Shown here piece after piece: positions 1 to 64,000 of a DNA stretch of 64,000 nucleotides. Below the pieces are notes generated by a model. That model saw only the letters and a program-made list of their open reading frames with translations. It was not told where the DNA came from and did not search any database. The translations under genes were made by a program, and so were the position numbers. Source of the stretch: the human T2T-CHM13v2.0 reference genome, Homo sapiens; assembly GCF_009914755.1 (NCBI RefSeq), contig NC_060940.1; one strand, given 5' to 3'. The first letter of the stretch is position 1. Each line of letters starts with the position of its first letter.

Positions 1-496
1 CATTTAGTTCAGCATGAAAATGGTGTCTTGGGAACAGAAAAGCAGATTGTTGAAGAAGTAGTGGATCAATATGTAGGTCAGTAAATGAAGCAGGTCATGG
101 TACTCTGAGGTATTTTTAAGAAGTGGTTATTTTCTCAAGACCCCAATCCTCTGAGTTGATCCAAACCCAGAGCCACTCTCTTTGATGCCAAGAACAATGT
201 TCACACTAATCTTTCTTTGGTAGAATATCATATATCACAGCTGTTATTTTCTAAATAGGCGCAGATCCAACTTTTGCACCAGATTCCTCTGTCCATGGTG
301 CTGAGCCACCAGCCTTTTGGCCAGCAGGCTGATGAACTATAACTTGGTGTTGGCTAGTGGGATCTAATTTAGGGTCACTGTAAACGTGAATATTAAATAT
401 GCATTAAAGTCCTAAGAAATTATATCTGTGCATATGTTAGTTAAAAAATAAAAACTCCAAGATAGAGAATTTTTTAGTAATGCCTGTTATTTCTCA

Positions 497-817
497 TTTT
501 TTTTTCATTTTTTCCTTTTTCTTTTTCTTTTTTTTTTTTTTGAGACAGAGTTTCACTCTGTTGCCCAGGCTGGAGTGCAGTGGCACAGTCTTGGCTCAGT
601 GCAACCTCTGTCTCCTGTGTTCAAGTAATTCTGCCTCAGCCTCCCAAGTAGCTGGGATTACAGGCACATGTCACCACGCCCAACTAATTTTTGTACTTTT
701 GGTAGAGATGAGGTTTCATCATGTTGGCCAGGCTGGTCTCGAACTCCTGACCTCAAGTGATCCGCCCACCTCGGCCTCCCAAACTGCTGGGGTTACAGGC
801 ATGAGCCACCGTGCCAG
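497..817 (-). mobile_element. Alu (AluS-like)
   Basis: T-rich tail then GAGACAGAG...CTGTTGCCCAGGCTGGAGTGCAG...GAGCCACCGTGCC. Confidence 0.95.
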
Positions 818-861
818 GTTATTTCTCGTTTCTTTTTATTTTCTTTTCCTTTCTTTCTCTT

Positions 862-941
862 TTCCTTCCTTCCTTCCTTCCTTCCTTCCTTCCTTCCTTC
901 CTTCCTTCCTTCCTTCCTTCCTTTCTTCCTTCCTTCCTTCC
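862..941. repeat. (TTCC)n microsatellite in the tail of the adjacent Alu
   Basis: direct reading. Confidence 0.95.
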
Positions 942-944
942 CTC

Positions 945-1218
945 CATCACCCAAGCTGGGGTGCAGTGGTGCAGTCTTGACTCACTGCAGCCTCCACATC
1001 TCAGGTTCAAGAGAGTCTCATGCCTCAGCCTCCCGAGTAGCTGGGATTATAGATGTGTATCACCATGCCTGGCTAATTTTTGTATTTTTTTGTTGTTTTA
1101 GTAGAGACAGGGTTTCACCATGTTGGCCAGCTGGTCTCAGACTTCTGGCCTCAAGTGATTCACCCACCTTGGCCTCCGTAAGTGCTTGGATTACAGGTGT
1201 GAGCCACCGTGCCCAGCC
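945..1218 (-). mobile_element. Alu
   Basis: dimeric Alu ending GAGCCACCGTGCCCAGCC. Confidence 0.95.
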
Positions 1219-1544
1219 TTTTCATTTCTTTTATGCCAAATCTGATCTACTTCTTAAAAATTGAAAAGTAGAAATGAGAAGATTGGGTATGTGTGTACTG
1301 GTGTCTACTTCAGACATAGTATTAATATTTTCAAATATGATTCCTTAACTAAGCTACATGCCTCTTTATAAAGCATCATGCCAGGCACTAATGGGATAGG
1401 CAGATACATAAGACATGACCATTTTACTTAAAGTGTTACAGTAAAGTGGAAAAAATTTGAGACAGTGTCTTGCTCTGTCCTCAGATGATATCCTCAGGCA
1501 ATTGATTCCCCTCTATTTTCAGCTCTGTTTTTTCCTGAATCAAC

Positions 1545-1945
1545 CTTATTTTCAGTAGGTTCTCCCCATGTAGTAGCTGCTGGTCTTCTGAAAGAGAGTA
1601 CACTTCCCTGAACCCCCAGTAGTTTCAGCAAATGTCCTGGGGCTGACCCTCATAGGGTTGACTTGGGTCATGTGCCCATCCTGAACCAATCACTGTGACC
1701 AGGGAGAGGGAATTCCTGATTGGTGAGGCCTGGGTCACATGTCCACTCTGGAGCTGCGGTGTGTTGTCAGCTCTTTCTGAGCCGCCTGGTCCAAGAGTTT
1801 GGAAGGGTTTTTTTTTTTTTTTTTTCCTAAAGAAAAATTGAGTGGTCCATTTTTCCTAAAGAAAAATTTTCCTAAAGAAAAATTGCTACTACCAGAAGAA
1901 GGGATAAAGGATGCTATACAGGTAAAACGAAGGGATGTTCACTTT
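1545..1945. mobile_element. Old MaLR LTR fragment (MLT1-like)
   Basis: GGGTCATGTGCCCATCCTGAACCAATCACTGTG...CTGATTGG...GGGTCACATGTCCAC motif typical of MLT1. Confidence 0.6.
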
Positions 1946-2629
1946 CCCTCAAGGCCCTAGTAGAAGAGGTGTCATAAAACCGTACATAATTCCATATGAT
2001 TATATCAGGCAATTAGAGCTGTCAATTCAGATGTTTTGGAAGTGGTCAAAACAAACTTCATGGATGAGACTGAAATTTAGTTAAGCTTGAGGAATGGGCA
2101 GGAATTGATAAGAGGAGTTCTAGAGGTGGGCAGGACTAGAGTACATTCAATGGACCAGGGTGAACTGAGTGGGTAGTTGGTGAAGGGAGAGAGGTTGCAA
2201 ATGCCAGAACTTTGATTACCTTGATAGGATAACCTTGGCCAAGAGAGTTGCAAGCAAACCTTTTGACAAAATTTGCTTGAGCCAGCCTGTGGTCTAATCC
2301 TTATTCTTGTCTGTGATGCATGGATAGCCCTTTGGGTTCTAGCTGGCCTTTGTCTCTGGAGTTCTGGGAACACCTCTTACTGACCTCATTGCCTACTTTG
2401 TGATGAGGCTTCTAGTTATTGGAAAAGTCTAATGTCCATGTATGCCCTCCTGTGACCAATCCGGTTCACCCCTTGTAGTTGATTGTGCCAAGTCATTTTA
2501 GCCTGGGACACAGAAAATATGCTGCAGGCCTTTCCCTATTTTCAGAGTAAAGCCTTGGGAGAGCTTGCTGCAACACTGTCAAACAGAAGAAAAATCCCTC
2601 TTAATCAGAAGAGCAAATGCAGCTGTTTT

Positions 2630-3333
2630 CAATGGCAAAGTCATGGAACCAACCTAAGTGTTTGCCAGTGGTTGACAGGCAGAAAATGTGGTGGGCTGGA
2701 CACGGTGGCCCATGCCTGCAATCCCAACACTTTGAGAGGCTGAGTCAGGAGGATTGCTTGAGGCCAATACCATCCTGGGCAACATAATGATAAAAATAAA
2801 AATAAAAAATTAGCCAGGTGTGGTGGCATGCACCTGTAGTCCCACCTACTAGGGAGGCTGAGGTGGGAGGAGCACTTGAACCCAGGAAGTGGAGGCTGCA
2901 GTGAGCTGTGATGGTGCTATGATGGCTGGTGGAGTGGGACCCTGTCTCAAAAAAGAAAAAAAAAATGTGGCAGGTCTATAACATGGAATATTACATAGCC
3001 ATAAAAAGGATGAAATCACGTCCTTTGCAGCAACATGGATGGAGCTGGAGGCAATTATCCTAGGTGAACTAAACAGAAAATCAAATACTGCATGTTCTCA
3101 CTTATAAGTGGGATCTAAACAAAGGTTACACATGGACATAAACATGGAGAGAATAGATTTTGGGGATTCCTAATATGGGGAGGGTGGGATGGGGGTGAAG
3201 GTTGAAAAATTACCTATTGGGTACAATGTCTGGTATTTAGGTGATAGGTCCACTAGAAGCCCAACCCACACCATTATGCATGTAATACCCTTGTAACAAA
3301 CATGCACATGTACCCCCAAATCTAAAAAAAAAA
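2630..3333 (+). mobile_element. L1 3' end (L1PB/L1MA-like), split by an Alu
   Basis: ORF2 C-terminal sequence (CAACATGGATGGAGCTGGAGG...TTCTCACTTATAAGTGGGA), 3'UTR and A tail; AAAATGTGG repeat flanks the Alu. Confidence 0.9.
2694..2965 (+). mobile_element. Alu (AluJ-like) nested in L1
   Basis: Alu body with A tail; TSD AAAATGTGG. Confidence 0.93.
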
Positions 3334-3539
3334 TCAAGTGAAGCACAAGCAAGGAACAGCTGCAAGGAAATCAAAGTTCCTTATGTGCAAGCCACACTTT
3401 TATTGGGTGCTCCCACTTTGCCTCTGTGAGTCCCTAGAGAGGTCCAGTGTTCCTCTTGGGGGATTCACCCAATTAACCATGTGCGTGTAGACAAGGGAAT
3501 TTCCCTGGAGGCAGGGAAGTCCAGGTTGCTACTTGTCTA

Positions 3540-3790
3540 ATAGCTAAAATGTATTGAATTTTTATTATGAGCCAGGTATGATTTTGACTATTTTATATGC
3601 AATAACTAATTTCGTTCTCATGCCAACACTGGGAGGTGGATGCTATCAATATTCCCATTTACTAACAAGAAAATTAAAGCAAAGGGAAGTAACATGCCCG
3701 AGTTCTTCTAGCTGCTGAGTAGAGGATCCTGGATTCAAATTCACGTGACCTGACTCCAGAGTTTGTGCTTTTAACCATTACTTTATGCTG
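3540..3790. mobile_element. MIR
   Basis: CCCATTTACTAACAAGAAAATTAAAGC...GGATTCAAATTC...TGACTCCAGAG, degenerate MIR core. Confidence 0.7.
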
Positions 3791-4375
3791 CATCTAACCC
3801 TGTTATTTTAACTTACAATGACTGAAAAAGAAGGCAAATAAGCTCATTTAATTATCAGAAAGGACTTAATGCTCATCATTGCTAGTCAGGAATAGATTGA
3901 GAATGTAGAGGCTGCTGCCAGCATCTCTTTGTTCTGTGCATTACCTGTCAGGCTGAGTTTGCCTTTTGTAGACACAAGGAAATTCCCTTTATCTTGATTT
4001 CCATCCCTCTATTATTTTCTAACAAGGGCTCCAGCCTTTATCTGCACCTGCTCCTTTTTATCTGTCTTGATAAGACCCATTTTCCCCGAGTTCTCGCATT
4101 TTTCAGAGCAGGGTACCCAAAGACCATGAAACCTCTATGGCTAATATTGGTCAACTCTCATAGGATAACTTTCATGTATTATACTAATTATCTTCTTCCC
4201 GCTAGGAAAGAAGTTGAAGAGGAGGAACAATGGAAATGAAGGGGTTAGGGGATAGGATCTTGCCCCAATAGGATGGGATAAAGGGGCTGTGTGATTAGGT
4301 AGAGCCATGGGTTCTATACTTCAAGACCAGAATCTCAGGCTGGGATTCTATGAGTATTTCCTATAAGAAATGCTA

Positions 4376-4863
<488 letters not shown>

Positions 4864-5124
4864 TCAGCACATGAGTTCGTATGGGAGGTTGAGTATCATT
4901 CGTGAAATCCATATCCTGATGTTGGAATCCCCGATTTTTTTCTCTTATGAACACTGTCAGATGGTGCCAGGCTGTCCCTCCAGCCATCTGGTTTGGTTTG
5001 GGGGTCAGAGGTCTGGCAGTGTCTTCATGTATGTGGCTGATTCTGTGCATGTCTTGGGAGTTTGGGTAGGTGTAAGCAAGTAGGCAATTAACTACCCAAA
5101 TCAGGAGGTCTGAGAATGGGCTAG

Positions 5125-5540
5125 TGGACAGAGCAGGAGCATTGCTATCTTGGACAAACCCCACCATTTTAAGTTCCCCTTGATTAAAAAAAACCTGCCT
5201 AAATCCAGCCCCCAAACATCAGCCTAATGGCTAATGTTAGCATAACCAGAAACATTCCAACCCTAAGATAAACGCCACTCCAACCAGAAACATGCCGACC
5301 CCAAGATAGCTTCACCTCCAACCAGAGACTTTCCAACCCCATGATAAACTTTCCCTCACATCGAAACATTGCGAACCTACGATAAGCTCCCCACTTCCTA
5401 TATCCTTAAACATCCTTAGTCTGTAAGAGAGAGTGCCCCCGATCAAAATTGGTCAGAAACCCCTCAGGTTTATTCTCCAAAAGAAACTGACTTTGAATGT
5501 TAAGCTGCTTTTCATGTTTCTTTGCTCTTTAACTCTTACA
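5125..5540 (+). mobile_element. ERV1 solo LTR (LTR19-like)
   Basis: TG...CA termini, exact 4-bp TSD CTAG (5121-5124 / 5541-5544); start resembles recalled LTR19 consensus (ACAGAGCAGGAGCAT...ATCTTGGACAA). Confidence 0.8.
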
Positions 5541-5649
5541 CTAGTGGGTCATTTCCCAAGTGTGATGCTATCTACACTAGTTTACCATGGTTGCTGAGAA
5601 GATAAAATATATGCCTGGACCTGTTGTTAGTCTACTAGGTTGCTGTAAG

Positions 5650-5852
5650 GAGAGTCTTCCAAGAATGAGGCAAGATAAAAAAGCAGAGGGTGCCACAGAG
5701 TTTGAAGTCATTATTTGAGCTCCTAGATGCAACTGCACCTGAAACTAGACCCCTGTCTCTAGGTTTTTGAGCCAATATATTCCTTTGTTTTGCTTAAGCC
5801 ACTTTGAATTCAATTTCTGTCACTTGCAACCCACACAGTTCTGACTGATATA
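5650..5852. mobile_element. MLT1 LTR fragment
   Basis: GAGCCAATATATTCCTTT...TTTCTGTCACTTGCAAC...CTGACTGATATACA end typical of MLT1. Confidence 0.65.
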
Positions 5853-6566
5853 CAAAATAAACATATTACATGTTATCTTCTGTGACTCAGAAATTATTAT
5901 CCATTTTTACAGATGAGGAGTTGGAGTTTTAAAGGTGCAGGTAACTTGCAGTGAAAAGCTAAGGTCTGGCACAAGGTTGATCTTGAATCTGAAGAAGAAA
6001 TGGTTCAAAGTCTCCTTTAGAGATGCTACCTTCCTGCTGCTCGCTTCCAGAATTTAGTCAGGGAATTATTGGGCTGACTTGAGTTGTTGTGTATACAGTC
6101 TGTGAACTTGCAGTTTATGGTATTTTATAATTTTGTTTTCCCTGCCGTTCTGCTAATGCAGCTTTGTGAGCAAACATTGCCTGTGATTTAAATCCACCAC
6201 CGTAATGAAACGCACACACACACATGCACACACACTTCCTTGGAACAGTCCACAGCTCTCTGATTAATCACATGTGTACAGTACAGTGTTTACAGGAAAT
6301 CAGCAGGTGGCAATTAGCATCTTGGAAATTATCTGGGAAACACAACTGGAGCTGCCACTTCAGGATGGAAATGTGGCAACAACCGGCAAAGTGACAAACC
6401 CCTTGGAGTTGGAAATGAATGGGGCTGAAAGCAGCGCTGCCAGGCACACAACAGCTGGTGGGGGCAGCCCGGTGTGGACTGCAGACTGCCTGCTAGCTTC
6501 TTCCTTTTCTTCCCAACGCGTAAGAAGCAATCCTTGAGTAGAGACATGTAATAGATGCTCAGACCT

Positions 6567-6896
<330 letters not shown>

Positions 6897-7416
6897 TTAT
6901 TCAGTATGTATCACAGTATCTGCCACATAATTCTCAATAAATAGTAGGTATTTTCAATTATTATTTAGATCAAGGCACAGGCAGACACTGGCATTACTGT
7001 AACACTTGTTAAAATATTAAGCTATTTCCATATCAGTTGGAAAACAGCTGCTTTCTTGAACCCTCTGAGTGGCTCCCCACTGCTGCCCTCCCTTGGGAGC
7101 CACACTCTTCCGGATCCAGTGATCAAAACGTTAACGTCTCAGTCCTGCTCCAGCGATAAGTCCAGTGTCCATTCTGATTGGTCAGTTTCTGTGCTGTCAG
7201 GACTCTTACTGCTCAGGAGTTTCAGTGACCACAAGAGAAAGCAGCAACACGAGGATGGATGTACTGAAAGGAGTGAGGAGAGGAAACAGTGCCAGTCTGT
7301 TTTATACATGAGATGTTCTTCATCAATAATTGAAAACAAATTCAATGCTAGTTGGTATGGTTTGGCTCTGTGTCCCCACCCAAATCTCATCTCAAATTGC
7401 AATCCCCACATGTTGA

Positions 7417-7788
<372 letters not shown>

Positions 7789-7823
7789 TGAGTTCTCATG
7801 AGATCTGATGGTTTAAAAGTGTA

Positions 7824-8133
7824 GGCTGGGTTCGGTGGCTCATGCTTGTAATCCCAGCACTTTGCGGGGCTGAGGCAGGCAGATCACTTGAGATCAGGAG
7901 TTCGAGTCCAGCCTGGCCAACATGGCAAAACCCTGTGTCTACTAAAAATACAAAAATTAATTGGGTGTGGTGGTGCACACCTATAATCCCAGCTACTTGG
8001 GAGGCTGAGGCACAAGAATCACTTGAACCTGGGAGGCGGAGATTACAGTGAGCCAAGATCACACCACTGCGTGCCAACCTGGGTGACACAGCAAGACCCT
8101 GTCTCAAAAAAAAAAAAAAAAGAAAAAAAAAAA
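7824..8133 (+). mobile_element. Alu (AluS) in MSTA
   Basis: TSD AAAAGTGT. Confidence 0.95.
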
Positions 8134-8459
8134 GTGTGGCACTTCCCTCCTAGCTCTCTCTCTCTCCTGCCACCACGTATGATGTGCCTTGCTTCCCCTT
8201 CTCCTTCCACCATTATTGTAAGTTTCCTGAGGCTTCTCCAGCCATGTGGAACCATGAATCAGTTAAACCTCTTTTCTTTATAAATGATGTAGTCTCAGTT
8301 AGTTCCTTATAGCAGTGTGAAATGGACTAATACACTAGGTGTATGTATATCTTTACTTATGTCTACATATATTGATATCACTATCAACATCTATATCTAT
8401 ATCGTCTTCTGTAAATGAAGTGGCAGTAAAGCCCTGAATTCCAGTCTCTCTAACATTCA

Positions 8460-8640
8460 CATTGGTTCTCAGCCCTGGTTGCACATCAGTGTCACCTCTG
8501 AGAGCACTTACAAAATACGGATGCTTGGACACCATCCACAGAGATTCTAATCCAGTAGACTTGGGATGAAGCCCAATCATCAGAATTTTTAAAAAAATAA
8601 AATCTCCCAAGATGATATTAGCATGCCATTGAGAGCCACT
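8460..8640. mobile_element. MER5A (hAT-Charlie)
   Basis: TGGTTCTCA...GCACATCAGTGTCACCT...CAGAGATTCTAAT...TTGAGAGCCACT terminal inverted ends. Confidence 0.75.
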
Positions 8641-8791
8641 AACTTAAATTTACTAAGCTTCATGTTCCCATGTAATCAGTACAAACACCCATCTCCCAGG
8701 ATTACATAACACAATGTACATGAGGCTTTTTATCACAATGTGGGACCTAACCCTGTAAATGTTAGTTCCATTAATAATTAATATTCATTAC

Positions 8792-9084
8792 TTTTTTCTT
8801 TTGAGATGGAGTCTCGCTCTGTCGCCCAGACTGGAGTGCAGTGGCACGATCTCGGCTCACTACAACCTCCACCTCCTGGGTTCAAGTGATTCTTCTGCCT
8901 CAGCCTCCTGAGTAGCTGGGATTACAGGCACCTGCCAACACGCCCGACTAATTTTTGTATTTTTAGTAGAGATGGGGTTTCACCATGTTGGCCAGGCTAG
9001 TCTCCAACTCCTGACCTCAGGTGATCCACCTGCCTCAGCTTCCCAAAGTGTTGGGATTACAGGTGTGAGCCACCGTGCCCGGCC
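8792..9084 (-). mobile_element. Alu (AluS)
   Basis: full-length antisense Alu. Confidence 0.95.
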
Positions 9085-9159
9085 TTTAAATTTTTTTATT
9101 GGAAAAAATTTTTTGCCCATGACACAGCCCTCAGGAAACCCTGAGAACATGTGCCCTAA

Positions 9160-9380
9160 TTCATTTTTTTATATGAAGTAGAGGTGAAAATTCTTTTATA
9201 TTTTTTCTATATGGATATCGAATGGTTCCAGCATCATTTTGTTAAAAAATTCTCTTTCTCCATTGCATTGACCTGGTACCTTTGTGAAAAATAAGTGGAT
9301 TGAATATGTATGGGTCTATTCCTGTATTCTATTCTGTTCCATTGATCGGTTTGTCTATCCTTACGTTGAGTCCTTGTCTT
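9160..9380 (-). mobile_element. L1M ORF2 fragment
   Basis: ATATGGATATC...TTCCAGCATCATTT...CTATTCTGTTCCATTGATC antisense L1 pattern. Confidence 0.75.
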
Positions 9381-9939
9381 TTAATTGGAGATTATTGATG
9401 CAGTTTGTTGACTCCTTCTGTATATCCTAATTTCTCTAATCAGGCCAAATCTTTCTCAGTAACAGCAAGGGATAAAGAAAGCAAAGAAGGCAGTGAGCCG
9501 AGTGCTGCTAAGCCAATTCAAAAAGCCGTCAGAGGAATGAGCCCTGCTTTGACTTGTGCAGGTGTTTCTTTCCACTGATCAATGGTTATCAGGTCAAAAA
9601 GCAAGGCAACACGATTAAATAATCAACATTTTCTACCTAAGTTATGACCATGCCAGTGAAAGGCAAAGTAGGGCTGCAGTAGCCAAGAATGTCCCGAGCT
9701 CCCAGCTGCAGCCCAATCCCTTGAATTTACACCCTAAGCCCATCACTCACTCTTAAACTCAGTCCACTGTTCAAAAGCCTCCAGAACAACCTCCCAGAAC
9801 TTCTGCCGAGGTAGAACTGGTTGGCGCATATGCTGTTCTGACTGTAATTACTGTTTGCTCTGTTCACTTCATTTGTATGACTTTTCTAATATCATAATGA
9901 TCATATCATTATCAAGAAGAGGAGACCCTTTGTAGTAAT

Positions 9940-10110
9940 TTGCTATAACAAAGTCCTACAAACTGGGTGGCTTAAACAATATAAATGTATTTTTTCACAA
10001 TTCGGGAGGCTAGAAGCCTGAGATCGAGGTATTGGCAGGGCTGATTCTGAGGTCTCCTTGACTTGTAGATGGCCGTCTCCTCCCTGGGTCTTTATCTGGG
10101 CTTTTCCTTG
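9940..10110. mobile_element. MLT1 LTR fragment
   Basis: GCTATAACAAA...ACTGGGTGGCTTAAACAA...GAGGCTAGAAG...GAGATCGAGGT. Confidence 0.75.
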
Positions 10111-10242
10111 GACATGTCTGTGGTTAAAGTGATGAAAACTCATGGCTTGTTATCTTGGATTTGTTGCTTAAAATTTGTGTGATGTTGAGCAAGTCGTCTA
10201 CACTCTTTGCACTTCAGTTGTACCAAAGTGGGTGGAAGGTTC

Positions 10243-10493
<251 letters not shown>

Positions 10494-10496
10494 TAT

Positions 10497-10835
<339 letters not shown>

Positions 10836-10980
10836 TAATGAGACTAAATGCAAGTTCTACAAGTTTCCAAAGTCTCAGTTCTCTCATCTGCAAAAAGGGC
10901 TAACAATGCCCACACAGCTCACCTCACAGGCATTTGCAGAGCATCACGTGAACAAGTTGGTGAATATTTTAGATCTTTAA

Positions 10981-11440
10981 ACAGTTTTGCCTTTTCCAGG
11001 AGGTCATATAGTTGGAATCATACAGTATGCAGCCTTTTCAGATTTTCAGGCAAAACCATGGAGACAACAAAAAGGTTAGTGATTGCCAGGGTTTAGGGGT
11101 GGGTGGGTAGGGATGAATAGGCGGAACACAGAGGGTTTTAGGGCAGTGAAAATACTCTGTGTGATACTGTAATGGTGGATACATGGCATTATACATTTGT
11201 CCAGACCCACGGAATATGCAATGTCAAGTGTGAACCCTAATGTAAATTAGGGACTTTGGTGATAATGACGCATCAGTACTGGTAGGTGCCTCAGTTGCAA
11301 CAACTGTACCACTCTGGTGGGGGATGTCGATCATGGGGGAGGCTGTGCATGTGTAGGGAAGGGGGTGAATGGGAATTCTCTCTGCCTTCCTCACAATGTT
11401 GCTATGACCCTAAAACTGTTTTTAAAAAAATCTTAAAAAA
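10981..11440 (+). mobile_element. L1MC-like 3' end with 5' inverted segment
   Basis: 11048-11440 is sense L1MC 3' region; 10981-11044 is the reverse complement of the immediately upstream L1 sequence. Confidence 0.8.
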
Positions 11441-11451
11441 ATAAAAAATAA

Positions 11452-12881
<1,430 letters not shown>

Positions 12882-12929
12882 TAAAATATTAGATCTACAC
12901 AAGAATTTACAAAAGATTCCTTAGAGTCA

Positions 12930-13730
<801 letters not shown>

Positions 13731-13799
13731 GCTACAACACAGCTCTGCTTATGAAAGATGCTGACCTTTATGAGAATGTGATAAAATGAATTGGCATCT

Positions 13800-14195
13800 T
13801 TTACTACCTCATGCATAATTCTGGGATTTGGCAATTAGGGGTGGGCTCAGGTGGTTGGCTTTTCTGTTCTAGACCAGGCTTAGCTGATCTTAACTGGGCA
13901 TGCTCAAGCTTCTAAGGTCAGCTGAGGCACCTCAGTTTTCCTCCACGTGGCCTCTCATTCTATAGCAGGCTGGCTTGGGCTCATTCACATGGTGGCCTCA
14001 GGCTTCCAAGCACAGCAAGGGAGGCAATTCCAATGTACAAGCCCCCGTTTGCATTATATTTCCCATTCTCTCCTTGGCCTAAGCAAGGCCCATGACTAAC
14101 CCAGATTCATGGAGGTAGGAGCTGCTAAGTAACATTGCAAACAGGAGTGCATACAAAGATGAGAAGAATTAGGGGGTATTTTTGCAACCCACCAT
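13800..14195. mobile_element. MLT1 LTR (old)
   Basis: CTCCACGTGGCCTCTCAT...GGGCTCATTCACATGGTGG...CCCAGATTCA. Confidence 0.6.
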
Positions 14196-14414
14196 GATAA
14201 GTATGATTCAGTTGCCCTTGGAAAAATAGAATAAAATCCCACCAAGAACATATTCAGTTGCCTGTTTCTTTGCTGTATTATGCACTGTGTATTATTACAT
14301 TTAACAAAACTTCACTAATCAGATAGATGAAAAATAGTGTCTTATTTGCTCAGAGAACTTGAAAGACATCAGTGTAGCTGGTAAGAAGTAGAGCTTGACC
14401 TCAAAATGCAGGTT

Positions 14415-15060
14415 CTTGCTTATACACTGTTGTTGGGAATGTAAACTAGTTCAGCCACTGTAGAAAGTAGCTTGGAGATTTCTCAAAGAACTTAAAACAG
14501 AACTACCATTTGACTCAGCAATCCATTACTGGGTATATATCCAAAAGAAAATAAATAATTCTACCAAAAAGGCACATGGACTGAAATGTTGATTGCAGCG
14601 CTATCCACAATAGCAAAGACATGGAATCAACCTAGGTGCCCATCAGTGGTGGATTGGATAAATAAGTTATGGTGTATATACACCATGGAATACTACACAG
14701 CCATAAAAAAATAACCCAATCATTTCGTTTGCGGCAACATGGATACTGCTGGAGGCCATTATCCTAAGCGAATTAATGCAGGAATAGAAAACCAAAGACT
14801 ACATATTCTCACCTATAAGTGGAAGCTAAACGTTGGGTACTCATGGACATGAAGATGAGAACAACAGACACTGGGGGTACTATAGTGGGGAGGAAGAGAT
14901 GAGGGGAGGGGTTGAAAAACTAGCTATTGAGTACTATGCTCACTACCTGGGTGATGGGATCAAGCATACCCCAACCCTCAGCATCATGCAATGTACTCAT
15001 GTAACAAGGCTGCAAATGTAGCCCCTGAAACTAAAATAAAAGGTGAAATTATTTTAAAAA
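14415..15060 (+). mobile_element. L1PB-like 3' end
   Basis: ORF2 C-terminus and 3'UTR to CCCCTGAAACTAAAATAAAA. Confidence 0.9.
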
Positions 15061-15114
15061 TATTGCAAATTCTCACTTGGCTTGCCATGCTTTCTCACTG
15101 TAGGCAGGGCATCA

Positions 15115-15430
15115 AGACCTGTCCTTGACTCCAGGCTGCGTCCTGTGACTTGCTTCGGCCAATATGGTATTCACAGATGTGATGCAAGCAGAAGCTTGAA
15201 ATAGGCTTGCGCGCTGGCGCTTGCTGTCTCTTGTCCCTCTGCCATCACCATGAGAACATGCCCAGACTAGTGTGCTGGAGCATGAGAGACATGAGGAGAG
15301 CTGAAGCAGCCCAGCCACCCTGCAGAGGCCAGTCCAGGTGCCTGGATAGCCAGCTGACACCTGGACACGAGAGCAAGCCAGCCAGGATCAGCAGAGCCAC
15401 CTGGCTGACCATCAGCTGCCCCAAGATCTG
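15115..15430. mobile_element. MLT1 (F/G/H-like) LTR fragment
   Basis: GTGACTTGCTTCGGCCAAT...GTGATGCAAGCAGAAGCTTG...CACCATGAGAACATGCCC. Confidence 0.7.
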
Positions 15431-16399
15431 TGCATTGATTGCTTTCATCTCACTGGTCTCCCCAGAGGACCTGTGAGTTTAGAGCAGAGAAATGGCATCC
15501 CACAACTCTAGATGATGGAGGAGCCTAATTCAATCCCAGCATCCTCAGGCCCTGGGGACTCCCTGTTGTTGTGCTTGGACCTATGAATTTGGACACGCTC
15601 CTGGGACATCCTTTATAAAACTATTAACCCTTTCCTGATCTCCTGTAGTTTCCTTAGCTGGAGTGTTCTGATGGTGCAGAGGCTGTTGGGCTGGGTTAGA
15701 AAAATCTTAATAATTATCAACACTCTGGCCAGAGTCAGACCCCGACATCTGATGGAAAGGGTCACGAATGGCAGAAAAGGAAGCTGGCTGAATTTGCCCA
15801 GAGCCTGCCTGAGATGATGGATGAGCGGCCCGGCAGGCCAGGAAGGATGGAGATGTTTCTATTTCTTAAGGCAGGGCATTTTCTCCCAGGGCACAGGATG
15901 AGTGGAAACAGGGTCAGAACAAATCACTTTACATTTTTTTTCTCTCTCTCTATTTTTTTTTCCTTCTGATGAGAAATAACTCCTACTCCCAAGGCATGAT
16001 AGACTAGTAAAACTGCATCAAAGCTACATTTATGCTCTGAACATTTTTTTCCATGAATTTTAATCTTCTTGTGGGACTGTAACCTCTCTGAGAATCTGAT
16101 GAAAGACATGGACCCATTCCCCAGAAAAATACTCATAAACACAAATTTTTACTTAAAATGTTAGGGGATTTACAGTTTCTCTGAAACCCACTCATGGAAC
16201 CTAGATTAGGAGATTCTAAGAGAAGAAAAGAGGAAGGGAGGGAGGGGGAGACAGTGGTGAGGAGGGAGTTGGAAAAAATGGGGAGAGTTTTGAAACAAAC
16301 GTGTTGAGAAGTTTGAACCACAGATCCTCTGTCCCCTCTTCACTCTGTACTAGTTCAAGAACCTATACTTTTCCTACAAATCACTTCTCTTAGTCAATG

Positions 16400-17070
16400 A
16401 TATCATAGTCCATGTATCGTTCTGCAAACCTGCCTTTTCCCATCAAGTCTGCCTATTTCATATCTATTCATATATGGTATATTTTGATGTAGTCTATTCA
16501 CTTTAACTGCTAGACAGTATGTGGTAGGAATTTACCTCATTTTATGTATCCATTCTCTAATATTGGACATTTAAATAGTTTCCTGTTTCCTGTTACCTTT
16601 GGAAATATCCTTGTATATTTCTCCTTGCGCACAAGTGAGAGAAGTTTCTCTGTGGACTTTTCTTAGAGTGGAATTGCTGGGTTGTAGGGAGTGAGGATTT
16701 TTTTTTTTTTGAGACGGAGTCTTGCTCTGTGGCCCAGGCTGGAGTGCAGTGGTGTGATCTCGGCTCACTGCAACCTCCACCTCTTGCGTTCAAGCGATTC
16801 AGGAGTGAGCAGTTCTTGAACATTTTAAGATACAATTACCTTGCTCTCTGGGGTCATTGCACAAATCTACAATAGTGTCTTGGGGTTGTGTTACCCACGT
16901 CCTTTCCAAGGCTTGTTATTTTCTGACTTTTATACATTTAAAAAATGAATCTGATGGGCTTAAAATGATGTGTGTATATTTTTTAAATGTGTGTTATATT
17001 TGCATTTATTCACTTTTTTTTTTTGGCGTTTGTGTGCCTCTTCTGCAAATTTCCTATGTCCTTTGCCCAT
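16400..17070 (-). mobile_element. L1ME fragment with embedded partial Alu (16698-16800)
   Basis: TGGACATTTAAATAGTTTCC...AGTGGAATTGCTGGGT; Alu right-arm fragment. Confidence 0.7.
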
Positions 17071-17199
17071 TTCCTTTCCCCTACTAGCATATTGAAGGTG
17101 AAGTCTTTCTAGGTCTTGGTTTTGGTTTTTAAAATTTGGCCATAGCCCTACCTCCTCAAAACTTGGTAAAAAAAAAAAAAGTGGCATGCATGGGAGACG

Positions 17200-17400
17200 A
17201 AGTCAGAACTTGAATTTAGGGTATTCCAGTTTCAGTCCTGGCTCTGATGCTAACTGGCTGTGTGAATTTGGGCAAGTTATTTAACCTCTGTAAACCTCAG
17301 CTTCCTCACCTGGAGAATGGTGATAACCATCTCTACTTCTCAAAGTCAATGACAGGCTTAAATACACTGGTGCCTATGAGTGGTCAGTAAATAACAGTTG
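17200..17400. mobile_element. MIR
   Basis: GCTGTGTGAATTTGGGCAAGTTATTTAACCTCTGTAAACCTCAGCTTCCTCACCTG core. Confidence 0.8.
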
Positions 17401-18524
17401 AGTTGAAGAGCCCAGATAAAGTTCTCACCATGTCCAGATGCCTTCACATATAGCTCTGAACGGATCTATAGCACAGCCTCCATGAAGGAATTCAGCTATC
17501 ACAGTGGGGCACAGCCCTCCCATAGGACGGTTCTGCTGTCTGCCAGGTGGCCCTAGAACTGACACACAGTTCTGGAGACCCGTAGACTGTTCTAGGGAAG
17601 CCCCCTCCCCACTTTCTCTGCTACTTCCAGAGAGGTCTCATGGGACATCATTAACCTCACATCGGAACAGTAGTGGCTCTGGAATGCCAAACCAGCATCT
17701 ATACCCTCCCTTAATGCCCACTAAGGAAACCAAACCATTTGGAATTAGTAATAATAACAAAAGAAACAACAATAGCTCATCATTCTTGAATGCTACCTGA
17801 ATAGATATAAAGCACTTAGAACATTGCCTAACACATAGGAAGCACTATGTAAGTGTTAGCTATCATCATTATTATTATTACATGGTGATGATGATGATGT
17901 ACTAGGCACTGAGTTAAGCATAATGGACATTAATTTGTTTAAGCCTCATAACTGTAAAGATTTTTGGTTAATTCTCATAAGTATAAGTGCTGGGGATGGA
18001 CACCCCTCCCAGCGCTTTTCTAAGTTCTTTCTCTAAGCACAGAGATGTTGGACTAGGGGAGAATGATTTTTTTTCCTTAAGATGATAGTAATACTTCATG
18101 TAGTATTTGTTCATCAATTAACAGCTTACAAAGTGCTTCCATAGGCATGCATTCTTTCAGTCCTCACAAAATCCTAGTGCAGGAGTATCTTATCTCCCTT
18201 TTGAAACAGCCCCCTCTCAGCTTCCAGGAGCCACATATCCTGGTTTCCTTCCTCTATCATGGTCCACTTCTTTCCAATCTTCTTTTGCTTGATCCTCCTT
18301 TTCCCCCCGATCTCCACATGTAAGCGTTTCTTAGAGGATCTGATGCCTGAGTTCCATGCGCAGAGATTCTAGCTTATTAAGAGTTGATTTGCTGTTAAGG
18401 CTTAGGCAGCAGCACTTTTTTGGTGGGTGCAAATTATTATTATTATTATTTTTCACAGAGCAGTGTGAACATTTATTTGTACAAATTTATGGGCCAACAC
18501 TCTCACCACTCCGATTCAACATAG

Positions 18525-19072
18525 TGTCAGAGGTATTTGAACCAGAGTAACTCCATCTTAAATAGGAGCTGTGTAGAATGAGGCTGAGTCCAACTGGGCT
18601 GCATTCCCAGACAGTTAACGCATTTAAGTCACAGGATGAGGTAGGAGGTTGGCACAAAGTACAGATCATAAAGACCTTGCTGATAACACAATTTGCAGCA
18701 AAGAAGTCAGCTAAAATCCACCGAAACCAAGATGCCCACGAGGGTGACCTCTGGTTGTCCTCACTGCTACACTCCCAACAGCGCCATGACATTTTACAAA
18801 TTCTATGGCAATGTGAGAAAGTTACCCTATATGGTCTAAAAAGGGGAGGCATGAATAATCCACCCCTCGTTTAGCATATCATCAAGAAATAACCATAAAA
18901 ATGGACAACCAGCAGCCCCCAGGGCTGCTCTGTCTATGGAGTAGCCATTCTTTTATTCTTTCGCTTTCCTATTAAACTTGCTTTCACTTTATGCACCTGC
19001 CCTGAGTTCTTTCTTGCGCAAGATCCAAAAACCTTCTCTTGGGATATGGATTGGGACCACTTTCCAATAACA
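18525..19072 (+). mobile_element. MER41A solo LTR (ERV1)
   Basis: TGTCAGAGG..TTTGAACCAGAG..ACTCCATCTT start, TAACA end, exact 4-bp TSD ATAG, 548 bp; interrupts L1 ORF2 in register. Confidence 0.9.
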
Positions 19073-20300
19073 ATAGTACTGGAAATCCTAACCAGAGCAA
19101 TCAGGCAAGAGAAAAAAAAAAGTCATCCAAACAGGGAAAGAATATGTCAAATTATGTCTCTTCCCTGATGATATAATTCTATATCTAGAAAATCCTAAAG
19201 TCTCTACCAAAAGGCTCCTAGAATGGATAAATGACCTCAGTAAAGTTTCAGGATACAAAAATCAATGTGCAAACATCAGTAGCATTTCTACACATCAATA
19301 ATGATCAAGCTGAGATCCAAATCAAGAATGCAACCCCATTTACAGTAGCCACACCAAAAACAAAATATCTATCTGGGAATACCTCTAACCAAGGAGGAGA
19401 AATATCTCTAGAAGGTGAACTACAAAATACTGCTGAAAGAAACCATAAATGACACACAAATGGAAAAATATTCCATGCTTATGGACTAGAAGAATCAATA
19501 TTGTTAAAATGGCCATACTGCCCAAAACAGTCTATGGATTCAATGTTATTTCTATCAAACCATCAAAGCCATTCTTCACAGAATTAGAAGAAACTATTCT
19601 ACAGCTCATATGGAACCAAAAAAAAAAAAAAAAAAAAAAGCCCCAATAGCCAAAGCAATCCTTAGCAAAACAGAACAAAGCTGGAGGCATCATAGTACCT
19701 GACCTAAAACTATACTCTAAGGCTACGGTAACAAAAACAGCATGGAAGTGGTATGAAAATAGAAACATGGACCAATGGAACAGAATATAGAACCCAGAAA
19801 TAAAGCCACACGTTTACAACCAACTGATCGTTGACAAAAATAAGCAATCGAGAAAGGACCCCTTTATTCAATAAATGGTGTTGGGATAACTGGCTAGCCA
19901 TATGCAGAAGAATAAAACTGGACCTCTATCACCACATACAAAAATTAACTCAAGATGGGTTAAAGACTTACATGTAAGACCTAAAACTAAAAATTCTAGA
20001 AGAAAATCTAGGAAACACCATTTTCGATGTTGGTCTTGGGAAATAATTTATGACTAAGTCCTCAAAAAATTTGCAACAAAAACAAAAATTGACAAATGGG
20101 ACCTAATTAAATGAAAGAGCTTCTGCACAGGAAAAGAAACTATCAACAGAGTAAACAGACAACCTGGAGAACAGCAGAAAATATTAACAAACTATGCATC
20201 CAAAAGAAGTGTAATATGAAACTTAAACAATTCAACCAGCAAAAAAACAAATGACCCTATTAAAAAGTGGGCAAAAGACATGAACAGACACTTCTCAAAA

Positions 20301-20585
<285 letters not shown>

Positions 20586-21474
20586 TCAACGTCGCCAATC
20601 ATCAGAGAAATACAAATCAAGACCACAGTGAGACCAATTAATAGCTCACACCAGTCAGAATGGCTTTTGTTAAAAGTGAAAAGATAATAGATGTTGGTGA
20701 GGCTGTGGAGAAAAGGGAATGCTTGTACACTTTTGGTGGAAATGTAAGTTAGTTTAGCCACCATGGAAAGCAGTTTGGAGATTTCTCAAAGAACTTAAAA
20801 CAGAACTACCATTCGACCCAGCAATCTCATTACTGGGTATATACCCAAAGGAAAATAAATTGTTCTATCAAAAAGACACATGCACGCATGGGTTCATCAC
20901 AGCACTATTCACAACAGCAAAGTCATGGAATCAGTGTAGGTGCCCATCAATGGTGGACTGAATGAAGAAGATGTATACACCATGGAATACTGTGCAGCCA
21001 TACAAACAAACAAAATCACATCCTTTGCAGCAACATGGGTACAGCTGGAGGCCATTATCCTAAGCAAATTAATGCAAGAACAGAAGACCAAAGACTACAT
21101 GTTCTCACTTACAAGTGGGAGATAAATAAATATGCTCATAGATGTAAAGATGGCTACTACAAATAAAGTTGCTACGAACAATCACAGATCAGTTTTTGTG
21201 TGGGCATAGGTTTTCATTTCTTTGGGGTAAATGCTCAGGGGTGGGTGCAATTGCTGGGTCATATAGTAAGTGTATATTTTGTTTTTTTTTTTTTAAAGAA
21301 AGTGGCAATCTATTTTTCCATGGTGGCTATACCATTTTACACTCCAGAAATAAACAAAAAATCTAGTTTCTCCACATCCTTGCTGGCATTTGATACTGTC
21401 ACTGTTTTTTATTTCAAATGTTCTAATAGATGAGTATTGATAGCTCGTTGTGGTCTTGATTTGCATTTTCCTAA

Positions 21475-21855
<381 letters not shown>

Positions 21856-22459
21856 GCCCATTTTCTAATTGAATTATTATTATTTGTTTAATGTTCAGTT
21901 TTGAGAGTTCTTTATTCCAAAGTGGGCTTTTGTTAGATATGTGATTTGCAAATAATTTCTTCCAGTTTATAGCTTATCTTTTTATCGTTTTAATGAAGTC
22001 TTTTACAGAGTAAAAGTTTTTCATTTTGAAGTCCAATTTATCAATTTATTCTTTTATGAATTACACTTCTGGTGTCATGTTTAAGAGTTCTTCATGTGCT
22101 CCAAAGATTTCCCCTTTTGTTGTCTTCTAAAATATTTATAGTTTTACATTTTATGTTGAAGTCTATGATCCATTTTCAGTTAGTTTTTATATAAGGTGTG
22201 AGATGTAGGTCAGAGTACTTAAAAAATTTTTTTTTGCTTCAGCACCATTTGGAGAAAATATTACACTTCTTATATTGAATTGCTTTTGCATCTTGTAAAA
22301 CATCAGTTGGTTGATGCAAAAGCAGAGGGGTGTTAAAAAATCAGTTGGTTGCACTCATGTGGCACTATTTCTAGGTTTTTTATTCATTTCCATTGATCTC
22401 TGTGTCTCTCCCTCTGCCATTATCACATAGTCTTTATTACTGTAGCTACCTCTATTAAT

Positions 22460-22786
<327 letters not shown>

Positions 22787-23229
22787 TTACTGTAGTTACA
22801 TCTAATAAGTCCTGATATGAGGTAGAGTGATTCCTCTGCGTTTATCAATGTCTTTTGAAAATTGTTTTGGTTATTCTAGCACCTGGCCTTTCCATATAAA
22901 TTTCAGAATAATTTTGTCTGTATCTGTAGAAAATTTTGCTGAACTTTTGACAGGAATTCTGTTACATTTGCATCTCAATTTGGGGAGAATCGGCATCTTT
23001 ACTGAGTCTTCTACTCATGAACGTGTTATGTTTCTCTGTATATTTAGATCTTTGATTTAATAGTTTTTGGCCTGTAATTCATATACATATTTAGTTAGAT
23101 TTACACATAATTGTTTCATAAAAATATGTTACACATATTTTTAATTTCAGTTTTCATGTGTTCATTGTTAATACATAAATACACAAATAATTTTGTATCT
23201 TTCTCTTGTATCCTGTAAACCTGCTGAAC

Positions 23230-23533
<304 letters not shown>

Positions 23534-23915
23534 GTTCCAGTTGTTTTTCTATAGATTCCTTGGAATTTTCTGTGTAGACTGCTATGCCATTGGCAAATAT
23601 GGACCATTTTTTTCCTTCCCTTCTTATTAGTGTGCTTTTTATTCTCTCTCTCTTTTTTTTAACCTTATTTCACTGGCTAGAACTTCCAGCACTATGTTGA
23701 ATAGCAGTGGTGAGGGTGGATGGCCTCTTTTTCTTCCCAATTAGCTCATTCTTGTAAACACAGTTGTGCATGATGCAATGGAGAGACTAAGCATGGGTGT
23801 CAAAATCAATCTAACCCATGGTCAAACCAGATCTCACAACATACTATCTATGTGATCTTAGAAAAGTGACTTTCTCTCTGTATGTTTCCTCACCTTCAAG
23901 GATTAGATAATACTA

Positions 23916-24265
<350 letters not shown>

Positions 24266-24279
24266 CTAGACAACACAAC

Positions 24280-24520
24280 AGCGTGTAGAGGTTAGGAACA
24301 CAGACTTTGGAGCCAGGTTACCCAGGCTCAGGTCCCAGCACCGCGACTCTCAATCTCATGACCTTGGGCAAGTTACTTGTTCCCTCTGTGCTTCAGTTTC
24401 CTCATTGGTTCAGTGGGCAAAATAAGACTAACATAAAGTTATTGCAAAAATGGAATGAGATAATAAATGTTAAGCTTTTAGAACAGTACTTGGCACATAG
24501 TAAGCACTAGGGAAGTGTTT
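24280..24520. mobile_element. MIR
   Basis: GACCTTGGGCAAGTTACTT...CTCTGTGCTTCAGTTTCCTCAT...GGCACATAGTAAGCACT. Confidence 0.85.
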
Positions 24521-24715
24521 TTATTGTTGTGGTTGTGAGATTTAAATGAATGTGTAGAAAATACCTAGCATGGTGCAAATGCTCAGTAAAATTTTTTTCT
24601 GACACTAAATTCTATGCTAACTAAAAAAAAAAAAAAAAAATTAAGCAGCACCAAAAACCTTGTAATAAAAGCAACAATGTTTTGTTTCCCCTCCTTTCCT
24701 GCTTTCTGGAGGTAA

Positions 24716-24862
<147 letters not shown>

Positions 24863-24921
24863 GGAGGTAAAAATTTTAAACTCTTTGATCAGTTAAAAGA
24901 ATAAATCATAAGCTTCTTTAC

Positions 24922-25118
24922 CTCTTTCTCCCTTTCTCTCTCTTCTTTCTTTCTTTCCTTCCTTCCTTCCTTCCTTCCTTCCTTCCTTCCTTCCTTCTTT
25001 CTTTCTTTCTTTCTTTCTTTCTTATGTTTCCTTCCTTCCTTCCTTCCTTCCTTCCTTCCTTCCTTCCTTCCTTCCTTCCTTCCTTCCTTCTTTCCCTCCC
25101 TCCCTTCCTTTCTTTTCT
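24922..25118. repeat. (TTCC)n/(TTTC)n polypyrimidine tract
   Basis: direct reading. Confidence 0.95.
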
Positions 25119-25456
<338 letters not shown>

Positions 25457-25676
25457 TGAAACAATGGTGGTGGATTTAGCTCTCTTATACTGCCTGTCTC
25501 CCATCCTTCTCATACAATGATACGGCTATTTATAATTGTGTCACTGGTAAATATTGTTCACCGAAGAGCCAACAGATGTATTATGATTATATTTTTTTCT
25601 TGAAAACTTTCCTTCTCTCACACTCCCCAGGATTTCTAATTGCCTTAATGTCTTCTTCCTTTTAATTTTGTACTAT

Positions 25677-25990
25677 TTTCTTTTCTTCTTTTTTTTGAGA
25701 TAGAGGCTTGCTCTGTTGCCCAGACTGAAGTGCAGTGGTATGATCTTGGCTCACTCCAGCCTCTGCCTCCTGGGTTCAAGTGATTCTCGTGCCTCAGCCT
25801 CCCAAGAAGCTGGGATTACAGGCATCTGCCACCATGGCCGACTAATTTTATTTTTTATTTTTGTATTTTTAGTAGAGATGGGGTTTCACCATGTGGGCCA
25901 GGCTGGTCTCGAACTCCTGGCCTTAGGCTATCCACCTGCCTCAACCTCCCAAAGTTTTGGAATTACTGGCGTGAGCCACTGCACCTGGTC
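25677..25990 (-). mobile_element. Alu
   Basis: antisense Alu. Confidence 0.93.
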
Positions 25991-25993
25991 TGC

Positions 25994-26280
25994 TTTTCTT
26001 TTTCTTTTTTTTTTTTTTTGAGACAGGGTCTTGCTGTGTCGCCCAGGCTCAGCTCACTGCAGGCTCGCCTCCCAGGTTCAAGCAATTCTCCCACCTCAGC
26101 CTCCCAAGTAGCTAGGATTACAGGGGCACACCACCATGCCCAGCTAATTTTTACATTTTTAGTAGAGACAGGGTTTCACCATGTTGGCCAGGCTGGTCTC
26201 AAACTTCTGACCTCAGGTGATTCACCCACCTCGGCCTCCTAAAGTGCTGGGATTATAGGTGCAAGCCACCACGCTCGGCT
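25994..26280 (-). mobile_element. Alu with small internal deletion
   Basis: TGCTTTTCTT flanks both sides; CCCAGGCTCAGCTCAC deletion junction. Confidence 0.93.
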
Positions 26281-27323
26281 GTGCTTTTCTTATGTACACA
26301 ATTTTTCCCCATCCTTTATCACATCAGTTATTCTAATCAGATCCACTTTTTCCCCTTGGGGACTTCAAGTCTTATATTCGTTACATGGCTGTCAGGACAG
26401 TAACAAAACATTATTCTTTTTCTCTTGCTCTCCTGCCTCGAACCACCCCCCAGTGGCAATCATGACCTGCCCATGTTTCTCTGTCTTCACTTTTTTCCTG
26501 TCCGTGCTTTTGATGAGCTCACTCCTTTTTCCCAGCCACGTTCTCTCTCGTCCATCCATTTGGCCTTCTCACCAGTTCACTCATAGAGATATTGTTATCA
26601 ATTTTTGGCTCATTATAAATTAGCATTTTCAAGTGTTCTCATTTACATAGGGCACCCCAAAGATAACTTGGTCCACAGCTAAAAGGGCAATTGTTCTAAT
26701 GCATCTATGATTGAGGCAAAGCCCTTGCAGGAAATAGCAAGCTAAGGACAGCTGATTATAATGAAGGGCTTAAGCAAGGCATAAATGCTTCAGGGATGAC
26801 AAGAAGACAGACTGAAAGGACTGATGATCTATTTCAGCAAAAAAATATCCATCAAAAGAGAAACCTTTCCCAAAGCAGTGCCCAGTCAAGGTGTGGGACT
26901 TAGAAAAGCCGGATCTATATTTTAGGAGACAGCAGCCCGCTTGGTTGACAGGTCATATGTCAAGAAACAAGTTTAATAAAGAATTCATTGAAAAACACTA
27001 TTTCAACACTAGGTGATAAAGTTGGCCCCAGAAGAGTAGGTCTTGGGAAGGTTTTGGAACATATTATAGGTTGATATCAGATGTTCAACTTAGAAGGCTA
27101 CATCTTTAAGATTCATGGAGCAATGTGCAAGCATCATGACCTTGGACCTGTTCCAAAGTCCCGTATATTATCTAAATGAATTCATTGAGACCACCTGTGT
27201 ACCTACTTGGTGTGCTTTCTCTGCTCATCAATTTGAGCTGTTGCGTTTGAGTTTGAATTACCTCTACATACTGACTGTCACACTTTCCCCATCTAGTTTT
27301 AGTGTCACTGTTAAAATGATTGA

Positions 27324-27786
<463 letters not shown>

Positions 27787-27908
27787 AGAAAGTAGGCTTT
27801 CTATTTGCCCTCTCTGGGTATCTAGTATTGGCTAGGACTTTGTCTCTCTCATCTCAGACCCTTCCTGGGACCTGTGCAGCTTGAGTGGGAACTGCTGCTG
27901 CAGCACCT

Positions 27909-28223
<315 letters not shown>

Positions 28224-28271
28224 CAGCTCCTGTTTTATTGGTGCTGCTGCCAATGGTGGTCCCTTGGCTGC

Positions 28272-28334
28272 TGTGGCCCAAGACAATTCTTCTTCTGATG
28301 TGGCCCAGGGAAGCCAAAAGATTGGACACCCCTG
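28272..28334 (-). mobile_element. MER30 end fragment (hAT-Charlie)
   Basis: TGTGGCCCAAGACAATTCTTCTTC...GCCAAAAGATTGGACACCCCTG followed by hAT-type CTCTAGA site. Confidence 0.8.
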
Positions 28335-28649
28335 CTCTAGACACTTGTTGCTCTGTTCCTCTGCCCTACCCCATGGCCACTGTCCTCATTAGGGCCTTCA
28401 TAACATCTCATCTGGATCACAGCGTTAATCTCTGAAGTGGTCTTGCTGCACTTCCTGGTCTCCCTCAGTCTCGAATCCATGTTTCACCCAGTGAGATGGT
28501 TCTAAAGCACGAATCTGATCAGAAAGTGCTCTGTTGAGTGCCTCTGGGGCTCCTCACAGGATTTAGGCTTTGGTTCAGTCTTCTTAACCCACAGGACCCT
28601 TGTAATCAGTCTTGTGACAACTTCTCTTCTGCTTTAGCTGTTTGGTGTG

Positions 28650-29105
28650 CCACCACATTCATTCATTTACTAAACATTGATCAAAGGCCTGACACTGTTC
28701 TTTCCTGGCACTGGGAATAGAGTAGTGAACAGAAACAAAAGCCCCCACCGCATGGAACTTCATTCTCATTGGGGAGACAGAACATAGCAGAAGGCAGTAA
28801 ATACAGCGGAGAGAAACAAAGCAAGAAGGGAGTCAGGAGGTGGGGGGGCTCTCTCTTGAAAGGGAGGATTCTTAAAGGAGAGTGTTCAGGGAAAACCTCA
28901 CTGAGGAGGTTATGTTTGAATCCCGACTTGAAGGAATTGAGGGAGCAAGCCACGTGGGATCTAGAGGAGGGAACAGTATGTGCAAGGGCCCTGAGGTTAT
29001 TTCAAGGATTGGTAAAAAAGTGAGTGTGGCTGAAGCAGAGATGGAAAACCACTGGATTTTTCTGAACCTAAGAGTGATGTGCTCTGACTTACATTTTAGA
29101 AATGA
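28650..29105. mobile_element. L2 fragment
   Basis: CATTCATTCATTTACTAAACATT...CTCACTGAGGAGGT...TGTGCAAGGGCCCTGAGG. Confidence 0.8.
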
Positions 29106-29112
29106 ACTACTG

Positions 29113-29413
<301 letters not shown>

Positions 29414-29418
29414 GTGTT

Positions 29419-29782
<364 letters not shown>

Positions 29783-29977
29783 TCATGCCAGGGAAGGCAG
29801 GTAAGCAGATGCTTCCCTTAATACCTAACAGTTTTTGAGTGTTCCCTACGTGCTAGGCATTTTCCTAAGTGCTTCTCGTATACATAGCTATCTCTTACAG
29901 GAAGGAACTGACTTATTTTACAGAGGAGGAGACTGATCCTACAGGCGTGAAGGAGCTTGTCTAAGATCCCACAGCCA

Positions 29978-30360
29978 TTTTTTATGGCTGCATAGTAAAA
30001 ATGATGAGTTCATGTCCTTTGTAGGGACATGGATGAAATTGGAAACCATCATTCTCAGTAAACTATCGCAAGAACAAAAAACCAAACACCGCATATTCTC
30101 ACTCATAGGTGGGAATTGAACAATGAGATCACATGGACACAGGAAGGGGAATATCACACTCTGGGGACTGTGGTGGGGTCGGGGGAGGGGGGAGGGATAG
30201 CATTGGGAGATATACCTAATGCTAGATGACACGTTAGTGGGTGCAGCGCACCAGCATGGCACATGTATACATATGTAACTAACCTGCACAATGTGCACAT
30301 GTACCCTAAAACTTAGAGTATAATAAAAAAAAAAAAATTAAAAAAAAAAAAAAAAAAAAA
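29978..30360 (+). mobile_element. L1HS pre-Ta, 5'-truncated with 19-bp 5' inversion, inserted in a MIR
   Basis: ACG at 30231-30233 and G at 30316; ORF2 end and stop at 30117-30119; long A tail; 15-bp TSD AAGATCCCACAGCCA (29963-29977 / 30361-30375). Confidence 0.93.
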
Positions 30361-30454
30361 AAGATCCCACAGCCAGCAAGAGATGGAGGCAGGACTTGAA
30401 CAAGGCACTTAAAGTCCAGCTGTACTTTATACTTGGATGAGACAAAGCAATTCA

Positions 30455-30811
<357 letters not shown>

Positions 30812-30820
30812 CTATCTCTG

Positions 30821-31146
<326 letters not shown>

Positions 31147-31264
31147 CTAATAGAAGCACTAAAATTTTTTTTAAATGAGCAAAATTTTAAGAAATATAAA
31201 CATCTAAATATGGTTTAGCACATTTCTTTGTAAAGTACAACTGTTCATAGTCAACATTGTTATC

Positions 31265-31557
<293 letters not shown>

Positions 31558-32235
31558 TAGTCGGCATCTAATTTGGTCCTCATTCTTCTGCTAGGGCTCA
31601 GGAGAAGGGTAATTCCAAAACTTTCAGGAGTTCTTCCCCAAATGGGGCTCAGCTCCTGTGGTTTTGCACTTCAGAGTATCTCTAAAGTCCACAGTACTTA
31701 CAGCAGAGTGTCTTCACATTTCACAAGAAGCCTCCATGGTCTGCTTTCATTTATTGATGAGAAGGGCTTATTTTGCTTCCTAGTTTCCTTATTACTAATA
31801 GTATCAGTGCCAATAGCATGCTGCTCATTTTACCTTTTCAAGTCTTATTTCTGAGAAGGAGAATGTCTCATTCCTCACTAATCAAATTTTCTTTTTCTTG
31901 TAAGCTGGAAAAGGTTAAGAGGCATGTTCCTATAAACTCCCTGCCTTTCTCCTAATAACTCCCTTGCATCTAGTCAAGTATTCATTGAGCACCTATTAAG
32001 TGCTGAGTATTGCAATTAGTCATGCTCTGTTAGCAGCTATCTTACTACCTTGTTGCTCTGATAATAGATATCTTAAATGACATAGTCACATTTTCTCAGG
32101 GCTTCTAAAGTACCTAGTAAAAATACTCATCATGGTTATACAGCGACTTCTCCAAATGTGAAATCTGGAAAGTTCAAAGTAAGTCAAGGAGTCTATGTAG
32201 GTCCCTCAGTCTTTCCTTTTTTTTTTTTTTTTTAA

Positions 32236-32573
<338 letters not shown>

Positions 32574-33289
32574 GGCTATGCTTTTTCATTGCTTTTGGTT
32601 GACTACACTGTTACAGATTAGGTAAAGAGGCAGAGAGTATGTTGTTAGCTCTCACAGCTAATTTGTAATCCAGCGTTGGTCCAAGTTAACTGTACACCAA
32701 AACATCACTTCCTGTGTAGATGTTAACAATTACTAACGCATTCCTTGATCAACTGCAACAGTTTTGATGGAGAGACAGTTGAGGTCTGAGATGTGCTAGC
32801 TTCCTGTTTGTGTATTTGATCTTGAAGCAGCTGGTGAATCTGCATCCGCTGGTAGAGTCCAATCCATGTTTGTTTCTTTCAGTGGAGAAACTTCCATCAT
32901 GAACTTTACCACTCTCCTTGCTGAAGGGGGAAGGATGTTGCAAAATTGGCTTGATGCCTGAAAATGTCTATTTACTATGCTTCATGAAAAGATGTCTATG
33001 ATTGAATAATGAGGTTTGAGTACTTAGATGACTTCAGTCTGTAGGGGATGCCTCTCTCGTTTGCCACCTGAAAAGGTGCAATTACCAAAATTGCTTATAA
33101 TGCCTCTACTTTAGGAGTTCACATTAGGAATCCCTTCAGGAGAATTCATTCATGCATTCATGCATGCATGCATTCATTCATCTCTCTCCCCCTAGGCCCT
33201 AAAAGCAAGCTTGTTCTACCCATGTACCGTGAACCTGTCTATCAACAAACACGACTCACAAATTTTGATGTTCAAGATTACCTGATCAC

Positions 33290-33567
<278 letters not shown>

Positions 33568-33593
33568 GATTACCTGATCACCGGAAATAGACC

Positions 33594-33808
33594 CAGGGGT
33601 GTGCTGGGAAGTGCTTGACAATCAGCTTGCCAAAAAAATGAAGAAATGTTTTATTTGTAGTGATTTCTGATCACTACAAATGTTTTATTTGCTGATTTCT
33701 CTGGTATAAATACTCCTACCACAGTTGATTAGAAGTCACCAATATGAAGTCACTGCAGGTGTGCACAGTGGCTCTCAGAAATCATGAGCCAGCTCCAGGA
33801 CCCAGTGG
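33594..33808. mobile_element. MER63-like hAT element
   Basis: CAGGGGTGTGCTGG start, GGTATAAATACTCCTACCA core, GAGCCAGCTCCAG end. Confidence 0.7.
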
Positions 33809-34457
33809 ATGTGATCTGCACCCACATCTCCACCCCCTTGCTGATTTCATTACCTCATTCTTACGTGAGCCATCTGCAGCTCCCATAAGAGGAGTTCAGG
33901 GTTGAGGTGAAGGTGGCATTCATAGCTGAGTGAGAAGCAGCCTAATGTAATTATCAGGCATGTGGATTCTGGTCCATGTCAAGTGCATATGTAGTTCAGA
34001 TCTCAGCTCTGCCATTAACTATTGTATCGTCCTGGACATGTTACTTATCTCGCTGTTTCTATCTTAACTTGAAAGCAGAGGGCCTCATTGGAATAGCCTA
34101 TGGACTTAAATGGACTTATATTTGTAAAGTGCTAAAAGTAGTGTCAATCACAGTGTGTGTCATGCAAATGTTTGTTGAATAAATAAGACTCAGTCCACAA
34201 ATATTTACTGAGTACCTAGTTTGGGCCAAGTGCAGTCACTAAGCCTTATGGATGTGACAGAGACGGAAACACAGTTTCTCCCCTTAGGAGTTCAGCGTGT
34301 AGTGTAGCAGGGGAGAGGTAATGCACACACATTGCCTGATGTAAAGAAGAAATGAAAACATCTAACTTTTATTGAGAATTATGTGGCAGATACTTCGATA
34401 AGTACTTAATATACATTATTTTATTTATTTCCATTTGGTCATCACTTAAGAGATCTC

Positions 34458-34762
34458 TTTTTGTTTTGTTTTGTTTTGTTTTTTTGTTTTCAGATGGAGT
34501 CTCACTCTGTTGCCCAGGCTGGAGTGTGGTGGCGCAATCTCGGCTCACTGCAACCCCCGCCTCCTGGGTTCAACAATTCTCCTGCCTCAGCCTCCTGAGT
34601 AGCTGGGATTACAGCCACCACACCCAGCTAATTTTTGTATTTTTGGTAGAGACGGAGTTTCACCATGTTGGGCAGGTTGTCTCAAACTCCTGACCTCAAG
34701 TGCTCTGCCCACCTCGGCCTCCCAAAGTGCTGGGATTACAGGCGTGAGCCACTGTGCCCAGC
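34458..34762 (-). mobile_element. Alu (AluS)
   Basis: antisense Alu with (TTTTG)n tail. Confidence 0.94.
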
Positions 34763-35006
34763 AAGAGGTATCATCTTTGTTTGTAAAACTAACATTGAAG
34801 AATTAGTAGTAAAGCTAAGCATTTGAAAACATCTGGCCACTTTTAGTTCTTTCATTATCAAGAGTTCCTTTTGATTATCCATTTTCATGATGGGGTATTT
34901 GTCTGTTTAAATTAACTTTCCTAAGTTTTATACTATGGAAACTTCAAACATACAAAATAGAGCCAATGATATAATACACCTCTAGATATCCATCATCTAA
35001 CTGCAT

Positions 35007-35362
35007 TAATATGGTTTGGCTCTGTGTCCCCACCAAAATCTCATCTCAAATTGTAATTCCCACGTGTCAAGGGAGGAAAGTGATTGGATTATGGGGTCGG
35101 TTTCCCTCCTGCTGTTCTCATGATACCGAATGAATTCTCACTAGATCTGATGGTTTTATAAAAGGTAGTTTTTCCTGTGTGCTCTCTCTCTGTCCTGCCA
35201 CCTTGTGAAGAAGGTGTCTGCTTCTCTTTCCCCTTCCACCATTATTGTAAGTTTCCTGAGGCTTCCCCAGCCATGTGGAACTGGGAGTTAATTAAATCTC
35301 TTTCCTTTAATTACTCAGTCTCAAGGAAGTTCTTTCTAGCATTGTGAAAACGGACTAATACA
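35007..35362 (+). mobile_element. MST/THE1D-like MaLR solo LTR
   Basis: ATATGGTTTGGCTCTGTGTCCCCACC...GGACTAATACA. Confidence 0.9.
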
Positions 35363-35849
35363 TTCACCAATTATCAACCTATGGCCACTTTTGATTCATT
35401 CATACCCCTGTCTGCTTCTCTCACCTGGATTGTTAAGAAGAAAATTCCAGACATCATATAATTCCATCCACACTACCCCCATTTCACAGATTAGAAAAGT
35501 GAGGCTCAGAGTCAAGGTTACATAGCTAGCAAGTGGCAAAGCTGGGACATGAACCCCAGTCTATTTCACTCCAAAGTCCACACTTTTAATTTTTTTAATT
35601 TTGCTAAAATTGGGGGGATATTGCAAGTATCCCAAGTAAGGGAAGGAAATGGGAGCACAGAAGCTTGGAAGAAATCCAGGAGAGCTTTGCAAAAAAAAAA
35701 AAAAAAAAGTAATTTCTGGCTGTTGAAATGGAGGCGGAGATTTTCAGGAGACATAAAAAGCTTGCCTTAAGTCACAGAGGAAAATGATTAGAGGTTGGGC
35801 TGTGGGTTTGAAGAGAATTATTGAAGGTGTGGGGAGTGGGTTAACTTAA

Positions 35850-36008
35850 TTGGTATCATCTGGGAGGTCTTGTTTAAAATGCTGATTGCTGGGATCCTCT
35901 GCAGACCTCGTGAGTGTGACTTTCTGGGACCTGGGGCCTCAGGATCTATTTTTAACAAGCTCCCCTGGAGTTTCTGATTTTATTATCCTATATAGTTTGA
36001 AAACCAAA
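35850..36008. mobile_element. MER5 fragment
   Basis: TTGTTTAAAATGCTGATTGCTGGG...TTTTAACAAGCTCCCC...TTTGAAAACCA. Confidence 0.7.
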
Positions 36009-36358
36009 TGGAGCCATTTGCTGGAACCATCAGGACTGTAGGGATAATCATTCAGCAATTTTATTTTTGTTTCTCACTGTGTGTTCAAACCTGTTATGCA
36101 GCCCTGAGAAAAATTCCTGGGAAGCCCCAATGCCTTTCTCGGCTGTTATTAGTCACTCGGTTCTCCAGGCACCTCAAGCTGTACATAGAAAAGTCTCATT
36201 TCGGCAAATGTATGTAAGGCCTTAAATTTCATTTAAAGAGGTTTGAAAGGGAATGAAAGCCTCTCTCGTCCTGTGGTAGTGCATGCTTTGGGCTGGCAGC
36301 CCACGATGGGAAAGAAGGGCTTGGGCATCTCTTTCTGTTTCCTGGTCCAGGTTTCTCC

Positions 36359-36713
<355 letters not shown>

Positions 36714-37368
36714 TCAGAAAGAGAGGGAGTGCCTAAAGGATAGAAAAATTCTTTTACTTTAACACTGCAATCTGGACAATAAATGATATCGATTTTCTGG
36801 CTCACGAAATTTATCTTCATATGTGTTTGTCCTGCCCTTTGCTTTATTTGTTGTTGTTGGACTTTTAATTTTGGCAACTATTTCTTTAAATTTACAAGGA
36901 CTCGGTTCCTTTGTGTTGTTGGCATCCTCATTTCGATTTAAGAATGTGATATCTACTCAAATATCTCTTTATATTAACCATACTTCTTTGAGAAGTCTCT
37001 TCTGATTTTTGTATTAACTGTACTTCATTTGGTGTTCGCTCCTCTGTTTATTCAGCCTACTACCTTCTGTTTCATGCTGTTTGCCTCAACTATTTGGTTG
37101 TCTGGATTGAAGTGTGGTTCTTTCAGCATAATTGAAAATCAATGTGGCTCAGGCAGTGAATGTGGATTATGGTGACAGGGAATTTGGTGTGGGGAATATG
37201 CAGTGTAACTGAGTTTTCCCTTAAAGAATGTAGACAGTGCTTAGCTTGTGGGAGGGATTTGGGGACATTGGTCTGTTTCTCTCTGAAGCCTCAATTCTTC
37301 CTCATGAATTTCTCCTGTGGCAGAGCCCCTACTGTATTAAGAGCATCGTTCTTCCATCAAGACAGTCA

Positions 37369-37718
<350 letters not shown>

Positions 37719-38344
37719 TTAGTAGGCCAAAAAAGAAAAAACTATATCATTTAAATAAATGCAAAAACAGATATTCAATACATTTTAAAGTCCCATGCTG
37801 ATTTTAAACATTTAGTTACATAATAATAGGTGGACACATACTTAACATGACAAAAGATATTAAAATATATAATATATAAATATACATTTATGTACTTCAT
37901 ATAAAAATATAAAATTCACACTCATTTATACACATAGAAAAAAGAAAAACAAAAAAAGCCAGGGTTTTGCTTAAGGGTGAAATGTTGAAACATTTCCTAC
38001 TAAAGCAAGAAATTAAATGAGGGCTGCAATCACAATTATTAATATCTTTTTAATTATACAAGTAAAGCATATTATACTATAAAATTTAAACTTCTCAGAA
38101 AAACATAATAAAAAGTGAAAGCCCTCCCTATAATTGCATGCTCTTAAAATATCAATTCAATCGTTTGATGCCTTTTCTCCTAATTTTATTTTCCTAAGAA
38201 AATACTAAGATTTATTACATTTTTTTGGATGGGTCACAAAATGGGATCAAAGAACTAGTCAACACACTTAGAAAAGAATATAAAGTAGAATAACAATCTT
38301 AATTGAGGACCCAAAATTGTTGTTATTTGTAGATGTTTCAACTA

Positions 38345-38700
38345 TCTATTGATGTGTAACAAACTACCCCAAAACTGAGTGGCTTAAGATAACAGCCATT
38401 TTATTTGCTCATGATTCTGCCAGTTTGGATGGGTTTTTCCATCTTTCTCTCTTTATGGCCTTTGCACGTGGTCTTTCCCGCAATAGAATCAGACTTTTTG
38501 CAAGGTGGATTAGGGTTCCCAACAGCACAAAAGCATAAACTGCTGGGCTTCTTAAGGATTAGGCGCAACGTCACTTCCATTCCTTTCTATTAATCAAAAG
38601 CAAGCCACAGACCCAGCCTAGAACCAAGGGCAAGAGACTACACAAGGGTGCGAACACCAGGAGGTGTGGTTTATTGGGACAACAATTTAACAAATTACCA
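38345..38700. mobile_element. MLT1 LTR (old)
   Basis: GTGTAACAAACTACCCCAAAACTGAGTGGCTTAA...TTTATTTGCTCATGATTCTG. Confidence 0.75.
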
Positions 38701-38926
38701 TGATAGATAATAAGACTTTAGTTATAGATTCATAACAGAATCAACCACAAAATGATTAGGAATGATAAGAGCATTTAGTTAAATAATGGATAACAGAATA
38801 GATTAAAAACAACAAATTGTTAACTATATATTACCATATATATTTAGATATATTTTCATATATATTATACATATAATTAGATATTATAGATTATATATCT
38901 AATTGTACCTACAATGTTACTTGTGA

Positions 38927-39263
<337 letters not shown>

Positions 39264-39439
39264 CCAACAATAATTTATTTCATTAATATTTATTTTGGCC
39301 ACTACCACATAGCAAGTATTATGCTAGGCCACAGCTAAATAGAGGTATACAGAACAGACAGAGGCTTTACCCTCATGAAACTTATAGTCTAAAGAAGTGG
39401 GCATACATTAAACAAAATCCCTGATGGAGGGAATTTAGT

Positions 39440-39840
39440 GCATCAGTGAGCTATTGCTTTGATGAATGCTGTGTAACAAACAATCCCTTAATTGTTTTAA
39501 ATCTTAGTAGTTTAAAGCAATAAATATCTATTGTTCTGCTCAACAGTGTGCAAGTTGCTTGGGGACAGTGCTGCTTTAGGCTATGGGTTGGGTTCAGGCC
39601 TGTTCCACGTATCTCTCAGTCTGGACCAGCAGCAAATCAGCATGCTCTTCTCCCAGATGGCAGAAGTGCAGGCAGCTAAACCAAACCATGCAAGCACATT
39701 TAAAGCCTCTCTTTGCATTGTTTGTTTACATTCCATTGGTAAGAGCAAATCACATGGCCAAGTCCAATTTGATGAGATAAAGATGTGTAATTCTATAACA
39801 TGGAGGAAATGAAGAATTAGAAAAAATAATCTAATAAAAC
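39440..39840. mobile_element. MLT1 LTR (old) within L2
   Basis: GCTGTGTAACAAAC...AAATCACATGGCCAAGTCC; L2 pieces at ~39270-39420 and ~39880-40410. Confidence 0.65.
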
Positions 39841-40414
39841 ATAGTCAGAAATCTGAAGAACTAATTCCTATGGGGCTTGGGTGTCATGAACAAGAAGGAC
39901 AGTGGTGGGGTATAAGGCCAAAGACAGAGGGGATAGATCATTTAGGGCCTTGCTGGTCTCACTGAAGATGTTGAATTACATCTAAATGGAATACAAAGCC
40001 ATTGGAAGATTTTAAGCATGGAGGTGATATGATCAATTTACATGTTTAAAAAGATCCTGTTGTAGAAAGGGTGAATTGGAAGAAGAAAAGAGAAGACATA
40101 GACCAATGAAATCTGTTGCAATAAGTTCAGATAGCAGTATGGCTTAGACAAGGAGGGTAGTAGTAGTAGAAAGGAAGAGAAGCCAGTGTGTTTGAGGTAT
40201 GTTTTGAAGAGGGTCAGACTTAGTCACGAGTTGGATGTAAGTTTGAAAGAGGACTCAGGAATGATTCAGATTCCTGACAATCGCACTAGGGTGAATACAG
40301 ATACCTTACTTGCAATAGGGGCTGGGGAAGTGGTGTCTGGCAAAGGAACAGATTTGAGGAGATAGATTAAAAGTTTAGTTTTAGGCATACTGAAATCCAT
40401 ATGCTTGTGAGACA

Positions 40415-42760
40415 CTACTCATATAATATCTGGGGACAAGCTTAACAAGCAATGTGGAGGATCTATATGAATAAAACTATAAACCTCTATTGAGGGACAT
40501 AAAAGAAGATTTGAATCAATGGCGTGTCAAACCTTGCACTTGGATAAGAAGACAAAATTGTAAAGATGTCAATTCTTACTAGATAAATCTATAAATTCAA
40601 TGCAATTTCAATCAAATTTCAATAGTACCTTTTTCTTGGAACTTGTCACAATTACCAGGAACCTTCTCTAAAAAGAAGAGTAATGAGAAATAACCAGCTT
40701 CACCATGTAGTATAATGCATTATAAAATAATGAAATTTATAACACCAGACTACTGATGCAGGAACAGACTGCTAGATCAATGGCATGTAATGAAGTATAG
40801 AAATATATCCAAGAATAGATGGGGATTTAGTGTATTAAAAAGATTGAACATATCTAAGTGGGAGAAAAGACAGGTTATTTGTAAGTGGTTTAAGGACAAC
40901 TGGATAGCTATATGGAGAAAAAAGAAGTGAAACAGCATTTGTAGGTTATTTAGGAAAATTTACTCTTCCTTCTTATTGGCTATATACTGTTCCATAGTTT
41001 CAGTATAGCATAACTTATATTCATATTGATGTACTTTTAGCTTTTTTTGGGTTACAAACAATAGTGTGAAAAGGAAATTTTAATATAGCATCCTTGGACA
41101 AATGTGTGAATCCTTCTCCAGGATAGATTCCGAGATGTGAATTTGCTGGGTCAGAAAGTATGTGCTTCTCTAAAAAAAGCACTGCTAAATTTCCCTTTGA
41201 AACCTCAAACTACACTCCAGCAGCACTGGGCAAGAAGAGAAAAACAAAAGAAACCCAAATAAAATAGATGGATCAAGTTAATAAAAACCAAAGCAGAAAT
41301 AAATGAAACAGAAAAAACAAGAGTAAAGATGATCAATAAAACCCAAAACTGGATTTTTTTTTAAAAGAATGATAAAACACACAAAGTTTCTGCTAGCCTA
41401 ATCAAGGCAAAGAGAGAGGATCCAAATGGTATTAGGAATGATGAAGGAGATAGAGTATGGATACAGAAGAGATTTTTAAAATTAGGAGGCTACTTTGTAC
41501 AGCACTTTTGCTAAAGTCAGAGGTTAAAACAGTAACTGCTTATAATAAAAAAATGCCATTGAAATTACTTTGTAAGTCATACCTATATCAAAGGTGGATA
41601 TATTCTTGCAAAAACTATTTTTTTTTAAATTCATCTTTGCATCTCATCATTGTTTTGAAAGTAGTGGCCAACTTATATGAAAAACATCATCATTGTTTTT
41701 AAATTAGTGGCCAACTTATATGATTGTATAGTTTACTTCTAAACCATACGATCACCTTTGGAGAGGTGAGATGCTTGACAGAAACTAACAGCCTGAGCAG
41801 CAGATTCACATCTTGCTCATGTGAGGCATAGCCTCTTTAATTGGAATAACAGGAGGAATTGCCCATGTGGTTTACATTGTTTGGCTTCCCTCCCTCCTTT
41901 TTTCCTTTCTTTAAAAATATATAAAAAATTTAATAGGGCATGTACAGTTGAATCCACATATAATAAATGTATGGATGATGTGATTCAACTATGTAACTTT
42001 ATACCAATCCATTTGAAATCCTTAGATGAAATGGACAAAAATGTCAAGGAAAATATAAATTACCAAAATTGGTCCAAGAAAAGCAATAGAAAACACTCAT
42101 TAAAAAAAAAATTAGAAATGGCAGTTAAAGGCCCATCTACCAATGTGCCCCTCCCTGTCTGTCATCCAGGACACAAGCCCTTTGTAGTTACATAGGTAAG
42201 TTCTACCAAATTCCAGGGAAGAGCCCACTCTATTTTACATGCCAGAGCATTGAAAAATATGGGGAACAACCAATCTTATTTTATAAGGCAAATTTATTTC
42301 CAACATCAAGACAAAATAAAATTACAGGCACTTTTGAATATAGAGGCAAAAAACTGTAAAAAGTACTAGATAATTGAATCTAGTGGTACATTAAAAGAAT
42401 AATATATCTTGATCAAGTGGATTTATCTAATAAATTCAAGTTTGGGAATCAATGTAAATATCAGTGTAACTCACTGTATTTACAGATCAAAGGAGAAAAT
42501 CATTCAATGGATACTAGGAAGACATTTATTAAAATGCAACATCCTTTCATAATTAGACACACTAGAAATAACTGTAAAGGGGTCTGCCATAAATATACAG
42601 CAAATGTTGCACTTAATGCTGAATTTTTTAGAAACATTGTCATTCAAATGAGAAGCAACACATGGATGTTTGCTTTGACTACCAATAATCACAATTCTAA
42701 TGAGGGCCTAGCCAATGCAATAAGAGGAAATATGTGAGAGATAAATATTGGACAGGAATA
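40415..42760 (+). mobile_element. Patchwork of old L1M ORF2 remnants
   Basis: ATGTCAATTCTT...CTATAAATTCAATGCAAT; AAAGCAGAAATAAATGAAACAGAA; GATGAAATGGACAAA; CTAGCCAATGCAATAAG. Confidence 0.7.
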
Positions 42761-43380
42761 TAGAATTTGCAGAATTTTATTAACTGAAACATGAAAACAT
42801 TGTTCTCTGCCTTCCTTGCTTCCAGTCATACTGCATTTACTCTTTTGTAACTCAGTTATATACAACATATATATGAAATTACTTTTACATATATATCGTG
42901 TATGTATATGGAATCTCTCTCTCTATATATAAATACACGTTGTGTGAATTAATGCACATTGTTTAACCAGGCCCCCATTGATAAACTTTGCATTTCTTTT
43001 GTTCTTTACTATTGTAAACATTTCCTTGCCTTTGTGTACTGTATTTGAAGGATAAATTTCCAGATCTTGAATTGCTAGATTTAAAACAGCGCAGATGTCC
43101 TTCAACAGGTGAATGACTAAGCAAACCATGATTTGCTTTGTATTCCAAATCATGGAATTCACATCAGCCATAAAAAGGAACAGACTAGTGGTACACACTA
43201 CAACTTGGATGAATCTAGGGAATTATGTTGAGTGAAAAAAGCTAATTCAAAAAGTATGATATACGTGCTATATCATTTCATTTATTTAACATTTTTAAGC
43301 GACAAAATTTTCTTTTTTCCTTCTCCTTCTGCCACTGCTATACTGAGCTATAATTGACAAATACAAATTGTATATTCTTA

Positions 43381-43786
<406 letters not shown>

Positions 43787-44327
43787 TCACTTATTTAACA
43801 TATTTAAGTGATAAAATTTTCTTTTCACTGAGAATAATAAGATTTGTTCTTCTTCCTCAAGAATTGCTTTGGCTTTTTGGGGACTTTTGTGGTTCCATAT
43901 AACTTTTAAGGTTTTTTTTTTTTTTTTCTATTTCAAGTGAAAAATGCCATTGGAATTTTGATAGAGACTACATTGAAATTGTAGACCAAAGTGGCAGTAT
44001 AGATATTTTAACAAAGGACTATTATCCTTCATTCTGTTCATGTGGCTTATCACATTTATTAGTTTGCATATGTTGAATCATCCTTGCATCTTAGAAATAA
44101 ATCCCACTTGATCAAGTGTAAGATCTTTTTAATGTGCTGTTGAAATAAATTTGCTAGTATTTTGTTGAAAAGTTTTACACCATGTTCATCAGGGATATTG
44201 GGCTACAGTTTTCTTTTCTTGTAGTGTCCTCCCCTGGCTTTGGAATCAGGGTAATACTGGTCTCATAAAATGAGTTTGGAAGTGTTTTGTCATCTTCAAA
44301 CTTTTGGAGGAGTTTGAGAAAGATCAA

Positions 44328-44678
44328 TTCCTTCCTTCCTTCCCTCCCTCCCTCCCTCCCTCCCTCCCTCCCTTCCTTCCTTCTTTTTTTTTTTTTTTGA
44401 CAGGGTCTTGCTCTGTCTCCCAGGCTGGAGCGCAGTGGCATGATCTCAGCTCACTGCAACCTCCGCCTCCTGGTTCAAGTGATTCTCCTGCCTCAGCCTC
44501 CCCAGTAGCTGGGATTATAGGCACCAGCCACCATGCCCAGCCAATTTTTGTCTTTTTAGAAGAGACGGGGTTTCACCATGTTGGTCAGGCTGGTCTCAAA
44601 CTCCTGACCTCAAGTGATCCGCCTGCCTCGGCCTCCCAAAGTGCTGGGATTGCAAGTGTGAGCCACTGCGGCCGGCCT
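44328..44678 (-). mobile_element. Alu with (TTCC/TCCC)n tail
   Basis: antisense Alu. Confidence 0.95.
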
Positions 44679-45183
44679 AATTCTTATTTAAATATTTGGT
44701 AGAATTTATCAGTGGAGCCATCAGATCCTGGGCTTTTCTTTTGTGGGAGGTTTTTGATTACTGCTTTAATCTCCTTACTCATTATTGATCTGTTCAGATT
44801 TTCAATTCATGATTCAGTCCTGTTAAGTTATACTTCTAGGAATTTACCCATTTCTTCCAGGTTATCCAATTTGTTGGTATATAATTGCTTCTTATATTCC
44901 TTATGATCCTTTGTATTTCTGTGGTATCACTTGTAATGTCTCCTCTTTCATTTATAATTTTGTTTATCTTCTCTTTCTTTCTTAGTCTAGCCAAACTTTT
45001 GTCAATTTTGTTTTATTTCCAAAAAACAAACTCTTAGTTTCATTAATCTTTTCTATTGCTTTTCCAGTCTATTTCATTTATTTGTTCTCTAATATTTATT
45101 CCTTTCCATCTGCCAACTTTGAGCTTAGTTTGTTTTTCTTTTGCTAGGTCCTTGAAATATAAAGTTAGGTTGTTAGGTTGTTA

Positions 45184-45600
<417 letters not shown>

Positions 45601-45933
45601 GAACTTCTTTTGCTGTATCCCGTAAGTTTTGATATGTTGTTTTTCCATCTTCCTTTGTACCAAGATATTTTTTGATTTCCCTTTTGATTTCTTCTTAGAC
45701 CTACTGGTTGTTCAGGAGTGTGTTGTTTAATTTTCATGTATTTGTGAGTTTTGCATTTTTTCCTCTTGTTATTGATTTCTAGTTTCATACCATTATGGTT
45801 GGGAAGATAACTGATATAATTTCAATCTTCCTAAATTTAAGATTTGATTTGCAGCCTAACATATTATCTATCCTGGAGTGTTCTTTATGTACATGAAAAT
45901 AATGTGTATCCTGTAGCCATTGTATGGAATATT

Positions 45934-46392
45934 CTATGTATATCTGTTAGGTATTTGTTCTATAGTGTCATTCAAGTCTGCTGTTTCCTTAATGATTTTT
46001 TGTCTGGATGATCTGTTCATTAGGAAAAGTGGGATATTGAAGTTCCCAACTATTGTTGTATTACTCTCTATTTCTGTTAATATTTTCTCTATGTATTTAG
46101 ATGTTTTGATGTTGGGTGCATATAAATTTACAATTGTTATATTATCTTGTTGAATTGACCCCTTCATCATTATATAATGACCTTTTTGTCTCTTATGACA
46201 GTTTGACTTAAAGTCTATTTTGTCTGATATAAGCGTAACCACCCTCGTTCTCTTTTGGATACCATTTGTATGAAATATCTTTTTCTGTCCCTTCACCTTC
46301 AACCTATGTGTGTTCTCAAAGCTAAAGTGAGTCTCTTGTAGGCAGCATGTAGTTGGAATTTTTTTTTTAATCCATTCAGCCATTTCAGCCAT
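45934..46392 (-). pseudogene. L1 ORF2p endonuclease N-terminal remnant
   Basis: peptide CCLQETH...HRLKVKG..KIF...ISDKIDFK...GHYIMMKGSIQQDNITIVNLYAPN matches L1 EN domain. Confidence 0.9.
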
Positions 46393-46693
46393 TCTGCCTT
46401 TGCTTTGAATCCATTTACATTTAAATTAACTATTGATCAGTAAGGATTTACTATTGCAATTTTGTTGTTTTCTGACAGTTTTGTAGTTTCTTTCTCTCTT
46501 GCTATTTTCCTTTATGACTTTTATTTTTGTATGCTTTTATTCCTTTCTCTTTATCTTTGATGTATCTACCACAGGTTTTACTTTGTGGTTACCATAAAGC
46601 TTGTATAAAACCTCTTATAGTAGTCTATTTTAAACTAATAGCATTTTTCTTCAACTGCATAAAAATAATCTACACTTTAACTTCTCCTCTTAC

Positions 46694-46980
46694 TTTTTCT
46701 TTTTCTTTTTTGTTTGAGACAGAGTCTTGCTGTGTCACCCAGGTTGGGGTGCAGTCACGTGATCTTGGCTCATTACAACCTCCGGCTCCTGGGTCCAAAT
46801 GATTCTCATGCCTCAGCCTCCAGAATAGCTGGGATTACAGGCACCCACCACCACACCCAGCTGAATTTTGTATTTTTAGTAGAACTGGGGTTTTGCCATG
46901 TTGGCCAAGCTGGTTTTGAATTTCTGGCCTGAAGTGAGCCTGCCAAAGTGCTGGGATTATAGGCATGAGTCACCACACCC
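46694..46980 (-). mobile_element. Alu with left-arm deletion and no evident TSD
   Basis: GAAGTGAGCCTGCCAAAGTG deletion junction. Confidence 0.9.
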
Positions 46981-47001
46981 ACCATACCCAGCACCACACC
47001 C

Positions 47002-47207
47002 AGGCTAGGCCTGTCTCTCCTTTTCACTTTTTTCCACCTACTGTATATTCACCGGAAGCTGATTAGATTGTGCCCACCAGATTAAGAGTGAATCTGCCTT
47101 CCCCAGCCCACTGACTCAAATGTTAATCTCTATTGGCAACATCCACACAGACACACCCAGGATTAATACTTTGTATCCCTCAATCCAATCAAGCTGACAC
47201 TCAGTAT
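47002..47207 (-). repeat. 206-bp direct duplicate of 48492-48697 (MLT2A1 part)
   Basis: ungapped alignment by eye, 6 mismatches, offset 1490 bp. Confidence 0.93.
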
Positions 47208-48197
47208 ACATTATATGCCACTAATGTCACATTTTACTTTTTAAAATATTGTGTATACATCAGCACATTATCGTGGCTATAGTTACGTTAAATATTTTTG
47301 TCTTTTAACTTTTATACTAAAAGTGATTTTATATTAAAAGTGATTTTATGTACCACAATTACAGAGAGTATTCTAAATTTTATCATATTCTTACCTTTAC
47401 AGTGAGTTTTATACTTGCATATGTTTTTATTATGTTAGCATCTTTTCAACTTGAAGAATTCCTTTTGTATTTCTTGTAAGGTAGGTCTAGTAATGATGAG
47501 CTCCCTCAACTTTTGTTTGTCTGTGACAGTATCTTTCCTTAATTATGAAGGGTAATTTTGCTGTGTATAGTGTTCATGATTAGCAGGTTTTTTTCTCTCA
47601 GCACTTTGAATATGTCATCCCAATCCTTTCTGGCCTGCAAAGTTTCTTCTGAGAAATTCATGGATAGTCTAATTAAAGTTCCCATGTATGTTATAAATCA
47701 CTTTTCTCTTTCTGCTTTCAAAATTGTCTTTTCTTCTTTGACTTTTAAGATTTTGATTATATGTCTTGGTAAACATCTCTTTATATTTAATCTATTTGGA
47801 GTTCTTTGGGCTTCATGGATCTGGATGTTCCCTCTTCAGATTTGGGAAGCTTCTGTCATTATTTAAATAAGTTTTCTGCACATTTCTCTTTCTCTGATCT
47901 TTCTGAAACTTTCATAATGCATATATTGGTTTGCTTGATAGTATCCCAAAGTCTTGCAGGTTTTCTTCACTCCGTAATTCTTATTTCTTTTTTTTACTCT
48001 GATTGGGTAATTTCAAATGACCTTTCTTCAAACTTGCTGATTTTTTTCCTGCTTGATCAATTGTGCTGTTGAAGCTCTGTATGGAATTTTTCAGTTCAGT
48101 CATTATGTTCTTTAGCTCCAGATTTTCTGTTTGGTTCTTTTTTGTGGTTTCTATCTCTTTGCTGAACTTCTCATTTTGTTCATTATTGTTTTCCTGA

Positions 48198-48236
48198 TGT
48201 ATTAGTCAGGGTTCTCTTCGAGGGACAGAACTAATA

Positions 48237-48303
<67 letters not shown>

Positions 48304-48708
48304 TAATGAGAGAGATATATATATATAGGGGAGTTTATTAAGTATTAACTTACATGTTCACAAGGTTCCCTAATAGGCTGTCTTCAAGCTGAGGAGCAAG
48401 GCGAGCCAGTTTGAGTCCCAAAACTGAAGAATTTAGAGTCTGATGTTCGAGGGCAGGAAGCATCCAGCATGGAAGAAAGATATAGGCTGGGAGGCTAGGC
48501 CTGTCTCTCCTTTTCACTTTTTTCCACCTACTGTATATTCACAGGAAGCTGATTAGATTGTGCCCACCAGATTAAGAGTGGATCTGCTTTCCCCAGCCTG
48601 CTGACTCAAATGTTAATCTCTATTGGCAACATCCACACAGACACACTCAGGATTAATACTTTGTATCCCTCAATCCAATCAAGCTGACACTCAGTATTAA
48701 TCATCACA
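48198..48708 (-). mobile_element. MLT2A1 (HERV-L) solo LTR with internal (TA)n
   Basis: TGTATTAGTCAGGGTTCTC...CAGTATTAATCATCACA, exact 5-bp TSD CCTGA. Confidence 0.92.
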
Positions 48709-49508
48709 CCTGATATTATTTAATTGTCTATCTATGTCCTCTTGTAGTTCACTGAGCATCTGGAAGATAATCATTTCGTATCTTTGTCAGGCAGTTCATA
48801 AATCTCCATTTCTTTAGGGTAAATTACTGGCCTTTTATTTTGTTCCTTTGGTGGTGTCATGTTTCCATGATTATTTATGATCCTTGTGGCCTTGCATTGT
48901 GTCTGAACATTTGAAGAAGTAGGCATCTCTTCTGCTGGCTTTGGCAGGGAAGCCCTTCACCAGTTAGCCTGTCCTGAGATTCTGGGCAGGTAGGTTGGTG
49001 AGGTCCATGGTCAGGCCTGCTTCTGTAGTTTTGATTTCTATTTGTGCAGAGGTGGGTCTGAAACTTGAGTCCACTGGTGCAGGTCTGGAGCTTGAATCTG
49101 TCTGGGATGATCTGGCACCTGGGCCTGCAAGGGTGGGCCTGGGTCTTGGGTCCATAAGGGCTGACTTGAAGCCTGGATTCACTGGAGTAGGCCTGGACCC
49201 TGGATCTACTGGAGCTTGGGTCTGTGGTGGCTGGTGTGGCACAGGGGTATAATGGGGCAAGCTTGGACTCCGGATTTCACTGGAGTGGACCTGATTCCTG
49301 TTTCTGCTGGAGCCTGGGTCTGTGGGGGCTTGCCTGTTGCTGGAGCAAACCCAGAGACTGGGTCTATGGGGCCTGGTCTGTGGTCTGATGCTCTGGGGTC
49401 TGGCTTGGAGGTTGGGCCCATGGGGCTAGTCTTGAGTCTGGGGCCATAGGGGCCAGCCTGGCACTGTGGCAGGCCTAGAGCTTAAATCTGTGGGGGCTGA
49501 CTTAAAGG

Positions 49509-49616
49509 CTGGGTCTATGGGGGCTGGCCTGGCGCCTGGGTCTATGGGGGCTGGCCTGGCGCCTGGGTCTATGGGGGCTGGCCTGGCGCCTGGGTCTATG
49601 GGGGCTGGCCTGGAGC
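49509..49616. repeat. 27-bp minisatellite x4 (CTGGGTCTATGGGGGCTGGCCTGGCGC)
   Basis: three identical units plus one with a single substitution. Confidence 0.95.
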
Positions 49617-49851
49617 CTGAGTTTTTAGGGGCTGGCTTTTAACTTGGAGCTCTGGGGCCTGGCTTGGTGCTGGGGCTGGTCTGGAGCCCAGGTCTAGGGG
49701 GATAGCCTGATGCTAGTGCAGGCCTGAGCCTGGGGCCACAGAGGATGTCCTGCCATTGGGTCTGAAGCCTGATTCTGTGGGAATGGCTGAGTGCTGAGGT
49801 TCACTGGGGTGAGCCTGTTTCTGAGGTCCACGGAAAAGTCAGGTGCTCACT

Positions 49852-50172
49852 TTATTCTCTTTTCTTTTTTTTTCTTTCTTTCTTTTTTTTTTTTTTTTTT
49901 GAGATGAAGTCTTGCTCCATCGCCCAGGCTGGAGTGCAGTAGCACGATCTTGGCTCACTGCAACCTCCGCCTCCTGGGTTCAAGTGATTCTCCTAGCCTC
50001 CAGAGTAGCTAGGATTACAGGCATGTGCCACCATGCTCAGCTAATTTTTGTATTTTTGTATAGACGGGGTTTCACCATGTTGGCCAGGCTGGTCTTGAAC
50101 TCAGAACAGGTGATCTGCCTGCCTCCGCCTCCCAAAGTGCTGGGATTACAGGCATGAACCACTGCTCCCAGC
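49852..50172 (-). mobile_element. Alu
   Basis: antisense Alu. Confidence 0.94.
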
Positions 50173-50306
50173 CATACTCTCTTTTCCTCATGTTGAAGGT
50201 ATCACTGTCTATGCTGTGTTTCCTGGGCTTTGGGGAAGGGTGATGCAGGCAATGTGACATTGTTTTCCTATTGTTGTCAATACACCCTTTAAAGTTTCTG
50301 TGCTTC

Positions 50307-50621
50307 TTTTTTTTTTTAATATATATATTTTTATTATACTTTAAGTTCTAGGGTACACACAAGGATATGTATAACAGGATGCTATTGTAGCAATGTTTGT
50401 GGTAGGAAAATAATGAAAACAAATACCACTGATATGAAAATTAATGAATAAATTATAGTATAACTATCCCATTTCTCACTTGGTATTCATCACAACGATT
50501 TATTTAGATCTTTATTGAGTAACTTGGAATTTTATTTCCATGGAGTATTATTGAGTGAGAAAGATAAGAAGCAGAAAAGCAAGCCATTAAAGTGATAAAC
50601 CAAATAAACATTACAAAAAAA
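50307..50621 (+). mobile_element. L1-mediated insertion: inverted L1PA tail plus ~255-bp 3'-transduced sequence and poly(A)
   Basis: exact 16-bp TSD AAAGTTTCTGTGCTTC (50291-50306 / 50622-50637), TTT/AAAG endonuclease site. Confidence 0.85.
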
Positions 50622-50785
50622 AAAGTTTCTGTGCTTCACCCAGGGGCTATAATCTCTTACCTGAATTTCTTAGCTCTTGTAAAGGTATTTTTATGTGTTG
50701 GTGGTTGTTTAAGTGGATGTTTCTGTGAGGAGATGAATGTCAGAAACTCTTCTTCTGCTATCTTGCTGACAACACACAAAATTTT

Positions 50786-51232
50786 ACAAGTGGAGGACAG
50801 ATATTAATGACTTTCAGGGTTTAGTGACAGGGGTAGGGTGGTAGAGGGTAGGAGTGGGAGAGAGGTGGATGTCATTAGAAAAGAGCAAAACAAGTTATTT
50901 TGGTGGTGATGGAATTGTTTAATGCCTTGACTGTGATGCTGGATATGTGGAACCAAACGTAATAAAATTTTATAGAACTAAATACACCCCTCCCACCATG
51001 AGTACAAATGAAATGCGAAATATGAATAAGATGGCTTGATTATATCAATGTTGATATCCTTGTTGTGATATTACACTGCAGTCTTACAAAATGTACAACT
51101 ACCTTGTAATATAGTGGTATAATATAGGCTACAATATTACAATTGTAATATAGTTGGGTCTAGGGTAAAAAGTACATGGAATTCTATGTGTTACTTCTTA
51201 CAACTATATGTGAATCTACAATTATGTCAACA
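50786..51232 (+). mobile_element. L1MC/MD-like 3' UTR
   Basis: GGTGATGGAATTGTT...TGTGAATCTACAATTAT. Confidence 0.75.
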
Positions 51233-51235
51233 AAT

Positions 51236-52900
51236 GAAAAAACATTCCATGCTCATGGATAGAAAGAATCAATATTGTTAAAATGGCCATACTGCCCAAA
51301 GCAATGTATAGATTCAATGCTATTCCTATCAAACTACCAACGACATTCTTCATAGAACTAGAAAGAACCATTTAAAAATTCATATAGAACTAAAAAAGAG
51401 CTCAAACAGCCAAGGCAATCCTAAGCGAAAAGAACAAAGCTGGAGGCATCACGCTACTCAACTTCAAACTATACTACAAGGATATGGTAACCAAAACAGC
51501 ATGATGCAGGTACAAAAACAGACACACAGACCAATGGAACAGAATAGAGAGCCCAGAAATAAGGCCACACACCTACAACCATTTGATCTTTGACAAAGCT
51601 GACAAAAAGAAGCAATGGGGGAAGGGGCACCTTTTTCAATAAATGGTGCAGGGATAACTGGCTAGCCATATGCAGAAGATTGAAACTGTACCCCTTCCTT
51701 ACATCATATATAAAAATCAACTCAAGATGGTTTAGACTTAAATGTAAAACTCAAAACTATAAAAAACTCTGAAAGACAACCTAGGCAATACTATTCTGGA
51801 CATAGGAATGGGCAAAGATTTCATGATAAAAATGCCAAGAGCAATTGCAACAAAATAAAAAATTGACAAATAGGATCTAATTAAACTGAAGAGCTTCTAC
51901 ACAGCAAAAGAAGCTGTCAACACTCAGTTTACTCTGGTTATCTGTTTAAACAACCTACAGAATGGGAGAAAAAATTTTCAAACTATCTGACAAAGGTCTA
52001 ATATCCAGCATCTTTAAGGAACTTAAACAAATTTACAAGAAAAACCCAAACAACCCTATTAAAAAGTGGACAAAAGACATGAACACTTTTCAAGAAATGA
52101 CATACATGTGGACAACAAGCACATGAAGAAAAGTTAAACATCACTGATCATTAAATGCAAATCGAAACCACCATGAGATACCATCCTATACCAGTCTAAT
52201 GGCTATTATTTAAAAATCAAAAAATAACAGGTGCTGGCAAGGTTATGGAGAAAGAAGGAATTCTTGTACACTATCAGTGGGAGTGTAAATTAGTTCAACT
52301 ATTGTGGAAAGCAGTGTGGCAATCCCTCAAAGACCTGAAAACAGAACTACTATTCAACCCAGCAATCTCATTACTGGGTATATACCCAAAGGAATATAAA
52401 TTATTCTGTCATAAAGACACCTGTATAAGTATGCTCATTGCAACACTATTCACAATAGCAAAGACATGGAATCAACCTAAATGCTCATCAATGGTTGAAT
52501 AAAGAAAGTGTGGTACATAGACACCATGGAATACTATGCAGTCTTAAAAAAGAATGAGATCATGTCCTTTGCATGAACATGGATGGAGCTAGAGGTCATT
52601 GTCCTTAGCAAACTAACGCAGGAACAGAAAACCAAATATCGCATGTTCTCACTTAGAAGTGGGAGCTAAATGATGAGAACACATGGACATATAGAGGGGA
52701 ACAACAAACTTTGGGCCTACCAGAGGGTGGAAGGTGGGAGGAGGGAGAGGATTTGGAAATATAACTAACGGGTAGTAGGCTTAATACCTGGGTGATGAAA
52801 TAATCTGTACAACAAACCCCTGTGACACGAGTTTACCTACATAACAAACCTGTACATGTACTCCTGAACTTCAAAGTTAAAAATAAAATAAAATGTAAAT
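51236..52900 (+). mobile_element. L1PA (older, L1PA13-16-like) 3' 1.65 kb
   Basis: ORF2 remnant and 3'UTR ending CCTGAACTTCAAAGTTAAAATAAA. Confidence 0.92.
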
Positions 52901-53159
52901 GAAAATTTAAAAGAGTCACCTCAAGTTTAAAAAGGCATATATAATTTTCAATGTTTGCATTATTGTAAAATTACTCTCCAAAAACGTTACTTCAATGACT
53001 CCTAATGACAGTGAAGCATATCAAAGTGTCTACCTTATTCCAAATTAAAACAACAAAGGGATACTACTTTTGACTTATCAATTTGGAAAGAATAAAAAGT
53101 TATACACATCCCACTGTTGGCCAGGGTTTGGGGAAACAGACACTCTCCCATATTGTTCA

Positions 53160-53400
53160 TGTGTGTTGCAAGTTGGCTTCTTCAGGAAGCAGACTCTGAA
53201 ATAGTGAGTAGTGGGTAAGAAGTTCATTAGGTTATATTATTGGGATCAACAACTATAGAAGGGAAGGGATCATGCAGGACTGGGCAGAGGGAGAAATTGA
53301 GCTAAGATGTCATCTCAATGGAGACCTTAGCTGACCTTAAGATAATACGGAAGCTTGGATGATCTCCAGAGTTGTCTGAAGTTGAGAGTTGGGGGATGAA
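53160..53400. mobile_element. LTR16-like ERVL LTR fragment
   Basis: TTCTTCAGGAAGCAGACTCTGA...GCAGGACTGGGCAGAGGGAGAAATTGAGC. Confidence 0.55.
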
Positions 53401-53432
53401 CTTTTTTTTTACCATCGTCTAAATTAGATACT

Positions 53433-53740
53433 GAATGTACCCATTGTGCCAGGACTGGGGTGGCTTATGACAGATATTGACTGATGCCAAATGACTGAGC
53501 ATTTTAATCTCTCAAGTTGTGTAGTGCTTTCTTTGATGCATGCTATTAGTGAACAGAAACATCTTTACCCTTTCTGCTTACTTCCACATGTCCATCCACA
53601 TGTCCCCACACTGGTCTCTGATATATCAATCATTGTCCATCTAGGCTGAGTCATTCTCTACTGCCCAGGAGCCTATGTATATTCTAATTGCAGCTCTCTT
53701 CTTTTCCACACACAATAGATAACCAGCTGTGCTATGTAGA
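53433..53740 (-). pseudogene. ERVL pol remnant (RNase H to integrase start)
   Basis: reverse-strand fragments IRIYIGSWAVEND, MWMDMW, VKMF and ATPVLAQWVH resemble ERVL VRxYTDSWAVANG...MWMDL...VKIFV...ATPVxAQWAHE. Confidence 0.75.
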
Positions 53741-54476
53741 CGTTTAAATATTTTTAGAGGGTAAAAGTATTTGTCTTTAACCTTTTCTTTTACAGCTTCT
53801 GGATTTCATGCCACAATTATAAAGATTTTCCATTACAAATCTTAAAATTCATGAAATTTCAACATAACTTTTAAACCTTTAAAAGTCCTTTTAAAATCCT
53901 TTTTTATCCTTTAAGATTTATTATGGTATTAAAAGTGAGTTGAGGACCTAGTGCTATTCATTCAAAAGGCTAGTCAGTAATCTCAATAATGTTTAATACT
54001 TTATAATTTCACCATTGAAATGAAATACTACCTTATCGTACGTTAAATTCCCTGATGAATTTGATAAATACATTTTTAAAACTTCATAGTACTAAGTTGT
54101 CTTTGTATTTCTGAAATAAATCTTACTTGCTCATGATTTATTATTTTTTATGCTTCATTGAATTTTATTTAGTAATATTTTATCTAAAAATATTCATCTA
54201 TTCTCAACCATGAAAATTGCCACTAGTCTTTATTTTGCTGTGTTTTAGTCTTAGTGTTTTGTGTAGTAAAAAAGATGTGGAATCCTTGATTCTAGCCTTG
54301 TTCCCCAGGATAAAGCTGAAAGTATACCTCTTTAAACTGTGTGTGTGTGTGTGTTTACTGGGAGAACACTCTCCAAGTGTGCATTGGAGATAGAGAAATC
54401 GGATAACACACTCAGGTAACCTAACTACAAGAAGAGAAGAAAGTGCCTACAGCCAGAGAACAAACAAACTATATTA

Positions 54477-55290
<814 letters not shown>

Positions 55291-55419
55291 ACTAAGTGTG
55301 ACTGCACACTTTACCTCTTGCCTCACAAAATCGCTTGAGGAGGAGTTCTGTGATGAAAACGTAAATTTGCTACCAGGTAAATAGAGACCTGACTTGAGCT
55401 GACAAAACCCAGACCGCCT

Positions 55420-57140
55420 GCCAAGTATTTCCCTTCTAAGTTCTCATCCACAAAATGCAATTAAAAAATCACTAATCATTTGAGAAAAACCAATCTCATA
55501 AGAGAGGTACCAAACTCACTAAGCACAAAAACTGACATCTGAGATAGTAGAATTAAAGAAGGGAAGTAGGAAATATAAACACTAGTATTAATTTCTCAGA
55601 GAGATTCAAGAGACTATCACAACCATAAAAAACTGCTAAGAAAAATAGGAAATCAGAGGACCTAAAATTTTAAAGTATGATTGCAGAATAAACCCCATTC
55701 AATAAGTGGGCTGAAAAGATGAAGACTGAATTAGAATACTAGAAGCAGGGGACGTTTCCAGAATGCAGAATAAAAGGATGAAGAGATGTAAAGAATAATA
55801 AATAGACTAAAAGCCAGGGAGGATAGACCTTTAAGTTACAAAATTGATAGCTGTTTCAAAAGGAGATAAAAGAGAATAGAGGGAAGAGAACAATAACAGA
55901 AACAATAGAAGAAAATTTTCTAGAGCTGAAGACAGATGCAGAGTGCTGAATAGTATTAAAAAAAGATCCTCCTATGACACATTAGGTAAAACTCTAGTAT
56001 CCCAGGTATAAAGAGAACATTCTTGAAGGTTCAAGAAGGAAGAAACAGCATTTCAAAAACAAAAAGAGATTACATATATATCTGACTTCTCAATAGCAAT
56101 ACTGGATATAAAGAGAAAATAGAGTTCAAAATTCTGAAAGAAAATTATTTTGCACCTAAAATCCTTTATTCAGAGAAACTATCAGTCAAGTATGGACAAA
56201 TTAAAGTCATTTTCATATATATAAGTATTTAGGAATTTTATCATTGAGAGCCCTTATCTGAAAGAATTATTTAAGGATGTATTCCAGCAAAATGAAAATG
56301 ATAGATCAAAGAAAAAGGAAAATATGGGACATAAAAAGTGATGACACAGTAAACCAGAAAACCATAGAATTAAGGATAAAGAATTTTGATGCATAATACA
56401 AAAGGGGTAACAGTTTGGGAAAAAATCTCCAGTGGCTTTCAAAGCAGGAAGTGAGAGTGGGGATCTGAGAATAGAAGTGAAACATGCTAAGGGTTTTAAT
56501 AGGGCTTAGAAGTTAAAAGTAGGATATGGATATTGATTAACTACCACTGTGGAGAAAAAATAGAAAATATAGAAAAAAATCGAATAATGAAACTTCATGA
56601 ATTTCACAGAAGTTAGACAAAGGATAGAAGAAAACTCAAGAAAGCATAACAATAGAAAACACAAAATATGGCAGCAAAAATAAACTCAAGTATTAGTATT
56701 CAGATTACATGTGAATGAATTAAACTCCTCTATAAAAAGGCAGAAACTATAGCTACCATTTAGTGAGTGTTATTATGATTTAGGCACTGTGCTGAGCACT
56801 TTAAATAGACAATTTTATTTAAAGCTAACAATAAACTCTACAAGGTAGGTTCTATTTTTATTCTCATGTTAAAGATGAGACCCTGAGACTTAAGAGAGAT
56901 TAAGCCATTTGTTTCAAGTGAGAGGCCAGATTTGAACCCATGCTCTTTGATGGTTAAGACCCATGCTGTTAATCATTCTATTAAACTACCACTCATCTTG
57001 GTTTAAACAATTACTTAAATGTTATTTGTAAGAGATAAACCAAGGCAAAACAATATATAAATTCTGAAAGTAAAGAGTTGGAAAAAGATCTATAAGGCAA
57101 ATGATAACCAAGATGAAAGGAGGCAGGGACAGTGATATTA
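55420..57140 (+). mobile_element. Old L1ME ORF1 and ORF2-start remnant with MIR (~56750-56980)
   Basis: A-rich ORF1-like sequence (AATAGAAGAAAATTTTCTAGAGCTGAAG; GACTTCTCAATAGCAAT) and ORF2 start (GTGAATGAATTAAACTC). Confidence 0.7.
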
Positions 57141-57738
57141 ATACCCATGACATATGATGAGAACAAAACAATTTTGAGAACAGTGTGTATAGTATATACT
57201 GTTTGTATATACTATTCTGTTTATGTTAAAAATATATGTGTGTGTATGCTGTAGAATCAGTAGTGGCATGAAGGGGTATGTATTTAGATTGTTTGAGTTG
57301 TATAATGCTGTTTTACTTGTGTAATTAAAAAAGATTAAAAAAATAAGAAATAAGCTTATTTTTTTAAACTGGAGAATAGGCAGGTGTCCAGCTGTGTAAT
57401 GCAAACCAAGAGAGAAACTAGGGAGAGAGGCTGTGGATTATGTTGGGTGAATACAAAAATAAGCCTTAAAAGTGGTGATAAAAGGGGGGGATGCTTTTCA
57501 ATAGAGGTGTCACGAAGCACCTTCACTCATCAAACTTTGACAATTTCCCCTTTCTATGTGTGTGTCGGGGGGGTGGTGAGGGTGGAGGATCAGGAGGCAA
57601 TGTGTGAGAGTGACAGTATCAGCCACATGTCTTCTGTTCAAAGCAATGCAACGTTTTCAATCAGAAAGGAAAAATATGAAAAAGAAAAACCCTCAACTTT
57701 TCTTATTTCCTCTGAATTGGGTTGTCCGTCCCTTTGCA

Positions 57739-57752
57739 GTTGCTATGACAAC
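57739..57752. promoter_or_regulatory. RFX X-box-like motif GTTGCTATGACAAC
   Basis: near-palindromic match to GTTGCYATGGCAAC in non-repetitive sequence. Confidence 0.45.
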
Positions 57753-58149
57753 AGCAGCCCTCCTCCTTCTTCATCTGGATCTATTTCCAAACTGAAAACA
57801 ATGAATGTGAAAGATCAGAAAATAGGAAAAGCAAGTAGGCATTAAAAGCATTAGGATGATTTACCCTGGAGAAGAGAATGCTAAGAGGTGGCAATTATAT
57901 TGTTCTGAGCTATTAAAGGTGACTACTATGTAAGTAGTTCCCTGCTTGGGCCCAAGATAAAATCAGATTTATTTTAACTGGAGGGAAATAGCTTTAGAGA
58001 GAAGAAGTCCCTGATAGAAAGTTCTGTGGGACTGCTTTGGCTCTGTCAGGGTAGAGTGGTGAGGAGGCTCTGAAATTTTTGTATCCTGCGGTGGTTATTA
58101 TTTTCCTCTAAAAAGTTCTTCATCGGTCAAAGAACAACAACCATGACAA

Positions 58150-58350
58150 CCAACACATGGTGCTTACTCTGTGTCGAGTGCCACTCTAAGTGTTTTATAT
58201 TTATGATCTCACTTAGTCTTTACAACAGTCCTATGAGGAAGATACCATCGTTATTCTCATTTTATGGATGAGAAAACTGAAGGTCAGAGAGCTCAGCAAT
58301 TTGCCAAAGGCCAAACAGCTGATGAATGGCAAAGCTGGGATTCGAACCCA
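58150..58350. mobile_element. MIR
   Basis: CATTTTATGGATGAGAAAACTGAAGGTCAGAGAG...GGGATTCGAACCCAGG. Confidence 0.85.
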
Positions 58351-58479
58351 GGGCACCTGTATTTTTAAGCAGTGGTAACTTCTCACAGTAGATAATCACT
58401 CTCTTGAAATGGTTCTGGTTGCACTGGGGTCTTGGAAGGAATCCTGTATAAAGCCTTAGCTGACATGAGTTCTAATCTT

Positions 58480-59710
58480 ATTTATCCATTCATTGAGTCA
58501 TATTCTTTAATAACTATTTATTGAATACCTACTATGCACAATTTCTAGGCAGGCACTGGGGAAACAGCAGAGAGCAGTACAGACAAAGCCCCATCAAGCT
58601 GGTAGTTTAATGCAGGACCACAAACCTGAACAAATAAATTAATAGGATGATTTCAGGCACTAACAGGTGCAGTGAGGGAAATAAAACTGGGCAATGAGAT
58701 AGAGAAGTGGGTGGGTGGGCTGCTTTACACAGGATGGCTGGGGAAGACCTTTCTGAGGAGGTGACAATCTGAACTGAGACTTGGATGATGGGAAGGGGCT
58801 GGTCCTGTGCAGATCTGGAAGAAGGGTCTTCCAGGCAGAGGAGAAGCAAATGTAAATTTGGGAACAAGCATGAAAGCAGGACAGTGAGGTTAGAGCACAG
58901 TGATCAGGGCCAGGACAGGGGTTGCAAGTTGGAGGTGGCTTTGGATACATTTTGAGAGTTTGGATTGAGAGTCAGGGTTACCACATGGGGCTGCGCTGCT
59001 GGCATCTGGTGGGTGGAGGCCATGGATGCTGCTTACCACCCTGCAATGCACAGGAGTCTCCAGCTTACAGAATGGTCCAGCCCCGAATGTCCATAGCATC
59101 AAGGTTGAGAAACCTTGATTCCTCTATACAAGCCAAGGAAAGGAGATTATAAGCTTATAAGCCAAGGAAAGGAGATTGAAATTTATTTGAAGTGGAAGAG
59201 AATTTGTCAGATGACTTGAAGCAATAGAGTTCCTTTCAGGGATTTACGTTTCAGAAGACAACTGGCTGCAGAATGGAAAACTGATTATAGCAGATCGAGA
59301 GTAGAAGCAGAGAGAAGAATGAATTTTTTTTAACTGTCTAATTTTTGTAGTCTTAGCAGTACTTAGTCCAGATGAATGGAAATGGTGGAGTGGTTTAGAG
59401 GAGCAGCAGTGGCGACAAAGGGGTTTTCACTCTTCACCTTTCATCATTTTTGGCAGGATTTGGCAGGCAGAGGGGACCAGGCTTGCTGATGGATTGGGTA
59501 TGGGTCTGCAGGAAGGGGAAGAATTAAAGGTGACTTTCAGGTTGTGGCTGGTGCAACTGGGCACATGGGCATGAGCCATGAACTTACATGGGGAGAAATG
59601 GATTTGGGGATAATGAAGAAAAACCAAGAATTTAGATTTGACAAAACTAAATAAGACATAGTTATATGAGGAGGTATCACATAGGCTGCTGGAAATACAG
59701 TCATGTATGT
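58480..59710. mobile_element. L2 with nested MER20 (~58940-59118)
   Basis: TTTATTGAATACCTACTATG...; MER20 GGCATCTGGTGGGTGGAGGCC...AGGTTGAGAAACC. Confidence 0.75.
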
Positions 59711-60750
59711 GATTGGCCTCACTGGGCCTTTATTTCCTCCTTTGGAAAATAAGCAAAGGGCTCTAAAATTCAACGATCCTAGAGCAATCAGGCCTGGAGT
59801 TGAGAGATTGGCTTTGGCAGACTTTGGCAATATCATCTAGTTCTGAGACACTCATCTATATCTCACTAGGTCCCTCAGAGCACTGTTACGAAGGTAGATG
59901 AGATGAGGAAATTAGTCCCATTTTGCAGAAACCGAGTTATGCTGCGTAAGAACTGACGTTTGTGCGGAGCCAGAGTGAGTGAGTTGCTGAATAATAGCCT
60001 GGGAGCATCCTTTAAACTAGATGTGGGATCTCCCCAGCAGCTGAGGGAGATTAATAGAAATAAAATCACACCATGCAACAAAAGGGGCTGTCTGGACCTC
60101 CAGGGAGAAGATAGGACTTGGAAGATTATAACCTGTGATTCTCAGCAATTTCTTTCCCAGTGGCTCAAAGGCTATTCTCTGCGTCTCCTCCCAAATCCAC
60201 TGTGGTCTTGCACTCCCGACAAGGTTTGGAAAGACCTGAAGCAAGTAAAATATCTTGTTAAATTTGTTTGCTGTTTCCTTGGTATCTATCCTCAGGCTGA
60301 AAAGGGGCTCATTCTTTGACGTTACCTGGAGCCAGGGGAGCTGAGACATATTTTGCAAAAATGAGATGGTGTGAGAGGAAAAGAGGAAGATTGAGAGTGA
60401 AGTTCCTTTTGTTTTTGTTTTTGGAGGGTAGGGCAGTAGCAGGGAAGACACCACATCCTCTGCTTCTGTGAGTGATGGAGGTCGGGGAGAGCCCAGGGGA
60501 AATAATCTGACTCAGTTACTGGTAATTAAAGGAAGAATGTCAAGTCTCCCTGAGGATCATTGCTTATTGGAGAAGCAGGGAGCAGTCTTGCTTGCAGCTA
60601 CTTACAGGAGGAAAAGTAAAATGAGCCCTGTGTTGACAGTGTCCTGAAGCCAGAAAAACATTCTACGAAGGGCATTGCCTCCAAGACTTGCTGGATTTAT
60701 TCTGTTGAACCATAAAGCTAAGCCAAAAAAGAATCTTAGCAATTAGTTTA

Positions 60751-60787
<37 letters not shown>
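60751..60787. repeat. (GA)n microsatellite
   Basis: direct reading. Confidence 0.95.
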
Positions 60788-60789
<2 letters not shown>

Positions 60790-60861
60790 CTAACGCCGGC
60801 AAATATTTTTCCAGTGCTTGCCACATGCTAAGCTCAGTGTTATGAATGCATTGACAAAATT

Positions 60862-61054
60862 AGGGTCTACAGCAACTATTTTAGGCTTCTGGTCAGTATG
60901 GTTTTTATCATAACTATCCAACTTTGCCATGGTGGGGTGTAAGCAGCCACAGCCATATGTAACTGAATGAGTATGGCTGTGTTCTGGTAAAACTTTCTTT
61001 ATGAAAACAGATGATGGGCTGGATATGGGCTGAGCTATAGTTTGCCAACCCCTG
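60862..61054. mobile_element. MER58A (hAT-Charlie)
   Basis: TGGCTGTGTTC...ATAGTTTGCCAACCCCTG end. Confidence 0.8.
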
Positions 61055-61061
61055 GTTTAGA

Positions 61062-61240
61062 GCATGGTTCTTACACCACACTGTGCACCAGGGTCATGTG
61101 AGAGCTTTATGGTAATGCTGATGTCAGCCCCATCTCCAGAAATTCTAAGTGTGGTCGGGAGTGGGGTCTGGGCATCAGTCGTTTAAAGAAACTCTTCAGG
61201 TAATTTGAGGCACAATCAGGGATTAGAATCAGTGGGTTTA
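61062..61240. mobile_element. MER5A
   Basis: GCATGGTTCTTA...GGTCTGGGCATCAG...TTAGAATCAGTG. Confidence 0.65.
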
Positions 61241-61810
61241 GGATTGTGGTTTTTGCCTGGTTACGCAACAGAATTTTGTGTGTGTATGTGTGTGTGTGTG
61301 TATGAAGAATACTTATGTCTGGCACTACCCTTAGAGATACAGGTGTAATTGGTCTGGATGTGGTCTGGGGTCCAGAAATTTTTAAAGTTTCCCAAATGTT
61401 TCTACTGTAAAGCCAGAGGCAATTTCAATACAGTGTGATAATTGTTGGACAGGAGCAATTTCAGCAAATGAGTTATTTATTTATTCATTGAACACTTATA
61501 TTGTAGTTTCTATGTGCTAAGCAAGTGTTCTAAGTATTGATACAATGAACTTATTTAATTTTCATGATATTTTCTAAGGTAGGTACGATTAACATCCCCA
61601 TCCTGCAGTTGAGTAAACTGAGGTGCAAAGAGTTTAACTGGGAGCAAGGGACATATTTTGCCGGAAGGTGTTTTAGGAAAAACTCCTAGGAGAAGGTGAT
61701 GTCTGAGAAGGATGTGTAAGAGAGCCAGGTACACGTAGGGTGCAGGAGGAAAGTGGAGTGAGGACTGCTCCCTAGATGTAGCCATGCCAAGGTATGGAGG
61801 TGAGAGATGC

Positions 61811-62273
61811 TGATACAGGGCAGGTGAGCCCAAAAATTGGGGCTTAGCCAGGGAGGGTTCTTGGCTTCACCCAGCAAGGAATTCAAGGGTGAGCCAGGGG
61901 TGTTAGACAGCAACTTTTACTGAAGCAGCAGTGTACAGCAGCAGCAGAGGTATCGCTTCTTGCAGAGCAGGGCTACCCTATAGGCAGTGTGCCCAGAGTA
62001 GCAGCTCAGAGGCAGGGCTGCAGTTATACCCACTTTTAATTACATGCAAATCAAGGGGCAGATTATGCAGAAATTTCTAGGAAAAAGGTGGTAACTTCTG
62101 GGTCACAGAGTCATTGTCATGGAAAGGGATGGTAACTTCTGGGTGTTGCTAAGGCGATGGTAAACTGACATGGGACACTGGTGGGTGTGTCTCATGGAAA
62201 GCTGCTTCCACCCTCTCCCTGTTTTAGCTAGTCCTCAGTTTGGTCCGGTATCTGAACCCTGCCTCCTATCTCA
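61811..62273 (-). mobile_element. ERV1 solo LTR (MER66-like)
   Basis: TG...CA termini; GGGTTCTTGGCTTCACCCAG, GGTAACTTCTGGGT repeats, GCCTCCTATCTCA end; no clean TSD. Confidence 0.7.
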
Positions 62274-63138
62274 ACAGCATGGCATCTTCTGTAAACAGTG
62301 AGTATGCAAGTTGACTTTACTGGGGTGCAGAGTGTATTGTGTTCTCAGGGACCTCAACAAGAGTTTTTTTCAGTCGAGTGCTGGGATGAATTAAGAAACC
62401 CATTTCCCATTTAGAAAAAAAAAAGTGCAGCTTATTCTCAGGGCAAATGGGAAATAGGTTAAGGAATGAAAAAAAGGGGATGAAATGAGAGTCAAGAGTA
62501 AAGATAATTCCTGATAGAACCTTGAAGAAGAGAAGAAATACATGGTGGTAATAGGAAGCAGAGATGGAATTAAGGGCAGGATTTATTTGAACTGGGAGAG
62601 ACTTGAGTAGGTTTAGTGACTGGCAGGGGACAGAGCAAAGGGAGAGGTTGAAAGTGCAGGCAAAAGGGGTGAATGATGGACAGTGTTCTTGAGAAGAAGT
62701 CATAGGATCTAGAATGTGTGAGGAGGAAGGACCTTCTTCCTCTGGGAAGGAAAGGATTGTAGAGATGCATATATTTTGTAGGTGAGTGGGTAGATAGGCA
62801 GAGGAAGTGCTAGCTGATGTTTTTTGACTTGTGGCAATTTTGGTTGTAAGGAACAGAAACGTACTTAAGCTTGCACAAGAGAGGTTATCAGTTAGAATTG
62901 CATGCAGAAATCCAAGTATAGGTGCTTAGTCCAAAAGAAATCTTATGTTTTTCTCAAATATTGAGAATCTAGAGTAGGCAGATCAGGGATAGTATCAGCT
63001 ACTTAAGGAAATAATAAATAATTAAAGCTCTTTCTAGATATCTGATTGACCAGACTCAGTGTGTAAATTTTGCCCTCATGGCCACATGTTTACTGTATCT
63101 CAAGCATCATGTCTGGATTCCAAGCAGGAAAGGAGTGC

Positions 63139-63495
63139 TGATATGGTTTGGTTGTGTCCCCACCCAAATCTCACCTTAAATTGTAGTAATCTCCACATAT
63201 CAAGGGCGGAGCCAGGTGGAGATAATTGAATCATGGGGGTGGTTTTCCCCATACTGTTCTCGTGGTAGGGAATAAGTCTCACGAGATCTGATGGTTTTAT
63301 AAATGGGTGTTCCCCCTGCACAAGCTCTCTTACCTGCTGCCATGTAAGATGTGACTTTGCTCCTCCTTCACCTTCCACCATGATTGCGAGGCCTCCCAAG
63401 CCATGTGGAACTGTGAGTCAACTATACCTCTTTCCTTTATAAATTACCCAGTTTCAGGTATGTCTTTATTTGCAGCATGAGAACAGACTAGCACA
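63139..63495 (+). mobile_element. THE1 (C/D-like) solo LTR
   Basis: TGATATGGTTTGG..GTGTCCCCACCCAAATCTC start, exact 5-bp TSD AGTGC. Confidence 0.93.
63223..63233 (+). promoter_or_regulatory. DUX4 motif TAATTGAATCA in THE1 LTR
   Basis: exact match to TAAYBBAATCA. Confidence 0.55.
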
Positions 63496-63657
63496 AGTGC
63501 AAAAGGTACATATCAGTTGAGCCTCTTCATTTTTTTCAATCAGGAAAATTTTTCCCTGGAGACACTGGCAGTAGTTTACCACTTATATCTCATTGGCCAG
63601 AGAAGGTCATATAACTCTCCTATTTGCAAGAAGGTTTGGGGAGGCAAATATATTTAC

Positions 63658-63790
63658 TTTATTTTTAAATTTTTTAAGAGACTGGGTCTTGCTACATTGC
63701 CCAGGCTGGTCTTGAACCTCTCAGCTCAAACAATTCTCCTGCTTCAGCCTCTGAGTAGCTGGGACTACAGGCTCATGTCACTGCACCTGT
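63658..63790 (-). mobile_element. Partial or monomeric Alu
   Basis: single-arm Alu sequence. Confidence 0.8.
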
Positions 63791-63923
63791 CAAAGGTAAG
63801 TATATTTCATTGGTATACAGTCCCCTCAACAAAATCAGAGTGTTATTCAGGGCAAAAAGGAGAAGGGAATGTGGATAGGCAAATAGCAACGTCTACTGCA
63901 GAAGAATGCATGAAAAATCTCAC

Positions 63924-64000
63924 CTGGGTGTGGCGGCTCATGCCTATAATCCCAGCACTTTGGGAGGCTGAGGCAGGAGGCTACATGAGGCCAGGAGTTC
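63924..64000 (+). mobile_element. Alu 5' part (cut by window end)
   Basis: CTGGGTGTGGCGGCTCATGCCTATAATCCCAGC. Confidence 0.9.

What the first reader, a model, noticed from the sequence alone, without database searches (positions are those of the whole stretch)
50291..50637. Near-orphan L1 3'-transduction with the source L1 tail flipped by twin priming
Seen: an exact 16-bp TSD (AAAGTTTCTGTGCTTC) at a TTT/AAAG site encloses a T-run, then TTTTTATTATACTTTAAGTTCTAGGGTACA (50328-50357, reverse complement of an L1PA 3' terminus), then ~255 bp of unrelated sequence, then ATTAAA (50586) / AATAAA (50603) and a short A tail. Known: L1 read-through gives 3' transductions, and twin priming inverts 5' parts of inserts. 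CCCTAGAACTTAAAG is typical of mid-age L1PA (about PA4-PA7, recalled). Inference: second-strand priming occurred on the source L1's internal A tail, so only ~30 bp of L1 survives, inverted, and the insert has T and A tails at opposite ends. Repeat annotation would likely split it into unrelated scraps. The transduced part is a barcode for a source L1 elsewhere.
Basis: partly seen in the sequence, partly recalled or inferred. Interest (0 to 1): 0.8.

Follow-up and report, generated by a model that had tools for sequence, protein, structure and literature searches.

The report
L1-made retrocopy with inverted L1 tail
This is an old, neutral 315-base insertion made in one step by the human L1 jumping-gene machinery, in which a copy of a chromosome 1 transcript end is joined head to head with the last few dozen bases of an L1 element; it is a tidy example of known mechanisms.

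Summary
An exact 16-bp direct repeat (50291-50306 / 50622-50637) brackets a 315-bp insert. The insert is T11, the reverse complement of an L1 tail and 3' terminus (50307-50357), then a 257-264-nt unique segment ending in AATAAA plus an A-run. Three paralogous copies of the old repeat hosting the site are contiguous across it, with one copy of the duplicated motif, so this is a single insertion.

The predicted paralogue exists, and only one: chr1 117453497-117453752 (minus), 8 substitutions in 264 aligned bases (3.0%) plus one indel. It is not next to an L1PA 3' end. No matching L1 terminus lies within 50 kb upstream in the right orientation. It sits antisense in an intron of a Glyco_hydro_47 gene (MAN1A2 by recall). 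The TA-interrupted tail is not a barcode: 151 genomic matches at up to 3 mismatches.

Main rival (about 0.25): twin priming on two RNAs, a chr1 antisense transcript and an L1 mRNA tail. Either way it belongs to a known class and is of low to moderate interest. Primate orthologues could not be examined.

The parts
50291..50306 (+). Left copy of the 16-bp target site duplication AAAGTTTCTGTGCTTC. It is preceded by CCCTTT, giving an endonuclease-like site TTT/AAAG.
   Evidence: Paralogous empty sites (A1).
50307..50317 (-). T11, the complement of the terminal A-run of an L1 tail. This is where second-nick (top-strand) priming started.
   Evidence: Nine other L1 copies with the same tail have T-runs of 6-11 followed directly by flank.
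50318..50332 (-). Complement of A5-TATATATATT, the TA-interrupted part of the L1 tail.
   Evidence: (151 genomic matches to the 46-mer at up to 3 mismatches).
50333..50357 (-). Reverse complement of the last 25 nt of an L1PA body (TGTACCCTAGAACTTAAAGTATAAT). A at 50357 is shared with the chr1 sequence, a 1-nt junction overlap.
50358..50614 (+). Retrocopy of the 3' end of a chr1 transcript (source G000:C1:117453497-117453752, minus strand), 5'-truncated.
   Evidence: 96% over 1-257; the only other genomic match; 96.6% over 265; 8 substitutions in 264 aligned bases plus 1 indel.
50586..50591 (+). ATTAAA variant poly(A) signal, also present at the chr1 source.
50603..50608 (+). AATAAA poly(A) signal 6 nt before the A-run, also present at the chr1 source.
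50615..50621 (+). A7 tail. chr1 also encodes A7 here. Three further A's (50622-50624) belong to the TSD.
50622..50637 (+). Right copy of the 16-bp target site duplication.

Best explanation
This is a single L1-mediated insertion, a partnered 3' transduction with a twin-priming 5' inversion. An L1PA sat in the minus orientation on chr1, antisense in an intron of a class I alpha-mannosidase gene, a few to some tens of bases upstream of 117453752. It was transcribed past its own weak poly(A) signal and through about 260-280 nt of flank, and the RNA ended at the AATAAA site at 117453497. At chr16 the L1 endonuclease nicked the bottom strand at CTTT/AAAG, and that end primed on the RNA's 3' A-run and copied 257-264 nt. 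The top strand was cut 16 nt away. Its 3' end (…GCTTC) primed on the internal A-run of the source L1's tail and copied the tail plus 25 nt of L1. The two cDNA ends were joined at a 1-nt overlap, and fill-in produced the 16-bp TSD. The result has a T-tail at one end and an A-tail at the other. Shown: the single insertion, the TSD, the endonuclease-like site, the identity and orientation of both parts, the chr1 origin, and the poly(A) signal. Inferred: that both parts came from one RNA, and that a source L1 allele once existed on chr1 and is absent from this assembly. The insert is a neutral fossil with no indicated function.
For: The TSD is real and the insert is one event. The better endonuclease site is on the strand that primes the chr1-derived A-run, so the primary template ended with the chr1 segment. 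For an L1 read-through RNA this fits L1's cis preference (recalled knowledge). The chr1 segment ends 6 nt after AATAAA, both in the insert and at the source. The source lies antisense in an intron, between Glyco_hydro_47 exons at C1:117451630-752 and 117502554 on the plus strand. It is therefore not the 3' end of the host mRNA, and it needs its own promoter in that orientation, which an intronic antisense L1 would supply. The tail and terminus match a widespread L1PA lineage. The 3.0% insert-source divergence (95% CI 1.3-6.0%) is compatible with the 6.4% pooled pairwise mismatch of that lineage. Base rates from passages read: transductions were 35% of somatic events against 2% for processed pseudogenes, and 66% of twin-priming junctions carried an internal deletion (bioRxiv 10.1101/2024.08.27.596794). 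About 30% of partnered transductions carry a 5' inversion (PMC13009371). Source L1s absent from the reference are documented (PMC9311842).
Against: The key prediction failed in this assembly. The only paralogue (2 of 2 matches being the window and chr1) has no L1PA end beside it. No matching terminus was found within 50 kb upstream in the same orientation. There are only older L1 ends with different termini about 31 and 35 kb upstream, and a fragment lacking the last 17 nt about 38 kb upstream. No sibling insertion carries the chr1 segment or the 73 nt upstream of it. The lost-source assumption is untested. The top-strand primer ends in C, which an A-run does not pair with. Only 0-3 A's of the tail are untemplated, so true polyadenylation is not proven.
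Confidence: 0.6

Rival explanations
1. Twin priming on two different RNAs. The bottom-strand nick primed on the A-rich or polyadenylated 3' end of an L1-independent antisense transcript from the chr1 intron, mobilised in trans. The top-strand end primed on the poly(A) tail of an ordinary L1 mRNA present in the same particle. The two short cDNAs (about 260 nt and about 50 nt) were joined head to head. No source L1 on chr1 is needed.
For: No L1PA lies next to the chr1 source or within 50 kb upstream. The inverted piece looks exactly like a complete L1 3' end with a complete tail of its lineage: A5(TA)4TT plus A11, against A-runs of 6-11 in 9 of 9 other copies inspected. That tail is common (151 matches), so it is what an ordinary L1 mRNA of that lineage would carry. 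Twin priming on a second RNA has been proposed in print for chimeras whose non-L1 part is antisense to L1 (tRNA, 5S rRNA, antisense mRNA/L1; PMC13174262, passages read).
Against: It needs an unannotated antisense intronic transcript to be picked up in trans, although processed-pseudogene-type events are far rarer than transductions (2% against 35%). It also needs a second rare step, and it makes the non-L1 RNA the primary template, against cis preference. In the published chimeras L1 is the 3' (primary) part, so the reversed roles seen here are not described in the passages I read. The top-strand end …CTTC pairs poorly with poly(A).
Confidence: 0.25
2. One RNA, but from a distant or spliced source. 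An L1 far upstream on chr1 (more than 50 kb away, or one of the older or partial L1 ends 31-38 kb upstream) read through, and a long internal stretch was skipped by splicing or by a large twin-priming deletion.
For: Same-orientation L1 3' ends exist about 31, 35 and 38 kb upstream. Twin-priming junctions often carry internal deletions.
Against: Their termini differ from the window's piece (…GTACCTCACAACTTCAAGTATAAT…, …GTAGCCCAGAATTTAAAATAAAAG…, and …CCCTAGAAC directly followed by (AT)n without TTAAAGTATAATAAAAA). There is no convincing splice acceptor at the start of homology (my reading). Deletions of tens of kb are not the usual outcome.
Confidence: 0.05
3. Two separate insertions, a tiny inverted L1 and an unrelated retrocopy, that merely lie side by side. 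Alternatively, the direct repeat is a chance match.
For: None beyond the unusual layout.
Against: The 16-mer repeat is not expected by chance (0 of 100 shuffles). The L1 piece lies inside the TSD and has no TSD of its own (left …TCTGTGCTTC against right CACAAGGATA…). Three paralogous host-repeat copies show a single gap opposite the insert.
Confidence: 0.03

Closest known systems
L1 partnered 3' transduction with 5' inversion by twin priming (Ostertag and Kazazian 2001, recalled and seen only in reference lists; cancer and germline surveys)
   Same: It has a TSD, an endonuclease-like site, a unique segment ending at a downstream poly(A) signal, an inverted 5' part made of sequence that would lie upstream on the same RNA, and a junction with minimal overlap.
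   Different: The L1 content is only 25 nt plus tail, so the insert is nearly an orphan and carries a T-tail opposite its A-tail. The inferred internal priming site is the source L1's own A-run. No L1 is present at the source locus in this assembly.
Orphan L1 3' transduction
   Same: Most of the insert is non-L1 sequence copied from one other locus and ending at a poly(A) signal.
   Different: A true orphan has no L1 sequence. Here a short L1 terminus survives, inverted.
Antisense-oriented chimeric LINE-1 insertions attributed to twin priming on a second RNA (PMC13174262, passages read)
   Same: There are two parts in opposite orientation inside one TSD, with a reverse transcript starting from each side of the break.
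   Different: In those chimeras, as described in the passages read, L1 is the primary 3' part and the other RNA is the inverted 5' part. Here the L1 piece is the inverted 5' part and begins with its own tail.
5'-truncated processed pseudogene or retrocopy
   Same: It is a copy of the last roughly 260 nt of a transcript with AATAAA, an A-run and a TSD.
   Different: The source is antisense-intronic, not an mRNA 3' end, and an inverted L1 end is attached.

Membership tests
L1 endonuclease-dependent TPRT insertion | Target site duplication of about 7-20 bp flanking the whole insert | tested here: met
   Exact 16-bp repeat; 0 of 100 shuffles reach 2 copies. One copy only in 3 of 3 paralogous host-repeat copies aligned.
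L1 endonuclease-dependent TPRT insertion | Nick site resembling TTTT/AA on the primed strand | tested here: met
   The bottom strand reads CTTT/AAAG at the 5' edge of the TSD. The consensus itself is recalled.
L1 endonuclease-dependent TPRT insertion | 3' A-run abutting the TSD | tested here: met
   A10 at 50615-50624. However, 7 of these A's are also encoded at the source.
L1 3' transduction | The unique segment maps to one other locus and ends at a poly(A) signal there | tested here: met
   Single paralogue on C1. AATAAA lies 6 nt before the end of homology at both loci.
L1 3' transduction | The source locus lies immediately downstream of an L1 in the same orientation | tested here: not met
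   No L1PA end is adjacent and none matches within 50 kb upstream. This holds for this one assembly only; other haplotypes and species were not testable.
L1 3' transduction | L1 3' end with its tail on the same insert, 5' of the transduced segment on the RNA | tested here: met
   The L1 terminus plus tail is present and inverted, at 50307-50357.
Twin priming | 5' part inverted relative to the 3' part inside one TSD, each part starting at a break end | tested here: met
   The T-run abuts the left TSD copy and the A-run abuts the right one, with a head-to-head junction at 50357/50358.
Twin priming | Inverted and direct parts are neighbouring stretches of one RNA | not testable with these tools
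   This needs the source L1 allele on chr1, which is absent from this assembly. No primate or pangenome data are held.
Processed pseudogene | The source is a spliced mRNA of a gene | tested here: not met
   The source is intronic and antisense to the Glyco_hydro_47 gene. The copy is colinear with genomic DNA.

The most novel reading that the evidence does not exclude
The insert records twin priming on two RNAs with the roles reversed from published chimeras. A non-L1 antisense intronic transcript was the primary template at the endonuclease nick, and the poly(A) tail of the L1 particle's own mRNA was captured by the second break end. That would leave a roughly 50-nt L1 footprint with a T-tail. 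If so, tiny inverted L1 ends with T-runs at the 5' edge of retrocopies would mark which L1 lineage made a given retrocopy.
Probability: 0.25. Interest if true: 0.5.

Novelty: new member of a known kind. Interest (0 to 1): 0.25.

Why it matters
As an individual locus it matters little. It is a neutral insertion in a gene-free stretch, probably 10-30 million years old; that age is my rough conversion of the 3.0% divergence and is not a tool result. It is useful as a worked case in three ways. First, repeat annotation would not reveal that the two pieces are one event. Second, it shows that the A/TA tail of an L1 is lineage-wide and cannot serve as a source barcode. Third, a transduced segment can point to a locus that no longer carries an L1. 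If the two-RNA reading were right, it would add a reversed-role example to the recently proposed twin-priming route to antisense L1 chimeras.

Tried and rejected
2. I tried to name the 257-nt segment and the chr1 sequence upstream of it. Pfam on 4 of 4 stop-free pieces gave nothing relevant (two hits at E = 0.16 to unrelated zinc-finger and C1 models). tblastn with stop-free pieces of L1 copies gave no hit over the segment. Relaxed blastn was noisy, because most of the 9 L1 probes are short elements followed by unrelated flank. The ancient-L1-ORF2 reading therefore stays a recollection.
3. A multiple alignment of the last 600 nt of the 9 L1 probes was useless for the same reason, with 26-65% apparent differences. 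I replaced it with pairwise local alignments anchored at the L1 end.
4. I first noted a 4-nt TACA junction microhomology. Exact alignment shows only 1 nt, the A at 50357.
5. I asked whether the chr1 copy could itself be a retrocopy (a sibling). I saw no TSD around it (reading), and no third copy exists, so I treat chr1 as the source. The paralogue search did not show repeat continuity across the homology boundary: family hits stop at the A15 run 73 nt upstream.
6. The Ostertag and Kazazian paper is not held.
7. Two paper searches failed on term syntax, and I reworded them.

Full report
OBSERVATION. The layout is: AAAGTTTCTGTGCTTC (50291-50306); T11 (50307-50317); AATATATATATTTTT (50318-50332); ATTATACTTTAAGTTCTAGGGTACA (50333-50357); a unique stretch from 50358; ATTAAA at 50586; AATAAA at 50603; A10 at 50615-50624; and the same 16-mer again at 50622-50637. 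The repeat finder reports this as the only direct-repeat family in the 701-nt region. The 16-mer has just these 2 matches in the window at up to 1 mismatch, and 0 of 100 shuffles reached 2 matches. The L1-end motif occurs once more in the window, with 2 mismatches, at 30300-30323 on the minus strand.

IT IS ONE INSERTION. The right flank (50622-50820) belongs to an old interspersed repeat, with 40 scored matches at 74-81% identity. The left flank (50176-50306) has 3 weaker paralogues. In three loci (C12, C6, C4) the left-flank and right-flank matches abut. In the four-way alignment A1 these copies run straight across the site, with one copy of the motif (…CTTTTCTTATTTCTGTGCT…ACCCAG…) and a single gap opposite the insert. 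This is a paralogous stand-in for the empty site, and it shows that the 16-mer is native target sequence that was duplicated. The L1 piece lies inside the TSD and has no TSD of its own. That rules out two adjacent independent insertions.

THE TWO PARTS. The stretch 50307-50357 read in reverse complement gives TGTACCCTAGAACTTAAAGTATAAT-A5-TATATATATT-A11. Nine other genomic L1 3' ends align to it at 96-100% over 46-54 nt. In all nine the L1 sequence continues (…GGGTACATGTG…), whereas the window's copy breaks off at 50357.

The unique stretch has one and only one other copy in the assembly: G000:C1:117453497-117453752, minus strand, 96% over 1-257. Exact alignment from 50357 to 50621 gives 8 substitutions in 264 aligned bases (3.0%; Poisson 95% interval 1.3-6.0%) and one 1-nt indel. 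Homology starts at the A of 50357, which the L1 end also shares, so the junction overlap is 1 nt.

At the 3' end both loci read AAATAAACATTAC followed by A's, A7 on chr1 and A10 in the window. The last three of the window's A's are part of the TSD. So 0-3 A's are untemplated. Cleavage and polyadenylation at this site is likely but not proven.

THE SOURCE LOCUS. It is not there. The chr1 sequence upstream reads …TTTTCCAAGAAATAAAATTCCTACTA|CACAAG…. An A15 run lies 73 nt further up, and before that a multi-copy old repeat (21 matches at 72-85%).

I fetched 50 kb upstream and 10 kb downstream in the orientation of the segment. The 30-nt L1 end has no match in the first 20 kb upstream or in the 10 kb downstream. 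Nine 1.48-kb L1 3' probes then found only three same-orientation L1 ends across the whole 50 kb, at about 31, 35 and 38 kb upstream. Their termini differ from the window's piece. Two are older types, and the third stops at …CCCTAGAAC followed by (AT)n, lacking the last 17 nt.

No other genomic copy carries the segment or the 73 nt upstream of it, so there are no sibling insertions.

A Pfam Glyco_hydro_47 scan of the assembly places plus-strand exons at C1:117423801, 117429637, 117451630-752, 117502554, 117506194, 117508809, 117512288 and 117532259. The source therefore lies in an intron of that gene, antisense to it. The gene is MAN1A2 by my recollection of the map, which no call checked. It follows that the source RNA was not the host gene's mRNA or pre-mRNA.

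THE TAIL IS NOT A BARCODE. The 46-mer of tail plus terminus (50312-50357) has 151 matches in the assembly at up to 3 mismatches (76 forward, 75 reverse). Five are exact, including the window itself, and the reversed control pattern has none. In the 9 loci I inspected, the T-run after the TA block is 6-11 long and is followed directly by flank. So A5(TA)4TT plus a short A-run is the ordinary complete tail of a whole L1PA lineage. Anchored pairwise alignments of these L1 ends give a pooled mismatch of 6.4% over the 15 pairs of at least 150 nt, out of 36 pairs. This is an upper bound on twice their age and is compatible with the 3.0% (1.3-6.0%) between insert and source. I could not name the subfamily because no repeat library is held.

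MECHANISM. The better endonuclease site (bottom strand CTTT/AAAG) is the one that primes the chr1-derived A-run, so that RNA end was the primary template. The top-strand end (…GCTTC), 16 nt away, is followed at once by T11 and the copy of the L1 tail and terminus, which is a reverse transcript started from the second break end. Two reverse transcripts meeting head to head with minimal overlap is the published picture of twin priming. I read that description in bioRxiv 10.1101/2024.08.27.596794 and in PMC13174262. The original 2001 paper is not held.

What remains open is whether both transcripts copied one RNA or two.

An L1 read-through transcript ran L1 – tail – about 270 nt of chr1 flank – poly(A), and the second primer landed on the internal tail. 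This explains three things: why an antisense intronic stretch was transcribed at all, why the primary template obeyed cis preference, and why an L1 end is attached. From the passages I read, such events are common. Transductions were 35% of 6,000-odd somatic events against 2% for processed pseudogenes, and 66% of twin-priming junctions carried an internal deletion. About 30% of partnered transductions carry a 5' inversion. The model needs a source L1 allele on chr1 that is absent from this assembly. Active L1s are often polymorphic, and non-reference sources are documented (PMC9311842), so this is not far-fetched, but it is untested. Endonuclease-type sites exist in the right place (for example GAAAT|AAAATTCC, 13 nt upstream of the start of homology). 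Such sites are frequent in AT-rich DNA, however, so they carry no weight.

Two RNAs. An L1-independent antisense transcript was the primary template, and the poly(A) tail of an ordinary L1 mRNA was the second. This needs no lost element and fits the complete-looking tail. The idea of twin priming on a second RNA is in print for antisense-oriented chimeras. It stacks two rare steps, though, and it reverses the roles described there.

I put the one-RNA reading at about 0.6, the two-RNA reading at about 0.25, a distant or spliced source at about 0.05, and unrelated adjacent insertions or chance at about 0.03. The remainder is unassigned.

COMPARISON AND NOVELTY. The thing works like, and most probably is, a partnered L1 3' transduction with a 5' inversion. 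One defining feature of that class, an L1 beside the source, was tested and not met in this assembly, so membership is provisional. The layout is a neat extreme: almost an orphan, with a T-tail opposite an A-tail. But every step is a known one. I searched the held literature twice for related descriptions. I did not search for this locus specifically, and I make no claim that it is undescribed. Supplements of the papers were not opened. Catalogues in them, notably those of PMC13174262, could list this or similar insertions.

LIMITS. No primate or pangenome sequence, no repeat library and no expression data were available. That leaves several things open: the orthologous empty site, the age in species terms, the subfamily name, the existence of the chr1 transcript, and the one-RNA versus two-RNA question.

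Noticed in passing
L002:1478-1500 (minus strand; G000:C1, about 12 nt downstream of the A7 that ends the source segment): The 8-mer GTTTCTGT of the chr16 TSD recurs on chr1 just downstream of the source's A-run (GCTCTGCTTTTGTTTCTGTCTGCTG). From the rate of TSD 8-mers in 124 kb, about 0.02 such hits are expected in 40 nt. This is probably chance in T/C-rich sequence. I could not build a priming scheme that uses it and still gives the observed product.
   Followed up: partly
window 50100-50175: This is the end of an Alu-like element in minus orientation (…GCCTCCCAAAGTGCTGGGATTACAGGCATGAACCACTGC…), just left of the old repeat that hosts the insertion. The identification is by recall only.
   Followed up: no
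window 50176-50306 and 50622-50800: The target site lies inside an old interspersed repeat family, with at least 40 genomic matches at 74-81% to the right flank. The family was not named because no repeat library is held.
   Followed up: partly
window 30300-30323 (minus strand): This is another L1 3' terminus, with TTTTAGGG instead of TTCTAGGG and TCTAAG instead of TTTAAG. By recall the TTTTAGGG form belongs to younger L1PA/L1HS elements. It lies inside masked stretch 29973-30371.
   Followed up: no
G000:C19:31320789-31321901 (minus strand): The best Glyco_hydro_47 match in the genome is one uninterrupted stretch covering profile positions 31-427, with 13 in-frame stops. It looks like an intronless, decayed retrocopy of a class I mannosidase.
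   Followed up: no
L002:1831-1845 (G000:C1, 73 nt upstream of the source segment, same orientation): An A15 run separates a multi-copy old repeat piece (21 matches that stop at the run) from the low-copy stretch containing the source segment. By recall the sequences on both sides look like the same part of an ancient L1 ORF2 repeated, which suggests an old rearrangement or nested insertion.
   Followed up: partly
L013 (G000:C2:82050912-82050957 and flank): This is another very short L1 3' end, about 55 nt, with the same TA-interrupted tail. The L1 sequence stops after …GTGCAGG. It is a candidate for the genome-wide count proposed under next steps.
   Followed up: no
chr1 upstream of the source: G000:C1 about 117491518-117491612 (position 12141-12235 of the 60-kb stretch): A roughly 95-nt L1PA-like 3' fragment ends at …CATGTACCCTAGAAC and is followed directly by (AT)6 instead of the usual last 17 nt and tail.
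   Followed up: no
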